Shown one piece after another: positions 1-64,000 of a stretch of 64,000 nucleotides of DNA. The notes below the pieces were generated by a model. That model saw only the letters and a program-made list of their open reading frames with translations, was not told where the DNA came from and searched no databases. Both the position numbers and the translations under genes were made by a program. Positions within the stretch are counted from its first letter, which is position 1, and the number at the start of each line of letters is the position of its first letter. This DNA is from an uncultured delta proteobacterium (GTDB taxonomy: Bacteria; Desulfobacterota; Binatia; Binatales; Binataceae), in NCBI GenBank assembly GCA_963794325.1, contig CAWCDG010000003.1, positions 384,001 through 448,000 on the forward strand, read 5' to 3'.

Positions 1-1
1 C

Positions 2-190
2 GTCGAATGGGAAGACGGGCAAGTGGGCAAGGTGAAGGGCATCGGCGTCGCGCCAAAGTTCTCGCGCACCCCGGGAAAAATCGTACGCGGATCCGTACCG
101 CTCGGCCACGACAACGATCGCATCTATCGCGAGATGCTCGGCGTCAGCGCGGACGAACTCGAATCGCTCCGCCGCGAAAAGGTGATCTAA
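2..190 (+). CDS. CaiB/BaiF class III CoA-transferase, C-terminal part (runs off window start)
   Basis: Own translation: VEWEDGQVGKVKGIGVAPKFSRTPGKIVRGSVPLGHDNDRIYREMLGVSADELESLRREKVI*; PKFSRTPG...PLG..N..IY..LG......L....VI is the typical CoA-transferase III tail. Confidence 0.8.
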   Translation, partial: VEWEDGQVGKVKGIGVAPKFSRTPGKIVRGSVPLGHDNDRIYREMLGVSADELESLRREKVI

Positions 191-1014
191 CTCGCGACTC
201 TCGTCAAGAAGGTCTCGACCGATTTCCCGAATGCCTTCTCGTCCGGATAGCGGCCCAAGTCCAAAATGAAATAGGTCGCGCCTACTTCCTGCTCGGCGGC
301 GACCTTTGCACGTGCCGCGCCGATATCGTCGAGCTTGATTCCGCGCCGCACGACAATCTCGGGAGCGTCGCGTCCAGCGGCGCGCGCACGTGAATTCAAT
401 TCTTCAACTTTTGCTTTAAGTTCTGCCGCGGGCAGCATCGGATGCCAGCCGTCGCCGAACTTCACCACGCGATTCATCGCAGCCGGCCCGCTGCCTCCCA
501 CCCAGATAGGCGGGCGGCGGGGCCTTGGCAGGAACATGAACGACGGGAACTTCACCAACGGGCCTGTGTAGGCGCCCGGCTCGTCAGCGCTGAACAGATG
601 GTGAATCACGCTCAGCGTCTCATTGGTAATCGCGCCGCGCCGGTGAATGTCGACGCCGAGCGCGTCGAACTCCGGCTTCATCCATCCGACGCCGACGCCC
701 AGGATCATTCGCTCGCCCGACAGTTCCTGGATCGTCGCGACCTGCTTCGCGGTCAACACGGCGGGCCGATAAGGAACGACCAGCACTGAAACGCCAAGCC
801 GGATTTTCTCGGTCGCCCCGGCGATGAACGCCAGTGTCGCTAGCACGTCGAGATAACGTCCGCCACTGCCTTCGGTCTGGTCGACAGGGATGCACAAATG
901 ATCCGATACAAAGAGCGCGTCGAAGCCGGCTTGCTCAGCGATTCGTGTGCATGCGCGAATCGTCGCGCGATTGGATTGCGGACCCATGTTGCGGATTGCG
1001 ACGCCAAATTTCAT
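187..1014 (-). CDS. LLM class (probably F420-dependent) oxidoreductase
   Basis: AEQAGFDALFVSDH, LGVSVLVVPYR, LGVGVGWMKPEF, PPIWVGG, GDGWHP motifs; GGAGGAG RBS. Confidence 0.9.
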   Translation of the reverse strand: MKFGVAIRNMGPQSNRATIRACTRIAEQAGFDALFVSDHLCIPVDQTEGSGGRYLDVLATLAFIAGATEKIRLGVSVLVVPYRPAVLTAKQVATIQELSGERMILGVGVGWMKPEFDALGVDIHRRGAITNETLSVIHHLFSADEPGAYTGPLVKFPSFMFLPRPRRPPIWVGGSGPAAMNRVVKFGDGWHPMLPAAELKAKVEELNSRARAAGRDAPEIVVRRGIKLDDIGAARAKVAAEQEVGATYFILDLGRYPDEKAFGKSVETFLTRVAS

Positions 1015-1109
1015 CGCTGACTCCTCCAGCTACATCACGACACTGAAAAGAAGACTGGCAAGCGCGCGCGCATCCAGTCAAACTACTCGGCCACTGGAGG
1101 CGACAACGC

Positions 1110-1742
1110 GTGGGCCGTCCATCCGCGAAGCAACGCAAGCCTTATAACCTCGACGCGATCCTCGACGTGGCGGTGCGCGTGTTTCGCGAGCGCGGCTACG
1201 ACGGCAGCACGCTCGACGACGTCGCGCGCGCCGCGGGAATCACCAAGGCCAGCATCTACTATCACGTCCGCAGCAAGGAAGAGCTGCTGGCGCGCGGCGT
1301 CGGCCGCGCGCTCGACGCGCTGTTCGCGGTGCTCGACGAGCGGCCCGCAAAGCGCGGCCGCGCGGCGGCGCGTCTCAGGTACATCGTGCACCGCACCATC
1401 GAGATCACCGTTGAGCAATTGCCCGAAGTGGCTCTCCTGCTGCGTGTGCGCGGCAATACCCCGGTCGAGCGGCGAATCATGGAACGGCGCCGCGCGTTTG
1501 ACCATCTGATCGCGAGGCTGATGCGCAACGCGCAGCGACAGGGCGATTTGCGCGCCGATATCGAGCCGCGGCTGGCGACGCGTCTGCTCTTCGGAATGCT
1601 TAACTCGATCACTGAATGGTATCGGACCGGCGGCGACCTCGATGCGCCGGAAGTGGCCGAGGCAGTTTTCCGGATTGCGTTCGAGGGAATGGAGCAGGGC
1701 GCTCAACGCCGCATTTTGACAAATCAACCAAATGGTAGGTAA
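1110..1742 (+). CDS. TetR family regulator, PaaR-like
   Basis: HTH (FRERGYDGSTLDDVARAAGITKASIYYHVRSKEEL); LLLRVRGNT.VER...ERRR.FD and LLFGMLNSITEWYR resemble actinobacterial PaaR. Confidence 0.85.
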   Translation: MGRPSAKQRKPYNLDAILDVAVRVFRERGYDGSTLDDVARAAGITKASIYYHVRSKEELLARGVGRALDALFAVLDERPAKRGRAAARLRYIVHRTIEITVEQLPEVALLLRVRGNTPVERRIMERRRAFDHLIARLMRNAQRQGDLRADIEPRLATRLLFGMLNSITEWYRTGGDLDAPEVAEAVFRIAFEGMEQGAQRRILTNQPNGR

Positions 1743-1745
1743 AAT
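1716..1745 (+). promoter_or_regulatory. sigma70-type promoter with a palindromic operator in the spacer
   Basis: TTGACA (1716-1721), 18 nt, TAAAAT (1740-1745); spacer holds CAACCAAATGGTAG (1725-1738). Confidence 0.65.
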
Positions 1746-1760
1746 AGATTCAGGTGTCAT

Positions 1761-2789
1761 ATGCCGATGAGTGAATTCGAAATCCCCGCAGGCGGCCTGG
1801 TCGAGGCGCCAGCCGTCGCCCAGCCGAATATTTTTCCGATCGAATGGCGATGCGAGACGCCTAAGCTCGCCGAGATTTACGAGCGCGCCAAGCGCGAGGG
1901 CTTCAATCCCGCGGATATCAACTGGAGCGAGCTTTTGCCCGAGGCATGGAGCGACGACCAGAAGGTCGCGATCATGTACTGGTGGGCGCTCCTTTCCAAC
2001 TTCGACTCGTCGGGGCCGGCGGTGTTCGCCCGCGCGACGATTCATGCGTGGGAGATGCACGAGGAAGATCCGGTCCGCAAATGTTTCTTCTCGATTACCC
2101 GCGACGAGACCAATCACGAGGAAACCTGCCAGCGCGTTATTCAGCGCCTGGTCCCGAACGGCCCGCAGGGCTTCACTCCCACCAGCGAACTGCAGCGCGT
2201 CGCGCTGAACAATATCGGCTGGCTCTATCATAACGGCGGCCGCTACTGGACCGGTTACAACCGCGCGATCGATCGCTATCCGCTCGCCGTCATCTTCACC
2301 TCGTTCATGATGGGCGAAGTGGCGTCGTCAACGCTGTTCCACGGCATGGCGCATGCCACGACTCATCCGGTGTTCCGCGAAATCTTCACCAAGATCGGTC
2401 GCGACGAAGCACGTCATTTGCAAATCTGCATCAACCTGCTCGAGAAGGAGTGGCCCGGCCTCACCGACGAGCACAAGACCTTCATCACCAAGCAGCTTCG
2501 CGCGGGCTTCGTGTTCCTCTCGATGGTGCTATGGGAGCCGCCCGCACAGTTCTGGGATTTGCCCGGTTACTTTCTGCATAACCACAGGATTCTGTTGCGC
2601 ACCGCGCGCGAGGCGGGACTCGGAATCCTCACCTACGAGCAACAAGCCGACAATTGGCGGCTCGCGATCGCGCGCGTCCGCAAGCTGGTCGAGCGATGGG
2701 ACATCCAGTTCCCCGCGATTCCGGAACTTGATATTGAAGGAGTTGACGTCGGCGATATCACCGCCGAAGACATCATCCCCGTGTTCTAG
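1761..2789 (+). CDS. Ferritin-like diiron protein (putative oxygenase)
   Basis: Two ExxH motifs (DETNH, DEARH), intervening MMGE and upstream NFD. Confidence 0.8.
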   Translation: MPMSEFEIPAGGLVEAPAVAQPNIFPIEWRCETPKLAEIYERAKREGFNPADINWSELLPEAWSDDQKVAIMYWWALLSNFDSSGPAVFARATIHAWEMHEEDPVRKCFFSITRDETNHEETCQRVIQRLVPNGPQGFTPTSELQRVALNNIGWLYHNGGRYWTGYNRAIDRYPLAVIFTSFMMGEVASSTLFHGMAHATTHPVFREIFTKIGRDEARHLQICINLLEKEWPGLTDEHKTFITKQLRAGFVFLSMVLWEPPAQFWDLPGYFLHNHRILLRTAREAGLGILTYEQQADNWRLAIARVRKLVERWDIQFPAIPELDIEGVDVGDITAEDIIPVF

Positions 2790-2810
2790 ATTGATTGTGA
2801 GGCCACGAAT

Positions 2811-3584
2811 ATGAGCGTCGATTTGTCGGTCGAAAGCGGTCTCGCGGAAATCGTTCTCAACCGTCCCGACAAGATGAACGCGTTGAATGACGCGATGGTC
2901 GCCGATCTCAACGGCGCTCTCGATCGCGCGGCGTCGCAAGGTGTGCGCGCCATGATGATTCGCGGCGAGGGGCCGGCATTCTGCGCAGGCCGCGATCTCG
3001 CGGACGCGCATCCAGGCGACGAAGACGCCGAAGCGATAATCGAGACAAGCTTCAATCCGCTGATGAAGCGAATCGTCGCGTTCCCCGCGCCGACCTTCGC
3101 CGCGGTTCAAGGCGCGTGCCTGGGCGCGGGCCTCGGCCTCGCACTCGGATGCGACGTCGTCTACGTCGCCGACGACGCGAAGATCGGATCGCCGTTCGCG
3201 CGAATCGGCGCAGTGCTGGACTCTGGCGGCCATTCGTTTTTCGTCTCGCGGTTGGGAGCGCATCGCGCGCTCGAGCTGATCTACACCGGACGATTGCTGT
3301 CCGGCATCGAAGCCGCGCAGCTCGGCCTTGTCAATCGCAGCATGACCAAGGATTCGCTGGTCGCGGAGACGCGCAAGATCGCGTCGCAGGTTGCGCAAGG
3401 TCCCACCGCAGCGTTCATGATGTCCAAGCATCTGGTGCGCAGGATCGATGAAGAGGCGATGGGCCTGTTCGCAGTTCTGAAGCTTGAAGCTCAAGCCCAA
3501 GGCGCGGCGGGAAGGACCGCGGACTACAAGGAAGGCATCACGGCTTTCCAACAAAAGCGCGCCGCGAAGTTCGTAGGTAAGTAG
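2811..3584 (+). CDS. Enoyl-CoA hydratase/isomerase, PaaG-like
   Basis: LNRPDKMNAL, FCAGRDL, GAGLGLALGCD, FARIGAVLDSGG: PaaG-type Asp present, both ECH Glu absent; TADYKEGITAF. Confidence 0.85.
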   Translation: MSVDLSVESGLAEIVLNRPDKMNALNDAMVADLNGALDRAASQGVRAMMIRGEGPAFCAGRDLADAHPGDEDAEAIIETSFNPLMKRIVAFPAPTFAAVQGACLGAGLGLALGCDVVYVADDAKIGSPFARIGAVLDSGGHSFFVSRLGAHRALELIYTGRLLSGIEAAQLGLVNRSMTKDSLVAETRKIASQVAQGPTAAFMMSKHLVRRIDEEAMGLFAVLKLEAQAQGAAGRTADYKEGITAFQQKRAAKFVGK

Positions 3585-3608
3585 CCAAGTCGAGCGGAGT
3601 AACAGACG

Positions 3609-3866
3609 ATGCAAGAAAAGATCAAAGTTGGATTCCAGGCTTTCGTTTCCGATGGTGGCGAGGAGTTCGGCGCGGTTCGCCAGGTTGCGCCGAACGGACG
3701 GCCCGAGCTGGTTATCTACGTCGAGAACGCCGGCGACTTCACGGTGCCGATCAGCGCCGTCGAGGCAGTGCATTCGGAGAAGGTCGTGCTGAACTGCGCC
3801 AAGCTCGATCGCAAGCTGCGGCATGCGATCGGCCACGCGCACGACAGTGAAAAGCGCGGCGCTTAG
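3609..3866 (+). CDS. Small hypothetical protein (PRC-barrel-like)
   Basis: 85 aa, GGAG RBS, beta-rich pattern (GEEFGAVRQV...FTVPISAVEAV). Confidence 0.65.
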   Translation: MQEKIKVGFQAFVSDGGEEFGAVRQVAPNGRPELVIYVENAGDFTVPISAVEAVHSEKVVLNCAKLDRKLRHAIGHAHDSEKRGA

Positions 3867-5251
3867 CCGGAGACCTGGGATAGAAGATACACAAGTCCCT
3901 CCGACATTGTTGGGTGCGCGAAGATCGCATCGCGCAACGCTGTATAAGGTAGCCGCCCAACCATCGCAGTCTGAACCGCGGCCATCAGCTCGCTCGCCTC
4001 GATACCGAACGCGGTGAAGCCGATGATTTGGTCGCTGTCTTTGCCGATCAGCATCTTCATGAAGCCGCGCGGTTCGGCAATCGTGTGCGTGCGAAGCACA
4101 TTCTCCATCGGCAATTTTGCGATACGGTATTCGATCTTGTCGCGCTTCGCCTCGGACTCGTTGCGCCCGACCCGCGCCAGTTCCGGATCGGTGAACATGC
4201 AGAACGGCACCAGGCGATCCTTCGTGGTTCGATTGCCGCCCTTCAAGTTGTCACGCACCACGCGGAAGTCGTGGTACGCGACGTGTGTGAATTGAGGACT
4301 ACCCGCGCAATCGCCCATCGCCCAAACATTGGCAGCGGTCGTCTCCAGCCGCTCGTTGACCTTGATAAAACCTCGCTCGTCGAGTTCGACGCCGGCTTGC
4401 TCCAATCCGATTCCTTTCGTATTCGGCGTGCGTCCCGTCGCCACGAGAAGATCGGTGCCTTCGATGGTCCGTTCGCCGGGACCGTCTTTTGCGTGAACCC
4501 GAACCTCCTTGCCTGATTGTCCCTCCACCCGGCAGACTTGAGTTCCGAGCAATACCTCGATTCCCTCGTCGCGAAACAGTTCAAGGAGAGCAGCCCCTAC
4601 GTCGGGATCTTCCCGGTCGGCGAGTTGCGCGCCTTGTTCAATCACGGTCACATCCGATCCGAACCGCCGTATCGCCTGCGCCAGTTCAAGCCCGATGTAA
4701 CCTCCGCCGACCACGATGAGGTGACGTGGCAGATGGTCTAGGTCGAGCACCTCGATATGCGTCATCGGGTTAGCTGCGGCGAGTCCGGGAACATTGGGTA
4801 TCGTCGAGCGCGATCCCAGATCCAGGAACACACGTTCGCCAACGACGCGTCGAGTGCCGCCATCGTTGAGCGCGACTTCAACGGTTTTCGGAGCGACGAA
4901 GCGTGCTTCACCCATGATCAGTTCTATTCCGGCGTCCGCGGTACGCTGCGCGTGGAACTGATGCTCCGCTTCGACCATCTTGCGTTTGCGCTGCTGAACG
5001 CCCGCCATGTTGATTCGGAGTTGATCCATCTCGAGTCCGAATTCCGCGCCGCGCCGCGCAATTGACGCCACTCTTGCGGAGTAGGCCACGTTCTTGCTCG
5101 GCAGGCACGCGATATTCGGGCACGAGCCGCCGAGCCATCTCCGCTCGACCATCGCCGTGCGATGGCCCTCACCGGCCATAGTCCAGGCTGTCCACTTGCC
5201 GGCTTCTCCGCTTCCTAGAACCAGAATTTGGTACTTTTCTGCGTCAGGCAT
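3863..5251 (-). CDS. Pyridine nucleotide-disulfide oxidoreductase (Lpd/MerA/RclA-like)
   Basis: GSGEAG, GGSCPNIACLPSK redox motif, GGGYIG, C-terminal HPTMSE. Confidence 0.9.
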   Translation of the reverse strand: MPDAEKYQILVLGSGEAGKWTAWTMAGEGHRTAMVERRWLGGSCPNIACLPSKNVAYSARVASIARRGAEFGLEMDQLRINMAGVQQRKRKMVEAEHQFHAQRTADAGIELIMGEARFVAPKTVEVALNDGGTRRVVGERVFLDLGSRSTIPNVPGLAAANPMTHIEVLDLDHLPRHLIVVGGGYIGLELAQAIRRFGSDVTVIEQGAQLADREDPDVGAALLELFRDEGIEVLLGTQVCRVEGQSGKEVRVHAKDGPGERTIEGTDLLVATGRTPNTKGIGLEQAGVELDERGFIKVNERLETTAANVWAMGDCAGSPQFTHVAYHDFRVVRDNLKGGNRTTKDRLVPFCMFTDPELARVGRNESEAKRDKIEYRIAKLPMENVLRTHTIAEPRGFMKMLIGKDSDQIIGFTAFGIEASELMAAVQTAMVGRLPYTALRDAIFAHPTMSEGLVYLLSQVSG

Positions 5252-5360
5252 TGTCCCATCTCCTTACTAATGATCATGGGTTTGTCTAACTATGAGAGGT
5301 TCTCCATCACCTTTGCCGCATTCACTGTAAAGGCGGTGCATCGTTGTGGAAACTCAGAAA

Positions 5361-5404
5361 CCTAACCCCTAACCCCTTCCCATAGTGGGAAGGGGAACAA
5401 TCGC
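5361..5404. repeat. REP-like family A copy
   Basis: CCTAACCCCTAACCCCTTCCC-ATAGT-GGGAAGGGGAACAATCGC. Confidence 0.9.
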
Positions 5405-5417
5405 ACAGGGGAGTCGG

Positions 5418-6533
5418 TTAGCGGGCGGCGGCTGATGACGGAATCGGAACCGGATCCTTGAGCGGCTCCGTGTTCCACTTCTTGAGTTCGGGCAGCACAT
5501 ACTTCGCGAAGCACTTGATGCTGCGTTCGGCGTCTTCGTACGGCATTCCGCCGAAACTGAAATTGAAGAACACGCCGTTGGCGTCGATCGTGTCGCGGAC
5601 GAACGCGCACTTCTCGATCACCTGGTCGGGCGTGCCCCACGGCATCAGCATCGCGAAGTCGCGCGCGGCAACCTCCGGACCGGTCTTCTTTATGAACTTG
5701 CTTACGTTGCTGTAGAACTCGTAGCCCTTCTTGGTGCCGAAATCCGGCGACGTCATCTCGTAGTGCTTCATGACGGTGTGGTAGTTGGCGGCGATCCATT
5801 TCATCGCGAGCTCTTCGGCGCGGTCCTTGTTTTCATCGACGACGCAGAAGCCGCCGGAAAGCGGCTTGGGTATTGGCGCCGCCCCGTTAACCTCACGCCA
5901 GACCTTGTGATAGACCTCGAAATCCTTCTTGACGGCGTCCCACGGTTTTTGCGGAATCACGAGCAGGCCGACCCCAAGCTTCGCCATTATCGGCATCGAT
6001 TCGGGCGAGACTGCGGCGGCGTAGGTGCGGCCCTTGAATGAGCGCGCGGGGCGCGGACGAATCTCGCGGCGCGGCTGGCGGGTGAATTTGCCGCCTTCCA
6101 TGTAGCCGTTTTCGAGCGCGTTCAAAACCAGCTCAGCGTACTCGACAAACAGGTTGCGGCCTTCGTTCTGATCGATACGGAAGCCGTCGTATTCGATTCG
6201 CGCGAGGCCGCGACCGAGGCCGAGGATCACGCGGCCGTTGGAGACGTGATCGAGCAGCGCGACCTGCTCGGCGACGCGGATGGGATCGTGCCACGGCAGG
6301 ACGACGACGCCCGAGCCGAGCTTTATGTGCGTGGTGCGGCCCGCCATGTACGAGAGGAATTGCAGCACGTCGGGGCACATCGTGTAGTCGTCGAAGTGAT
6401 GCTCGACGCCCCAGATAGAATCGAAGCCCAGCGGCTCGGCCATTTCGGCGAGGCGCAACTCGTTGCGATAAACCTCGGCGTCGGGAAGTGCGTTATCGGG
6501 ATTCTGGAATACTGCGCCATAGCCAACGTGCAT
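5418..6533 (-). CDS. LLM class flavin-dependent oxidoreductase
   Basis: AEPLGFDSIWGVEHHF, PIRVAEQVALLD, LGLGRG; start reassigned to ATG 6533 behind GAGGAGG. Confidence 0.9.
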   Translation of the reverse strand: MHVGYGAVFQNPDNALPDAEVYRNELRLAEMAEPLGFDSIWGVEHHFDDYTMCPDVLQFLSYMAGRTTHIKLGSGVVVLPWHDPIRVAEQVALLDHVSNGRVILGLGRGLARIEYDGFRIDQNEGRNLFVEYAELVLNALENGYMEGGKFTRQPRREIRPRPARSFKGRTYAAAVSPESMPIMAKLGVGLLVIPQKPWDAVKKDFEVYHKVWREVNGAAPIPKPLSGGFCVVDENKDRAEELAMKWIAANYHTVMKHYEMTSPDFGTKKGYEFYSNVSKFIKKTGPEVAARDFAMLMPWGTPDQVIEKCAFVRDTIDANGVFFNFSFGGMPYEDAERSIKCFAKYVLPELKKWNTEPLKDPVPIPSSAAAR

Positions 6534-6644
6534 GATAAGAACCTCCTCGATCGAATCGCCGAGCTTAGGACAGTCATAGATCGGGCAAGTATAGAAGTAC
6601 AGGTCGTCGCGATCGGCTTTTCCCAGTTTCGCGATCGTGCTCAA

Positions 6645-7742
6645 ATGCGCGGTGTGCCCAACGCCGACGCGACCAGAACCGCGAGCAACCCTCAACCTTC
6701 CACCCCGCAAGCTGTGGTGATGGGGCCGACGGCGGCGTCGCTGTTCCTGGTCGTTACGATTGATCCGCGCCCTGAAAGCGTGACAGCAGTCCGCTCGCTC
6801 TGCGCCGACTTAGCCAACCTGCTGCGCGCAGTTGGGTTCCGCGATACCGCGGCAAAGCTTACCTGCGTGATGAGCTTTGGCTCCGCGGCGTGGGATCGGC
6901 TGTTCGGAGAGCCCCGCCCGGCGGAACTCCATCCGTTCCGGGAGATCAGCGCCGGATCGCGGCACGCAGTATCGACGCCGGGCGACGTGCTTTTCCACAT
7001 CCGCGCCGAGCGGACGGATCTCTGTTTCGAACTCGCCACGCAGATCATGTCCGCACTCGGCGACTCGGTTACCGTCGAAGACGAAGTCCACGCCTTCCGC
7101 TATTTTGACAATCGCGATCTGCTCGGCTTCGTGGATGGCACCGAGAACCCGGTCGATAACGAGGCGCTCGAGGCCGCGCTGGTCGGCGAAGACGATCCAG
7201 CCTTTGCCGGCGGCAGTTACGTGATCGTTCAGAAGTATCTGCACGATCTCATGGGATGGAACGCGTTGCAGACCGAAGTCCAGGAGCGGATCATCGGCCG
7301 CACCAAGGTTTCGGATATCGAATTGGACGACACCGTCAAACCGACCTCCGCGCACAACGCGCTTAACACCATCGTTGAAGATGGGGTCGAGAAGAAGATC
7401 TTCCGCGCCAACGGGATCTTCGGCCGCCCGGGACAGACCGAGTTCGGTACGTACTTCATCGGTTACGCGCGCTCGCCGCGGACGATGGAGCAAATGCTCC
7501 AGAACATGTTCGTGGGACAGCCCCCGGGCAATTACGATCGAATACTGGACTTCAGCCGCGCCGTCACCGGCAGTTTGTTCTTCGCGCCGCCGGCATCGTT
7601 CCTCGACAGCGTAACGCCCACCGGCGAAGTGGCAGCGGCCGCACCCGCCGCCAATCAGACCGGCTCTTCGCCAGATACCCCGCTTGCCAGCGACGGCTCG
7701 CTCGGCATCGGCTCACTGAAAGGAGAATCGCGCGATGAATAA
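6645..7742 (+). CDS. dyp: Dye-decolorizing (DyP-type) peroxidase, encapsulin cargo
   Basis: GFVDGTEN, QKYLHDL, proximal His in TSAH, GTYFIGY; C-terminal DGSLGIGSLKG cargo-loading peptide; start approximate. Confidence 0.93.
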   Translation: MRGVPNADATRTASNPQPSTPQAVVMGPTAASLFLVVTIDPRPESVTAVRSLCADLANLLRAVGFRDTAAKLTCVMSFGSAAWDRLFGEPRPAELHPFREISAGSRHAVSTPGDVLFHIRAERTDLCFELATQIMSALGDSVTVEDEVHAFRYFDNRDLLGFVDGTENPVDNEALEAALVGEDDPAFAGGSYVIVQKYLHDLMGWNALQTEVQERIIGRTKVSDIELDDTVKPTSAHNALNTIVEDGVEKKIFRANGIFGRPGQTEFGTYFIGYARSPRTMEQMLQNMFVGQPPGNYDRILDFSRAVTGSLFFAPPASFLDSVTPTGEVAAAAPAANQTGSSPDTPLASDGSLGIGSLKGESRDE

Positions 7743-8544
7743 TCTGCACCGCGAGCTCGCCCCCATCTCGGACGGCGCGTGGGCTCAAATCGAAGAAGAA
7801 GCGCAGCGCACCCTGAAACGCTACCTGGCAGGGCGTCGGGTCGTCGACGTGAAAGGTCCGGGCGGCGTCATGCTGTCTGCGGTCGGTACCGGGCATTTGC
7901 GCGATCTGGCGGCTCCCGGCGACGGCATCATTGCGCGGCAACGTCAGGTCAAGGCGCTGGTCGAACTCCGCGCTCGATTCCAACTCGATCGGCAGGCGAT
8001 CGACGACGTCGATCGCGGCGCAAATGATGCGGACTGGCAGCCGTTGAAAGATGCGGCGAAGCGGATAGCGTTCACCGAAGACCGCGCGATCTTCGACGGG
8101 TACGCCGCCGCCGGAATCGAAGGCATTCGGCAAGGGACCAGCAACAAAATCGCGGCGCTGCCCATAGACCCGGCTCATTATCCCGACGCTGTCGCCGAGG
8201 CGCTGAGCCAGCTGCGCCTCGCCGGCGTCAACGGGCCGTATTCGGTGGTGATGGGCGCCGACGCGTACACGGCGCTGAGCGAGGCCAGCGATCACGGCTA
8301 TCCTGTAATCGAGCACATACAGCGGCTGGTCAACGACGAAATCATTTTCGCTTCCGCGCTCGCTGGAGCGTTCGTATTGACGACGCGCGGCGGCGACTTC
8401 GAACTTCATCTCGGCCAGGACGTCTCGATCGGCTATGCGAGCCACGACGATAAGCACGTCAGCCTGTACCTGCAGGAATCGATGACCTTCTTGCTGTTGA
8501 CGGCTGAAGCCTCGGTCGCGCTCAAGCCCGCATCGCGGAAATAG
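7735..8544 (+). CDS. Family 1 encapsulin shell protein (linocin M18 type)
   Basis: MNNLHRELAPISDGAWAQIEEEA..TLKRYLAGRRVVDV; GGDFELHLGQDVSIGY; 8-nt overlap with dyp. Confidence 0.96.
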   Translation: MNNLHRELAPISDGAWAQIEEEAQRTLKRYLAGRRVVDVKGPGGVMLSAVGTGHLRDLAAPGDGIIARQRQVKALVELRARFQLDRQAIDDVDRGANDADWQPLKDAAKRIAFTEDRAIFDGYAAAGIEGIRQGTSNKIAALPIDPAHYPDAVAEALSQLRLAGVNGPYSVVMGADAYTALSEASDHGYPVIEHIQRLVNDEIIFASALAGAFVLTTRGGDFELHLGQDVSIGYASHDDKHVSLYLQESMTFLLLTAEASVALKPASRK

Positions 8545-8564
8545 CTCCGCGCCTGCCTGCCGTG

Positions 8565-10220
8565 CTAGGCGCGGCGGCTGGAGGTTCTGCTTTCGGCCAG
8601 GCGGCGGGCAGCTTCGCCGATTGCGCCTGCTCGGTGCCATCGCGAGTACTCTTCGACGGTCAGGCCGTGCGCCAGTTCCAATGCTACGGACAGTCCTGCC
8701 AGCACGAACACCTCGCCCAGCACGCTGATGCGCGGGGCGAGGCCGAGGCCGCCGCCTTCGTTGGGAATCGGGACGTGGATGACGAGGTCGGCGAGTTGGC
8801 CGAGGCTGGAGTCCTTGTTGCCGGTGATTGCGATCAGTTGCGCGCCTTGCTCGCGGATGGCGGTGGCCGTCGAGAGCAATTCGTCGGTGCTGCCGCTGTT
8901 GGAAATCGCGATGACGACGTCACGCGGATGCACCTGGCCGAGGCTGCCGTGCAGGGTTTCGGTCGCATGCAGAAAAGTCGCGGGCGTGCCGACCGAGCAG
9001 AACACGCTGGCGGCGTAGCGCGCGACGTGCTCAGGCTTGCCGACTCCCGTCACGTGGACGCGTCCGCCGCGACCGAGTGCGGTGCGGATTATCTCGACGG
9101 TGCGCGAGATGGCGGCAATGTTCAAGCTGCCGCGGAGTGCGGCGAGCTCGGCGAGGGCGAGATCGAAAAACTTTTCGACTTCGCCGGTCGAGTCACCAAT
9201 TGCGGCGGCGCGCGGCTCGGCGTCGCGGCTCGGTGTCGGCAGCGCCAGCGGCTCGGCATAGAGGTCGAGAATTTCCTCGCGCACTTCGAACCCCGACGGA
9301 AAAGCGCCGAGGCGCGTAACCGCGACCGCGCCGGCTGCATTGGCGAGGCGTCCAATTTTGTCCCATGGCAGACCGAGACGCAGGCCGGCGAAGATTCCCG
9401 CGAGAAACGCATCGCCTGCACCGGTCGAGTCCACTTGCTTGACCTTGAAGGCGGGCACGCGAATGGAGGTATCGCGCGCGGCGATCGAGCATCCTTTGTC
9501 GCCTTCGGTGATTACGACGGCGCGGTTTCCGTACTTCGCGCGAATCGCGTCGGCTATCTTCAACGAATCGCGTCCATTGCCGGCTATCTCTCGTGCCGCC
9601 GCTTTCGAGGGCTTGAGCCAGGTTGCGAGCTTCAGTGCGCGCTCGAGTTCAGCGCGCGTGCCGAGCGAACCGATCGCGTCAGAGGGTGGCACGTCAACGT
9701 CGAGGATCGTGGGAATCGAATGAGTGCGCGCGAATAGGAGAATCGCGATTACCGTGCGCAGCGGGAGCTGCGAAATCTCGGTCGAAACCAGATTGGCGCG
9801 GCGGATGAACGCGCCGTGGCGGTTGCGGACCTCGGCCGGAGTGAGCTCGCCGGTCGCACCACGCGCCATGTAGATTGCGCGATCGCCGGCGGTATCAACA
9901 AAGATCGTCGCGAAGGCCGTCGCGGTGCCGTCGAAGGTCAGGTGATGGCGGATGCCGAGGCGATCCATCCCGTCGCGCAGGAATTCGCCGTTGCGGTCAT
10001 CGCCCATCTTGCCGAAGATGCCGGTTTTGAGCCCGAGGATTCGGCCCCATCCGAGATGGTTAAGGACCAGGCCTCCGACTTGCGTGCGCTCGATCGCGGC
10101 GCTGGCGGTATGCGCGCGGAGCAGGATTTTTTCGTCGGCGCGAATGATGCGCGGCGTGCGGTAGAACAGGTCAACGACCATGCTGCCGCATCCGACGACG
10201 TCGAGTTTTTCTTCAGCCAT
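8565..10220 (-). CDS. Fused PfkB-family sugar kinase + KpsF/GutQ-like SIS isomerase domain
   Basis: PfkB signature DSTGAGDAF; SIS motifs VTGVGK, GTPATFLHATETLHG, AISNSGSTDEL; start reassigned to ATG 10220. Confidence 0.88.
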   Translation of the reverse strand: MAEEKLDVVGCGSMVVDLFYRTPRIIRADEKILLRAHTASAAIERTQVGGLVLNHLGWGRILGLKTGIFGKMGDDRNGEFLRDGMDRLGIRHHLTFDGTATAFATIFVDTAGDRAIYMARGATGELTPAEVRNRHGAFIRRANLVSTEISQLPLRTVIAILLFARTHSIPTILDVDVPPSDAIGSLGTRAELERALKLATWLKPSKAAAREIAGNGRDSLKIADAIRAKYGNRAVVITEGDKGCSIAARDTSIRVPAFKVKQVDSTGAGDAFLAGIFAGLRLGLPWDKIGRLANAAGAVAVTRLGAFPSGFEVREEILDLYAEPLALPTPSRDAEPRAAAIGDSTGEVEKFFDLALAELAALRGSLNIAAISRTVEIIRTALGRGGRVHVTGVGKPEHVARYAASVFCSVGTPATFLHATETLHGSLGQVHPRDVVIAISNSGSTDELLSTATAIREQGAQLIAITGNKDSSLGQLADLVIHVPIPNEGGGLGLAPRISVLGEVFVLAGLSVALELAHGLTVEEYSRWHRAGAIGEAARRLAESRTSSRRA

Positions 10221-11355
10221 TGCGCCCCGCCGATTTTCGTTCGGTTGCCGGCGCGTGCCCGGCGGGCGAAGCGTATTCGCTGACCCATCCACGCTCAAGC
10301 ATCTCGGCGTTGCGCTCGCGCAGCGCTGCGAAGCGTGCGGAAAATTCCCGGCGCTCCGTCTCATTCATCGTTGGCGTGCCCGCGCCGACCGCATCGCCGT
10401 CGATGACGCCAAGTTCCTTGAGCGAGGCCTTGAGCGTTGCAATGGTTGGCCGATACGACTTGGCGCCTCGCCTGAACGTGCAGGTGATGCGAAATTCCTC
10501 GATCGCATCGGCATACAAGCGCATCAGCTCGACGTCGCCCGAACGGCAGACCTGCCATGCGCGCTGCCATTCACGAGGCATCGCATTGGCCGGGCCCGCG
10601 ACGACGCCGTAGGGACGGGTGCGCTGGGTCAGGTAGCGATTCCAGTAATGGCGCATGCGGTCGCCGACGCCCTCGGGCGGCGCGAACAAATCGAAGATCA
10701 GATAAGCGTTGCCTGCGTAGATCGCGAATTCGTGACCCGCTTTGAAGTGCGACGCGGCGCGGGTGTAGTTGCCGATCACGGTCTTGCTCGCGGTGACTTT
10801 GATGCCCCGCACGTACGGCAGCTTCGCCATCGCCTTGACGTCACGGGTGTGCAGATGCGGCGCTTTGCCCGGCGCAGCGATGTCGGCGTTGTCGTAAAGA
10901 AACAGCGGAAGCATCCGGCCCGCGCGATTGAAGACGGCGCCGATGTCGCGCTCGACGAATTCGGCGGGATGCTCGACGTCTTTGATCGACAGCGGAGCGA
11001 CGACTACTGCGTCGGCGCCGGCGTGGATCGCGTGAGTGAGATTGTCGAGCGTGTCGGCGCGCGTGTGAGCGGTGATGCCGGCCCATGCTTCGATTTTCTT
11101 GGCGGCGGACGCGCGCGCGCGGCGGCATTCGTCGATCGCGATTCGTACGACCGCCTGGCGACGCGAGTTGTCGATACGATCCCACTCGCCGGTGGTGCCC
11201 GCGGCGAAGATGATATCTGCGCCATTGCCGTCCTGGAGTGCAAAGCGGATGACACTGCGCTGCTGATCTTCGAGGAGGCGGCCGCGCGCGTCGAGAATCG
11301 TGACGACGGGGATGGAGAGACCGGGGCGCGGGATGTAGTCGTCGAGCGAATTCAC
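10213..11355 (-). CDS. DHDPS/NAL-family class I aldolase
   Basis: GTTGE, GADAVVVAP, LFLY, Schiff-base Lys in GIKVT; 8-nt overlap with the downstream gene. Confidence 0.85.
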   Translation of the reverse strand: MNSLDDYIPRPGLSIPVVTILDARGRLLEDQQRSVIRFALQDGNGADIIFAAGTTGEWDRIDNSRRQAVVRIAIDECRRARASAAKKIEAWAGITAHTRADTLDNLTHAIHAGADAVVVAPLSIKDVEHPAEFVERDIGAVFNRAGRMLPLFLYDNADIAAPGKAPHLHTRDVKAMAKLPYVRGIKVTASKTVIGNYTRAASHFKAGHEFAIYAGNAYLIFDLFAPPEGVGDRMRHYWNRYLTQRTRPYGVVAGPANAMPREWQRAWQVCRSGDVELMRLYADAIEEFRITCTFRRGAKSYRPTIATLKASLKELGVIDGDAVGAGTPTMNETERREFSARFAALRERNAEMLERGWVSEYASPAGHAPATERKSAGRNG

Positions 11356-11400
11356 GGCGGCGATTCTAGCAGAAGAGGCAGCAAGCTCGCGATTCGCCTA

Positions 11401-12099
11401 CTAACCGATGCCCAGGCCCAGGTCGGTGGTGAAGCTCCAGTGGGTTTCGTCCATGGAGGCGTAGTTTTCGAGCTTCAATCTGATTGTCAGTCGATAGGTG
11501 CCGTCGGCGGAGAGCGCTGCGACCGGAGGGTTTTCGTACCAGATGCTTTTTCTGCAGACGTCGAGCATCATCTGATCGATTTTCGCTTTGCCCGAGTGCT
11601 GTTCGAGGATCAGTTCGGTGAGCTTGCCTTTTTTATCCATGACGGCGGTGATGACGACGGCTTTGATTTCGGTGGGCAGCCTGGTTCGTGAAATCTCTTC
11701 GGTTCGCTCGGCCTCGATGAGTCGTGCGTAGATGTGATCGAGAATTACGCCGGCGAAATTCCCGAACTTGGCGGCCTTGTCGTTGAGCAGGCGCACTGTG
11801 CCGGGGTTGGCATCGTTACCAACCACCCGCGAAATGCCGGGATCGGTTTGATAGGTGCGCGGCCCGGCCGTGACGGGGCCATGATCGAGCAGCATGCCCT
11901 CGCCGCGCTTGGGAACCGGGTTGATAGCGAACGGATTGACCGGGGTTCCGCCGACATCGTTCAGACTGGACAACAATTTAGGCTGGCCGGAGTCGGGGGC
12001 AGGGGGCGGCGGTTGATCGTTCGCGGCGCACCCGGCGGCAAAGATTGCGACGGCGAAAAGCGTCGCTGTGAAAAACCGATTACGTCTTGCGCGGCTCAT
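11401..12099 (-). CDS. Lipoprotein with TonB C-terminal-like domain
   Basis: Lipobox AAGC; VITAVMDKKGKLTELILEQHSGKAKIDQMMLDVCRK..PP resembles TonB_C. Confidence 0.6.
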   Translation of the reverse strand: MSRARRNRFFTATLFAVAIFAAGCAANDQPPPPAPDSGQPKLLSSLNDVGGTPVNPFAINPVPKRGEGMLLDHGPVTAGPRTYQTDPGISRVVGNDANPGTVRLLNDKAAKFGNFAGVILDHIYARLIEAERTEEISRTRLPTEIKAVVITAVMDKKGKLTELILEQHSGKAKIDQMMLDVCRKSIWYENPPVAALSADGTYRLTIRLKLENYASMDETHWSFTTDLGLGIG

Positions 12100-13655
12100 T
12101 TGGATTTTCCCCGCTGAATACTCTGGTCCGAATCCAGGGCCAGGATCGCCGGACGCGCTTCATTGTAGTCGGCGACGAAAGCGTCGAAAAGTTCTTCGCC
12201 GAATGCGCGTTCCTCGGCGCGAACCTTGTCGTTGTGCTCTTTGGCGATCGCGTCGCCGATGCGCGCGAGCAACTCGAGCGTCGGCGAATAGTTCAACTGC
12301 GCCGTGAAGCCGCCGGAGAAATCATACGTGCCGTCGGGGAGCACGTGCGAGCTGAGCTTCGAATTCAAGCCGCCATCGCCAGTCGCGAGCACCCGCAAAA
12401 AATCGCCGGCCACCAGGTCCATCACCTGATGCACGCCCGGTGGTGCGACGAGCTGCGGGACAGCATTCATCCGGTTGACGAAAGTACAAGCGACGGGGTC
12501 GCGATAGTAATCGGTGGTGAATCCGATGTTAGCGAGGCCGAAATTCATGTTGAGACTGGTAATCTGGCCCGAGGCGATCGTGCGATAACTGCCATGCGAG
12601 ATTTCGCCGAGAGCGATACTGTCGCCCGCCGGTTGCATCGCGGCGCTGAACGGCGTGAGCAGGCCATTGCGAAGCATAATCGTGAAGTGGATGTGGCCGT
12701 GGTCGAAACCCTCGCGCATCCAGTAGTTGCCGTGCGCGTCGACAATGTCGGATTTGGCGACCACCGCGGGCACCACCTTGCGATAGAAATCATAAAGCAG
12801 CGGGTATTTTTTCAGCGCGTCGAGGCGCACTTCCATATCGACATTGAACAGCACGATCGGGCCCGCGGGCGAACTGAATTCGTCCAGCAGATTGTTGAAC
12901 TTGAAGTAGTGATCGAACTTGGCCGCGAGATGCGGCATCTGGCGGCGGAACCGGTCGAGGCCGGCGCGGTCATGGTGATTGAACTTGCCCGGCGCAATAT
13001 CCCACGGCGGTTTCAGATCTCCGTGAAACTCGCGAAGCGTATCGGCCATCGTATCGACCAGCGCGCCGAGGCCGTAGGTGTCGATCATCAGCTCGCCGGC
13101 GAGTGTCCCGGTCACGCTCGAAATGTTGTCGGGAGTGGAGTCGGCGGAAGGCTTGAGCGCGAAGATACCCGAAAATCGCGCGGGCTCTTCCGGACTGCGG
13201 CATCGATTCACCAGCGTGTAGAGAAAGTCAGCGCCGTCCGGCTGGCCCGCGACGCAAATCTGATGCGTGCCGTCGGGCAGGTCGTGCCACGGAATTTCCG
13301 GCTTCGAGTAGAGCGCGGCGGCGCGAATCATCGTCGATTGCCGGGGCGGGAGCTCGTCGACGACTTTCTGAAGCGACGGCCCAAGCTTGGGATGGAACGA
13401 GAGTTTGCGCTGGAAAGCGAGTTGGCGATCGAAGATCGCGATTGCACGCGACGCCCGCTCCGGACCCGGTGGCGCCAGTAAAAGAATTGGCGCGAGAAGA
13501 GGGCGGCTATCAGCCGCGAATCCGGTATTCGACGCTGTCGGCGCTGGCGCGGGCTTCGGAAGCGAAGATGCGGCGCAGCTGGTAATCGCGCAAATCGTGA
13601 TTATTATTGCTGCGAACGAGGTGGTTAGAGCGATACGGAAAAACCGAAGACGCAG
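12096..13655 (-). CDS. Hypothetical large lipoprotein
   Basis: Long ORF with signal peptide RLRFFRIALTTSFAAIIITICAITSC; 4-nt overlap with next gene; start uncertain (possibly CTG/ATT). Confidence 0.65.
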   Translation of the reverse strand: MRLRFFRIALTTSFAAIIITICAITSCAASSLPKPAPAPTASNTGFAADSRPLLAPILLLAPPGPERASRAIAIFDRQLAFQRKLSFHPKLGPSLQKVVDELPPRQSTMIRAAALYSKPEIPWHDLPDGTHQICVAGQPDGADFLYTLVNRCRSPEEPARFSGIFALKPSADSTPDNISSVTGTLAGELMIDTYGLGALVDTMADTLREFHGDLKPPWDIAPGKFNHHDRAGLDRFRRQMPHLAAKFDHYFKFNNLLDEFSSPAGPIVLFNVDMEVRLDALKKYPLLYDFYRKVVPAVVAKSDIVDAHGNYWMREGFDHGHIHFTIMLRNGLLTPFSAAMQPAGDSIALGEISHGSYRTIASGQITSLNMNFGLANIGFTTDYYRDPVACTFVNRMNAVPQLVAPPGVHQVMDLVAGDFLRVLATGDGGLNSKLSSHVLPDGTYDFSGGFTAQLNYSPTLELLARIGDAIAKEHNDKVRAEERAFGEELFDAFVADYNEARPAILALDSDQSIQRGKSK

Positions 13656-13733
13656 CCGTAACGGGCGAATTGTTTGCGATACCTTGCGATGGTATCCTGC
13701 AATACAATAGGTAGAAGAGTCCGGGAAATTAAA

Positions 13734-13973
13734 ATGAAAACTGGAATCCATCCTGAATACCGCCGCTGCACGGTTGTTTGTGCATGCGGCAACACCTTCG
13801 AAACGCGCTCGACGCTCAAGGAGCTTCACGTCGAGGTCTGCTCGAAGTGCCATCCTTTTTATACTGGCACACAGCGCCTGGTCGATACCGCTGGGCGCGT
13901 CGAGCGGTTCAATCGCAAGTACGGCATCAAGAAGCCGGCTGAAAAGACGGCGGAAACCGCCGCCGAAAAGTAG
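13734..13973 (+). CDS. rpmE: 50S ribosomal protein L31 (Zn-binding type)
   Basis: [16 protein letters not shown]...[24 protein letters not shown]. Confidence 0.98.
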
Positions 13974-14033
13974 CATAGCAACTCCCGCCGCCTGCGGTGC
14001 CCGGCGCACCCGGGTGCGCGGGGGAGAATCCAT

Positions 14034-14067
14034 CGGCACGGCCATCGCGGCCGCGCCGTTCTTTTTT
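14034..14067 (+). terminator. Intrinsic terminator after rpmE
   Basis: CGGCACGGCC-ATCGC-GGCCGCGCCG followed by TTCTTTTTT. Confidence 0.6.
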
Positions 14068-14111
14068 GAGGGGCGATTTTTCGGTTTTGTCGGTCGCGAG
14101 CGTGAAGGGCG

Positions 14112-15173
14112 ATGCTGGATAAGGCGAGTGCAATCGAAGAGCGGGTCGCGGAACTCGAGCGCAAGCTCGCGGATCCCGCCACGCTCGGCAATCAGCGCGA
14201 ATACGCAAAGCTCGCGAAGGAGCGATCGCAGCTCTCCGAAGCGGCGCAGTGCGCGCGTGAGTATATTCGCATCGCGGATGAAATCGCGGGGCACAAATCG
14301 ATCCTCGACGGCAATGACGCCGACTTGCGCGAGCTCGCCAAGGCCGAGATGCCCACGCTGCAGAAGAATCTCGGCGCGGTCGAAGAGAAGCTCAAGGAGC
14401 TGCTCACGCCGCGCGACCCCAACGACGAAAAAAATGTCATCCTGGAAATACGAGCAGGCACTGGCGGGGAAGAGGCGTCGCTGTTTGCCGGCGATTTATT
14501 CCGAATGTACACCCGATATGCCGAGCGGCACGGGTTCAAGCTCGAAACTCTCAGCATGAGCGACACCGGTCTTGGCGGAATCAAGGAAGTGATCGCGCTG
14601 GTGACGGGACGCGGCGCATACTCGCGCCTGAAGTACGAAGGCGGGGTGCATCGCGTGCAGCGCGTGCCGGAGACCGAAGGATCGGGACGCATCCACACCT
14701 CGGCGGTCACAGTTGCGGTGATGCCGGAAGCCGACGAGGTCGAAGTCAATATCAACGAGGCGAAGGATCTCAGGATCGACGTGATGCGCGCGTCGGGACC
14801 GGGCGGGCAGAGCGTCAACACCACTGACTCGGCGGTGCGAATCACGCATATTCCGAGCGGGATGGTGATAATCCAGCGCGACGAGAAATCGCAGCATAAG
14901 AACAAGGCGAAGGCGTTGAAGATCCTGCGCGCGCGATTGCTCGAGCAGGCGCAGTCCGAGCAGCAAGCGAAAATCGCGCAGACGCGCAAATCGATGGTGG
15001 GGACGGGTGACCGCTCGGAACGCATTCGCACCTACAACTTTCCGCAATCGCGCGTGACCGACCATCGCGTCAACGTGACGATTCATCAGCTCGACAATTT
15101 TCTCGACGGCGCAATCGATCCGGTAATCGACGCGCTCGCCGCGTACGATCGCGAGCAGTCGCTCGGCGCATAG
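14112..15173 (+). CDS. prfA: Peptide chain release factor 1
   Basis: GGQ motif, PET (PxT) tripeptide, GVHRVQRVP, ERIRTYNFPQ. Confidence 0.98.
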   Translation: MLDKASAIEERVAELERKLADPATLGNQREYAKLAKERSQLSEAAQCAREYIRIADEIAGHKSILDGNDADLRELAKAEMPTLQKNLGAVEEKLKELLTPRDPNDEKNVILEIRAGTGGEEASLFAGDLFRMYTRYAERHGFKLETLSMSDTGLGGIKEVIALVTGRGAYSRLKYEGGVHRVQRVPETEGSGRIHTSAVTVAVMPEADEVEVNINEAKDLRIDVMRASGPGGQSVNTTDSAVRITHIPSGMVIIQRDEKSQHKNKAKALKILRARLLEQAQSEQQAKIAQTRKSMVGTGDRSERIRTYNFPQSRVTDHRVNVTIHQLDNFLDGAIDPVIDALAAYDREQSLGA

Positions 15174-15180
15174 CACGCCG

Positions 15181-16050
15181 ATGAGAGAGCGGCGCGCGCT
15201 GGAGGCGATCGACAAGGCGTCACGCCGGCTCGCGGTCGCCGGCATCGAATCGTCCCGGCTCGACGCTGAAGTCCTGATGGCGGAAGCGGCGGGCGTCCCG
15301 CGTGAAGCGGTAATCACCGGTTCAATCGCGCTTTCGCCCGAGACACTAAACAAATTCGACGCGATGATTGCGCAGCGCGAGAAACGCGAGCCGGTCGCGT
15401 ATATCGTCGGCCACAAGGAATTCTACTCGTTCGATTTCGAAGTCACTCCTGCCGTGCTGATTCCGCGGCCGGAGACTGAGTTCGTTGTCGGCGCGGCGCT
15501 GCAATATGTAAAGGCGAAGCCGGATGCGCGCGTGCTCGATATCGGCACGGGGTCAGGCGCGATCGCGATTGCAATCGCCGTTAACGCGCCGCACGCGCAG
15601 GTGACGGTGGCGGATATTTCCGCTGACGCGCTTGAGGTGGCGTCGCGCAATGTCCGGCGTCATCGGGTCGAAGATCGGCTGATGCTCCGACTCGCCGACT
15701 GCTTCGACGTACTCGACGGCGGACCGAGTTTGGGCAAATTTGACGTGATAGTCTCCAATCCGCCTTACCTGGATGACGCTGAAATCGCCGCTCTGGAGCC
15801 CGACGTGCGCGGCTTCGAGCCGCGAGTTGCTCTGAGCGCGGGCGCCGGGGGCCTCGATATCCTGTACAGGATCGCGGCGGGCGCCCCCGGACATCTTGCG
15901 CGCGACGGCGAGCTGATAGTGGAGGTGGGGATGCAGCAGGCGCCTCTGGTCGTTAAGCTTTTCCAGGACGCGGGCATGAGCGTCGCCGCTGTGATAAACG
16001 ATTTCGCGGGGTATCCGCGTGTGGTGCGGGCGCGCAGAGAAGGGACGTAA
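15181..16050 (+). CDS. prmC: Release factor glutamine methyltransferase
   Basis: VLIPRPETE, DIGTGSGAI, SNPPY; follows prfA. Confidence 0.97.
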   Translation: MRERRALEAIDKASRRLAVAGIESSRLDAEVLMAEAAGVPREAVITGSIALSPETLNKFDAMIAQREKREPVAYIVGHKEFYSFDFEVTPAVLIPRPETEFVVGAALQYVKAKPDARVLDIGTGSGAIAIAIAVNAPHAQVTVADISADALEVASRNVRRHRVEDRLMLRLADCFDVLDGGPSLGKFDVIVSNPPYLDDAEIAALEPDVRGFEPRVALSAGAGGLDILYRIAAGAPGHLARDGELIVEVGMQQAPLVVKLFQDAGMSVAAVINDFAGYPRVVRARREGT

Positions 16051-16056
16051 CTCAGA

Positions 16057-17313
16057 ATGGAAAAAATGATCATTCACGGCGGCGTTCCGCTGCGCGGGAC
16101 CGTCACGCTCAGCGGCAGCAAGAATGCGGCGCTGCCGATCATGATGGCGTCGTTGCTGACGTCCGAGCCGCTTCATCTCACCAACGTCCCGCGGCTTCGC
16201 GATGTAAAGACTGCGATGGACCTGCTGACCCAACTGGGCGTCGAGGCGCGCTGGACTGATGAGCATCGCGTCGAGCTGCGCGCCGCCAACGTCACCTCCC
16301 ACGAGGCGTCGTACGAATTGGTCAAGACGATGCGCGCGTCGTTCGTCGTGCTGGGGCCGCTGCTGGCGCGGACCGGACGTGCTCGCGTCTCTACTCCGGG
16401 AGGTTGCGCGATCGGTGCGCGTCCGGTGAATTTGCATATCTCGGGGATTCGCGCGCTCGGCAGCAAGATCCAGTTCCGTCACGGTTACGTCGAGGCGCAT
16501 GCCGAGAAGCTGACGGGCGGGCGCATCTGGTTGGATTCTCCGTCGGTCGGCGCAACTGAAAATATTCTGATGGCGGCGGTGACGGCGCGTGGCCGGACGG
16601 TGATCGAAAACGCGGCGCGCGAACCCGAGGTGCAGGATCTCGCTCGAGTGCTGGTTGCGATGGGCGCGAAGATCAGCGGCGCCGGCACACACGTGATCGA
16701 AATCGAAGGCGTCGAGCGGCTGCATGGCGCCGAACACGAAGTTATACCGGATCGAATCGAAGCCGGCTCGATGATGGCGGCCGCGGCGATTACCGGCGGC
16801 GACGTTACGATCACGAACGCGCCGATCGAGCATCTCGATAGTGTCGCAACCAAGCTGCGCGAGGCGGGCGTCACGGTCGAGGCGAACGGCAACGGCATTC
16901 GTGTCGCGCGCCTCAATGGACTCAAGTCGGTCGAGCTGCGCACGCTGCCGTATCCGGGCTTTCCGACCGACCTCCAGGCGCAGATGATGGCGATGCTGAC
17001 GCAGGCCGACGGCAGCTCGGTGATCACGGAAACGATTTTCGAGAACCGCTTCATGCACGCGCAGGAACTGGCGCGGATGGGCGCCGACATTTTGATGAAA
17101 GGACCCACCGCCGTGGTGCGCGGGCCGTCAAAGCTGAGCGGCGCGCCGGTGATGGCGACCGACCTGCGCGCCAGCATGGGATTGATAATCGCGGGCCTCG
17201 CGGCCGAGCACACCACCGAGCTGAGCCGTATCTACCACCTGGATCGCGGGTATGAAGCTCTCGATGCCAAGCTCTCGAGCCTCGGCGCCAGAATCGAGCG
17301 CGCGCAAGAATAA
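16057..17313 (+). CDS. murA: UDP-N-acetylglucosamine 1-carboxyvinyltransferase
   Basis: SGSKNAALP, PGGCAIGARP, PYPGFPTDLQAQ, HLDRGYE. Confidence 0.98.
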   Translation: MEKMIIHGGVPLRGTVTLSGSKNAALPIMMASLLTSEPLHLTNVPRLRDVKTAMDLLTQLGVEARWTDEHRVELRAANVTSHEASYELVKTMRASFVVLGPLLARTGRARVSTPGGCAIGARPVNLHISGIRALGSKIQFRHGYVEAHAEKLTGGRIWLDSPSVGATENILMAAVTARGRTVIENAAREPEVQDLARVLVAMGAKISGAGTHVIEIEGVERLHGAEHEVIPDRIEAGSMMAAAAITGGDVTITNAPIEHLDSVATKLREAGVTVEANGNGIRVARLNGLKSVELRTLPYPGFPTDLQAQMMAMLTQADGSSVITETIFENRFMHAQELARMGADILMKGPTAVVRGPSKLSGAPVMATDLRASMGLIIAGLAAEHTTELSRIYHLDRGYEALDAKLSSLGARIERAQE

Positions 17314-18719
17314 TGAGACCCCGCGTCCTCAAGTCTCAGACGCCGGAATTCAGAAAATTCCTGGATGCGATACTCACGCGCCGAGGCGGTGACAGCGCCG
17401 CCATCGATGCCGCGGTGTCGAAGATAATCGCCGACGTGCGAAAGCGTGGCGATCGCGAGCTGATCGAGCTGACGGCCAAATTTGACCACGTGAAGCTTAC
17501 CGCGAAGACGCTGCGCGTGACGCCGGCGGAACGGCAATCGGCGATCAATCGAATCCCGCCCGAGGATCGCCGCGCGCTCGAATTGGCGGCTGAGCGAATC
17601 GCGGACTTTCATCGTCGTACGATGGAGAAATCTTTCATCTATCGCGACAAGTCCGGGATGCGGCTGGGGCAGATGGTGCAGCCGATGCGCCGCGTCGGGA
17701 TTTACGTGCCGGGTGGGCTCGGCGCGTATCCGTCGTCGGTGCTGATGAATGCGATTCCAGCAAAGGTCGCGGGCGTCGCCGAAATCGTGATGGTTTCGCC
17801 GCCCTCGTCGGAGGGCGAGCGGCTGGCCGTGCTGGCGGCAGCGGAGATTGCGGGAGTCGACGAATTCTACCGCGTCGGCGGAGCGCATGCGGTCGCGGCC
17901 CTCGCATACGGCACGGAGAGCATCAAGCCGGTGGACAAGATCGTCGGCCCCGGCAACGCGTACGTGCAGGCCGCGAAGCGGATGGTTTACGGAGTCACCG
18001 ATATCGACAAGATGGCGGGACCGAGCGAGGTGCTGGTGATCGCCGACGACCGCGCGAACCCCGAATGGATCGCCGCCGACCTGATCGCGCAGGCCGAGCA
18101 CGGTTCCGGCGACGAGGCTGCGGTGCTGTTGACGACCTCGGCGAGTATCGCTGATCGTGTCGCCGAGGCGGTTGAAGTCGCGTTGAAGAGTCTCCCACGA
18201 GCGCGCCAGGTCGAGGCTGCGCTGATCAAACGCGGCGCGATGGTCGTCGTCGGCGATCTCAACGAGGCCTTCGATCTTGCCAATGAGATCGGCCCGGAGC
18301 ATCTCGAGCTCGACCTGCGCAATCCGTCGCGATGGCTGCCTAAGGTCAAAGCCGCCGGCGCCGTTTTCTTAGGCCCGCTGACCCCCGCGCCGCTTGGCGA
18401 CTACCTGGCGGGTCCGAATCACGTGCTGCCGACCGGTGGAGCGGCGCGCTTCGCATCGCCCTTGGGTGCATACGATTTCCTGAAACGAACCAGTATAATC
18501 GAGGCGTCGATGAGCGCGATTGCGGCGCTGGGACCTACCGTCGCGCATCTGGCGCGGATGGAGGGGTTCGAGGGTCATGCACGCGCGATGGAACTCCGCG
18601 CCAACGGCGCAGATGGAAAGGCAAAGCGGGCAGGCGGGAAAAATGCAAAGGCACGGGTGACTCCAGCACCCGGTACTAAGAATGCAAAACAAACGAAAGA
18701 TATTACGAAACGAATCTAA
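17313..18719 (+). CDS. hisD: Histidinol dehydrogenase
   Basis: GIYVPGG, VDKIVGPGNAYV, AGPSEV, QAEH, GDYLAGPNHVLPT. Confidence 0.97.
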   Translation: MRPRVLKSQTPEFRKFLDAILTRRGGDSAAIDAAVSKIIADVRKRGDRELIELTAKFDHVKLTAKTLRVTPAERQSAINRIPPEDRRALELAAERIADFHRRTMEKSFIYRDKSGMRLGQMVQPMRRVGIYVPGGLGAYPSSVLMNAIPAKVAGVAEIVMVSPPSSEGERLAVLAAAEIAGVDEFYRVGGAHAVAALAYGTESIKPVDKIVGPGNAYVQAAKRMVYGVTDIDKMAGPSEVLVIADDRANPEWIAADLIAQAEHGSGDEAAVLLTTSASIADRVAEAVEVALKSLPRARQVEAALIKRGAMVVVGDLNEAFDLANEIGPEHLELDLRNPSRWLPKVKAAGAVFLGPLTPAPLGDYLAGPNHVLPTGGAARFASPLGAYDFLKRTSIIEASMSAIAALGPTVAHLARMEGFEGHARAMELRANGADGKAKRAGGKNAKARVTPAPGTKNAKQTKDITKRI

Positions 18720-19347
18720 GACCGGACCGGTCGCTCGGCTGGCGACGGCTGCGGCCAAGCGCAGCGCCGAGGTCGAGCGCAAGACGCGTGAGACGAGCGT
18801 CACCGCCTCGCTCAAGCTCGACGGGACAGGGCGCGGCGAGGCGAAGACCGGCGTTCCGTTCCTCGATCACATGCTCGAGAGTTTCGCACGCCACGGATTC
18901 TTCGATCTGAAGGTCGAAGCCAGCGGCGATCTGCATATAGATGACCATCACACGGTCGAAGATGTGGGGATGGTCGTGGGGCGTGCGTTCCGACAGGCGC
19001 TAGGCGATCGCGCGGGAATCAAGCGTTTCGGCGAGGCGACGGTGCCGCTGGACGAGGCCCTCTGCACCGCGATTGTCGATATCAGTGGGCGTGCGTACCT
19101 CGGCTACAACGTGCCGATCAGCCAGGAGCGGGTCGGCAACTTTCAGACCGAGCTGGTGCACGACTTCATGAAGGCGATGACCGACGAAGTCGGGATGAAC
19201 TTGCATCTCATCCTGCTGAGCGGCCGCAACCCGCATCACATCATCGAGGCTACGTTCAAGGCGCTGGCGCGCGCGATGGACCATGCGACGGCGCGCGAGC
19301 CCCGGCTCTCAGGCGTGCTGTCGACCAAAGGCACGCTCAGCAGCTAG
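18682..19347 (+). CDS. hisB: Imidazoleglycerol-phosphate dehydratase
   Basis: RKTRET, FLDHML, DDHHTVED, NPHHIIEATFKA, STKGTL. Confidence 0.97.
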   Translation: MQNKRKILRNESKTGPVARLATAAAKRSAEVERKTRETSVTASLKLDGTGRGEAKTGVPFLDHMLESFARHGFFDLKVEASGDLHIDDHHTVEDVGMVVGRAFRQALGDRAGIKRFGEATVPLDEALCTAIVDISGRAYLGYNVPISQERVGNFQTELVHDFMKAMTDEVGMNLHLILLSGRNPHHIIEATFKALARAMDHATAREPRLSGVLSTKGTLSS

Positions 19348-19352
19348 ATCGC

Positions 19353-20090
19353 TTGTTCGAGAAGTTCACCGTTATTCCCTCGATTGACCTGAAGGGCGGC
19401 CAGGTCGTGCGCTTGCTCCGCGGCGACATGAGCAAGGCGACCGTCTATGGCGCGCATCCGGCGGAGACGGCGCGTCAGTTCGAGGAGGCGGGGGCGGAAC
19501 TTATCCACATAGTAGATCTCGATGGCGCGATTGCCGGAGCGCCGCGGAATATCGAGGCGATCGCGCAAATTCGCGCATCGGTGAAATGCGCAATCGACGT
19601 GAGCGGCGGCCTGCGCACAATCGAAGCGGTGCGCGCAGCGTTCGCCACCGGCGCCGACCGCGTCTCGATTGGCTCCGCTGCGTTGCTGAATCCAGGACTG
19701 GTCCGTGACGCTTGCGCGGAGTTCCCTGAAAAAATTTTCGGATCGATCGATATTCGCGACGGCAAGCTAGCGATCAAAGGATGGGTCGAGACGAGCCAGC
19801 TCACTGTCGCCGAAGCCGCGGGACGGTTCCGCAACGCTGGGGTTGCCGCTGCGATCGTGACGGACATCGCTCGCGACGGCGCGCAGGTCGGCGTCGATTC
19901 AGCTCGCATCGAGGAACTCGCCAAGGCGGTAGGCATTCCAGTGATTGCGTCGGGCGGCGTCGCTAGTCTCGACGACATCCGCGCTCTTAGGACCCGGTTC
20001 GAAACTGGGGTGGTGGGAGTAGTCGTCGGGCGGGCGCTGTACGAAGGAAATTTCAGCTTGCGCGACGCGTTGGCCGCTGCAGTTGGATAA
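19353..20090 (+). CDS. hisA: ProFAR isomerase
   Basis: IPSIDLKGGQVVRL..GD, HIVDLDGA, TDIARDG, IASGGV, VGRALY. Confidence 0.96.
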   Translation: MFEKFTVIPSIDLKGGQVVRLLRGDMSKATVYGAHPAETARQFEEAGAELIHIVDLDGAIAGAPRNIEAIAQIRASVKCAIDVSGGLRTIEAVRAAFATGADRVSIGSAALLNPGLVRDACAEFPEKIFGSIDIRDGKLAIKGWVETSQLTVAEAAGRFRNAGVAAAIVTDIARDGAQVGVDSARIEELAKAVGIPVIASGGVASLDDIRALRTRFETGVVGVVVGRALYEGNFSLRDALAAAVG

Positions 20091-20275
20091 GAATCGCACG
20101 CCGAAGTGAGTCGCTATAGCTACCGTACAGCTCCAGATATCTGTTTTATATTCCTTTAAATCTTTTGATACTTTTACTTATTATTTTGAAGTGTCAACTG
20201 ATGGTTCTCTATGCTGCATAGCACAATAGTGAGCGGATTAGCCTAGCCCTGATAGCAGTTGCGGATCAAAGACGC

Positions 20276-20304
20276 TTGACATTCAGTTGGTGCTTGTAGA
20301 CAAT
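20276..20304 (+). promoter_or_regulatory. Candidate sigma70 promoter for flp pilins
   Basis: TTGACA-17 nt-GACAAT within an AT-rich 450-bp intergenic region. Confidence 0.4.
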
Positions 20305-20539
20305 GCCGAAGCTGGGTAAAGATACGATTTCAACTTCTCAACTAATCACAACCAATCAAGAATAAATACCGAGTAAGATTGGATATGGTACGCGGTAAAT
20401 TGTCGAGCTTGCTAGCCATAGATGTTTTTACCTTGAGAGGCGATTTTCTCTACAAGCCGTAAATTTTGTCGCAAAAGGCGCGGGAGAGGGACTCACGCGC
20501 ATGATTGTTCGAAACACTAAACGGACGGAGGACACGGAA

Positions 20540-20710
20540 ATGGACCTGATCAGAAAATTGTACGTGAAGGCTGATGGATTGGCGCGCGGCCAGACGATGG
20601 CTGAGTACGCGTTGATTCTCGCCGCAGTTGCAGTCGTAGTTTTCGCCGGCTACCAGACCATGGGTACGACGATCACCACGCTGCTGAGCAGCGTTGACGG
20701 CAAGCTGTAA
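20540..20710 (+). CDS. flp: Flp/Fap type IVb pilin
   Basis: G|QTMAEYALI prepilin motif followed by a hydrophobic stretch; GGAGG RBS. Confidence 0.93.
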   Translation: MDLIRKLYVKADGLARGQTMAEYALILAAVAVVVFAGYQTMGTTITTLLSSVDGKL

Positions 20711-20741
20711 TCCCGCAACCGATCGTAGACGATTGTGTGCA

Positions 20742-20773
20742 GCCGGCGGGGGTTTTGTTCCTCCGCCGGTTTA
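20742..20773 (+). terminator. Hairpin between the two flp genes (terminator or stabiliser)
   Basis: GCCGGCGGGGG-TTTTGTT-CCTCCGCCGGT with a short T tail. Confidence 0.5.
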
Positions 20774-20833
20774 ATCCCAATTCGACACGAGATTCAGGCA
20801 GCCGAAATTATCCGCTGCCACCCGGAGTTTACA

Positions 20834-20998
20834 ATGTTTACCAAGCTATTTTTGAAAACCAGGGACTTTGCGCGCGGCCAGACGATGGCTGAGTATGCGT
20901 TGATTCTTGCGGCAGTTGCAGTCGTAGTTTTCGCCGGCTACCAGACCATGGGTACGACGATCACGACGCTGCTATCCAGCGTGGACACCAGTCTCTAG
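20834..20998 (+). CDS. flp: Flp/Fap type IVb pilin, second copy
   Basis: Same G|QTMAEY motif; GGAG RBS. Confidence 0.92.
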   Translation: MFTKLFLKTRDFARGQTMAEYALILAAVAVVVFAGYQTMGTTITTLLSSVDTSL

Positions 20999-21045
20999 TC
21001 GCGCCGTCAGCTATTGCTCGATAATCCGCTCAGGCTGCGTCCATT

Positions 21046-22050
21046 TTAAGGACGCAGTCTGACCTGCGGATTTGCGCACCATCGCGGCATCCGGCCGGCG
21101 AACCCGTCCAGGATATTGTCGACCGCGATTGCCGCCATTCGGGCGCGAGCGTTAATGCTCGCGCTGCCGATGTGCGGCGTGATCACGACATTGTTGAGTC
21201 GAAGAACTGGATCTCGACGTGCAATAGGCTCCGGATCGGTAACATCCAGACCCGCACCAGCCAAGCGGCCAGATTTCAGCGCAGCCAGCATCGCAGCCTG
21301 ATCGATGACAGCGCCGCGCGCCGTGTTGATTAGAATCGCGCGCGGCTTCATCAGAGCAAACTCGCGCGCCCCGATCATGTGATGCGTCTTTGCCGTCAGC
21401 GGCACGTGAATCGATACATAGTCAGATCGGGCCAGTAAACTATTCAAGCTGACACCGGCCGCGAGGCGCGCGTCGCGCGACAGCTTTCGATTCCCTGGCG
21501 GATGCTTCAGATACAGCACGCGCATCTCGAAGCCCATAGCGCGGCGCGCCATCGCCTGGCCGATCGCACCGAATCCGATTAGTCCGAGCGTGCTCGAATG
21601 CACGTCGTGGCCCAGCATGGTCATCGGTCCCCACGTGCGCCATTTGCCCGCGCGTACGTGACGGTCAGCCTCGGCGATTCTGCGCGCCGTCGCCATCAGC
21701 AGGCCGAAGGCAAGATCTGCGGTGGCCTCGGTCAGCACGCCGGGCGTATGACCGACCGCGATGCCGGCGCGGGTCGCCGCCTCGAGATCAATGTTATCGA
21801 CGCCCACCGCCAGGTTGCTGATGACGCGGAGCCGCGGCGCGCCCGCAATCACGCTCGCGTCGATCTTGTCGGTGACCATCGAGAGCACCGCGTCGGCATT
21901 CGTCAGCGCCGCTCGCAGCGCCGCGGCCGGTGGCGGCATCTCTTTATCCCAGACCAAAACTCTAACCGCGTCGCGCAGCCGTATCAGCGCACCAGGGTCG
22001 ATCTGGCGTGTCACGAAGACTGTTCTGCTGGTTCGCGGCGTCCGCGGCAT
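21046..22050 (-). CDS. D-2-hydroxyacid dehydrogenase (glyoxylate reductase-like)
   Basis: AVGVDNID, TPGVLTEATAD, GFGAIG, INTARG, LDVTDPEP, TPHIGSA. Confidence 0.93.
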   Translation of the reverse strand: MPRTPRTSRTVFVTRQIDPGALIRLRDAVRVLVWDKEMPPPAAALRAALTNADAVLSMVTDKIDASVIAGAPRLRVISNLAVGVDNIDLEAATRAGIAVGHTPGVLTEATADLAFGLLMATARRIAEADRHVRAGKWRTWGPMTMLGHDVHSSTLGLIGFGAIGQAMARRAMGFEMRVLYLKHPPGNRKLSRDARLAAGVSLNSLLARSDYVSIHVPLTAKTHHMIGAREFALMKPRAILINTARGAVIDQAAMLAALKSGRLAGAGLDVTDPEPIARRDPVLRLNNVVITPHIGSASINARARMAAIAVDNILDGFAGRMPRWCANPQVRLRP

Positions 22051-22107
22051 ACGGCGAAACTCCCCGGCGGTTCAAATAGTTCTGTGGCTCTGCTATACGC
22101 GACAAGC

Positions 22108-24279
22108 GTGGCTGACTCTATCATTGCATCAATAGTTTCGTCGGCTCGTTCGAGCGGGCGGTCGGTTCTCACGGAAGTCGAGAGCAAGCGGATTTTGCAT
22201 TCGCTCGGGCTGCCGGTCCTCGTGCCGGAAGTTGCTGCGACGGCTGACGACGCAGTGCTGGCGGCGTCGCGGATCGGATTTCCGGTGGTGCTGAAAGTGC
22301 TGTCCCCCAAGGTGAGTCACAAGACCGACGTCGGCGGAGTCGAACTGAATCTCGCTGACGACGCCGCGGTGCGCGAGGCTTTCGAGCGGATTCGCCGGAA
22401 TCTCGCTGCCAAAGCCCGCGACGCGCACTTCGAAGGCGTCGCGGTACAGCCGATGGCGAAGCAGGGCGTCGAGCTGATCGCCGGGACGTTTCGCGACGAT
22501 CGATTCGGGGCGATGGTGATGGTCGGGCTCGGCGGGGTGTTGGTCGAAGTGGTGAAGGATACGGCGCTGGCGCTGGCTCCGATTAGCGGGCGAGAGGCAT
22601 CGGCGATGCTCGCGAGGCTGCGCGGCGCGCAGATTCTCCGCGGCGTCCGCGGTCAGTCGGGCGTCGATCAAGATGCGATCGTGTCGCTCCTCGAAACCAT
22701 TTCCGGGATCGCATGGACCCATCCCGAGATCGCCGAGATGGATCTCAACCCGGTCGTCGCATATGGAGACGGCCTCGCAATCCTGGACGCGCGAATCGTG
22801 CTCGCAGGCGTCACCTCGGCAACTCCGCAGCCCGATCCGCATCGAGCGGCGCGGCTCAAAAATCTCGAGCGCGCGTTCAACCCGCGCGCCGTTGTCGTGA
22901 TCGGCGACAAGCGGATGGGCGGGTACATGTGGCTGCGCGCGATGGCGCATCTCAAGGGCAAGCTTTATTCGGTGCAGATCGATCCGAATGAAATACCGGG
23001 AATCGAGGCGATGGGCGTCGAGAATCGCAAGAGTCTCGCCGAGATCACCGAGCCCATCGATTATGCGGTCAGCGCCGTTCCGCGCCAGATCGCGCCGCGA
23101 ATTTTGAAAGATTGCGTCGCTAATCACGTCGGTTCGATCGGGTTTTTCACGTCGGGATTTTCGGAGACGTCGGAAGAGCTGGGAATTCGCCTCGAAGGCG
23201 AGCTGCGCGACATCGCGATCAACTCGGAAATCGCGCTGGTCGGACCGAATTGCATGGGGCTGTACAGCCCGGGCGCCGGTCTGCGCAATTTTCCCGAAGA
23301 AAAAATCGGTGACGCCGGCGACGTCTGTTTCATCTCACAAAGTGGCACGCACACGATCAATTTTTGTCTCCAGGCCCCGAGCCACGGCATCCAGGTGAAT
23401 AAGGCGGCTTCGATCGGCAACGTCCTCGTGCTAGAGGCGGCGGATTACATCGACCTGATGGCGGCCGACCCCGCAACGCGTGTGATCGGAATGTATATCG
23501 AAGGGGTACGCGACGGGCGGCGCTTCTTCGACAGCGTCCGGCACGCAGCCGAGCGGCATCCGGTGGTGATCTGGAAGGGCGGCGTTACCGAGGCCGGCGC
23601 GCGCGCGACGTTCTCGCACACCGGCTCGCTCGCGACGCCGGAGGCGACCTGGCGCACCGTCGTACGGCAGAGTGGGGCGGTCGAAGTCGCCAGCCTCGAC
23701 GCGATGCTCGATGCGGTCGAGCTGTTCGCGCGGGCCAAGCGCCTCGCGGGCCGCAGGATGGGGCTGGTCGCGATGACCGGAGGGCAATCCGTGGTAATCA
23801 CCGACACGTTCGCGACCGCCGGCCTGGAGATTCCCGCGCTGTCGGACTCCTCGTACGATGAACTGAAATCATTCTTCAACGTGATCGGCGGCAGCTATCG
23901 CAATCCGCTCGACGCCGGCGGCACCATCGGCGCCGGTCATCATCAGGGCAATCTTGATCGTATCCTCGAGATTCTCGAACGCGATTCGGTTATCGACGCA
24001 ATCGTGCTCGAAGTCGGCACGGGACTTCGCGCCGCGCGATGGGCCGCGCATGAGGATGAAATCACCGGCCTGCTCGATAAGCTCGCGGACTTTGGCAACC
24101 GCTCGACCAAGCCTTTCGCAATCGTGATGCATCCGGCGCATGTCGAGGCGATCGTCGCACGCGGCAAGGAGCTGGCGCGTGCGCGCGGCCTGGTGGTGTT
24201 CGACAGTTTCGAGCGCGCCGCGGCCGCATTCCGCACGGTGTCGGACTACTGGGCAAATCGCGCGCGGCAGGGCAGTTAG
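22108..24279 (+). CDS. ADP-forming acyl-CoA synthetase with N-terminal ATP-grasp (beta-alpha order)
   Basis: GFPVVLKV.SP..SHKTDVGGV and EMDLNP first, then CoA-binding region, GPNCMG, SQSG, SHTGSLA; start GTG 22108 approximate. Confidence 0.88.
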   Translation: MADSIIASIVSSARSSGRSVLTEVESKRILHSLGLPVLVPEVAATADDAVLAASRIGFPVVLKVLSPKVSHKTDVGGVELNLADDAAVREAFERIRRNLAAKARDAHFEGVAVQPMAKQGVELIAGTFRDDRFGAMVMVGLGGVLVEVVKDTALALAPISGREASAMLARLRGAQILRGVRGQSGVDQDAIVSLLETISGIAWTHPEIAEMDLNPVVAYGDGLAILDARIVLAGVTSATPQPDPHRAARLKNLERAFNPRAVVVIGDKRMGGYMWLRAMAHLKGKLYSVQIDPNEIPGIEAMGVENRKSLAEITEPIDYAVSAVPRQIAPRILKDCVANHVGSIGFFTSGFSETSEELGIRLEGELRDIAINSEIALVGPNCMGLYSPGAGLRNFPEEKIGDAGDVCFISQSGTHTINFCLQAPSHGIQVNKAASIGNVLVLEAADYIDLMAADPATRVIGMYIEGVRDGRRFFDSVRHAAERHPVVIWKGGVTEAGARATFSHTGSLATPEATWRTVVRQSGAVEVASLDAMLDAVELFARAKRLAGRRMGLVAMTGGQSVVITDTFATAGLEIPALSDSSYDELKSFFNVIGGSYRNPLDAGGTIGAGHHQGNLDRILEILERDSVIDAIVLEVGTGLRAARWAAHEDEITGLLDKLADFGNRSTKPFAIVMHPAHVEAIVARGKELARARGLVVFDSFERAAAAFRTVSDYWANRARQGS

Positions 24280-24297
24280 ACTCGCGGAGAGCCAGAG

Positions 24298-25485
24298 GTG
24301 CTGAATATGGACCGGCTCGTATCTGAACGCGCACGACCTTACTTCGAGAAGGTGGGAAAGCTCGCGCCGATAATCCGCGAACATGCCGACCGCGCCGAGC
24401 GCGATGCGCAGATGCCGCGTGAGGTAATCGATGCGTTCCATGAAGCCGGGCTGTTTCGGATTCTCCTGCCGCGCCAAATGGGCGGCGGCGAACTGACGAT
24501 TCCCGATTCGCTGCGGCTGTGCGAGGAAGTTTCGTGCATCGACGCGTCGGCGGGTTGGAATCTCGCAATTTGTTCGGGCAGTCCGCTGTTTGGACACAAT
24601 CTTTCTCGCGCGGCATTCGAAAAGGTTTACGGCGATCCGCGCGGAATGAGCGCTGGTTCGCTGAATCCCGCGACTACCCGGGTTGTTGCAGTTGACGGCG
24701 GATGGCGTTTCAGCGGCAAAGCGACTTACGCCAGCGCCTCGGCTCACGCGACCCATTTGATGGCGGCGGGGATGGTGCTGCGCGACGGTGCGCCGCAAAT
24801 CATCAACGGCTTCCCCGTGATGCGAGCGGGGCTGTTCCCAATCAAACAAGCCGAGATCCTCAATACCTGGGCGACCTCCGGGATGCGCGGCACTGGCAGT
24901 AACGATTGCGTCTTCGAGAACGTCTTTGTCCCCGATGAATTCACCTTCGACTGGCTGAACGCGAAAACGCCATGGCAGCGTGGCCCATTCGCGAACATTC
25001 CGTTGCAGCTGCAATTTGTCGGCGGCCTGGTCTCGGTGGTGCTCGGCACCGCTCGCCACGCCCTCGACTCGCTTAACGAAATCGCGCAGGTCAAAGTGCC
25101 GGCGGCGACTCGGGCAACGTTGCGCGAGCGACCCCTCGCACAGATCCAGTTCGCGCAGGCGGAAGGCCTTCTGCACGCAGCGCGCGCCTACTTCTACAGT
25201 TGCAATGATGAAATTTGGCGCAAGGGCGAGGCCGGCGAGAGGTTTAGCATCGAGGACCGGGCGCACGCGCGGCTCGCGGTGGTCACTGCTGCGAAGCTGG
25301 CGGTGAATGCGGTCGATTTGGTCGCGGACGCTGCCGGCATGAACTCGGCGCAGACATCGTGTCCAATCGAGCGATGCTGGCGCGACATCCATACCGCGAC
25401 GCAACACGTCCTGATGAACACGTCCCGCTTCGAGGTAGTAGGCCGCGTCCTGTTCGGCCTGGATCCGGGCTCGCCGGTAATCTGA
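24298..25485 (+). CDS. Acyl-CoA dehydrogenase-fold flavin monooxygenase (HsaA-like)
   Basis: EAGLFRILLPRQMGG, DASAGW, W..SGMRGTGSND, IERCWRDIHTATQH. Confidence 0.88.
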   Translation: MLNMDRLVSERARPYFEKVGKLAPIIREHADRAERDAQMPREVIDAFHEAGLFRILLPRQMGGGELTIPDSLRLCEEVSCIDASAGWNLAICSGSPLFGHNLSRAAFEKVYGDPRGMSAGSLNPATTRVVAVDGGWRFSGKATYASASAHATHLMAAGMVLRDGAPQIINGFPVMRAGLFPIKQAEILNTWATSGMRGTGSNDCVFENVFVPDEFTFDWLNAKTPWQRGPFANIPLQLQFVGGLVSVVLGTARHALDSLNEIAQVKVPAATRATLRERPLAQIQFAQAEGLLHAARAYFYSCNDEIWRKGEAGERFSIEDRAHARLAVVTAAKLAVNAVDLVADAAGMNSAQTSCPIERCWRDIHTATQHVLMNTSRFEVVGRVLFGLDPGSPVI

Positions 25486-25556
25486 AAAAGCATCTGGTGT
25501 ACAAAAGTAGCGGGATGTACAATTGAGTCAAGTTTAAATCTCTGAGTTCACAAATT

Positions 25557-25838
25557 ATGCGCACGACCAAAAAATCCACTGATGCTGCGGTCACTACAGC
25601 CGCCGCACGCAAGAACTTTTCTGATTTGATCAACCGCGTTGCCTACGGGAAAGACCGCGTCGTTCTGACGCGCCGCAACAAGCCATTAGCCGCAGTAGTA
25701 CCGATCGAAGATATCGCGCTGATCGAAGAAATCGAGGACCGGGAAGATCTAAAGGCAGCGCGCGCCGCGCTTCGCGAAGCGAAACGTAAGGGCACGATCC
25801 CGTGGGCGCGCATCAAGAAGGAGCTGAACCTCCCCTGA
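25557..25838 (+). CDS. Phd/YefM family antitoxin
   Basis: ARKNFSDLINRVAYGKDRVVLTRRNKPLAAVV. Confidence 0.92.
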   Translation: MRTTKKSTDAAVTTAAARKNFSDLINRVAYGKDRVVLTRRNKPLAAVVPIEDIALIEEIEDREDLKAARAALREAKRKGTIPWARIKKELNLP

Positions 25839-25845
25839 CCTCGCG

Positions 25846-26103
25846 ATGGCGTACGCGATCGAGTTCGTACCAAGCGCGAAGCGCGAGTTAAAAAAGCTTC
25901 CACGAGAAGTTCAGCTCAAGCTAAATCAACGTATCGATTCGCTTTCGATCGAGCCCCGTCCGCGCGGCTCCAAGAAGCTGAAAGGGGCGACTGAACTGTC
26001 GCGAATCCGCGTTGGCGACTACCGAGTCGTCTACGAAGTACGGGACAAGCTTCTCGTCGTCTTAGTGGTTCGCGTCGCGCACCGTCGCGAGGTCTATCGT
26101 TGA
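25846..26103 (+). CDS. RelE/ParE family toxin
   Basis: YAIEF..SAKRELKKL...PRP.G.KKLKG...RIRVGDYRVVY...V.HRREVYR. Confidence 0.93.
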   Translation: MAYAIEFVPSAKRELKKLPREVQLKLNQRIDSLSIEPRPRGSKKLKGATELSRIRVGDYRVVYEVRDKLLVVLVVRVAHRREVYR

Positions 26104-26106
26104 TGC

Positions 26107-27501
26107 TTACCGCGGTGGTTCGAGCACCGTCATCACTGTGCCCGTTGTCGCATCGCCATCCAGGAACGCAAGCCATCGTCCTCTAAGCGACCAGCTCATC
26201 GTGACCGTGCCCTGCGCCGGACCTTCGGCCAATAGAAACGCGCTGTCGTAATGCAGCGAGTACGTGACGATTTTTCGCCACGGCACCGGTTTGCTCGGCG
26301 CATAGATCTGCATCGCTGCTTCGTCCGCGCCCTTCGAATAGGCCATCGTGCTCTCCGCGAGCATCTCCGGCCATGTCTCGAAGCCCAACGATTTCACATC
26401 AACCTGCCCCTGCTCGGACTGCGCTACTGCGACTTGCGCGGGGATCGGCATCGCGGGCCGCTCGATTGCCCGCGCGAACGTGAGATTCTTGTTGCCCAGC
26501 GTGACGGTGTCGCTGCCCGCGGCGAACGAAGCCGCGCCCGTCGATACGCCCATCAGATGCTCGGCGCCGGTCGCAATGTTGTATTTGAATACGCCGATCG
26601 TGTGCTGCGTCGGATCGGGACCGACGTAAATAAACGAGCCTTCGTCGTCCTTGTCCCAATCGAGTACGTGGATCGGCTGGCGCACATGAAACCTGGTGCA
26701 GGTCGAGGCGCGCCGATCGATTATCACCGGCGGTGCGCCTGCGTCGCCCTGGCCGACCGCATAGACACCGTGCGCGCTCCAACTGAGCGGAGACATCGGG
26801 CACGACAACTTCAGTGGCGCGACAGAGCCGGCGCCGGTGATGACGATCAACTGCAAGCCGTTCGAAGGTGTTGGCGGCGGTTGAACGTCGGGCTCATCGG
26901 GATTGGCTTTCGGCATCTCCTCGCCAGATCCCGATTCTTCCGGCGGCTTGGGATGCTGCCGCAGCGCGAGCGCGATCGTGGCGTCATTCAGCCAGCTCAT
27001 CGAGATCGAGTCGAACTTGCCGTTGAAGCTGGCGATCGGGTTGCCCGGACCGGTGGCGATGAGGTCGCGAACGATCACATCGACTCGATCGCCGCCCGTT
27101 GCGACCATCGCCGTCGCCAGCGTCAGTCCGTTGGGGCTGACCCCGACGTCCGCGATCGTTCCATTCTCAGCGGCAGCCGGTCCGGTCTCCGCCGCGAGGA
27201 TTCGTCCGGTTCGCCACGCGGCGCCACCCAGGCCGTACATGACGGTGTGTCCGTCCTGCGTCCCGACCACGCCAATCTCCTCGCCGTTCTGCATCCAGAT
27301 CGGCGGACGCGACGGAATCGGCGCGAACCCTTGCGGCATCGCGACGTTGGTCAGCACCTTGATACCATTGGTCACCGCCAGCGTTGTGGATCGTGCAACA
27401 AATGGCGGCGGGCTGGGCTTGAGCGCGTCGCTACCACTCGAGCACGAGGTGACGCTCACGACAGTCAGAGCGAGAATCAGGATGAAGACAGACCTGGGCA
27501 T
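26107..27501 (-). CDS. Hypothetical lipoprotein (beta-propeller-like)
   Basis: Lipobox VTSC; repeated SWS/SWL/SPNG strand ends. Confidence 0.7.
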   Translation of the reverse strand: MPRSVFILILALTVVSVTSCSSGSDALKPSPPPFVARSTTLAVTNGIKVLTNVAMPQGFAPIPSRPPIWMQNGEEIGVVGTQDGHTVMYGLGGAAWRTGRILAAETGPAAAENGTIADVGVSPNGLTLATAMVATGGDRVDVIVRDLIATGPGNPIASFNGKFDSISMSWLNDATIALALRQHPKPPEESGSGEEMPKANPDEPDVQPPPTPSNGLQLIVITGAGSVAPLKLSCPMSPLSWSAHGVYAVGQGDAGAPPVIIDRRASTCTRFHVRQPIHVLDWDKDDEGSFIYVGPDPTQHTIGVFKYNIATGAEHLMGVSTGAASFAAGSDTVTLGNKNLTFARAIERPAMPIPAQVAVAQSEQGQVDVKSLGFETWPEMLAESTMAYSKGADEAAMQIYAPSKPVPWRKIVTYSLHYDSAFLLAEGPAQGTVTMSWSLRGRWLAFLDGDATTGTVMTVLEPPR

Positions 27502-27553
27502 CAGAAAGCGGTAGTGTATTTAGGACGTTCGAAAAAGGCGACCCATTCAAAGA

Positions 27554-29377
27554 ATGAAGAATCCGTTTAGTGATCGATTGTGGATAAGTCGCGAGGTCCG
27601 CCTCGCCATCATTGTCGCGATTTTGTGTGCCGTCGGCGCGGTTGCATGCACGTCGCGCCATTGGACAATCGGAATCACAGTCCTTGGAATCGCCGCTGCG
27701 ATGGTAGCGGCCTTCTATTTTGCGGTCGTCAAACCGGCGCGAATTCCGAGTGACAGTGTCCTGATGGTTCGCCTCGCAGGCACGATCGAAGAAGACGTGA
27801 AAAACTCGCCCCTCGATCAGCTCATGCGTCGCGGCGGAATCAGCCTCGACCATCTCCGCTATGCGTTCGAGTCGGCGGCTATCGACAACGATGTTCGAGC
27901 GATCGTCGTCGAGATCGCCAGCTTCGGCGCCGGTCTGGCCACCGCGCACGAAATCCATCGCCTGATGCGCGCCGCTCAACAGGGCGGCAAGCGTGTGATC
28001 GCGCTGCTTCGCGGTGATGACGCAGGATTGCGCGAATACCTGGTCGCGGCCGGAGCCGGTGAAATAGTTGCCAATCCGGACACGATGCTCACGATGCTCG
28101 GGGTCGCGACCGGCGGTGTGTTCCTCAAGAACGCGCTCGACAAGCTGAAAATCCAGGCGCAAACCCTGCAATGGAAGGAATACAAGGGCGCCGCCGAGAT
28201 GCTCGGCCGCGACACGATGTCGCCGGCGGTGCGCGAGAGCATGGAGGCGATCGTCGCGGACTGGCAGAAAATCCTGGTCGAGGCGATCGCATCGGCTCGC
28301 CAACTGTCTCCTGACAAAGTGCGCGACCTGCTCTCGGCGGGCTTCGTCAGCACAAAATTCGCGGTGGAGAATAAGCTGATCGATCGCGAAGGCTATATTG
28401 AAGACATCCGCTCCGAGTTCGATCCCGAGGCCAAGCACAAAGTATTCGTCAACCTGGCACGATACCGCCGTCACGCGATCTTCACCCGCGAGCGCGGGCC
28501 GCGCCCGCGAATCGCGCTGGTGCACGCCAGCGGCCCGGTGATTTCGGGCGAAGCGCCCGCAACCGGCGAATATATAAGCGGCGTCGCAACCGCCGCGCAG
28601 CTCGATCGCGCGTCGCGCGACGAGCGCGTCAAAGCAATCGTGTTTCGCGTGAATTCACCGGGCGGCTCCGCAGTCGGCTCCGACCTGGTCTGGCGCGCCG
28701 TGCGCGAGGCGCAGGGCCGCGGTAAGCCGGTCGTCGTCTCGATGGGCGACGTCGCGGGCTCGGGAGGCTACTACGTCGCAGCGGGCGCCGACGCGATCGT
28801 CGCAGAGGCGGCGACGATCACGGGCTCGATCGGCGTCGTCTACGCGAAGTTCAATCTCGGCAGTCTGCTCACAGAGCTGGGCGTCCATTTCGATTTCGTC
28901 AAAAGCGCGCCGATCAGCGACGCGATGTCGATGGCGCGCGCGATGACCGACGCCGAACTCGCACAGCTCAACGAAACCGTCGGCCATCTGTATTCGGCGT
29001 TCACTGCGAAGGTCGCGGAAGGCCGTCACCTCACCCCCGAGCAGGCGGAAGCCGTCGCGAAGGGACGCATTTGGAGCGGTCTCGCAGCCAAGGAGCGCGG
29101 ACTGATCGACGAAGTCGGCGGCCTCTCAACCGCAGTGGCAATCGCGCGAGACCGAGCGCATATCGCCGCGGATAAGCGCCATCAACTGGTGACCTACCGC
29201 GGTGAGCGCCGATGGCTGGATTTTCGCGGCAGCAGCGCCGACGCGGAATTATCAACGTCGTGGACAATCCGCGCAGCCGCCAGCACTCTTGGCATCCCAA
29301 CCCGCTGGGCGCCCGCGATGCTCGAGCTGCTAATCCGCGGCGGCGTGATGCTCCTGTGCCCGTTCATCGAGCTGTAG
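27554..29377 (+). CDS. sppA: Signal peptide peptidase SppA (long form)
   Basis: EYKGAAE, RVNSPGGSAVGS, SMGDVAGSGGYY, TITGSIGV, KGRIWSG. Confidence 0.93.
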   Translation: MKNPFSDRLWISREVRLAIIVAILCAVGAVACTSRHWTIGITVLGIAAAMVAAFYFAVVKPARIPSDSVLMVRLAGTIEEDVKNSPLDQLMRRGGISLDHLRYAFESAAIDNDVRAIVVEIASFGAGLATAHEIHRLMRAAQQGGKRVIALLRGDDAGLREYLVAAGAGEIVANPDTMLTMLGVATGGVFLKNALDKLKIQAQTLQWKEYKGAAEMLGRDTMSPAVRESMEAIVADWQKILVEAIASARQLSPDKVRDLLSAGFVSTKFAVENKLIDREGYIEDIRSEFDPEAKHKVFVNLARYRRHAIFTRERGPRPRIALVHASGPVISGEAPATGEYISGVATAAQLDRASRDERVKAIVFRVNSPGGSAVGSDLVWRAVREAQGRGKPVVVSMGDVAGSGGYYVAAGADAIVAEAATITGSIGVVYAKFNLGSLLTELGVHFDFVKSAPISDAMSMARAMTDAELAQLNETVGHLYSAFTAKVAEGRHLTPEQAEAVAKGRIWSGLAAKERGLIDEVGGLSTAVAIARDRAHIAADKRHQLVTYRGERRWLDFRGSSADAELSTSWTIRAAASTLGIPTRWAPAMLELLIRGGVMLLCPFIEL

Positions 29378-29385
29378 CGCCTTCG

Positions 29386-30309
29386 CTACAGCGGGGAGCG
29401 TTGGAGTTCTTCGCGGATCGAGTACATCTTCTGCCGCGCTTCGCTGATGTACGCGTCGAGGTTGCGGCGATGGTTCGCGAACAGGCCGTCGGGCGATCCG
29501 TTCATCACGATTAGCGGCTTCATCACCGCCGCTTTGCCCAGCGCGTCGATCGAATCGTCGAACAAGGTCTTCAGCACCGGGTCGTCCTTGATCTGTCCCG
29601 CGTACTCGCGCTCGAGCGCCTCCATCATGTGATACATCACGTACGCGTAGCCCTGCGAATGATAAAAGTAGTGATCGCAGTCCCAGCTATGGACCGGGCT
29701 GCCGTCGTCCTTGGTCGAACGGTAGAGGTTCGCATGCGCGTCGCCGAGCAGGTCGGTCCACGTCTGGATCAGCCGAATCAGCTCGACCGCGCGCGTATTC
29801 AGCTCGCGCGAGTCCGGCGGCGTCGTGTGCAAGCCCGCGACGTATGCGCGCAGATGCCGGACGCCGTCGTCGTATTTGCTTTCGGCCGACGGCAGGATCC
29901 ATTTCTCGGCGTCGTTGCGGAAATCAGTGTCGGCAACCACCAGGTTTGGATCGTACTGATTCGACGAAACCTTGGTCAGGTGATCCTTGAAGATGCGCGT
30001 CGTCTCGCGCACCGCCATGATGATGCCGAGCTGGCGATCGGAGTTATTGTCCGCCGTGACCTTTGGCCCCCACAGGAAGAAGTCGTTCGGCCGCCATCCG
30101 AATCCGGTGTGCAGCTCATGGTCCATGATCGCCGCGAGCGTCGACGCATAGATCTCGCCGGGGACAATCGGCTTGTCAGGCGGAAAAGTCGCGTTGATGT
30201 CGTAGCCGAGTTGATCGTGATGCTTCTGCCCGAAATGAAGCGCGAGGTTTCCGCCAATCCAGATCAGAAGGAGGGCCGCAGCCCCATACAGGAGTCGGTT
30301 CCGGTTCAT
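29386..30309 (-). CDS. DUF2333-like protein
   Basis: N-terminal TM, GWRPND, DNN..RQLG, W.LPSAE..Y, D.YFY..QG, PLIVMNG...G.FANH. Confidence 0.75.
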   Translation of the reverse strand: MNRNRLLYGAAALLLIWIGGNLALHFGQKHHDQLGYDINATFPPDKPIVPGEIYASTLAAIMDHELHTGFGWRPNDFFLWGPKVTADNNSDRQLGIIMAVRETTRIFKDHLTKVSSNQYDPNLVVADTDFRNDAEKWILPSAESKYDDGVRHLRAYVAGLHTTPPDSRELNTRAVELIRLIQTWTDLLGDAHANLYRSTKDDGSPVHSWDCDHYFYHSQGYAYVMYHMMEALEREYAGQIKDDPVLKTLFDDSIDALGKAAVMKPLIVMNGSPDGLFANHRRNLDAYISEARQKMYSIREELQRSPL

Positions 30310-30335
30310 CGCCGGACGGAACTATAACACGATCC

Positions 30336-31130
30336 CTACGACACCGCGCGCAGTGGAACTACTGCGGCGCTCGCGCTCTTGAGCTCGTCGCGGCTGGTGC
30401 CCAACTGCTTGATCAATGGAAACACGGCGCGGGTCAGGAATACTCTAGGACTGATTCCGCCGCCGCCGATTCGAAGGTTCTCGTGATACTTCGGAATCAG
30501 GCCGTCGCCGGGCATCTTGAACTTCGCGATCACATGCGCGAGATCCGACAAGGTGCCGACGCGGTCTTCTGCCATCTCGATTTCGACCATCGAGCGGTAG
30601 AAGCCGGCGTGCGCGGCCTCGTCACGGCTCACGAGAAAAAAGATCGCTTCGAGCGTCGGGTCGTGCTCGGCTTCGGCGCGATCCTTTTGCGCGCGATACG
30701 CCAGATACGTCGCCGATTCCTGCAGCGCCCCGTAACAGCTCATCTGGCGGCGCGTCGCGAACGGCGCATCCCACTTCCGCGAGAACACGTCCGCCTCCAG
30801 CTTGTCGAATTGCGCCTGCGTGCGCAGCCCGGAACGAATCAGGTACTCGCGAAACACCAGCCCGTGACGCGATTCCTCGTAGCTCCACGCGTTCTGAAAC
30901 CACGCGAGTCCGAACACCCCGCGCAACAACTCGTTGCCCGCTTGCGTGTAATCGGGCAGGAACATTTCCTCGGCGCAGTAGGTCTCGATACGAATCGCGC
31001 GCTCTTCGGAGTTCATCTCGGGAGCTAGCTGGTCCCACGGCACATCGTCGAAAAGATTCCAGCGGCGCTTGCGCTCCGCAGTCTCGAAGAATTCCATGTA
31101 TGCGCGGTAGAACTTTTCTTTCGCAGTCAT
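30336..31130 (-). CDS. Acyl-ACP desaturase-like diiron protein
   Basis: EE.FLPDY, WSYEESRHG, LQESAT, RDEAAH, FKMPG. Confidence 0.88.
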   Translation of the reverse strand: MTAKEKFYRAYMEFFETAERKRRWNLFDDVPWDQLAPEMNSEERAIRIETYCAEEMFLPDYTQAGNELLRGVFGLAWFQNAWSYEESRHGLVFREYLIRSGLRTQAQFDKLEADVFSRKWDAPFATRRQMSCYGALQESATYLAYRAQKDRAEAEHDPTLEAIFFLVSRDEAAHAGFYRSMVEIEMAEDRVGTLSDLAHVIAKFKMPGDGLIPKYHENLRIGGGGISPRVFLTRAVFPLIKQLGTSRDELKSASAAVVPLRAVS

Positions 31131-31244
31131 CTAGCGGGGATTCAGACTCGATCGCGGACGAGGCTATGCGATCACGCTAGCACGCGGTCAATTAACAACC
31201 TAACTAGGATTGTGCCTTTTGGGACAAATGTCTGAAAAATCGGA

Positions 31245-32519
31245 TCAGAAAATACTTAATAAACGTTTAGTTAACGAGGCGCTCTTCGCCACGTCCGAGG
31301 GTGCCAGCAGCGCGATCGACGCGATTGGCTTGCCGCCCTCGGTCACATTCGCGGTTCCGATCTGCTGTCCCGCTTTGAGCGGCGCTGCGATCGACGGCGG
31401 CAGATTGTAATCGACTTTGATCGCATTCTTCGCGTCGCCGCGCTTCAAGAACACCCCTGCATCGTCACCCCAGACCGGCTTGATACTAGCCGTGTCGGCG
31501 TTGCTTATCGCGACGGTTTGCCCGATCGGGGCGCCTTTCTTGGCGATCGGATGCATCTCGTAATTCAGAAATCCTTGCGACAACATCTCGGACGCTTCCT
31601 TGAAATTCGTCAGCTTGTGCTGACTGCCGAGCACCACCGCGATCAGCCTCAGGCCATTGCGTTTTGCAGTGGCGACCACGTTGAACCCTGCCTTGTCGTA
31701 GAACCCGGTCTTGAGCCCGTCGCATCCGGGATAGGTCCGCACCATGTGATTCGTATTGCGCAGGATGAAGGTCCCGGCGCGAAACGGCGCCGTGTCGATC
31801 GACGACCATCGCACGATGTCCGGATATTTGATCAGCTCGCGCGCGAGAATCGCCTGATCGAATGCGCTCGCGACGTCGGCCTGCTCGCCCTTCGACGGCG
31901 GCAGTCCGTTAACCGAGAAGTAGTGCGAGTCCTTCATCCCGATCGCCGCGGCCTGCTGATTCATCATCACGACGAACGATTCCGTCGATCCCGCGATATA
32001 CTCCGCGACCGCCACCGACGCGTCGTTGGCCGAATGCACCACGACCGCCTTCATCATGTCGTCGAGCGAGAACGTCTCGCCTTCCTTCAGATAGACTTGC
32101 GATCCGCCCATCTCGGCCGCCTTGCGCGAGGTGGTGATGTTGTCGGTCAGCTTCAGCGATCCGTCGTGAATTTTCTCGGCGACGATCAGCATCAGCATCA
32201 TCTTGGCCAGCGAAGCGGTCGGCCACGGCGCATGATCGTTGGATTCGAAGATGACGGTGCCGGTGGTCGGTTCGATCACGCACGCCTCGGAGTATGCGCC
32301 GAGTGCTGTGCTCGACGTGCTGGCCCCGCTTTCCTCATCAGGCGCCTCAGCTTTGGCAGCAGCAGCATGATGCCGCCGGGCAGCAAGAGCGGCGTGCGCT
32401 GACGTCAACGCGACAAGCGCGATGATCAGCGCGACAAATCCAAATTTTCGACTGGTGACAGCAGTGGCGCGGGCCGCCGTGCCCGCAGCCGATTCGCCGC
32501 ATCGCGAGAGAACCTTCAT
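31245..32519 (-). CDS. dacA: D-alanyl-D-alanine carboxypeptidase (peptidase S11)
   Basis: SxxK (ASLAK), SxN (SAN), KTG; PBP5 C-terminal domain. Confidence 0.92.
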   Translation of the reverse strand: MKVLSRCGESAAGTAARATAVTSRKFGFVALIIALVALTSAHAALAARRHHAAAAKAEAPDEESGASTSSTALGAYSEACVIEPTTGTVIFESNDHAPWPTASLAKMMLMLIVAEKIHDGSLKLTDNITTSRKAAEMGGSQVYLKEGETFSLDDMMKAVVVHSANDASVAVAEYIAGSTESFVVMMNQQAAAIGMKDSHYFSVNGLPPSKGEQADVASAFDQAILARELIKYPDIVRWSSIDTAPFRAGTFILRNTNHMVRTYPGCDGLKTGFYDKAGFNVVATAKRNGLRLIAVVLGSQHKLTNFKEASEMLSQGFLNYEMHPIAKKGAPIGQTVAISNADTASIKPVWGDDAGVFLKRGDAKNAIKVDYNLPPSIAAPLKAGQQIGTANVTEGGKPIASIALLAPSDVAKSASLTKRLLSIF

Positions 32520-32612
32520 CACGTACCACCTCCGCAACACATCAATGCAACGGAAGCATACTAGCCAACAACTCGCATCGCAGCGAGCGTCGACGCGCGA
32601 AACCGTCCCTTT

Positions 32613-32720
32613 TGGTTCCCCTTCCCGCGCGCTGAAGAGGTTACTCTCAACAATCCGGTTCCCCTTCCCGCTCGGGAAGGGGTTAGGGGTTAGAGCCTGC
32701 CCTGAGCGTAGCCGAAGGGT
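32613..32720. repeat. Composite REP cluster (family A plus CCTGAGC..GAAGGG unit)
   Basis: CCGGTTCCCCTTCCC-GCTC-GGGAAGGGGTTAGGGGTTAG then CCTGCCCTGAGCGTAGCCGAAGGG. Confidence 0.9.
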
Positions 32721-32738
32721 TCCTGCTCGCTAAATCGA

Positions 32739-33806
32739 CTAAAAACGATCCGCTGTCCAGAACACCGATCGCGAGTCAGCGAAAATCTCAAACGCGCGGG
32801 CCGAAGCCGCTTCAGGAGCCATCGCAAACCGTCGCGCCAGTTTCTCGGGCGCGAGAACTCGCCACATGTAATTGTTGTCGACGTGATGCGCCACGGGACA
32901 TCCCGCGTCGCCCAGCGCCTTTTCGAGCGCGGGATCGTGCGCGGTATGCGTAACGATCACCGAAGGCTCGTCTGGCTTCGACGCGCTGTGGAGCAGACTG
33001 GCGCGCCGATGATCCCCGACCCGCCGACCGGTGACCGGTACTCCAGCCGCAGACTGGCCGAGGTACTTGAACGTCGCGAGCATCGCATCGGCACCGCCGG
33101 GCAGATATCCGAACTCCATCACCATCGAGACGCCATGAAACCGCGTGACCCGCGCGTACGCCGCGATTCGTGCGCCGTCGCGGCACACGACGAAATATTC
33201 CTCCGAACCTTCGCCAGGATGGAGCGGCTGATTGCCGGCAAATTTAAGATTCGCGCGCCAGGCCGAGTCGTCGCGAACCGCAGTCACATTGAAGCGACCG
33301 CTATACTCGCGATGAATCGCGGCAATCTCCCCAAGGTCGCGCTCAATTTCGAACGAATCGATAACGAAACGATCGGGCGCGTTAAGTCCGGCAGCAGCCG
33401 CCAGGATGCTGAATTTCCGCTCGACCTCGCGCCATCCGAACTGGTTGTAGAAGGTGAGCCGCTCCGCGAACAGCAGCGATACTTCGAAGCCCTCGCGAAT
33501 CATCGTGTCCACCGCGAGCCGCATCAGGTCTGACGCAACGCCCTTGTGCCGATACGTTTTGAGCGTGAACACCGATCCGATTCCACCCATCGGCACCGAT
33601 TGCCCCTCGAGATTCACCACGCGATCGAATATCTGAACCGTCGAGACCAGCCGCCCGCCGTCGCGCGCAACGAGGCAGAGCGCATCGCGGAAGTTGGGGT
33701 CGTTATGGTTGTATCGTGCGAAAAACTCGCCGCCGTCATTGTACCAATGCCCCAGCAAGTCGAGCACTTCATCCCGCTCGCTACGATGCGCCGATCGAAC
33801 TTTCAT
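32739..33806 (-). CDS. GNAT acetyltransferase (Eis-like)
   Basis: MGGIGSVFT...YRHKGVAS.LM, FYNQFGW; start ATG 33806. Confidence 0.85.
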   Translation of the reverse strand: MKVRSAHRSERDEVLDLLGHWYNDGGEFFARYNHNDPNFRDALCLVARDGGRLVSTVQIFDRVVNLEGQSVPMGGIGSVFTLKTYRHKGVASDLMRLAVDTMIREGFEVSLLFAERLTFYNQFGWREVERKFSILAAAAGLNAPDRFVIDSFEIERDLGEIAAIHREYSGRFNVTAVRDDSAWRANLKFAGNQPLHPGEGSEEYFVVCRDGARIAAYARVTRFHGVSMVMEFGYLPGGADAMLATFKYLGQSAAGVPVTGRRVGDHRRASLLHSASKPDEPSVIVTHTAHDPALEKALGDAGCPVAHHVDNNYMWRVLAPEKLARRFAMAPEAASARAFEIFADSRSVFWTADRF

Positions 33807-33871
33807 AATTTGGATTTCTAACTCACTTCGATGGCCGTCGCAAAATCGCGTGCGATAACGGAGCGCGGCCT

Positions 33872-33899
33872 TAATACTGGGTGCAGGGGTCACCCCTGC
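33872..33899. repeat. Family B repeat (truncated)
   Basis: TAATACTGGGTGCAGGGGTCACCCCTGC abutting the gspC stop codon. Confidence 0.8.
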
Positions 33900-34900
33900 T
33901 ATCGCAAATCGAGATGCACCGACGTAGGCGTGCCGCCGCGATTTACTGTGAGGTCGATCGCTGACGCCGTCTTCACTGCTTGAATCAACCCCATCGCCTG
34001 CATCGGGTTGGTGACGGGTTGTCCCTGGATCGAGGTCAGCAGATCGCCGTTTTGCAGGCCGAGTTGCTGAAAGACCGATCCCGGCGCGACTTGCGAGATC
34101 GAGAAACCGTCAGTCTTGCCGTTGACGAAATGCGGCATCGCGCGCATCTGCGAGAAGAACTGCGCAGGATTTTCCATCGTCTGCTGAACTTCGGCGCGGC
34201 TGACTGCGAACTTTCCGGGACCGAGCTTCTTCAGCTGAATATTGTTGCTGCTGTCGTCACTGTTATCGTTGCTGTCGTCGTTGTCGTTGTTGTCCTCTGT
34301 GCCGGGACCGGGACGACCGAGCCTCTGCAGCTTGCGCCGCATCGCAGCGGGGAGACCTCTGAGCATCGGCCCCCGAATCCCGCCCATCCCGTTGCCCATC
34401 GCGTTGCCCAACCGCGACGGCGGCGCTTCGGGAATGTCCGAAGTCGGAATCGCGATCGCGACCCGATGCCCGCTGCTGCGTTCGATGATCGCGCGGTTGG
34501 TCTCGACGCTCACCAGCTTCCCTCCGTTGGGGATGTCCTCTCCCACCTGGTAGAGCGATTCGTTGCCGGTTGGATCTTCGATGATCGCGTACGGCTTCGA
34601 CCTGCTGGCCAGCGAGGTGCCGATCAGCTTCAGGTTCAGATCCTCTTCAACCACCGGCGCGGGTCCGCTTTCCTGCGGCGTCTCGTTGAAGATGTCGCGC
34701 TTGACGATTAAGTCGTAGTACGCGCGCGTCCGCATCCCGGTCACCGGATTGCGCGCCGCCACCGATGCTGGCGCGTCGGATTCATTTGAAACTCTGCGCT
34801 CTATAATATCGCGCACGCACATCGCCGAGACGATCGCCAGCCCCGCGATCAAAACGAAATTCAGGATCGTGACGTGAATTTGTGAAAACCTGAGTTGCAT
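33899..34900 (-). CDS. gspC: Type II secretion protein GspC (HR + PDZ)
   Basis: N-terminal TM, LKLIGT...AIIED, C-terminal PDZ (PGSVFQQLGLQNGDLL..I.G). Confidence 0.88.
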   Translation of the reverse strand: MQLRFSQIHVTILNFVLIAGLAIVSAMCVRDIIERRVSNESDAPASVAARNPVTGMRTRAYYDLIVKRDIFNETPQESGPAPVVEEDLNLKLIGTSLASRSKPYAIIEDPTGNESLYQVGEDIPNGGKLVSVETNRAIIERSSGHRVAIAIPTSDIPEAPPSRLGNAMGNGMGGIRGPMLRGLPAAMRRKLQRLGRPGPGTEDNNDNDDSNDNSDDSSNNIQLKKLGPGKFAVSRAEVQQTMENPAQFFSQMRAMPHFVNGKTDGFSISQVAPGSVFQQLGLQNGDLLTSIQGQPVTNPMQAMGLIQAVKTASAIDLTVNRGGTPTSVHLDLR

Positions 34901-36265
34901 TTACAGGATCGGCTCAGCCCCGTATGCGCATCCTTTGACTAGACGGTTCACGTCGTAGTTCCATTCACCCTTCCACCGGCTGATCACGAAGCTCGCCTGA
35001 CTGTGACCGCTGCGCACCAGGTCCATCAGGCGCAGCAGGTAGATGCTCTCATCCTGGCCGCTTTTGTTCAACGCCCGCTGGCGCTCGAGTCCCCGGGCCG
35101 CTATCTGCATCAGCTCATAGCCGAGTTCCTGCAGTTTAATTTTTCCCGCGCGGGCGTCAAGCCCGTGCTTATGCGCGCCGTCGGTGATTTCCAGCCGTTC
35201 GCGATTGCTCCATCGTTTGACCAGGTCCCACGCGCCCACGAGGCAATCGTCGTCGTACAGAATCCCCTTGAGCAGCGCGGGCAGCGCGAGCATGAACTGC
35301 GGCGGCTGGCTGTCGGCGGTCCGCACCTCGACGTATTTCTTCAGCCGCACTTCGGTAAAAATCGTGGTCAGGTGATTGGTCCAGTCTTCCACGGTTGCGC
35401 GCTCGCGTCCGTATCCGCGTTCGAGATACTGGCGGAACGTCAGGCCGGGCGGCTGCGTGAGATCGATATACTCATGGTTGCGAATCAGGAAATACATCGG
35501 CACGTCGAGCGCGAACTCGGCGTAATCCTCGAACGAACAATCGGGCCGAAAGATAAACTCCGGAACCCCGCTGCGTTCGTTGTCGGTGTCGGTCCAGATA
35601 TGCCCGCGAAAGCTGTGATACCCATTCAGCCCGCCGTCGCTCAGCGGTGAGTTCGCGAAGATCGCATACAGCAGCGGCACGATCCCCATGCTGACCCGCA
35701 GCTTGCGCATCGCATCCGCCTCGTCGCTGTAATCGAGATTGGCCTGCACCCCCGCGGTCTGCTTCATCATGCGCTGGCCGAGCGTCCCCTTGCGCGCCAT
35801 GTACGGGTACATGATGTGGTAGCGGGCCTTCGGCAGCAGCTCGATCTGATCGATACGGCTGATCGGTTGCATCGCGAGGCCCAGCACGGTCGCGCCAATC
35901 TTGCTGGTCACCTCGACCAGTTGTTGCGCATGCCGCGCGAACTCGTCGTACGCGCAGTGGATACTGTCGCACTGCTCGCCGGACAACTCGATCTGACCGC
36001 CCGGCTCGAGCGTGATCGCATCGCGCGCGCCCTTCAGCGCGAGAATATGCCCATGCTCGTCCTCAGGCTCTAAGCCGTAGTCGCTGACCATCCGGCGCAG
36101 CAACTCCTCGACGCCCGCGGCGCCTGAGTAGGGGATAGCGGTACCGTCGGAAGTGCGGACGACGACCTTTTCGTACTCGGACCCAACCCGCCATTGCGCG
36201 CGCGGCTTCCCCCCTTCGACGAAGTACCGAATCAGGTCGTCCTTCTTTTCAAGCAACTCACTCAT
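34901..36265 (-). CDS. gshA: Glutamate-cysteine ligase (plant/alphaproteobacterial type)
   Basis: WRVGSEYEK, ITLEPGGQIELSG, PKARY.IM, QANLDYSDEAD, HLTTIFTEVRLK. Confidence 0.93.
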   Translation of the reverse strand: MSELLEKKDDLIRYFVEGGKPRAQWRVGSEYEKVVVRTSDGTAIPYSGAAGVEELLRRMVSDYGLEPEDEHGHILALKGARDAITLEPGGQIELSGEQCDSIHCAYDEFARHAQQLVEVTSKIGATVLGLAMQPISRIDQIELLPKARYHIMYPYMARKGTLGQRMMKQTAGVQANLDYSDEADAMRKLRVSMGIVPLLYAIFANSPLSDGGLNGYHSFRGHIWTDTDNERSGVPEFIFRPDCSFEDYAEFALDVPMYFLIRNHEYIDLTQPPGLTFRQYLERGYGRERATVEDWTNHLTTIFTEVRLKKYVEVRTADSQPPQFMLALPALLKGILYDDDCLVGAWDLVKRWSNRERLEITDGAHKHGLDARAGKIKLQELGYELMQIAARGLERQRALNKSGQDESIYLLRLMDLVRSGHSQASFVISRWKGEWNYDVNRLVKGCAYGAEPIL

Positions 36266-36294
36266 GCATCAAATCCAATCGCGCCTCCCCAGAA

Positions 36295-36466
36295 TCCGAT
36301 CCCCCTTCCTAATCGCGAAGCGGTTACCTCCCCATTCCGGTCCCCTTCCCGCGAGGCCCGAAAAAGGGGGTTAGGGGTTAGGTTGCCGGCACCATTCACG
36401 ACGCTCATTCCCCTCACAATCCGGTCCCCCTTCCCGCTCGGGAAGGGGTTAGGGGTTAGGTTGCCG
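36295..36466. repeat. Cluster of family A repeats
   Basis: Two GGGGTTAGGGGTTAGGTTGCC-ended hairpin units plus one degenerate unit. Confidence 0.88.
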
Positions 36467-36691
36467 ATCATCATCAACCGTCCCTGCACAGCGCGCGATT
36501 TCCCTCGCCGCGCGATTCAAAAGAAGGTGCGACAAGCGCGCTTATAATGTACTCAGCCAACATACGAGGCAAGCAAATTACCAGGCGCGTCCCGCCGGGG
36601 CCTCCTCAATTATACACTGCCCTTTTACCAATCTGCCTCCCACATTCGGAACCACCGACAAAATTCCATATAGTGATCCGTCGAGCACTCA

Positions 36692-37999
36692 ATGGAACTC
36701 GAACCACTCTCCGCGCGCAACGAAAACGAAAACGCGATCGCTCCCGAACCGCCGCCCGGCAGCGGTTCCACGATGCAATGGGAGGTCCTCGCATACTTCG
36801 CGATTCTCAACATCGCCGTCGGCCTCGGCTCTCCACTCGGCATCGCCGCCATCCCGATTAACTATTTCCTGAAAGATCGCCTTCACCTGACGCCGGTGCA
36901 GATGGCGCTGTTCCTCGCCTTTGCCTCGATTCCCGTCAGCGCCGGATTCGTCTTCGGATTCATCCGCGATCGATGGCGCAGCGAAAACTGGGGCGATCGC
37001 CAATACCTGTTCGCATGCGGACTAATCGCCGCCGGCGGGTACCTGTGGCTGGCCGCCACCACTATTGATTATCTCAAGCTGCTGGCGCTCGTGTTCGTAG
37101 TCGTCATCGCGTTTGTGATGATCTTCTCGTCGGCCCAGGCTCTGATGACGGGAGTGGCGCAGGCGTACGGGATGACCGGGCGGCTGAGCGTCGTGTTCAG
37201 CTTCGGCTATTTCACCCCCGCGGTGATTTCGGCGCTGGCCGGCGGATGGCTGGTCGCGCACGCGTCCGTCAGCGGAACCTTTCTAATCGCGGGCGTCGTG
37301 ACGATCGTGATCGCGATGCAGGCCTTCTGGCGGCTGAAAGCTGCGAGCGATTTCGAAAGCGATCTCGGCCCGCGCGAAAAAGGCTTCGCCGCCGTGATGC
37401 GCCTGATTCGTCATCGGCCATTATGGCCGGCCGCCGCAATCTACTTCCTGTGGAACTTCGGCCCCGGATGGGGCACCCCGATGTTCTATCACCTGACCGA
37501 GCACGTCGGGATTTCGAGCGAACTGTTCGGCACCTTCACCGCGCTGCAGTCGTTGTTCTTCCTGCCGACCAGCCTGCTGTACGGCTACCTGTGCACGCGC
37601 GTGCCGCTCTCGCGCCTGCTCTGGTGGGGCACGATCGTCGCGATCCTCCAGGGCCCAATAATGTGGCTCGCGCTGGGACCGATAAGCACAATAGTCGTCG
37701 CAATCCTCTACGGCCTGTTCGGCGGCTTCGCCACCGCCGCCTACATCGACCTGATCATGCGTTCGTGTCCCAAGGGCCTGGAAGGAACCGCAATGATGAT
37801 GGCGAACACCTCGATGTTCGCGCTCGCCGGCAGTTCCGGCAACTTACTGGGCAGTTGGATCTATTCCAAAGGCGGCTTCGCCTCAGCCGTAATAATCACA
37901 ACCCTGGCCACCGCAGTAATAGTCCCCTTGCTGCGAGCAGTCCCGCCGCACCTAACCTCAACCCGCGACGGCGAACTGATCGATCCCACCACCACGTGA
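36692..37999 (+). CDS. MFS transporter (BT1/folate-biopterin-like)
   Basis: About 12 TM segments; YFLKDRLHLTP.Q, FG.I.D, CPKGLEGT motifs. Confidence 0.82.
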   Translation: MELEPLSARNENENAIAPEPPPGSGSTMQWEVLAYFAILNIAVGLGSPLGIAAIPINYFLKDRLHLTPVQMALFLAFASIPVSAGFVFGFIRDRWRSENWGDRQYLFACGLIAAGGYLWLAATTIDYLKLLALVFVVVIAFVMIFSSAQALMTGVAQAYGMTGRLSVVFSFGYFTPAVISALAGGWLVAHASVSGTFLIAGVVTIVIAMQAFWRLKAASDFESDLGPREKGFAAVMRLIRHRPLWPAAAIYFLWNFGPGWGTPMFYHLTEHVGISSELFGTFTALQSLFFLPTSLLYGYLCTRVPLSRLLWWGTIVAILQGPIMWLALGPISTIVVAILYGLFGGFATAAYIDLIMRSCPKGLEGTAMMMANTSMFALAGSSGNLLGSWIYSKGGFASAVIITTLATAVIVPLLRAVPPHLTSTRDGELIDPTTT

Positions 38000-38014
38000 G
38001 GCACTCTTCCTCAC

Positions 38015-38245
38015 TCCGGTTGCCCTTCCCACAATGGGAAGGGGTTAGGGGTTAGAGCTTGCCCTGAGCAACGCCGAAGGGTCGCGGACATTCTCCACCA
38101 ACCCCGCACGCACACTCCGGTTCCCCTTCCCGCTCGGTAAGAGGTCACTCCTAAAAATCCGGTTCCCCTTCCCACTATGGGAAGGGGTTAGGGGTTAGAG
38201 CTTGCCCTGAGCAACGCCGAAGGGTCGCGTGCATTCTCCACCAAC
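38015..38245. repeat. Tandem composite REP cluster
   Basis: Two near-identical ~85-bp units (family A hairpin + GAGCTTGCCCTGAGCAACGCCGAAGGGTCGCG + CATTCTCCACCAAC) with a degenerate unit between them. Confidence 0.9.
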
Positions 38246-38408
38246 GCCCGAAGCACCGCCCTTCCAACGTTGTACCAAAGTACAATACCCATCCTCCTCC
38301 CAATCAACGATCCTGCACCCAACACATCGAACGGCTACCGTGACGCACGGAGTTCCAATACCCGCTCGAACGTTAAGCGTTGCGCGCTCACAGAAGAGGA
38401 AACACAAC

Positions 38409-39878
38409 ATGGGTATGACTAAGCGAATATTCTTCAACGGCGGTGTGGCCACCGCCCTCGTCATGGTCCTCATTGCAACCTGCGCGGCCGGCAACGATGC
38501 CGTTTCCAACGCGGAGAAGCCGGAAAAGAACAACCCCGGTATCGCCGAAACGAAAGACATCGCCGAGGAGGGTTTCATCTACGGCTTGCCCATCGTGATG
38601 AACTACGCGGTTATGTACGAGTATGCAGCGGACCGCAACTCGGGCCAGTTCAAGGCGCCGTTCAATCAAATCAAGAATGAGGCCCGCGTTTATACCTACA
38701 AGGACACCGCCGTCATCACACCGAACAGCGACACACCTTATTCCATCTTATGGTTGGATCTCCGGGCGGAGCCGATAGTGCTGTCCGTCCCGGCAGTCGA
38801 AAGGGATCGCTATTACTCAGCCATGCTCTGCGATGGCAACACCTACAACTACGGTTATATCGGTAGTCGCGCTACCGGCAGCGAAGCCGGCGATTACATG
38901 GTAGTTGGACCCGACTGGAATGGCGCGACGCCGGCCGGCATCAAGAAGGTGTTCCGGTCCGGCACGCAGTTTTCGGCTGTTGCGTACCGCACCCAGCTCT
39001 TCAACGCAGCCGACATGCCGAATGTGGTCAAGATTCAGGACGGCTACAAGGTGCAGGCGCTCTCGGCGTATCTCCACCAGCCTGCGCCGCCCGCCGCTCC
39101 AGCCATCGACTTCCCGAAGATCGATAAGGAAATGGTGAAGACCAATTTCTTCGAGTATCTCGACTTCGCCTTGCAGTTCGCCCCGCCTGGCTCGGACGAA
39201 AAAGAAATCCGCGCGAAGCTGGCACGTATCGGAATCGGCGCTGGCAAGACTTTCGATTTCAAAGACCTCGACCTTAAGCACAAAGTTGAGGTCGGGTTGG
39301 GCATGAAAGATGGCGAGAAACAAATAGTGGCCGCTGCCGCCAACACTGGCAAGGAGGAAAACAGTTGGGTGGTCGGCGGACTGGCTGGGGGTGATCGCGC
39401 CTTCTTCAACGGCGACTGGCTTAAACGTGCCGCCGTGGCGAAAGCCGGAATCTACGCGAATGACCCAGCGGAAGCGATGTATCCCTTGACCCGCAAGGAC
39501 GGTAACGGCGAGAAACTCGACGGCAGCAAGCACAACTACACGCTCACCTTCGCCGCCGGACAGTTCCCGCCGGTGAATGCCTTCTGGTCGGTGACAATGT
39601 ATGACGGCAAGAGCCAGCTCCTGATCGAGAATTCAATCAACCGCTACCTCATCAACTCGCCGATGCTGCCGAACATGAAGAAGAATGAGGACGGTTCGCT
39701 GACGATTTATATTCAGAAAGATTCGCCGGGCGCGGACAAGGAAGCCAACTGGCTGCCCGCGCCAAACGACCCCATCTATCTCGTCATGCGTCTTTACTGG
39801 CCAAAGACCGAAGCACCTTCGATTCTGCCGCCGGGCGAAGGCACGTGGAAACCTCCAGCAGTGAACAAGGTCAGCTGA
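38409..39878 (+). CDS. DUF1254/DUF1214 domain exported protein
   Basis: YGLPIV, TPNSDTPYS..WLDL..EP.VL, PPVNAFWSVTMYD, NWLPAP, MRLYWP. Confidence 0.9.
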   Translation: MGMTKRIFFNGGVATALVMVLIATCAAGNDAVSNAEKPEKNNPGIAETKDIAEEGFIYGLPIVMNYAVMYEYAADRNSGQFKAPFNQIKNEARVYTYKDTAVITPNSDTPYSILWLDLRAEPIVLSVPAVERDRYYSAMLCDGNTYNYGYIGSRATGSEAGDYMVVGPDWNGATPAGIKKVFRSGTQFSAVAYRTQLFNAADMPNVVKIQDGYKVQALSAYLHQPAPPAAPAIDFPKIDKEMVKTNFFEYLDFALQFAPPGSDEKEIRAKLARIGIGAGKTFDFKDLDLKHKVEVGLGMKDGEKQIVAAAANTGKEENSWVVGGLAGGDRAFFNGDWLKRAAVAKAGIYANDPAEAMYPLTRKDGNGEKLDGSKHNYTLTFAAGQFPPVNAFWSVTMYDGKSQLLIENSINRYLINSPMLPNMKKNEDGSLTIYIQKDSPGADKEANWLPAPNDPIYLVMRLYWPKTEAPSILPPGEGTWKPPAVNKVS

Positions 39879-39959
39879 AGCTGCGAGTTGGCGCTATGAC
39901 ATCGAATCTGTTCCCTGCGAATGCGCGATGCTGAGGCTGCTGTTGAACGGAGGCTAACT

Positions 39960-40877
39960 ATGAAACTCCAATACGCCAGGGTGATTGCCCTGATAGGACT
40001 CATTGGCGTCCTGATCGTCGCGAATGCCTCGGCGCAAACCACGCAAAACCCGCCGACGGTCGATGAGTCAACTCTGCCCGATCACGAGAAATCAGCGACC
40101 GAGGTCAACAAGGAACTCTCGAATCCCATATCCAGCATCTGGGCACTCCAGATTCAGGAAAACACCTTCTTCATCCATCCGGGTATCGAGGACAAGTCGA
40201 GCCGCAATGCGGTCAACGTCCAGTTCCAGCCGGTCCTGCCGCTGGCTCTGACCGACGACTGGAACCTGATCACGCGGCCAGTCTTTCAGCTGGTCAACTC
40301 AGTACCGGTGCCAACGCGTACCGGCCGTATCTATCAAGCAACAGGTTTCGGCGACACAATCCTGGCGACGCTTCTTTCGCCGAGCCCGAGACTGGCCGGA
40401 CCGTGGCTCCTCGGCGCCGGACCTACCTTCATCTTTCCTACCGGAACGACGACCAACGTCGGCCAGAAAAAATGGCAGCTAGGGCCCGGCGGGGTCTTTG
40501 GCTATCTCGGCGAGCACTACATCGTCGGCGTATTTCCGCAGCAATGGTTCTCGGTCGCCGGCAATGGATCTAAGCAGACCAGCCAGATGAATGTGCAATA
40601 CTTCGCGGCGTACTTTCTGCCGCACGGTTGGTCCGTCGGCACTTCGCCGAACGTGCTGATCAACTGGTATGCGAGCGAAGGGAACAAGGTGACCTTTCCT
40701 ATCGGCCTCAACGTATCGAAAGTGCAAAAGCTCGGCATCCTGCCAGTGAAGTTCCAGGTCCAGGGCCAGTACATGCCGGTCAACCCCTCAGTCTTCGGCC
40801 AGCGCTGGAACATCCAGGTCGCAATCACCCCAGTCATCCCGAAACTAATCAAAGGAAATATCCTCGGAGATTGGTGA
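39960..40877 (+). CDS. Exported hypothetical protein (putative outer-membrane transporter, 'neuromedin U'-annotated family)
   Basis: Signal peptide; LSNP, QPVLP..L..DWNLITR, GPTFIFPT, KWQLGP. Confidence 0.7.
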   Translation: MKLQYARVIALIGLIGVLIVANASAQTTQNPPTVDESTLPDHEKSATEVNKELSNPISSIWALQIQENTFFIHPGIEDKSSRNAVNVQFQPVLPLALTDDWNLITRPVFQLVNSVPVPTRTGRIYQATGFGDTILATLLSPSPRLAGPWLLGAGPTFIFPTGTTTNVGQKKWQLGPGGVFGYLGEHYIVGVFPQQWFSVAGNGSKQTSQMNVQYFAAYFLPHGWSVGTSPNVLINWYASEGNKVTFPIGLNVSKVQKLGILPVKFQVQGQYMPVNPSVFGQRWNIQVAITPVIPKLIKGNILGDW

Positions 40878-40924
40878 TTCGATCGCGTTCCGTTCGCGTT
40901 TCGTTCTCCTGAACTAAATTGCCA

Positions 40925-40948
40925 AAAACGTTTCACGTGAAACGTTTT
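40925..40948. promoter_or_regulatory. parS-like site
   Basis: Perfect 24-bp palindrome AAAACGTTTCACGTGAAACGTTTT containing the parS core GTTTCACGTGAAAC. Confidence 0.75.
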
Positions 40949-41040
40949 GCCTAGAAAACGTTGTAAATCCAGGTACTTAACGATCTCAGGTGCCTCAATT
41001 CGAACACAATTTAATTGCTGCTGTGAAAAAGAACCTTAGA

Positions 41041-41066
41041 GCAAAATGGCGTCCTCGCCATTTTGC
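41041..41066. other. Perfect intergenic hairpin
   Basis: GCAAAATGGCG-TCCT-CGCCATTTTGC. Confidence 0.5.
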
Positions 41067-41069
41067 GAT

Positions 41070-41130
41070 TAGTACTGGGTGCAGGGGTCACCCCTGCCGC
41101 GGAAGCGTGAAACCCGCGCAGGGTTTCGCA
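41070..41130. repeat. Family B repeat (full, two hairpins)
   Basis: TAGTACTGGGTGCAGGGGTCACCCCTGCCGCGGAAGCGTGAAACCCGCGCAGGGTTTCGCA. Confidence 0.85.
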
Positions 41131-41194
41131 TTCAATCAATTGAGTTTCGAATTCGCTCCCATCGTGTCACATTGGCGCGGGAGAAATTTTCGCG

Positions 41195-42697
41195 ATGCCT
41201 CAGGTCATACTCGCGATCGACCAGGGAACTACCGGCACTACCGTCTTCGTCGTCGATTCGCGCGCGCGGATTCGCGGGCGCGCTTACTCCGAGATTCGCC
41301 AGTTCTATCCGAAGCCCGGATGGGTCGAGCATGACCCCGAAGAAATCTACCGCTCGGTCATCACGCTTTCGAAGAAGGCTATCGATGCGGCGAAAGTGAA
41401 GGCGTCCGCCATTGCGGGAATCGGCATCACCAATCAGCGCGAGACCTTCGTGGTGTGGGAGCGGCGCAGCGGACGCCCGGTCTATCGCGCGATCGTCTGG
41501 CAATGCCGGCGCAGTGCCGAAATATGCGACGCGTTGCGTGACCGCGAATCCGACGTCGCTCGCAAGACCGGATTGATCATCGATCCTTATTTCTCCGGCA
41601 CCAAGCTCAAATGGTTGCTCGACAGCAAACCCGAGTTGCGCGAGCGTGGTGCGCGCGGCGAGTTGTGCTTCGGCACCATCGACACCTGGCTGCTCTACAA
41701 ATTATCGCGCGGTGCGGAGTTCGTGACCGATTACACCAATGCGTCGCGCACGATGCTGTTCAACCTCGCGCGCCGCGGTTGGGACGACGAGATGCTTGCG
41801 ATGCTCAACGTTCCGCGCGAGATGCTTCCGCGCGCGGTGAGCTCGCGCGGTCCGATGGCAGAGACGGCAGCAGGCACAATTGCACCGCATGCGATTCCAA
41901 TCGCGGCAGTGATCGGCGATCAACAGTCCGCGCTGTACGGGCAGGGCGCAGTCGCCGCGGGCGATTCGAAAGCGACCTACGGGACCGGCGCGTTCCTGCT
42001 GATGAACACCGGCGACTCGATGGTGCCGTCGAACAATCGATTGCTCACGACCACCGCGCTCGGTCCCAATGGCGAGCCTGCCTATGCGCTCGAGGGCTCG
42101 GTGTTTATCGCGGGCGCTGCAGTGCAATGGCTTCGCGACGGCCTCAAGCTGGTGCGCAGGGCCGAGGACACCGATGCTGAGGCGCGCGCCAGTGTCGCGA
42201 AGAATAAGGATCGCACGCAGCCTTACGTGGTGCCGGCGTTCGTCGGCCTCGGCGCGCCGTACTGGGATGCGAACGCGCGCGGCGCGATCACGGGAATCAC
42301 GCGCGGCACGACTCGCGCCGATATCGTGCGCGCGACGCTCGACAGTATCGCCTACCAGGTGCGCGATGTGATCGTTGCGATGGAATCCGACACCGGCCAT
42401 CCGATGAGCGAGTTGCGGGCCGACGGTGGCGCGACTGCGAACCGCTACCTGATGCAGTTCCAGGCGGATATCCTTGGCAAGCCGGTGCGCCGCGCTAAAA
42501 TCGCGGAGACCACTGCGATGGGCGCCGCGATGCTCGCGGGTCTTGCCGTGGGACTCTGGAAATCGCCGGATGAGTTGCACGCGCTCATCAAAGGAGCCGA
42601 CCTGTTCAAGCCCAAAATGCAAAATGCGGAGCGTGAACGATTGCTCGCCGGATGGCATGATGCGGTCTCGCGCACACTCACGCGCCCGTCGAATTGA
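41195..42697 (+). CDS. glpK: Glycerol kinase
   Basis: AIDQGTTG, GITNQRET, DPYFSGTK, GDQQSAL, TYGTG, VPAFVGLGAPYW. Confidence 0.96.
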   Translation: MPQVILAIDQGTTGTTVFVVDSRARIRGRAYSEIRQFYPKPGWVEHDPEEIYRSVITLSKKAIDAAKVKASAIAGIGITNQRETFVVWERRSGRPVYRAIVWQCRRSAEICDALRDRESDVARKTGLIIDPYFSGTKLKWLLDSKPELRERGARGELCFGTIDTWLLYKLSRGAEFVTDYTNASRTMLFNLARRGWDDEMLAMLNVPREMLPRAVSSRGPMAETAAGTIAPHAIPIAAVIGDQQSALYGQGAVAAGDSKATYGTGAFLLMNTGDSMVPSNNRLLTTTALGPNGEPAYALEGSVFIAGAAVQWLRDGLKLVRRAEDTDAEARASVAKNKDRTQPYVVPAFVGLGAPYWDANARGAITGITRGTTRADIVRATLDSIAYQVRDVIVAMESDTGHPMSELRADGGATANRYLMQFQADILGKPVRRAKIAETTAMGAAMLAGLAVGLWKSPDELHALIKGADLFKPKMQNAERERLLAGWHDAVSRTLTRPSN

Positions 42698-42718
42698 ATC
42701 GAGGAATTTATAAAAAAG

Positions 42719-43357
42719 ATGCCTGAGAATGGAAAACCGTACGTCACCGCTCTCTACCCCGAGCAGCACGATCAGGCCGCCGACTCGCTCGGCCGCGCCT
42801 TTATCAACGATCCGACTTTCAAGGCGATAATTCCGGATATAACCGATCCGGTCGAGCGCGCCACGCGCCTGGCGGATTTGTTTCGCGGGATGCTGGCGAT
42901 TGAGCGCCGCTCTGGACAGCCGGTGTTCGGTATCGTCGATGACAACGGACGCGTCGTTGCAGCGGCGATGACCGAAGGTGTCGGGCATGCGGGCGCGCTA
43001 GGTATGATCACCACCGGCCTTGGACAGATGCCGCGGATGATGCGCGCGCTCGGACTGGGCGGATTGTGGCGCGGGCTGAATCTGGTCAGCGTCCTGTCGG
43101 AGAATCATCCCAAGGAGCCGCATCTGTACCTGCAAGTGCTCGGATGCGATCCGCCGTTCCAGGGCAAAGGCTACGGCAAGGCGCTGGTCGACCGGCTCGC
43201 GCTGGAAGCGAAGGCGCGTCCTGAAATCGCAGGCGTGTACCTCGAGACGATGACCGAAGCCAACGTCGCGTTCTACAGTTCTCGCGGCTACGAGATTTTA
43301 GGCGAGCTGTTCCCGCTCGGCGTCAGAACGTGGCGCATGTACCAGCGCAAGCGCTGA
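42719..43357 (+). CDS. GNAT acetyltransferase
   Basis: HLYLQVLGCDP..QGKGYG, YLET..EANVAFY...GY. Confidence 0.88.
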   Translation: MPENGKPYVTALYPEQHDQAADSLGRAFINDPTFKAIIPDITDPVERATRLADLFRGMLAIERRSGQPVFGIVDDNGRVVAAAMTEGVGHAGALGMITTGLGQMPRMMRALGLGGLWRGLNLVSVLSENHPKEPHLYLQVLGCDPPFQGKGYGKALVDRLALEAKARPEIAGVYLETMTEANVAFYSSRGYEILGELFPLGVRTWRMYQRKR

Positions 43358-43368
43358 GCGCGTCAGCT

Positions 43369-43410
43369 CCCGTTCCCCTTCCCACTATGGGAAGGGGTTA
43401 GGGGTTAGGT
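43369..43410. repeat. Family A repeat
   Basis: GTTCCCCTTCCC-ACTAT-GGGAAGGGGTTAGGGGTTAGG between convergent genes. Confidence 0.9.
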
Positions 43411-43418
43411 TCTTCGCA

Positions 43419-43697
43419 TCACGATGCGGCGGTGCGCGGCTGTATCGTTGTGACGCGCAGGCCCTTCGAGGTCCAGCCGACGTCGAAGCCGACGATGTCG
43501 CCTTCGCGGATCAGATCGATTCCCGGCATCGTGCCGCCGATTCTCGCGCCCGCCACCGCCACGAACGGAAACTCGAACGGGATCTCCTTGCCGCTATGCG
43601 ATCGCACCACGCCACGCCCGCGCGCGCGGTCGAGCTTGAGAATCATCCCCTGATAGAAATTTCCCGGAAAGCGCTCACTGTCGTAATCGTCACCCAC
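43419..43697 (-). CDS. Cold-shock-domain-like small protein (degenerate)
   Basis: G.I......G.G.....SG.EI.F ... EGD.V.FDV..T.KG....I matches CSD topology. Confidence 0.6.
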   Translation of the reverse strand: MGDDYDSERFPGNFYQGMILKLDRARGRGVVRSHSGKEIPFEFPFVAVAGARIGGTMPGIDLIREGDIVGFDVGWTSKGLRVTTIQPRTAAS

Positions 43698-43745
43698 GAC
43701 CTATAGGGAGTAGCATCCCCATGCGGTGCGTTAAAGCTGCGACGG

Positions 43746-44051
43746 CTACGGCATCGACAGGCAGATTTGCAGCTGGGTGAGCGCATTGTCGATATACCCG
43801 ATCGCGTTGGCCTTATGCCCGTGATAGTCACTCACGGCTTTGGCCTGTAGTACGTAGCGCGCATGCTGTAGCTCGCTCATCGCTTGTGAGATTTCAGGAT
43901 GGCCAGCCGGCGGAGGTCCTCCGTAATAGCCCGGGCCGTTCGGTACCGGACCGTAAGGACTCGTGCTGTAGGCGGGAGTCTGCGAGCAAGCGGCACACGC
44001 GAGCAGGACCCCGAATATGAGACCGCTGGCGAAACTCAATCCTTTGATCAC
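43746..44051 (-). CDS. Small lipoprotein, hypothetical
   Basis: AGGAGG RBS before GTG 44051; lipobox CAAC; helical HPEI..A...L..A...DYHGHK..A...ID.A..QL domain. Confidence 0.65.
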   Translation of the reverse strand: MIKGLSFASGLIFGVLLACAACSQTPAYSTSPYGPVPNGPGYYGGPPPAGHPEISQAMSELQHARYVLQAKAVSDYHGHKANAIGYIDNALTQLQICLSMP

Positions 44052-44224
44052 AAGAACCCTCCTTTCAGTTGAAACGGCGATCGAAATTTTTTCGGAGGTC
44101 GCCACCCATCGCGCGGCAATTTACCACAGCGTCGATCGGAGCGCATCGAGAAATCTGCCGGAGCGTTCCATATCCCGCTCAAAGCCGATAAGTTTGAAGA
44201 CGACTGCGCGAGCGGCTTCCAGGA

Positions 44225-45010
44225 ATGGCCACAGTTGAACGTCTAAAACCGGGCGAGATCACCGACCCTGACCGGGCCGAGACGCTGGCGCTTCGCGGCG
44301 AAGGCCTGGTCAAGGTTTACGGCGGGCGCGCGGTCGTCGACAACGTCAATGTAATCGTCAAGCCCGGCGAGGTCGTCGGATTCCTCGGTCCCAACGGCGC
44401 GGGCAAGACCACCACGTTCTACATGCTGGTGGGGCTGCTCAAGCCCGACAAAGGCCGCATCATGTTCGGCGGCGAGGACATCACGACATTGCCGCTCTAT
44501 CAGCGGGCGCGGCGCGGGATTTCCTACCTGCCGCAGGAGCCGAGCGTCTTCCGCAAGCTGACCGTCGAGCAGAATCTGCTGGCGGTGCTCGAAACGCTGC
44601 CACTCACCGAAGAGGAGAGATACGCGCGGCTGCAGACGCTGCTCGACGAACTCGGCATCGCGAAACTGGCGAAATCCAAGGCCGGCGTGCTCTCCGGCGG
44701 AGAGCGCAGGCGCGTCGAGATCACGCGCGCGCTGGTGCTCGATCCGGTCTATCTATGCCTCGATGAGCCGTTTGCCGGAATCGATCCGATCACGGTGGTC
44801 GAAATTCAGCGCGTCGTGACCTATCTCAAGGAGCGCGGCATCGGGGTGCTGATGTCGGATCACAACGTGCACGCCACGCTGTCGATCATCGATCGCGCCT
44901 ATATCATTCATTCAGGCAAGATTCTGTTCGAAGGCAAGCCGCGCGATATCGTCGCCAGCGACGCTGTGCGCCAGGTGTTCCTGGGCGAGCGGTTCAAGCT
45001 GGCTAGATAG
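44225..45010 (+). CDS. lptB: LPS export ABC transporter ATPase
   Basis: GPNGAGKTTTFYM, YLPQEPSVFRKL, LSGGERRRVEI, DEPFAGIDP, DHNV. Confidence 0.95.
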   Translation: MATVERLKPGEITDPDRAETLALRGEGLVKVYGGRAVVDNVNVIVKPGEVVGFLGPNGAGKTTTFYMLVGLLKPDKGRIMFGGEDITTLPLYQRARRGISYLPQEPSVFRKLTVEQNLLAVLETLPLTEEERYARLQTLLDELGIAKLAKSKAGVLSGGERRRVEITRALVLDPVYLCLDEPFAGIDPITVVEIQRVVTYLKERGIGVLMSDHNVHATLSIIDRAYIIHSGKILFEGKPRDIVASDAVRQVFLGERFKLAR

Positions 45011-45054
45011 GAGTGGGGCGGGCCGCCGTGCCCGCCACATCGAAGCGGGTCGAA

Positions 45055-45879
45055 TCAGAAAGTGCCAGGCGCGCTCGCGCCGAATCCGGAATTTGGCATC
45101 GGCGGCGGATAACTCGGATAGCCGTAGCCGCCGTAGCTCGGCGCGTAGCCGGAACTGAATCCGCCGAAACCTCCGCCGTAGCCGCCGCTGCCACCGCCGA
45201 TCGACAAACCGCTACCCCCACCGCCCAACAGAAGCGGGAGGAGCATACCGAGCATGCTCGGCGGGGGCCCGCTGTACTGCTGATACTGCTGCATCTGCTG
45301 GCCCTGGGCCGCGTAGGCCTGCGCGTCGGGCGGCATGTTGTTCTGATAATCCTGGATCGAACCGGATGCGGCATAGGGATCGGATCCATTAGTCGGCACC
45401 GCGTTGGACGGAACTCCGTTGACGGTAGACCCGGAACTGCCGCTGCTGCTACCACCAGCCAACTCAGGACTGATCTTGATGCGGTTGTCGACCACTAGTG
45501 ACGAGTCCTTCAGATAGTGGCGCGCCTTCTGCTCGGCGTCGGTCTTGCCAAAATCGCTCGCGACGAAACCGAACAGAATAACCTGCTTGCCGCCGCTCGG
45601 ACTGGTAACGACTTGCGCGCCAACCAGCGGCAGCGAGTGATGCTTCAAATAATCAGAGAGGCCCTGGCTCTGCGGAGAATCGATCGTCCCGCCGGCGACC
45701 GTGCCCGAGCTCGACGACGGCGGCATGCTCGAACTGGAATCGTAATTATTGGAAGTCCCCAGCTTCGACGCATGAGTCGCGCCGGTTCCATTTGGATTCT
45801 GCACCGGCTCGCATGCGCTCAATCCCGCGAGTGCGAGCGACAGCCCGAAGACCGCCAGTGCCTTAACAATCCGACTCAT
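45055..45879 (-). CDS. Lipoprotein with BON-like domain and G/Y/P-rich tail
   Basis: Lipobox LSAC; VILFGFV.S...K..AE..A......VVDNRIKI. Confidence 0.7.
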   Translation of the reverse strand: MSRIVKALAVFGLSLALAGLSACEPVQNPNGTGATHASKLGTSNNYDSSSSMPPSSSSGTVAGGTIDSPQSQGLSDYLKHHSLPLVGAQVVTSPSGGKQVILFGFVASDFGKTDAEQKARHYLKDSSLVVDNRIKISPELAGGSSSGSSGSTVNGVPSNAVPTNGSDPYAASGSIQDYQNNMPPDAQAYAAQGQQMQQYQQYSGPPPSMLGMLLPLLLGGGGSGLSIGGGSGGYGGGFGGFSSGYAPSYGGYGYPSYPPPMPNSGFGASAPGTF

Positions 45880-46051
45880 AGGTCGAAGTATAGTCCAGTG
45901 GCATTCACCTAACAATTCGACGAATTTTGGGTGATTTCGTTTCATTTTGCGATTAGCGCTTCGCGTTGCGAGAATGCGTTACTCATTGTGCGAGAGGAGG
46001 CGCATCGAATCTACGGTTTCCGATGGCACGTTCGGTGCAGAGTAGAAGGCC

Positions 46052-46576
46052 ATGGAGATGGCGATGGCTCTCAGCAAGGAAAATCGGGTTCAGCTCGATC
46101 GAAAGCTCGCGACGGCGGAGGTCGAAGCCGCGCTCGCGCGATTGAGCAACGAAGACTCAAAGCTCGGCGAGCGACTGATCAACGCAGCGGTCGCCGGTGC
46201 GGTGGTCGCGCGTCAGCCGGCTGACAAGATGTTGCGAGCCGAGGCGGCCGAGGCCTGGAACTCAATTAAGACCGTTCTCAATAATCACCTCAGCAGCGAA
46301 GAGGAAATCGTTCTGCCGTGGATGAAGTCGCAGCAGAACTTCCCACCGGATCTGATCCTGCGCACCTGCGAACAACACGTCCGGCTGCGCGAACTCGCGC
46401 GTACCGTCGACGCCGTTTCGTTCATCACGGGTTCGAATGAAGACGTGACGAAGGCGGGCACCGCGCTGACGGCATTTGCGGTATGCCTCGACGATCTGAT
46501 CGATGGCGAAGAACGCGATTTGTTCCCGATGATTCAGCGATGTCTGTTTGGGGAATCGAGCGGTGAGGGCGCTTAA
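46052..46576 (+). CDS. Hemerythrin-like domain protein
   Basis: HLSSEEEIVLP, EQH, EERDLFP. Confidence 0.7.
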   Translation: MEMAMALSKENRVQLDRKLATAEVEAALARLSNEDSKLGERLINAAVAGAVVARQPADKMLRAEAAEAWNSIKTVLNNHLSSEEEIVLPWMKSQQNFPPDLILRTCEQHVRLRELARTVDAVSFITGSNEDVTKAGTALTAFAVCLDDLIDGEERDLFPMIQRCLFGESSGEGA

Positions 46577-46597
46577 ACGGCGTGATCTAACCTCAAA

Positions 46598-46664
46598 ACC
46601 TAACCCCTAACCCCTTCCCGAGCGGGAAGGGGAACCGGATTTAAGAGGGAAGGGGAACAATCGC
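46598..46664. repeat. Family A repeat
   Basis: CCTAACCCCTAACCCCTTCCC-GAGC-GGGAAGGGGAACCGG plus a partial second unit. Confidence 0.9.
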
Positions 46665-46671
46665 GGGAAAA

Positions 46672-47475
46672 CTATCTCGGGTAGTCGATCTCTACCAGGA
46701 AATCGCGCACCAGCTGATTGAAGACCGGGGCGTTTTCGAAATAGATCGAATGGCCGCTACCGGGGACTGTGCGGAGTCGTGAATCGGGTAGCGCTGCGGC
46801 GAGCGCCTTGACGATCTGCGGTCGGATCAACGTGTCCTCTTCGCCAACCATGCAAAGTATCGGCATCGTGAGGCGGCTCTTCACGGCGGCGAGATCGTAG
46901 CGCAGGCCGATCAATCGAACGCCGGCGTCGGCGGGAGGGCGCGCGCCGTGAATCCGGATCTCCTCGTACAGAAAAGCCATCGCGGGATGCTTCGCGAAAT
47001 AATCTGCGGCATATGTCGGCAACGATCCGATGGGCGGGGACGCATCGACAGCGAGCGGCGCGCGCGGTGCTTCGAACTTCATATCAGGCGTGAAGATTCC
47101 GCCCGGCGTATCCGCCATCACCATCGCCGCGACCCGCTCAGGATGCTCGAGCGCGTAGCCGACGATCGTCCATCCGCCCATCGACTGCCCGATCAACACT
47201 GCCTTGTCGATCTTCAGATGGTCGAGCAGTGCGCCGAGGTCGTTCGAATGCGCGCGATTGAAAACACCATCCGGATCGGGTGACAGGCCGAAGCCGCGCT
47301 GATCGACCGTGATACATTCGAACGAGCGCATGAAGTAGGGGACCTGCTGCCACCATGACAGATGGTTGCCGCCAAGCCCGTGGAGAAAAACGATCGGCGT
47401 GCCGGCGCCGACCCGCTCGTAGTACAGCGAGAATTTACCAATCTCCAATCTGCCCGGCGTGATTCGATATTCCAT
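46672..47475 (-). CDS. Alpha/beta hydrolase
   Basis: FLHGLGG, DQRGFG, GQSMGG nucleophile elbow, GEED, GHSIYFE. Confidence 0.92.
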   Translation of the reverse strand: MEYRITPGRLEIGKFSLYYERVGAGTPIVFLHGLGGNHLSWWQQVPYFMRSFECITVDQRGFGLSPDPDGVFNRAHSNDLGALLDHLKIDKAVLIGQSMGGWTIVGYALEHPERVAAMVMADTPGGIFTPDMKFEAPRAPLAVDASPPIGSLPTYAADYFAKHPAMAFLYEEIRIHGARPPADAGVRLIGLRYDLAAVKSRLTMPILCMVGEEDTLIRPQIVKALAAALPDSRLRTVPGSGHSIYFENAPVFNQLVRDFLVEIDYPR

Positions 47476-47615
47476 CGCGATTCTCCGTCATGCCAGTTGT
47501 ACGACTAGCCTTTCCGGTTGTCGATGCGAAGGCCGGACAGTAGTTGTGCGACGTGGGAAGCTATTCTTCCCCGACCGGGACGCGAGCTGGGCTGGGAGGC
47601 CCAGGGCTGGCGGAT

Positions 47616-48251
47616 CTATTTGCGCGGGCGAACTTTGAAGCGGCGGGAAGCGTGTCGCGATTTAAGCTGAATCGCAATCGCAATCGCTACCACGAGCAGT
47701 ATCTCCCAGAACAGCAGCACGTTGGCGTGATCGAACTTGCTGTACCATACGTCCGCAACGGGAGCTTCGCTGACTGGCGCACCGATAGTGGCGCTAAATT
47801 TGTCCTGCATTCGCGACATCAGGAGGATGGCATTCCACGCCAGGCCCGCGACCAGTACGATCACCCAGAAGATCACGCCGAACTGCTCGGGGAGGCGGCG
47901 ACGGTTGATGCTATCGAGCGAACCGGGCTCGGGGATAATCATTGGCGCGACCCGATGCGCGCTGTTGCGGTGTTCGGGAGCTTCTGCGAGCTCGTTTCGC
48001 TCAGGGGGCGTGGGAAAAAGGGTAGTGTGATCGACCCCAGGGCTGCTCGCCTCGCGAATCTGGCGCAGGATGAAAAGCATGTCCTGTTTGCAGGTCAGAG
48101 TTCCCAACAGCGCGCATTTTGACAGCGCTTCGACCTCCTGAGGTGTGATGTGGAGGCGTGCGATCAGCTCATGGTCGTTGCGGATTTGTTCGAGAATCGC
48201 AGCCTCTGCGCGGGGCGCGAGGTCTGGTTTAGCTTTTGGATCGGCTTTCAT
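47616..48251 (-). CDS. Hypothetical membrane protein
   Basis: 211 aa with two C-terminal hydrophobic segments. Confidence 0.6.
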   Translation of the reverse strand: MKADPKAKPDLAPRAEAAILEQIRNDHELIARLHITPQEVEALSKCALLGTLTCKQDMLFILRQIREASSPGVDHTTLFPTPPERNELAEAPEHRNSAHRVAPMIIPEPGSLDSINRRRLPEQFGVIFWVIVLVAGLAWNAILLMSRMQDKFSATIGAPVSEAPVADVWYSKFDHANVLLFWEILLVVAIAIAIQLKSRHASRRFKVRPRK

Positions 48252-48520
48252 GGAGCGAAATTCTGACTCCGGGCGCGCCTTAAAGCAAGACTAAAGGAGA
48301 CGTGAGACGTATAGGACTTGAAAACACCCGTTAGAGACGCGATAAAACGCAATAGATAAAGCACATTGTAAGAATTATCTACCCAAGGTAGGCTCACATC
48401 CAATCGGGACAGGCGAAGGTGTAGCGAACCCCTACTTTTAGTAAGTGGCGCGATCGTCTTTTCAATTTGTTTCGATTCAAAGATTGCAGAAACATTAAAG
48501 TTGGAACCTGATTATTTCCT

Positions 48521-48964
48521 GTGGCACTCACCTTCAAATCACTACTGAAACCTTCGTCAGGCCTTCGCGGCAGCGCATTCATTCGCATAGCGGTAGGCAT
48601 AATTTTCTTCACCCAGGGAATCCTGAAATACATCGATCCGCACATGGGAGTGATGCGGTTTGCGCGCATCGGGTTTCCAATGCCGAATGTTACGGCTCAC
48701 GTCGTCGGCGCCGTCGAGATCGTCTGCGGGCTACTGGTCCTGTTGGGAATGTTCACCAGGCTCGCGAGCATCCCGCTGCTGATCGTGATCCTGACGGCAA
48801 TCGCGACGACCAAGATTCCCGAATTGTTTCACGCGAATCAGGGCTTCTGGTTCATGGTCAGCGACGCACGGACTGACTTTGCGATGACGATGAGTCTGCT
48901 TTTTCTCATCAGCGTCGGCGGCGGATCATTCGCCAGCCGGATCTGGCGGCGAAAGATCTGGTGA
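48521..48964 (+). CDS. DoxX family membrane protein
   Basis: RIAVGIIF..QG..K, F..IGFP.P, VEIVCGLLVLLG..TRLA. Confidence 0.88.
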   Translation: MALTFKSLLKPSSGLRGSAFIRIAVGIIFFTQGILKYIDPHMGVMRFARIGFPMPNVTAHVVGAVEIVCGLLVLLGMFTRLASIPLLIVILTAIATTKIPELFHANQGFWFMVSDARTDFAMTMSLLFLISVGGGSFASRIWRRKIW

Positions 48965-49104
48965 GTTCAATCGCAAGAAGGGCTGGCGCGCTACAGCCGG
49001 AGCGGGCTGATGTTTCCTGCGTGCTTCAAAACTTGCGACTGTCTCCGCGACATCGCGCCATGCGATAATTCCAGGGCAGCGTCGAACCAGGAGGCCTTCG
49101 CACG

Positions 49105-50022
49105 ATGAGCACCAAGTGCGGCATTTCGATCCCACAAACCTTCGAACAGTCGGTGGTTGACGTGGAGCTCATTCGTAAGTTCGTCGTTCGGGCGGAAACG
49201 CTGGGCTACGACAGCCTGTGGGTGCAGGAGCAAATGATCACCGACACGGCGATTCTCGAGCCCGTCGCGCTGCTCACATACGTCGCGGGATTGACTTCGC
49301 GAGTACGCCTCGGCACCGCGGTACTCCTGACGGTGGTCCGCAATCCCGTGGAACTTGCGAAGACCCTGGCGACCATCGATCAGCTATGCGGGGGCCGTTT
49401 AGTCGTGGGCGTCGGGATCGGCGGAGCGACGACGCCTCATGAGATTTTCGGAGTGCCTCGCGAACATCGAGTGCGCCGGTTCGTCGAAGGGATCAAAGTG
49501 ATCAAGGCGCTGTGGACTCAGCCCAAGGCAACCGTCAGCGGCGACTTCTGGAATTTCACGGACGTCCCGATGGAACCTAAGCCGGCACAGAAGCCGCATC
49601 CTCCGATTTGGTTCGGCGCGCGGACCGAGGTCGCATTGAAGCGCGCCGCGCGGCTGGGCGACGGATGGATGGGCCCCGGGTCGTCATCGTCGGCGGAATT
49701 TGTACAGCACATGGAATGGATTCGTCGGTTGCTCGATGAGGTCAAGCGCGATCCCGCGACGTTTTCGATTTCGAAGCGCGTTTATATCGCGGTCGACGAC
49801 AACCGCAACATCGCAGAGCAACGGCTGCGTCGATGGTTCGGCGCGCGGTACAAGCAGCCAGACATGGCGCCGCGCGTTTCAATTTTCGGCAGCCGCACCG
49901 AATGCGTGGACCAATTAGGAGCGCTGGTTAAGGCAGGGGCGCAGCACCTGCTGCTCGACCCGGTCTACGATCACGTCGAGCAGATGGAATTGCTCGCCAC
50001 CGAAGTGGTCCCAGCACTCTGA
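49105..50022 (+). CDS. LLM class oxidoreductase
   Basis: AETLGYDSLWV.E, RLGTAVL, LAK.LATID, PKP.QKPHPPIW.G, RAARLGDGW. Confidence 0.9.
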   Translation: MSTKCGISIPQTFEQSVVDVELIRKFVVRAETLGYDSLWVQEQMITDTAILEPVALLTYVAGLTSRVRLGTAVLLTVVRNPVELAKTLATIDQLCGGRLVVGVGIGGATTPHEIFGVPREHRVRRFVEGIKVIKALWTQPKATVSGDFWNFTDVPMEPKPAQKPHPPIWFGARTEVALKRAARLGDGWMGPGSSSSAEFVQHMEWIRRLLDEVKRDPATFSISKRVYIAVDDNRNIAEQRLRRWFGARYKQPDMAPRVSIFGSRTECVDQLGALVKAGAQHLLLDPVYDHVEQMELLATEVVPAL

Positions 50023-50110
50023 CCGGCATCGCTCCGCCCAAGGGTTTCGAGGCCGATTGACCAGCAGCAGAAATTGTTATACGTTTTCGTAGGAAAGGGT
50101 ACATAAAGCC

Positions 50111-50371
50111 ATGCAGATTTCAGCCGAGATTTCCCTAGGCACCAGGCAGTTGCTCGAACGGTATTCGCGCGCTCATGGAGTCAAGAAGCAGTTCCTGATC
50201 GAGCGCGCACTGCTTCATCACATTCAGGCCCTGGAGGAACTTCCGGCCAGCGTTATCATTCCGCCGCGTCTGGTCGTAAGTGCGGCTAGCGGCCGCAAGA
50301 TCGCGAAATTGGTGAGCAAGAAGCAAAAGCCGACGAGTGCGCTCGTGGAGCTGATGCGCGGTGGCGATTGA
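50111..50371 (+). CDS. RHH/DUF1778-like antitoxin
   Basis: N-terminal beta-helix-helix, C-terminal P..AL.ELM; overlaps the GNAT toxin start. Confidence 0.7.
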   Translation: MQISAEISLGTRQLLERYSRAHGVKKQFLIERALLHHIQALEELPASVIIPPRLVVSAASGRKIAKLVSKKQKPTSALVELMRGGD

Positions 50372-50960
50372 GGTTCGCCTTCTCGGAGAAGCGGACGACC
50401 GAAGTTCCTTCCAGTCCGGCGATGAGCAACTCGACCTCTTTTTCCGGCGATATGCCGGCCAGAACCAGTTTCGTCATCACATCGGAACCACCTACGTAGC
50501 AGTTGAGGGCGCGGCAATTCTCGGTTTCGCGACGGTGACGGTCGGCCACCTGGAAATCGAAAACCTTCCTTCAAGCTTGCGGAAGAAGTTGCCGGACTAT
50601 CCCCTCCCGATTCTCAGGCTCGCTCGGCTGGCCGTCAAACAAAACGCTCAGGGTAAGGGCGTTGGCGAGCATCTCATGCGCACCGTGTTCTCGGTCGCGA
50701 TTGAAATTCGCGAGAAGGTGGGCTGTGTCGGTGTCGTGGTCGATGCGAAGCCGGGCGCGGAGAACTACTATTCACGCTACGGATTTGTTGCGCTCGAAGT
50801 GATCGAAGGAGTGCTCGAGGAGCGTCCAGCGCCAAAGCCAATATTTCTGCCTCTGTCCGCCATCGTGCAGGCAAAACCGCACCGCCCGCCCGAAAACCCT
50901 CGATTAGCTCAAATTCACCTTAAGCGTTGCACAATCGATTTCCTCGGTACCGCTAGGTAA
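50361..50960 (+). CDS. GNAT family toxin (AtaT/TacT-like)
   Basis: F.SG..QLD.F.R.YA.Q, P.LRLARLAV...AQGKGVG, GVVVDAK, YY..YGF. Confidence 0.85.
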   Translation: MAIEVRLLGEADDRSSFQSGDEQLDLFFRRYAGQNQFRHHIGTTYVAVEGAAILGFATVTVGHLEIENLPSSLRKKLPDYPLPILRLARLAVKQNAQGKGVGEHLMRTVFSVAIEIREKVGCVGVVVDAKPGAENYYSRYGFVALEVIEGVLEERPAPKPIFLPLSAIVQAKPHRPPENPRLAQIHLKRCTIDFLGTAR

Positions 50961-50967
50961 CATTCAA

Positions 50968-51474
50968 ATGCCAAGACGCTACATTGGGCCGCTCACCCAT
51001 GCGCAGATGGATTCTGGAATTGATTCCTGCCTCACGCACGCCGAAAGGCTAAAGCGGATCATCTCCAAGATAACTGGTATTGAACGCGGCTTGGCGTTTT
51101 CATTGGCTTGTATCCGGGTGGAGGAACTAACGAAGATCCTTTTGCTCATGGAAATGCGCACGGGACACCATGATAGGGAGAGTTGGTTGCGGTTCTGGAA
51201 GAAATTCAGAGACCATCGGGCGAAGTGGGGTGCATATGGAAAGTGGCGGTTCGAGCAAGACGGAGTAACGAACGAGCAAACGGCGCTTGAACTCGGGGAG
51301 GTATTTTCGGCTTGGGCTCAAGAGAAGAATGTGGGCCTGTATGTCGATTACGACCCGAACATTGGATTTATTCAACCAGGGCTGCTTCCAGACTTTCTCG
51401 CGTCGGCTTTGAAAATGGGCGATAAACTGAACAGAGAAATACGATCTATTCTCAGCGAGAGACGAAGTGCTTGA
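50968..51474 (+). CDS. AbiV family protein (putative anti-phage)
   Basis: A.SLA....EEL.K, F.DH..K, KN.GLYVDY motifs; visibly lower GC than flanks. Confidence 0.7.
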   Translation: MPRRYIGPLTHAQMDSGIDSCLTHAERLKRIISKITGIERGLAFSLACIRVEELTKILLLMEMRTGHHDRESWLRFWKKFRDHRAKWGAYGKWRFEQDGVTNEQTALELGEVFSAWAQEKNVGLYVDYDPNIGFIQPGLLPDFLASALKMGDKLNREIRSILSERRSA

Positions 51475-51537
51475 GGAATGAGGGAAGCACTCTATATGCG
51501 AACCATCTATCGACACTCAAGTGTGCCGTCCAACTGA

Positions 51538-51909
51538 TCCGCCACGCCGTACTTGCCGGACGAACTGGAGAATGAGGAAGTTGGACCGGATCTTCCCCTT
51601 GCAATTGATCCGTCTCACGTCTCTTTGCGGGTCGCGGCGCAGAGAAGTCGCTTTGTCATCTTCGGACGCGATCCGTCCGCGTTGCAGGTAAAGCTGAAGG
51701 AGAATGGTGCCAAGTTGCGTCAGATCGTCGTTAAGCGTGCGGCCCTCAAAAGCATCGCGGAGGAGTTGGAAATGAGCGGAGTATCTGAATCGACTATCTT
51801 TCCAGATCTCGACGGTCTTGGTCGCGAGATAGCTCTGACTTGGCAGCGAAATACTTGTAGCAGGAACTTGGCATCTCAGATTTCCGGTCGCCCTGCCGCC
51901 CGTTTTTGA
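51538..51909 (+). pseudogene. C-terminal fragment of an FRG-domain protein
   Basis: P.AI.P.H...R..AQ.S.F.IFG ... EL...GV..STIFPDLDGL; in-frame TGA at 51535 and no FRG N-terminus. Confidence 0.7.
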
Positions 51910-51975
51910 CAATCGCGTCCAAAAAGGGTGTGCCGGTTGGCTTCCCGAAGCTGGGAATGAGCTTCCTCTCCCCTT

Positions 51976-53094
51976 TTATGCACTTTTAATCATTGTCGAA
52001 CCAACAGATGAGGGGGCAGCCCCTACTGAGCGTCTGCGAATCAGACCGATGAACAGCAACACTATAATCAAGAAATTCAGGGTCATATGCATTATCAGGC
52101 CGTGCGTGTCAGCCGGGTTAAGTGTCGGCGAAAGGTTTGACGCGTGGACTATCAACGAGCTCAATTGATAAAGTCCGACTACCACGCCCGCAACGATGCT
52201 CGGGCGGTGCCCGACCCAAAAGATGAATGCTGCCATCAAGCCAGCATCTACGAGTTGGCCAGCCGGAAAAGGTTGGAATCTAGCAGGCATGTCGCTCGCG
52301 GGTATGTTGCCGTGGAATAACATGAACAGCGCAAGTAGGAGCCAACACAACTGCCCGCCTTGTACCGCAAGAGCTGGAATCATTGGCCGCACCGATTTTC
52401 TGACGAGACACCAAGCCACGAAGCCGGACAAAAGCGTGCCCAGGAACGGCCAGTAAAACGTCCATCCGAATGAGAGACCGCCTATCACGGATAGTCCGAC
52501 GGCAGCCCCTATGCCCACCAAGAGCAGCTCTGCTAGGACCGCGCGCCAGAAAGAAAACCGGTGAGCTTCGGCAACACATGAAAGGATCACAATCCAAGAC
52601 CAAATTCTAAGGGTCCATACTATTCCGCTCACGATCAGGGGATCCTTTCCTGGATCTAGTACAGCGTTAACCCCACCCCAGATCCCCGACGCAGCAGGAA
52701 CGATTACCGGCTGTGTAAGGCCAGTTACGACGCTGAGTGACCGAACGCCACCGCCAATGATGGCGGGAATCCGGCCCCAAGCGTACGCGGCGCGCACGTC
52801 GGTTGGAGTGCCCACGCCGCCAAGGCGACGCCCCGCCCAAGCCATTATCACACCGAAAACGAACAGCCGAAGAATGCCACCTAGGCTGCCCCATATCGCG
52901 GCTAAGACGGCAGCCCGGGCCAGAATCGTTGTCGTTTGTTCCTCCGGTGTCACCACAATTGCTGCACGGCTGGCGAAATACCATACGGCGCCGCTCAGCG
53001 CAGCGAGTGGAATGACCCATTCCGTCGGGTTTGAATCGATTATGCCCCGAATCGTTGACCTAGGTCGGAGCTAGATGCCGATAAGGTTGTTCAT
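51976..53094 (-). pseudogene. Yip1-family membrane protein with in-frame amber at codon 8
   Basis: ATG 53094: MNNLIGI*LRPRSTIRGIIDSNP...; frame continues into ORF 52956-51976 (W.GRRLGG.G....VRAA.AW, AEAHRFS.WRA). Confidence 0.7.
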
Positions 53095-53191
53095 CCTTGG
53101 CGCCTCAGAATGTTCACGAAGTGAAGAATCCAAGTTCCACCTGGAGCGGGCAATATCAGCTCCCTTCGAAGAAGCGCACGCAATCGGCTTT

Positions 53192-53266
53192 TGGTGCCCC
53201 GGCCGGGAATCGAACCCGGACCTGAGGTTCCGGAGACCTCCGTGATGTCCTTTTCACTACCGGGGC
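53192..53266 (-). tRNA. tRNA-Arg(CCG)
   Basis: Acceptor GCCCCGG/CCGGGGC-A-CCA; anticodon arm GAGGT-CTCCGGA-ACCTC; T arm CCGGG-TTCGATT-CCCGG. Confidence 0.96.
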
Positions 53267-53364
53267 GTCGGATGCAGCAGAGGACAGAACTATATCAGCA
53301 ATCCGCCGCGGACAAGGCGAGCGATTGTTGATCGATGCGACTTCCGCGCGGCAACATACTCGCG

Positions 53365-54165
53365 ATGGCGACGACCGGCAGTTCCGATGCCGCGCGGCTC
53401 CTGCGCGAGCAATACAAGGACGGCTCGAATCTCTCGGCGCGCATCCGGCTGCATCAGCTTTTCAGCACCAATCGCTACGGGCAGATGCGATGGATGTTCG
53501 ATCAGATTCAGCTTCCCCAAAACGCGACCGTGCTCGAACTCGGCTGCGGCACCGGCGTTCTGTGGCGCGGCTCGGTTAAGGTTCCGCGCGAATGGCGCGT
53601 TTTCTTAACCGACATGTCCGCCGGGATGCTCGATGAAACTCGCGGCAGTCTCGTGCGGCTGGGCCGGTCGTTCATTTATGCGCAAGCCGACGCGCAGGCG
53701 ATTCCGTTCCGGGATGCATCGTTCGACGGGGTGATCGCGAATCACATGCTCTACCACGTGCCCGATATCCCGCGCGCGCTGGATGAGATTCGCCGGGTGC
53801 TCAAGCCCGGAGGCTTCTGCTACGCGGCGACGATGGGTCTGGCGAATATGCGCGAGATGAACGAGCTTGCGGCGCGCTTCTTTTCGCTTCCCCGAATGTC
53901 CGAGTCGGCGGCGCGATTCGGCCTCGAGAGCGGCGAGGCCTACATGCGCGCCGCGTTCAGCGAGGTTAAGCTCGAACGTTATTCCGACTCGCTCGCAATC
54001 ACCGAAGCCGCGCCGCTGATGGACTACATCTGCTCGACGCGCGTGCGACGCAGAATCAGCGACGAACAGATCGCCGCACTGCGCCAGCACGTCGAAAACG
54101 AAATCGCGACCCACGGCGAAATCCGGATGACCAAGGACTCGGGACTTTTCATCGCGCGGCGCTAA
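53365..54165 (+). CDS. Class I SAM-dependent methyltransferase
   Basis: VLELGCGTG, TDMSAGM, FD.VIANHMLYHV, RVLKPGG. Confidence 0.92.
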   Translation: MATTGSSDAARLLREQYKDGSNLSARIRLHQLFSTNRYGQMRWMFDQIQLPQNATVLELGCGTGVLWRGSVKVPREWRVFLTDMSAGMLDETRGSLVRLGRSFIYAQADAQAIPFRDASFDGVIANHMLYHVPDIPRALDEIRRVLKPGGFCYAATMGLANMREMNELAARFFSLPRMSESAARFGLESGEAYMRAAFSEVKLERYSDSLAITEAAPLMDYICSTRVRRRISDEQIAALRQHVENEIATHGEIRMTKDSGLFIARR

Positions 54166-55023
54166 TCAGTACAGAATCGACGGGATGAACGGGAAGCGCG
54201 GTTCGTTGTAGAGGCCGACGCTCATCAGGGTGTTCAGCTGCATCAGGCGCAGGCCTTTGCTGTAGCACCATCGGAGCAGCTCGCCGTTGCGCGACGGAAT
54301 CAGCGGGCCGCATCCGGCGAACTCGGTTGCCGCCGAGATAAGCGCCTTGAGCTCGTTGTTCGACTCAGCGACCGCGTAGCCGCCGTAGCCGATAGCGGTC
54401 GCGTAACCCGTGATGCGGCCCAGGTGCTCGACGACGTTCGCCGTTCCAGCCTTGATCGCGTCGCGCAATTCGCGGGCGCGTTCGTGTCCATGTGCGGCGA
54501 AATGGATCTGGTCGCATGCGGCGACGTCGGCGTCAGTGGCGGCGCGAACCGGGTAGCCGGGGATCGATTCCTTGATCAGAGGCCCGATCATCACCGACAG
54601 CGGCTCGCGGATTTCGAAACCGAGCTTCGCATACAGACTGAAAGATCGATTGTGATAAGCGACCTGCACCAGCCGGACGCCGGGGAGCCCGCTAGACGCG
54701 ACGCGATCGAGAAAATGCTGCATCATCGCGCGTCCCGCGCCGCTGTTCTGCACCTCGGGATCGACGCTGATGGGCCCGATTCCGGCAATGGGCGCGCGCT
54801 CATCGAGGAAGTTGCTGCCGGCGATGCGGCCGTTCACTTCGGCGAGGATTCCGTAGAAGCCCGGATTCGAGATCATGCCGGTGAGCATGGCGACGGTGAT
54901 TTCGAGCGACGGAAACTCGTGCGGAAAATTGTGCTGATCGGCCAGGGTGCCGAACGCGCGGTAACATATTTCTCCGCAAACCGCGGCGTCCTCGCGCGTC
55001 GCACGTCGAATCTTCGTTTCCAT
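54166..55023 (-). CDS. GNAT acetyltransferase (two-domain)
   Basis: IGPISVDP..Q..GAGR, SLYAKLGF. Confidence 0.87.
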   Translation of the reverse strand: METKIRRATREDAAVCGEICYRAFGTLADQHNFPHEFPSLEITVAMLTGMISNPGFYGILAEVNGRIAGSNFLDERAPIAGIGPISVDPEVQNSGAGRAMMQHFLDRVASSGLPGVRLVQVAYHNRSFSLYAKLGFEIREPLSVMIGPLIKESIPGYPVRAATDADVAACDQIHFAAHGHERARELRDAIKAGTANVVEHLGRITGYATAIGYGGYAVAESNNELKALISAATEFAGCGPLIPSRNGELLRWCYSKGLRLMQLNTLMSVGLYNEPRFPFIPSILY

Positions 55024-55052
55024 CGGTATAGTTCTCCAGCGCTACGAAATTT

Positions 55053-55886
55053 CTACGCCGAAGCCTTGGTCTCGCGGAGCATCTCGGCGTGGCGGCGGTC
55101 GGCCTCGGGGCGCGTCTGCGCGATCGTTTCGACGAGCTCGTCATGAAGGCGTCCGTTAGTCGCGACGATATTCGCGCCGGTCAAATCGAGCGCGGAACCG
55201 TCCATGTTGGTGACGCGTCCGCGCGCTTCTTCGACAATCAGCGCGCCGGCGGCCACGTCCCATGCGCGCAGTCCGAACTCCCAGAAGCCATCGGTGCGTC
55301 CCGCGGCGACGTAGGCAAGATCGAGCGCCGCCGACCCGGTGCGGCGAATACCCTGCGTTCGCGTCATGAGTTCTTCCCAGAAGCACATGTAGAAGCGGCG
55401 GCGCTCGCGGCGGTCGTACGCGAATCCGGTGCATAGCAGTGCGGAGCACAGATTGGGCGTCGCGCTCACGCGAATCGTTTTGCCGTTGAGGCGCGCGCCC
55501 TGTCCACGATTCGCGATGAAACATTCTTTCTTCAACGCGTCGTAAACCACGCCGAACTGCACGCGGCCGCGCCGCTCGTACGCAATCGACACGCAGAATT
55601 GCGGATAGCCGTGCGCGAAGTTAGTGGTGCCGTCGAGCGGATCGATGATCCATCGATGGTCGCTCTGGTGCACGCTGGCGCCGCTTTCCTCCGCGAGGAT
55701 CGCATGAGTGGGAAACGCGCGATGGATCACTTCGATGACCGCCGCTTCCGATTCGCGATCGGCTTCAGTGACGAGATCGATCGAGTTCGATTTTCGATTG
55801 ATAGTGATTCTGCTGAGCCGTTTGAGATGAATCCTGCCGGCGGCACGCGCGGCGCGGAGCGCAACCTGTTCGATTTCGTTGATCAC
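55053..55886 (-). CDS. suhB: Inositol monophosphatase family protein
   Basis: DLVTEAD, WIIDPLDGTTNFAHG, RRTGSAALDL, WDVAAG. Confidence 0.93.
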   Translation of the reverse strand: MINEIEQVALRAARAAGRIHLKRLSRITINRKSNSIDLVTEADRESEAAVIEVIHRAFPTHAILAEESGASVHQSDHRWIIDPLDGTTNFAHGYPQFCVSIAYERRGRVQFGVVYDALKKECFIANRGQGARLNGKTIRVSATPNLCSALLCTGFAYDRRERRRFYMCFWEELMTRTQGIRRTGSAALDLAYVAAGRTDGFWEFGLRAWDVAAGALIVEEARGRVTNMDGSALDLTGANIVATNGRLHDELVETIAQTRPEADRRHAEMLRETKASA

Positions 55887-55922
55887 GATAAAGGAAAGTA
55901 TTACTCGCGGGGGTGAAGCGTC

Positions 55923-55948
55923 CAGCGCGAAGCGCAGATCAATCGACA
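55923..55948. repeat. 26-bp direct repeat, copy 1
   Basis: CAGCGCGAAGCGCAGATCAATCGACA, identical at 56303-56328. Confidence 0.85.
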
Positions 55949-55993
55949 GTCGATGATGCTCGATCCTTCTTTGCGGTTTGAGCGAAGCGATTT

Positions 55994-56227
55994 CCTAACC
56001 TCACCTTGTCCGAGGAGAGGTCGGCGCGAGCCGAAGGCGAGCGACGGGAGCGGTACAGCGCCAGACTGTTGCAACAACGCCTGTTGCGCTGCTGTCGAGC
56101 GGCGAACTCGTCTCTCTGTATTGAGATTAAACGAGTCGGGGTTGGTGGGATGTCGCACGTTGCACCTCTCCCGGCGACACCGCTGCGCGGCTTTCGCCGA
56201 CCTCCCCTCGGACAAGGGGAGGTTAGG
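55994..56227. mobile_element. REPIN/MITE-like element with 33-bp terminal inverted repeats
   Basis: 55994-56026 vs reverse complement of 56195-56227: 31/33 identical; inner IR 56045-56057/56161-56173. Confidence 0.6.
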
Positions 56228-56287
56228 ATCAAGCTGCCAGCGCTGGGTTTCGGCCACGCCGCTGCCAAGGGCCACCTTGCCGATCAG

Positions 56288-56328
56288 CTCCAGCGCCATT
56301 CGCAGCGCGAAGCGCAGATCAATCGACA
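56288..56328. repeat. Direct repeat, copy 2
   Basis: Shares 26 bp with 55923-55948 and 26/27 bp with 60021-60047. Confidence 0.85.
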
Positions 56329-56332
56329 ACGC

Positions 56333-57680
56333 CTAGAGCGCAATCGTCACCTGCACGGCGAGCACCAACGTGTCGCTGATCAATCCGGTTCCATTCGGGC
56401 GGAACACGCCTTGTATATCCGGTTGCACGGTCAGCGATGGGGTCACGTTGTACATGTAGTTAGCCTCGATGATCGCTTCATGCGTCATCGCCGGCTGGTG
56501 ACTCGCGCGCTCAGCATCGCGCAGATCGGTTGAAAACTGTCCCCAGAGACCAAACAGTCCTAACTCATCTTCGGGCCGGTGCGGAATCAGTCCGAAGTAC
56601 AACAGACCCGCGTCCCAGAAATACTCATCCATGTTCATCTTCGGCGGCGCATAGGAGAAGGCGAGGAATCCCCACAGACCCTGATGAGGATTGGTAGCGC
56701 CTCGGGCCGCCGAAGCAGTCGCTGTTGGCCGGTCACATACATTTGCCATGTGCCACCGCGCATCTTACCGGTCTTGAATTGCAGCCGCGGTTCGGAATCG
56801 TAGAGCCCGCCGATCTTGTACGTTCCCGGATAGCCGAGGTCTCGCATCGGCTTCGGCGAATAGCCTAGCTCCTCCATGATCGCGACGCCGGAGTTATGTC
56901 GCAGGCTGAAATCGACCCCGTGAAACTTGTCACTGCGAAAGTCCCGATAGGTGTTGTACGCTCCAGTCATCGAATAGAACTCCGGCGAGACCGGTAGCGT
57001 GCGCGAATTCCCCAAGCCGCGCCCGGATAGCTCGGTACGTTGGCATTAGTCGGAATACTCAGCGGATTTCCGCAGAAGCCGAGGTTCTGCGCGAAACAGT
57101 AGTACGGCGACGTCGCGAAGTCGTCGAGGGCGTTGATGCGCCCGCCCACCACATCGAGCTTCTGATCGAAAAATAGATGCTCGACTGCCAAGTCCACCAG
57201 CCGAATTGTTTGATGGCCGTAAATCTGCTGCACCTGAAAAATGTTGGGAATGTCGTTGGACAGACTGTTGCCGGTGCGCTCCGACGCCGAAGCAAGGAAG
57301 TAGGTATCGCGAACGCCGAGCAGTCTCTGCAAATCCAAGGCGACCCCGAGCGCGACGTTGTGCGTGTAGCGAAGCTTGTGTAGCTCTCCGCCGGCCGGGT
57401 TGCCGGCCGATTCGCTTTGATACGTGCCGAACGACGAAATTCCCGCATCGGAGAGTTCGCTACGCACTCCATCCCAATCGCCGGTCGCTGCTGTCAGTTG
57501 CGCCCATGACCCGGGCAAGAACAAAATCTGAGGGTCGAGAATTCCCCATTCGGTCGCCCAATCCCCCTGCGTCGTGTGCATCCAGGGGGTTGAGAATGTC
57601 TGCGCGTGCACGGGCGTTTGCCAAACAAGGCCGGACAGCACGAATCCGAGAACCAGCAATGTTCGGAGCGACCGCCTCAT
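56333..57680 (-). pseudogene. OprB-family carbohydrate porin with two frameshifts
   Basis: GDWDGVRSELSD.GI, Q+YG, YP...WG, PGTYK.G, GL...RPED, VQPD.Q....P motifs spread over three frames. Confidence 0.82.
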
Positions 57681-57702
57681 GCTGGGCTCTCAGCACCAGC
57701 GC

Positions 57703-59043
57703 TTACGAACTCGCAGTCCGCCATTGACGCGAAATCTCCTCGAGCGACTTCCCCCTGGTCTCAGGAACGTAACCGACAATGAAGATAAACGCCGCCACTC
57801 CCATCGCCGCGTAGAGGAACCAGAGCGACGGTCCCATCGTCGCCTGCAAAACCGGAAATGAAAGGCTGACCAGAAAGTTCGCCATCCAGTTGGCGGCCGT
57901 CGAGACCCCGGCAGCTCGAGCCCGTGCCCGGAGCGGAAAAATTTCCGAAATCATCAGCCAAACGATCGGCCCCAGTGAGAAGGCGAAGCAGACGATGTAG
58001 ATGCCAACGAATCCTACAGTAATCGGCGCGATCCAGTGTTGGTCAATGTCGAACGTGGAACCGAAACGTTGAGCCGCGCCAAGCACGGCCAGGCTTACCG
58101 TCATCCCGATGACTCCGGCCAGGAGCAACGGCCTTCTTCCAACTCTATCGACCAGCCAGATCGCGATCAGCGTGGACATTACGTTGACGACGCCGATCCC
58201 GGCGGTTGCTGCCAGCGCGGTGGTCGCGCTGTCCAGTCCGGCCTTCTGAAAGATCTGGGGCGCGTAATATATGATCGTGTTGATGCCCGTCACTTGCTGG
58301 AGAACGGCCAGCCCGACCCCGACCAGAAGCGCCGGACGAAGTCCCGGCATCAGCAGTTCGGACCACGCCACTGGCCGATTCTGTTCGAGGTCTTCGCGAA
58401 TCTCTTTTACTTCCGCGTCAATTTCAAACGGAGACCGCACCAGCGAAAGGACGTGCCGCGCGGCTTTTTCCGATCCGGTTTTCAGAAGCCACCGTGGCGA
58501 CTCGGGCATCGCGATCATTCCGATCACCAGCAGCGCGCCGGGGATGAACGCGAGGCCTAGCATCCAGCGCCAAGCATGATCGGGCGCCAAAGCTCGATCG
58601 ACAACGTAGGAACCCAAGATGCCGATCGTGATCGCCAGTTGAAAAAGCGATACCAGCTTGCCGCGATTGCGGGCCGGCGACAGCTCCGCGATATACATCG
58701 GCGCAGCTACCGAGGTCAGCCCGATCGCTAGTCCGATGAGGACGCGACTCGCGATCAGGACGTCGACGTTGGGCGCGATCGCCGAGAAGATTGAGCCTGC
58801 GACAAAGCTCAAGCCGGCTACAATATTGGTCCAACGTCTGCCGATCCTGTCAGAAGAAGTTCCGCCGGCCAGCGCACCGAACAACGCACCAAAAGTCACA
58901 GCACTGACTACCAGTCCCTGTTCGACAGGCCCGAGATGGAATTCGGGAACGATGAACAACATTGCGCCGGCAATCACGCCGGTATCGAAACCGAACAAGA
59001 GCCCGCCGACCGCCGCAACTGCGGCTATCAAGGTGATGTACAA
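57703..59043 (-). CDS. Sugar porter family MFS transporter
   Basis: GGLLFGFDTGVI.GA, DRIGRR, PESPRWL, QQ.TGIN..IYY, PETRGKSLEEI; start uncertain. Confidence 0.92.
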   Translation of the reverse strand: MYITLIAAVAAVGGLLFGFDTGVIAGAMLFIVPEFHLGPVEQGLVVSAVTFGALFGALAGGTSSDRIGRRWTNIVAGLSFVAGSIFSAIAPNVDVLIASRVLIGLAIGLTSVAAPMYIAELSPARNRGKLVSLFQLAITIGILGSYVVDRALAPDHAWRWMLGLAFIPGALLVIGMIAMPESPRWLLKTGSEKAARHVLSLVRSPFEIDAEVKEIREDLEQNRPVAWSELLMPGLRPALLVGVGLAVLQQVTGINTIIYYAPQIFQKAGLDSATTALAATAGIGVVNVMSTLIAIWLVDRVGRRPLLLAGVIGMTVSLAVLGAAQRFGSTFDIDQHWIAPITVGFVGIYIVCFAFSLGPIVWLMISEIFPLRARARAAGVSTAANWMANFLVSLSFPVLQATMGPSLWFLYAAMGVAAFIFIVGYVPETRGKSLEEISRQWRTASS

Positions 59044-59219
59044 GGTCGCCCTGGACTCCCAAAGTTAGCTGAGCGCGTTTCTTAAACATCGCGCGGCCTG
59101 CGCCTAACGAAGAAATCACTTCCGTCAGCGCGATCCGCCGGAGATCTGTGCTGGCGTGCTCATAGGTCGGATTTAAGCTTGGGTCAAGAACCCTTCATCG
59201 AACGGGCTACCGGCGCAGG

Positions 59220-59400
59220 GTTCGCACAGCCGATGCCCAAGGCCACTTTGCTGATCAGCTCACGGGCACGAGCGTTGGACAGCGGATGATTCGGGCCGGC
59301 GCGAAACGTCGCGATAGTAGCGCTCCATCGGGAATTTTTTCAGCATCCCGTGGTCGCCTACTACCTCGATGCAGTTACCGCTGCGCGGACCGCGTTGGTG
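59220..59400 (-). pseudogene. C-terminal remnant of an acyl-CoA dehydrogenase gene
   Basis: Own translation: NCIEVVGDHGMLKKFPMERYYRDV / frameshift / RAGPNHPLSNARARELISKVALGI. Confidence 0.65.
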
Positions 59401-59422
59401 GTCGCGTCTTACTTCGGCAGTT

Positions 59423-59764
59423 CTAAGGCGAGGGCCATTCGATCATCCGGCCGGGCGTGGGAGTGATCGGAGCTTGGTCCCAGGCGGCGCGAAAGGCCTG
59501 CAAGAATGCGGCGGCGCGGAGTTGCGGCAGCGTCACACGCACAACGCAGAAGCTTTTGTGTGTTCTGAGCGCGGCGGCCGCCGCTTCTCCGAACAGCCGG
59601 TCCCGCGTCAGAAGGACGGTAAATTTCGCTTCTGCCGCCACGCTGACCAGACTGCCGTTGCTCAGCATGTTCCAGCCGCGAGCCGCAGCCGTATCAGCCT
59701 CGATAGCCAGGTCTTGTAATAGCTCAACGAGCTGAACCGGCATGTTACCGTCAAGCAGCCACAT
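59423..59764 (-). CDS. DUF5615/PIN-like toxin
   Basis: WLLDGNMP, GW..L.NG.L...A, LLTRD. Confidence 0.8.
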   Translation of the reverse strand: MWLLDGNMPVQLVELLQDLAIEADTAAARGWNMLSNGSLVSVAAEAKFTVLLTRDRLFGEAAAAALRTHKSFCVVRVTLPQLRAAAFLQAFRAAWDQAPITPTPGRMIEWPSP

Positions 59765-59996
59765 GCCCGGAATCGAGCACCTCGGAAGCGACTTTCATAA
59801 TCTCCGGGATTGCTTCTTGCGGAAACGGTCCGTAGGTCTCGGCGATCTCCTTGGTGCTCATGCCCTCGGCCAGACAGGCGAGCACGAACGACACCGACAG
59901 CCGCGTACCTCGAACTGCGAGTTTGCCGCCCAGCAAGTCCGGGTCGCGGACAATCCAGGTGTATTTTTTGTAGGCCGCAGGCTTCCAATCACGCAT
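59751..59996 (-). CDS. DUF433 antitoxin
   Basis: I.RDP.LLGGK..VRGTRL.V..VL..LAEGMS..EI...Y. Confidence 0.88.
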   Translation of the reverse strand: MRDWKPAAYKKYTWIVRDPDLLGGKLAVRGTRLSVSFVLACLAEGMSTKEIAETYGPFPQEAIPEIMKVASEVLDSGHVAA

Positions 59997-60020
59997 GGTT
60001 CTTCACCGCCGCTGATTCTA

Positions 60021-60078
60021 CTCCAGCTCCATTCGCAGCGCGAAGCGTACAGGCAGCGCGCGTCAAACGAGATCAATC
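60021..60078. repeat. Direct repeat, copy 3 (interrupted)
   Basis: CTCCAGCTCCATTCGCAGCGCGAAGCG ... AGATCAATC. Confidence 0.7.
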
Positions 60079-60114
60079 CCGGACGTGCAGGTTATATATC
60101 GCGGCAGTTGGTTC

Positions 60115-61521
60115 CTACTTGCCGGCAGGATTTCCTGCGGGGGCGTCGGACGGGGTGGGGGCGGGCGCCGCTTGCGCCATCATCAGGCGCTGTGCGTATG
60201 GCATGATCGTCGTGAACAGATCGACTTGCGAATCGAGCGATTTTCCGAGTCCGCTCAGCAGACCCATCATGCGCCCGACCAGCAGCACATCGGCGGGGAC
60301 CTCGACGACCGGATTGGCGCGTATTGCGCGCGGGAGTTCCTCGTTGAACTGCTCGATGAGATCCTTGTCCGCGTACGCCTTTTTCGCCTTGATAGTGCTG
60401 CCGAGAAACAAATCCGCAAACGCCAGCAGCGTGTCGGGATTGCCGTTGCGCGTGCGGAAGCCAAGCTCGTGGAACGCGGCGATGATCCCTTCGCGATTCA
60501 CCGTAAGGATCGAAAAAGTCAGCCGCACAATCCCGTCGCGAAACGTCGGCGGAAAATCCTTGGCCAGACCGAAATCGAGCAGCACGATTTTCGGGCCCGG
60601 CTGAATCAGGATGTTGCCGGGATGCGGGTCGGCATGGAAAAAACCGTCGCGCAAAACCTGGTCGCAGAAAATTTCCGTAAGTTTCTGCGCAACCACATGC
60701 TTGTCGATCCCCGCGCGCTCGAGCGCGTCGATATCAGTGATCTTTATGCCCTCGGCCAGTTCCATCGTGAGCACGCGACGCGTCGTGAACTCGCGATAAA
60801 CCTCGGGGACGATCACGGCGGGGTCCGCGGCGAAGTTGCGACGCATCGTGGCGGAGTTGTCCGCCTCGTGAATGAAATCCAGCTCCATCGGGATGTACTT
60901 GAGCGCCTCGCGCATCAGCACGCGATAGTCGAAGTCGCGCTCGAGCTTCGCGAGCCAATAGAGCACCGTGGTCATGTTGCGGAGATCGGCGCGTACGATG
61001 CCGTCGATCCCCGGGTACTGAACTTTCACCGCGCATCGACGGCCGTCGTGAAGGCGCGCCTGATGCACCTGGGCGAGCGACGCCGACGCCAGCGGCACAG
61101 GATCGAACTCGGCGTAAACGTCCCCGAGCAGCCGGCCAAGTTCGCGCTCGACCTGCTCGCGGATCATCGCAAATGGCCGCGGCGGAACACGATCGTGCAA
61201 GCCCGAGAGGGTGTTAACCCATTCGTCGGGCAGCACGTCGGCGCGAGTCGCGATAAACTGGCATGCCTTGATCAGCAAACCTTCGAGGCGCAGCGCCGTA
61301 TGGTTGAGCGCCTGCGCCGCGCGAAGATCCTGGCGTCGGTATAGTTCAGGCTTGTTGCTGTCGTCGATGTATCGGGTCCACAGCTGCGTGCCCTTGTAGC
61401 CGGCGTACACGTACGCCGCGAGCCATACGACGTTCGAAAATCGCCACGCACGCGTCGCGAGACCGGGTTCGGGCACGTCGGCGGGAAAATCGAAACTGCG
61501 ATCGAGGCTCGTGTTGTTCAT
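60115..61521 (-). CDS. ABC1/AarF/UbiB family atypical kinase
   Basis: IKACQ..ATR.D, PLASASLAQVH.A, AVKVQYPG, ELDF..E, FFHADPHPGN, LLDFG. Confidence 0.93.
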   Translation of the reverse strand: MNNTSLDRSFDFPADVPEPGLATRAWRFSNVVWLAAYVYAGYKGTQLWTRYIDDSNKPELYRRQDLRAAQALNHTALRLEGLLIKACQFIATRADVLPDEWVNTLSGLHDRVPPRPFAMIREQVERELGRLLGDVYAEFDPVPLASASLAQVHQARLHDGRRCAVKVQYPGIDGIVRADLRNMTTVLYWLAKLERDFDYRVLMREALKYIPMELDFIHEADNSATMRRNFAADPAVIVPEVYREFTTRRVLTMELAEGIKITDIDALERAGIDKHVVAQKLTEIFCDQVLRDGFFHADPHPGNILIQPGPKIVLLDFGLAKDFPPTFRDGIVRLTFSILTVNREGIIAAFHELGFRTRNGNPDTLLAFADLFLGSTIKAKKAYADKDLIEQFNEELPRAIRANPVVEVPADVLLVGRMMGLLSGLGKSLDSQVDLFTTIMPYAQRLMMAQAAPAPTPSDAPAGNPAGK

Positions 61522-61605
61522 GCAGAGACTTCGGACGATTAAATGCTACGTGATGCGTGCGATTCTGAGAACCGGGACAGCTTGTTTAGCTTCCCTACAA
61601 GGCGC

Positions 61606-61635
61606 TTGACTGACAGCCGCGCGTTCGAATATGGT
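61606..61635 (+). promoter_or_regulatory. sigma70-type promoter
   Basis: TTGACT-18 nt-TATGGT. Confidence 0.5.
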
Positions 61636-61641
61636 GTCGGT

Positions 61642-61767
61642 CGTGAAGCCGAGTCCTAATGTACGTCGAGTCCCCAATTCAATTAAGGTCCTCCTGAATT
61701 GAGACGGACATTGATACTTGGCTCTAAAAAGCCCCGGGCGCTTACGAGCCCCGGGGCTTTTGCTTTT
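61642..61767 (+). ncRNA. Candidate sRNA or structured leader
   Basis: Bulged 75-nt hairpin 61648-61722 followed by a terminator, directly after the promoter. Confidence 0.5.
61726..61767 (+). terminator. Intrinsic (possibly bidirectional) terminator
   Basis: AAAAAGCCCCGGG ... CCCGGGGCTTTTGCTTTT. Confidence 0.75.
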
Positions 61768-61775
61768 GGCGCAGA

Positions 61776-63047
61776 ATGCGCGAGGAAATTTCGGTGGAAA
61801 TCGCACGGCCGCACGCTCCGACAATTCGCGATATCATTCGCCGCTACTACACGGTATGGGGCATGTACTCGTTCGCCGGCGGATTCCTGTTCGGCGTCTA
61901 TCCGATTTTCCTGCGCTCGCGCGGGCTCGACCAGTTCCAGATAAACAGCGTCCTCGCGACGTACTTCCTCGTCCTGTTCCTGACCGACGTGCCCACCGGC
62001 GCGTTCGCCGACCTGCTCGGCAGGCGCCGCTCGTTCGTGCTTGGCGCGTTCCTGCGCGTCTTCGCCTTCCTGCTCTATTTCGTGGCGCATCATTACTATG
62101 TCTTCATCATCGCCGAGAGCATCGACGGTATCGGCACGACCTTCGGCAACGGCGCGATTGACGCGTGGGGCGTCGACGCGCTCGATGACGCCGGCTACGA
62201 CGGACTCAAGGACCGGCTCTTCTCGCGCATCTCGCAACTGACGACGATCGGCTTCATGGGATCGGCGATGATCGGCGCATACGTCGCCGACGTGAATATC
62301 TCATGGCCCTGGATTCTTGGCGCGGGCGGTTACGTTGTCGCCGGCGCGGTCGGCGCATTCCTGATGCATGACGAGCGTCCGCACGCGACCACGGTGCGCA
62401 TCGCGGCTATACCACGGAGAATCGCGGAAAACGTCAGCGGCGGCATCCGTGCCGGACTCGGCGCATACACGGTCCTGATGCTGAGTATCGCGAACGCGAT
62501 CACCTTCGCAGCGTGGGCGCCGTACTGGGTCTCGTGGCCCATAATGTTCAACGAGAGCCTGGCGGTGGGCGTGTGGATCATCGGATGGATCTACTGCGGC
62601 CTGTCCGCGGCGCGGCTTATCGGCGCCGAAGTAAGCGCGCGGCTCGCGGTCGACGAGGATCAGCGCGCGGCGCGGGTCAGCATGCTGGTAATCGCGGCGA
62701 GTGCGATGCTGTTCCTGGCCGGACTCTTCGGCGGACGGCCGGTGGTTTCGCTTGCGATGCTGTTCATCATGAACCTGTTCACCGGCGCGATGATGCCGCT
62801 GGTGCAGAGCTGGTTCAACGAGCAGCTCGAGTCGGGCAATCGCGCGACACTGCTGTCGTTCAACAGCACCTTCCAGACAATGGGCGGCGCAGTCGGCTTG
62901 CTGTTCGCCGGCCGAATCGCGGACACGGCGGGCATCCCGTTCGAATGGCAAATCGCGGGGCTCCTCTCGTTAGCCGCTGCGCCTGTTTATTGGGCGACGC
63001 GGCGTCGCGAGAGCGCAGAGGTCGCGCTGGCGGGGTCGGCGAAGTGA
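61776..63047 (+). CDS. MFS transporter
   Basis: DVPTGAFADLLGRRRS, G.TF..GA..AW, RAT.LS; about 12 TM segments. Confidence 0.9.
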   Translation: MREEISVEIARPHAPTIRDIIRRYYTVWGMYSFAGGFLFGVYPIFLRSRGLDQFQINSVLATYFLVLFLTDVPTGAFADLLGRRRSFVLGAFLRVFAFLLYFVAHHYYVFIIAESIDGIGTTFGNGAIDAWGVDALDDAGYDGLKDRLFSRISQLTTIGFMGSAMIGAYVADVNISWPWILGAGGYVVAGAVGAFLMHDERPHATTVRIAAIPRRIAENVSGGIRAGLGAYTVLMLSIANAITFAAWAPYWVSWPIMFNESLAVGVWIIGWIYCGLSAARLIGAEVSARLAVDEDQRAARVSMLVIAASAMLFLAGLFGGRPVVSLAMLFIMNLFTGAMMPLVQSWFNEQLESGNRATLLSFNSTFQTMGGAVGLLFAGRIADTAGIPFEWQIAGLLSLAAAPVYWATRRRESAEVALAGSAK

Positions 63048-63074
63048 GCGGCTGGACTCGCGAAGGATCCGAAG

Positions 63075-63223
63075 AACCTAACCCCTAACCCCTTCCCGAG
63101 CGGGAAGGGGAACCGGATTATGGAGAGTAACCTCTTCCCGAGCGGGAAGGGGAACCGGAGGTTTCGTCGCAATCGCGTCGTCCTATCCCCCTCACCCCCT
63201 TTCCGACGCGGAAAGGGGGAACA
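63075..63223. repeat. Family A repeat cluster (three units)
   Basis: Canonical unit, GAGAGTAACCTCTTCCC variant and CCCCCTTTCC/GGAAAGGGGG variant. Confidence 0.88.
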
Positions 63224-63260
63224 GAGGCAGAGAGGTGGCGCGGTCCTGTCTTTCAACTTT

Positions 63261-63321
63261 TAATACCAGGTGCAGGGGTCACCCCTGCCGAAGGAAGCGT
63301 GAAACCCACCGTGGGTTTCAC
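63261..63321. repeat. Family B repeat (full)
   Basis: TAATACCAGGTGCAGGGGTCACCCCTGCCGAAGGAAGCGTGAAACCCACCGTGGGTTTCAC. Confidence 0.85.
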
Positions 63322-63391
63322 TACAATTACGTTCCTATTTCCTCATCCCCACTAGCGGCGTACTCGGGGGTCCGTTAAAACTTATAGCTCG

Positions 63392-64000
63392 ATGGATTTC
63401 CCACGAATCAAGCGGCTGCCACCCTACGTCTTCAACGCGATCGGTGAATTGTGCCTGCAGGCGCGACGCGCCGGTGAGGACATTATCGATTTCGGGATGG
63501 GTAATCCTGACGAGCCGACGCCGCCGCATATCGTGGCGAAGCTGGTCGAGGCGGCCACCAAGAACGCGAACCATCGCTACTCGGTCTCGCGCGGCGTGTT
63601 CAAGCTGCGGCTGGCGATCTGCGATTGGTACAAGCGGCGGTACGGAGTCGAGCTCGATCCCGATTCGGAAGCGATCGTCACGATTGGATCGAAGGAGGGC
63701 ATCGCGCATCTGGCGCTGGCGATTCTCGATCAGGGCGACGTGGTGCTCGCGCCGACGCCGACCTATCCGATTCATCAGTACGGATGCATCATTGCGGGCG
63801 CGCAGGTGCAGGGCGTGCCGATTCGGCGCGGCGAGGAATTTTTCGACGAGCTGATGGCGACGGTCAATCGATGCTGGCCGCGGCCGAAGTTTCTCATCAT
63901 GAACTTTCCGCATAACCCGACCACCGCGACAGTCGATTTGCACTTCATGAATCGGGTGGTCGAGTTCGCGCGCGAAAACGACATCATGGTCGCGCAGGAT
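63392..64000 (+). CDS. PLP-dependent class I/II aminotransferase, AlaC-like (runs off window end)
   Basis: Own translation: MDFPRIKRLPPYVF...GEDIIDFGMGNPD.PTP.HIV.KL...HRYS.SRG...TIGSKEG.AHL...NFPHNPT. Confidence 0.9.
   Translation, partial: MDFPRIKRLPPYVFNAIGELCLQARRAGEDIIDFGMGNPDEPTPPHIVAKLVEAATKNANHRYSVSRGVFKLRLAICDWYKRRYGVELDPDSEAIVTIGSKEGIAHLALAILDQGDVVLAPTPTYPIHQYGCIIAGAQVQGVPIRRGEEFFDELMATVNRCWPRPKFLIMNFPHNPTTATVDLHFMNRVVEFARENDIMVAQD

Follow-up and report, generated by a model that had tools for sequence, protein, structure and literature searches.

A ferritin-fold diiron protein encoded with a PaaG-like crotonase in Binataceae: a candidate family of aryl-CoA ring oxygenases

The phenylacetate hybrid pathway serves as a central route into which aromatic compounds are funnelled. 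Its ring-epoxidizing enzyme, PaaABC(D)E, has a ferritin-fold diiron-carboxylate centre, combines a heterodimer of PaaC and the catalytic diiron subunit PaaA with B and D components, depends on an NAD(P)H-linked iron-sulfur flavoprotein, and is encoded in paa operons together with PaaG, PaaI, PaaK, PaaJ, PaaZ and PaaX. In the BoxAB/BoxC system a single diiron oxygenase subunit, BoxB (~470 aa), acts on an aryl-CoA, and a crotonase-fold enzyme, BoxC (550 aa), then handles the epoxide. Other ferritin-fold diiron proteins relevant here are the R2 subunits of class I ribonucleotide reductases (RNR), the arylamine N-oxygenases AurF/CmlI (PF11583), and R2lox, which carries a Mn/Fe cofactor, a Tyr-Val ether cross-link and a bound fatty-acid ligand. 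A literature search found no paper describing the diiron family that is the subject of this work.

The window, a 64,000-nucleotide stretch of contig CAWCDG010000003.1, comes from a member of the Binataceae, which are abundant uncultured soil bacteria. At 1110-3584 it contains a tight operon encoding a TetR-family regulator, a ferritin-fold diiron protein and a PaaG-like crotonase (ECH), neighboured by genes for an F420-type LLM oxidoreductase and a family III CoA-transferase (Table 1). The gaps TetR-diiron, diiron-ECH and ECH-85-aa ORF are 18, 21 and 24 nt long, and each holds a Shine-Dalgarno-like stretch. Among related loci with room for the gene, 63 of 64 have ECH immediately after the diiron gene, a pairing far beyond chance. 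The LLM oxidoreductase, which scores above the TIGR03619 cut-off of 166.9 bits, is syntenic in 52 of 60 such loci, and an orthologue of the CoA-transferase (64-93% identity) occupies the same place in 42 of 57. TetR precedes the diiron gene directly in 49/64 Binataceae-type loci. The 85-aa ORF is at most a peripheral operon member: its counterparts, 64-96% identical and often displaced, are confined to the closest relatives, whose diiron genes match that of the window at 91-99%, and more distant Binataceae loci lack it. Inverted repeats are present in the LLM-TetR spacer (1015-1108). A sigma-70-like site at 1716-1745 (11/12) was not relied on because it overlaps the TetR stop codon and would leave the ribosome site no room. 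The four sequence features called in the first-pass annotation, namely the TetR, the diiron protein, the crotonase and a class III CoA-transferase at 2-190, are all borne out, the last as the 3' end of a longer gene.

Table 1 Coordinates of the operon and its flanking genes in the window.
Feature	Position	Strand	Evidence
Family III CoA-transferase, 3' end	1..190	+	PF02515 CoA_transf_3, 314.6 bits; whole gene 426 aa, G000:C3:382910-384190
F420-dependent LLM-class oxidoreductase, 275 aa	187..1014	-	TIGR03619, 218.6 bits; divergent from the TetR operon
TetR-family regulator, 210 aa, first gene of the operon	1110..1742	+	TetR_N 61.4 bits, TetR_C_24 81.9 bits
Ferritin-fold diiron-carboxylate protein, 342 aa, unnamed family, clade A	1761..2789	+	Ligand columns, fold model
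PaaG-like crotonase-fold isomerase candidate, 257 aa	2811..3584	+	ECH_1 181.2 bits; PaaG-type Asp
85-aa ORF without known family, 24 nt past the ECH gene	3609..3866	+	No Pfam/NCBIfam match

The diiron protein contains the two expected ExxH motifs, E116xxH119 and E216xxH219, and its predicted ligands are D82, E116, H119, E186, E216 and H219; each ligand column is retained in 26-27 of 28 aligned family members. The structure model (pLDDT 91.9) is helical and displays the carboxylate / ExxH / carboxylate / ExxH set of the ferritin-like diiron-carboxylate superfamily. Its best structural match is R2lox (4hr0_A; Z 18.9, rmsd 3.3 Å, 263 aligned residues), tied with an ADO-like protein (Z 18.8) and human RNR R2 (2uw2_A; Z 18.6) and followed by PaaC and AurF (Z 14.9 each) and BoxB (Z 14.2), values that bunch closely among ferritin-like diiron proteins and do not assign function. 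Judged by entry titles, every protein matched above Z 13 has this fold and is of the diiron-carboxylate or R2 type. A homodimer similar to those of R2lox and R2 is predicted, with ipSAE 0.89 in 3/3 runs (best of three controls, 0.00), at least 92% shared contacts and partner pLDDT of at least 89. Of proteins with solved structures, 20 of 30 pairs and 1 of 23 single chains reach the pass mark, and resemblance to known R2 dimers may explain why this model does so. Unlike R2lox and R2, to which its sequence identity is 9-17%, the protein has another gene neighbourhood and a conserved Cys rather than Tyr (C123) four residues after the first His ligand, presumably the location of the R2 radical Tyr.

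Sequence searches leave the protein outside the named families, and it reached no curated family cut-off in Pfam or NCBIfam. As had been supposed from the first reading of the sequence, it is not PaaA, PaaC or BoxB: the PaaA/PaaC models PF05138 and TIGR02156 gave no match at E ≤ 0.01, a genome-wide PF05138 search did not pick up the gene, and BoxB TIGR03225 (cut-off 499.1 bits) gave no match. AurF/CmlI is the only Pfam family near threshold, at 25.3 bits against a gathering value of 29.6 over residues 176-266 only; the diiron locus also differs from those enzymes in having no biosynthetic context. Rubrerythrin (20.1 bits) and encapsulin-ferritin (16.9 bits) matched weakly, below cut-off, and a PDB sequence search returned nothing better than E = 1. 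The HMM and PDB sequence searches thus place the protein in no characterised family. Database names for family members are 'rubrerythrin', 'ferritin-like domain-containing protein' and sometimes 'diiron oxygenase' or 'AurF', and one Atlas neighbour cluster (0.94) bears the label fatty-acid desaturase. Compared with PaaABC(D)E, the protein shares the type of metal centre and, as described below, the operon context; it differs in having no detectable sequence relation to PaaA/PaaC and in being a single gene product modelled as a homodimer. Compared with BoxB, it is likewise a single subunit, of unrelated sequence.

Alignment of ECH to E. coli PaaG (4fzw_C) and the true hydratase 5zai places G109 and F129 at the positions of the hydratase catalytic Glu pair, and D137 (VLDSGG) on the Asp of the PaaG IPDCGG motif. 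ECH therefore keeps the xPDxGG-loop Asp and lacks the Glu pair of crotonases, as the first-pass annotation had proposed, and at 257 aa it is unlike the much larger BoxC. Its best NCBIfam model is PaaG TIGR02280 (189.6-190.2 bits), at a score short of the cut-off of 345.15 bits, which is strict: the PaaG-position genes of L120 and L121 score 304 and 296 bits, and 0/14 control genomes pass. Two other PaaG-like genes of the same genome score better (298.7 and 220.7 bits), so that ECH ranks third. Its orthologues at 62% (L074) and 54% (L224) identity accompany PaaZ or a PaaZ-type MaoC domain.

The regulator contains the motifs LLLRVRGNT and LLFGMLNSITEWY, which had suggested a PaaR-like protein. 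No PaaR model came up in the library searches; in NCBIfam the highest-scoring model is the Bacillus-type FadR, whose cut-off the 67.4 bits do not reach. Of the proteins with solved structures, SCO3833 (2iai) is the closest at 207.8 bits; 3vpr, a TetR-family regulator of Thermus that we take to be PfmR and not PaaR, reaches only 72.8 bits. Loci of Eremiobacterota and Actinomycetota carry the same regulator at 52-61% identity.

The diiron family splits into two sister clades that are 49% identical, clade A, which includes the protein of the window, and clade B. In a quick tree with long outgroup branches, for which every fourth of L001-L066 was kept and L076 and L077 were dropped as duplicates of L118 and L119, SH-aLRT support was 98 (clade A), 100 (clade B) and 97 (the two combined). 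At 113 of 342 positions the clades have conservation of at least 90% in common, including all ligands and their neighbours. The linkage of homologues to paa genes was found in three phyla; most of the genomes compared are MAGs of unknown completeness.

In genomes of Eremiobacterota and Actinomycetota that lack PaaA, clade A lies next to genuine PaaZ, PaaI and PaaK-like genes. In two Eremiobacterota (G002 and G068, contigs of 384 and 135 kb) a full-length PaaZ of 1029 and 1011 bits, respectively (cut-off 562.8), lies 1.4 kb from the diiron gene, and both loci include a PaaK-like ligase. PaaI scores 142 bits in G002 (cut-off 118.9), and a PaaI-like gene was found in G068 by tblastn only, at 44% identity. 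The Actinomycetota locus L074 comprises TetR, a diiron gene 71% identical to that of the window, a PaaZ of 989 bits and an ECH 62% identical, in a genome with no PF05138 match. In L080 the clade-A orthologue adjoins 4-hydroxyphenylpyruvate dioxygenase. A sample of 201 Eremiobacterota genomes contained the family in 20 and PaaA over cut-off in 15, with no genome carrying both, an anticorrelation among kin and thus not independent evidence. The 17 full-length PaaZ genes of this sample divide into 4 within 1.4-5 kb of the diiron family and 13 in PaaA genomes, where PaaZ is right beside PaaA in the 12 cases with both places listed; one PaaA among the 13 genomes is cut by a contig end. PaaI-like thioesterases, the commonest clade-A neighbours, are present in 15/17 clade-A loci of the sampled Eremiobacterota.

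Clade B was read in 80 metagenome loci (L144-L223) with 10-kb flanks, to which the counts of PaaABCDE co-occurrence are limited. In 69 of these a BenC/MmoC-type reductase gene follows the diiron gene, and the contigs of the other 11 end within 800 bp. A reductase encoded next door is a likeness to PaaABC(D)E; its domain order differs from that of PaaE, and clade A lacks an adjacent reductase gene in every locus. Genes of the paa pathway are present in 54/80 loci. The operons of G060 and G156 read diiron-Red-PaaG-PaaI-PaaK-PaaJ-PaaZ plus PaaX, with no PaaA in either genome; since their diiron proteins share 86% identity with one from Castellaniella, these contigs may be transferred or mis-binned. 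G511 has the operon diiron-HADH-ECH-ECH-(unassigned 210-aa ORF)-PaaI-thiolase with a divergent reductase, on a 2.16-Mb contig with no PaaA/PaaC match. The order in G558 is Red-diiron-ECH-(stand-alone PaaZ-type MaoC domain)-(ECH 54% identical to that of the window)-CoA ligase, and L224 and L225 contain FadD-like, not PaaK, ligases.

The genome of the window (85% complete) contains no canonical paaABCE, which removes one simple explanation of the PaaG-like gene, and PaaB, PaaZ, PaaN and BoxA are all without a match over cut-off across it. No paaB, paaE or boxA adjoins the operon, as had been noted at the outset, nor does paaD adjoin the diiron gene. True PaaK is also missing (best 258.6 bits, cut-off 646.3). 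Away from the operon the genome carries BoxC (889.9 bits) and a BoxB (838.5-838.6 bits) that is itself without BoxA; the only other match in the BoxB search was one of 21.7 bits at another gene. In a family-level sample of 121 Binataceae genomes the diiron gene occurs in 87, PaaA in none and PaaZ in none. A sample of 151 genomes from the phylum, in which the family appeared only in the window's own genome, says little because just four genomes of the same class were drawn. Since Binataceae lack PaaZ in this sample and the window's genome lacks PaaN, gene content indicates that the Binataceae route after the isomerase is not the known pathway.

The window's own genome yielded no homologue of the clade-B reductase. 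A possible reductase, the PNDR-type flavoprotein at 3863-5251, was set aside because it is syntenic in only 5/80 loci. Direct reduction of the diiron site by F420H2 was set aside as well, since LLM enzymes are hydride-transfer enzymes. A cofD homologue in the genome is read in three frames, with summed scores of ~278 bits. The proposal that the reductase is encoded elsewhere fits the pattern of a reductase gene in clade B, none beside clade A, and a BoxB without BoxA in the same genome.

Reading from genes, motifs, fold, synteny and the link to paa genes towards a substrate, a reaction and an electron donor, we infer, with about even confidence for and against, that the family is an undescribed homodimeric R2-like diiron oxygenase of aryl-CoA rings, probably of the phenylacetyl-CoA type, which works with the PaaG-like isomerase. 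The reaction would most likely be epoxidation, the step performed elsewhere by PaaABC(D)E, with phenylacetyl-CoA or a close analogue as substrate. An aromatic acid would be loaded onto CoA, a step that the neighbouring CoA-transferase may perform here and PaaK-like or FadD-like ligases in other phyla. Electrons from a ferredoxin or reductase whose gene lies elsewhere would reduce the diiron site, which would then activate O2 and oxygenate the ring. The PaaG-like crotonase, with D137 and without the catalytic Glu, would convert the reactive epoxide into an oxepin-type CoA ester, much as a crotonase-fold enzyme follows the oxygenase in the Box system. The TetR repressor may sense the CoA ester, and a later step in Binataceae could fall to the syntenic F420-dependent LLM oxidoreductase.

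The suggestion of an alternative aryl-CoA epoxidase module made in the first-pass annotation survives in its linkage to paa genes, and no check run against it overturned it; the expected mutual exclusion with paaABCE stands in the Eremiobacterota sample and fails in clade B. There, 12 of 80 loci also hold canonical PaaA with the rest of PaaABCDE, two genomes (G004 and G566) combine the PaaABCDE system with the diiron family, PaaABCE is divergent from diiron-Red-PaaX in L154-L156, and L212/L213 join both in one string, PaaK-diiron-Red-(106 aa)-PaaA-B-C-(D)-E. An isofunctional enzyme inside a PaaABCDE operon is unexpected and counts against the ring-oxygenase reading, as do the lack of PaaZ and PaaA in Binataceae, the missing PaaN, true PaaK and clade-B-type reductase of the window's genome, and the third rank of ECH among the PaaG-like genes there. 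Loci with both systems favour instead an accessory two-electron oxygenase of the paa pathway that is not the ring epoxidase, acting in hydroxylation of substituted phenylacetyl-CoA, removal of dead-end CoA shunt products or ring opening in PaaN-type clusters. The frequent presence of an ALDH-only PaaN in the same clade-B locus (40/80, commonly in divergent arrangement) and of PaaX (27/80, usually right after the reductase) points the same way, as does the prevalence in clade-A loci of PaaI, by NCBIfam name a hydroxyphenylacetyl-CoA thioesterase. PaaN-type clusters are reported to be without a known oxepin-CoA hydrolase (PMC9007349). We nevertheless regard an accessory role as unlikely, since it would leave G002, G068, G001, G511, G060 and G156, genomes and long contigs that have PaaZ, PaaG-like, PaaK and PaaJ genes and no PaaA, without an epoxidase, and its ring-opening variant misfits the loci in which a full-length PaaZ or a PaaZ-type MaoC domain adjoins.

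Less probable still is a Binataceae module unrelated to aromatic rings. Its diiron protein would then desaturate or hydroxylate an aliphatic or an alicyclic acyl-CoA, much like acyl-ACP desaturases, R2lox or ADO-type proteins, and would be accompanied by a Glu-less crotonase of the delta3,delta2-enoyl-CoA isomerase type and a FadR-like, acyl-CoA-sensing TetR. The closer fold match to lipid-binding R2lox and ADO-like proteins than to PaaC and BoxB, the desaturase label of the Atlas cluster, FadR as best model of the regulator, the lack of PaaZ and PaaA in Binataceae and the FadD-like ligases of L224 and L225 are consistent with such a role. Against it, the fold scores lie too close together to assign function, 65-71% identical orthologues with the same TetR lie beside PaaZ, PaaI and PaaK-like genes or 4-hydroxyphenylpyruvate dioxygenase, and the window-type ECH travels with PaaZ or its MaoC domain. 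Very improbable is a role other than small-molecule oxygenation, whether iron storage or peroxide detoxification by a ferritin/rubrerythrin-like protein or radical generation by an R2-type subunit, as database labels, weak rubrerythrin and encapsulin-ferritin matches and R2 proteins among the best folds might suggest. Those matches are all below cut-off, the 342-aa R2-like architecture, the obligatory clade-B reductase partner and the constant CoA-ester-enzyme neighbours misfit storage or peroxidase activity, and C123 lies where the R2 radical Tyr would presumably sit.

In its widest form, which we put forward only tentatively and consider more doubtful than the ring-oxygenase reading itself, the family would comprise single-subunit homodimeric diiron aryl-CoA ring epoxidases that took the place of PaaABCDE in Eremiobacterota, Actinomycetota and Binatota, double it in many Proteobacteria and, in Binataceae, feed a PaaZ-independent, possibly F420-linked route for the oxepin or epoxide CoA ester that is near-universal in a widespread soil lineage. 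Family members occur in cultured Castellaniella, Marinobacter, Azospirillum, Tepidiphilus and Hydrogenophilus, and therefore the idea of an aryl-CoA oxygenase is directly testable. Genome surveys use PaaA and PaaC as markers, and a 2026 survey kept only ligases co-localised with PaaABCDE (PMC13186573). If a second kind of aryl-CoA ring oxygenase exists, surveys based on PaaABCDE miss whole lineages, and the 'incomplete' paa clusters of many genomes would be explained. The enzyme, of one or two genes, would also be a far simpler one for studying and engineering CoA-dependent dearomatisation, and the route that follows epoxidation in Binataceae would be a new one.

The window belongs to the genome G000 (4.45 Mb, 10 contigs, completeness 85%) of a Candidatus Binatus-like member of the Binataceae, that name being borne by the nearest loci. 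All sequence features named in the first-pass annotation were found in it. The four plus-strand genes from the TetR regulator to the 85-aa ORF are separated by gaps of 18, 21 and 24 nt, and a purine-rich ribosome site precedes each. The convergent oxidoreductase gene shows synteny in just 5 of 80 related loci. The DyP-type peroxidase ends in ...DGSLGIGSLKGESRDE, which we take to resemble a cargo-loading tail; its start at 6246 is probably placed too far upstream, since it overlaps the luciferase-like monooxygenase (LLM) gene on the opposite strand. A homologue of cofD (F420 biosynthesis) elsewhere in G000 (G000:C3:165549-166459) is spread over three frames (176.9, 75.4 and 25.9 bits), which suggests frameshifts, either real or due to indel errors in the assembly.

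Genes at the start of the window
Feature	Coordinates	Strand	Remarks
Family III CoA-transferase gene, 3' end	1-190		CoA_transf_3, 314.6 bits
F420-type LLM oxidoreductase	187-1014	-	TIGR03619, 218.6 bits vs cut-off 166.9
TetR regulator	1110-1742	+	
Ferritin-like protein	1761-2789	+	342 aa
Crotonase (ECH)	2811-3584	+	
85-aa ORF	3609-3866	+	No known family
Pyridine-nucleotide-disulfide oxidoreductase	3863-5251	-	Convergent; RclA/MerA-like FAD type, NF004992, 428.8 bits, below cut-off
Second luciferase-like monooxygenase	5418-6710	-	430 aa
DyP-type peroxidase	6246-7742	+	Dyp_perox_N + _C
Encapsulin shell gene	7735-8544	+	Linocin_M18, 323.2 bits; directly after DyP-type peroxidase gene

The ferritin-like (diiron) protein reaches no curated family cut-off in Pfam or NCBIfam. 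It scores 25.3 bits against Pfam AurF (cut-off 29.6; residues 176-266 only) and 20.1 bits against Rubrerythrin (cut-off 22.8); the sole NCBIfam match is to an encapsulin-associated ferritin (16.9 bits), neither database yields a PaaA/PaaC or BoxB match, and no PDB sequence matches below E = 1. A word-indexed search returned 641 proteins, the best 120 being 66-98% identical, and homologues that bear names are called 'hypothetical protein' or 'rubrerythrin'. The family occupies 513 loci in the species-genome collection. It is strongly conserved and also compact, matches at E <= 0.001 being confined to 234 of the 1.84 billion representatives of 50% clusters. Residues D/E82, E116, H119, E186, E216 and H219 are each kept in 26-27 of 28 aligned members.

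The AlphaFold model (pLDDT 91.9, pTM 0.89) most closely matches R2lox (4hr0_A, Z 18.9, rmsd 3.3 A over 263 residues), in agreement with Foldseek (E 1.4e-4), followed by ADO-like 6d9f_A (Z 18.8) and human RNR R2 (Z 18.6); PaaC 3pvr_B (Z 14.9), AurF (Z 14.9) and BoxB (Z 14.2) rank lower. On its predicted fold the protein thus belongs with the R2-like diiron-carboxylate proteins, fold values of this kind assigning no function. Modelled as two copies, the protein passes the binding test, with ipSAE of 0.89 in 3/3 runs (best of three controls 0.00), at least 92% of contacts common to the runs and partner pLDDT of at least 89; the same mark is reached by 20/30 proteins solved as pairs and 1/23 solved as single chains. 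The predicted homodimer may nevertheless reflect resemblance to solved R2 dimers. Outside the helical core, the C-terminal tail I315-FPAIPE...G327...DIIPVF342 (residues 315-342, window 2700-2789) is at least 90% conserved in both clades of the family. The C-terminus of R2 proteins binds the large subunit, and the conserved tail may dock a partner.

The crotonase has PaaG as its best NCBIfam model (190.2 bits, under the strict cut-off of 345.15). Alignment to E. coli PaaG (4fzw_C) and the hydratase 5zai places G109 and F129 at the catalytic Glu positions of hydratases, and D137 aligns with the Asp of the PaaG IPDCGG loop (4fzw_C); the enzyme thus has the PaaG catalytic pattern. It ranks third among the PaaG-like genes of G000 (189.6 bits, versus 298.7 and 220.7), the best of which adjoins an Amidohydro_2 gene (G000:C7:111900-113734). 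The label 'PaaR-like' from first inspection is not substantiated for the regulator, which falls in the TetR_C_24 group, with Streptomyces SCO3833 as its closest solved relative (207.8 bits), and scores just 72.8 bits against the Thermus TetR-family regulator 3vpr, presumably PfmR.

Two sister clades emerge from a quick tree of the family: clade A, with the window protein and those of Binataceae, Eremiobacterota and Actinomycetota, and clade B, 49% identical to the window protein. At least 90% conservation in both clades holds for 113 of the 342 positions, including all ligands and their neighbours; another 43 are conserved yet differ between the clades, mostly conservatively.

Linkage of the window's own clade to PHENYLACETATE genes was judged from 201 Eremiobacterota genomes and from Actinomycetota loci. 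Twenty of the 201 carry the diiron family and 15 (one unpublished) carry PaaA over its cut-off, with none carrying both; in a sixteenth, the contig stops within PaaA. Seventeen genomes have a full-length PaaZ. Thirteen of these also have PaaA, which PaaZ directly adjoins in 12/12 genomes with both positions listed; the other four PaaZ genes lie 1.4-5 kb from the diiron gene (G002, G068, G060, G156). An ALDH-only PaaZ-like gene is found elsewhere in four more diiron genomes. On the 384-kb contig of G002 and the 135-kb contig of G068, an E1-alpha-like gene and PaaZ (1029 and 1011 bits) diverge from the diiron gene, accompanied by a PaaK-like ligase, in G068 beyond an ammonium-transporter gene, and by PaaI (142 bits versus a cut-off of 118.9) in G002 or, detected by tblastn only, a PaaI-like gene (44% identity) in G068. 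Among 17 clade-A Eremiobacterota loci, a PaaI-like thioesterase and an E1-alpha-like gene are each present in 15. The latter is a lone pyruvate-dehydrogenase type (TIGR03181, ~300 bits, below cut-off; L067-L079, L118-L136) that abuts PaaZ directly in G002 and G068, with no E1-beta seen adjoining.

The gene order at the actinomycetotal locus L074 is FAD ring-hydroxylase, TetR, diiron gene, PaaZ (989 bits), a pair of small ORFs and ECH, the diiron and ECH products being 71% and 62% identical to those of the window; its genome has no PF05138 match. At L080, a 4-hydroxyphenylpyruvate dioxygenase (428.6 bits) and a homogentisate-dioxygenase-like gene precede the diiron gene in a genome that also carries canonical PaaA and PaaC.

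Cultured Castellaniella, Hydrogenophilus, Tepidiphilus, Marinobacter, Denitromonas, Azospirillum and Caenispirillum carry clade-B proteins, which bear generic names throughout. A BenC/MmoC-type reductase (Red; 2Fe-2S, FAD and NAD domains) follows the gene in 69 of 80 metagenome loci, the remaining 11 contigs ending within 800 bp; this obligatory reductase marks the family as an O2-activating oxygenase. Paa genes are present in 54 of the 80 loci (PaaN 40, PaaG 34, PaaK 32, PaaI 29, PaaH 28, PaaJ 28, PaaX 27, PaaZ 0). Amidohydro_2 genes adjoin clade-B genes without paa neighbours at L132 (G144) and L138 (G135).

The operon of G060 and G156 has the order diiron-Red-PaaG-PaaI-PaaK-PaaJ-PaaZ and is accompanied by PaaX, and no PaaA was found in either genome; PaaK, PaaI, PaaJ, PaaZ and PaaX exceed their cut-offs where scored, the G060 thiolase and G156 PaaI being detected by tblastn only. 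Their diiron proteins share 86% identity with one from Castellaniella, and the contigs may therefore be transferred or mis-binned. In G511 (2.16-Mb contig, no PaaA/PaaC-family match) the diiron gene heads the string diiron-HADH-ECH-ECH-(unassigned 210-aa ORF)-PaaI-thiolase, with the reductase divergent. G558 has Red-diiron-ECH-MaoC domain-ECH-CoA ligase, the latter ECH being 54% identical to the window's; its stand-alone 154-aa MaoC hydratase (L224 10869-11333) matches only the PaaZ C-terminal domain (positions 523-662, 110.5 bits) and might represent a split version of the oxepin-CoA hydrolase.

In at least six genomes of two phyla the diiron gene heads or joins operons complete but for the epoxidase, and the whole family is linked to paa-type CoA-dependent aromatic acid catabolism. 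The most economical single function for all contexts, to which we give about even chances, is oxygenation of the aromatic ring, probably as an epoxidation, with phenylacetyl-CoA or one of its close analogues as substrate; beside PaaABCDE the enzyme would serve as an isoenzyme or with a shifted substrate range. Canonical PaaA is also found in 12 of the 80 clade-B loci: L212 reads PaaF-G-H-I-J-K-diiron-Red-(106 aa)-PaaA-B-C-(D)-E (PaaA 546 bits, PaaE 478 bits), in L154-L156 PaaE-C-B-A diverges from diiron-Red-PaaX, and two of the genomes tested, G004 and G566, carry both systems. An accessory oxygenase within the paa pathway, the main rival, would account better for this co-occurrence but would leave the PaaA-less operons without an epoxidase, and we consider it rather unlikely.

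Within the Binataceae (L001-L066, diiron gene 72-99% identical to the window's; loci with room counted), ECH lies directly downstream of the diiron gene in 63/64 loci and TetR directly upstream in 49/64, with an LLM gene nearby in 52/60 and a CoA-transferase in 42/57. The family is present in 87 of 121 sampled genomes (five positives flagged unpublished) and in 60 of the 76 high-quality ones; PaaZ and PaaA were each found in 0/121. Searches of G000, at its 85% completeness, gave no PaaN, PaaB or BoxA and no homologue of the clade-B reductase, and its sole PaaK-like gene reaches 258.6 of the 646.3 bits required. BoxB (838.5 bits) and BoxC (889.9 bits) are encoded on another contig (G000:C4:236430-239527; L143 8431-11528, minus strand), so that benzoyl-CoA is already catered for. 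As the best BoxA match (30.3 bits) is below cut-off, this second diiron aryl-CoA epoxidase of G000 also has no dedicated reductase gene. G000 further encodes two stand-alone PaaA-like proteins (cut-off 280), one of 246 aa (86.5 bits; within G000:C3:147320-152133, L084 5321-10134) in a string of F420 LLM, PaaA-like, TetR, aryl-acid CoA ligase and CADD-like genes, and one of 252 aa (46.6 bits; G000:C4:727586-728344). PaaA-like ORFs of 78-98 bits occur in six Eremiobacterota genomes (G104, G126, G142, G170, G175, G198), all with the diiron family. Because the remaining paa pathway is missing from the Binataceae, the module might act there on a non-aromatic acyl-CoA, a reading that we regard as improbable given the linkage of the family as a whole to paa genes.

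Literature searches retrieved no paper joining phenylacetyl-CoA with 'diiron oxygenase', combining phenylacetate, AurF and paa, or linking Binatota with phenylacetate; 'ferritin-like' is absent from the phenylacetyl-CoA/oxepin-CoA literature among the matches listed, and papers pairing paaK with rubrerythrin concern, in their excerpts, other subjects. As excerpted, a 2026 survey (PMC13186573) kept ligases only where they co-localised with PaaABCDE and makes no mention of another oxygenase. An alternative oxepin-CoA hydrolase of crotonase type is described in the excerpted text of PMC9007349, according to which the hydrolase acting in PaaN/PacL-type clusters was unknown.

The first-pass observation stands, and the proposal drawn from it, a compact aryl-CoA ring epoxidase/isomerase module, is supported in part: paa linkage and the PaaA-less operons favour it, whereas co-occurrence with PaaABCDE and the Binataceae without PaaZ speak against a simple replacement of PaaABCDE. 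The window protein represents an undescribed diiron family within a known superfamily, whose role in aryl-CoA ring attack is well-founded but unproven.
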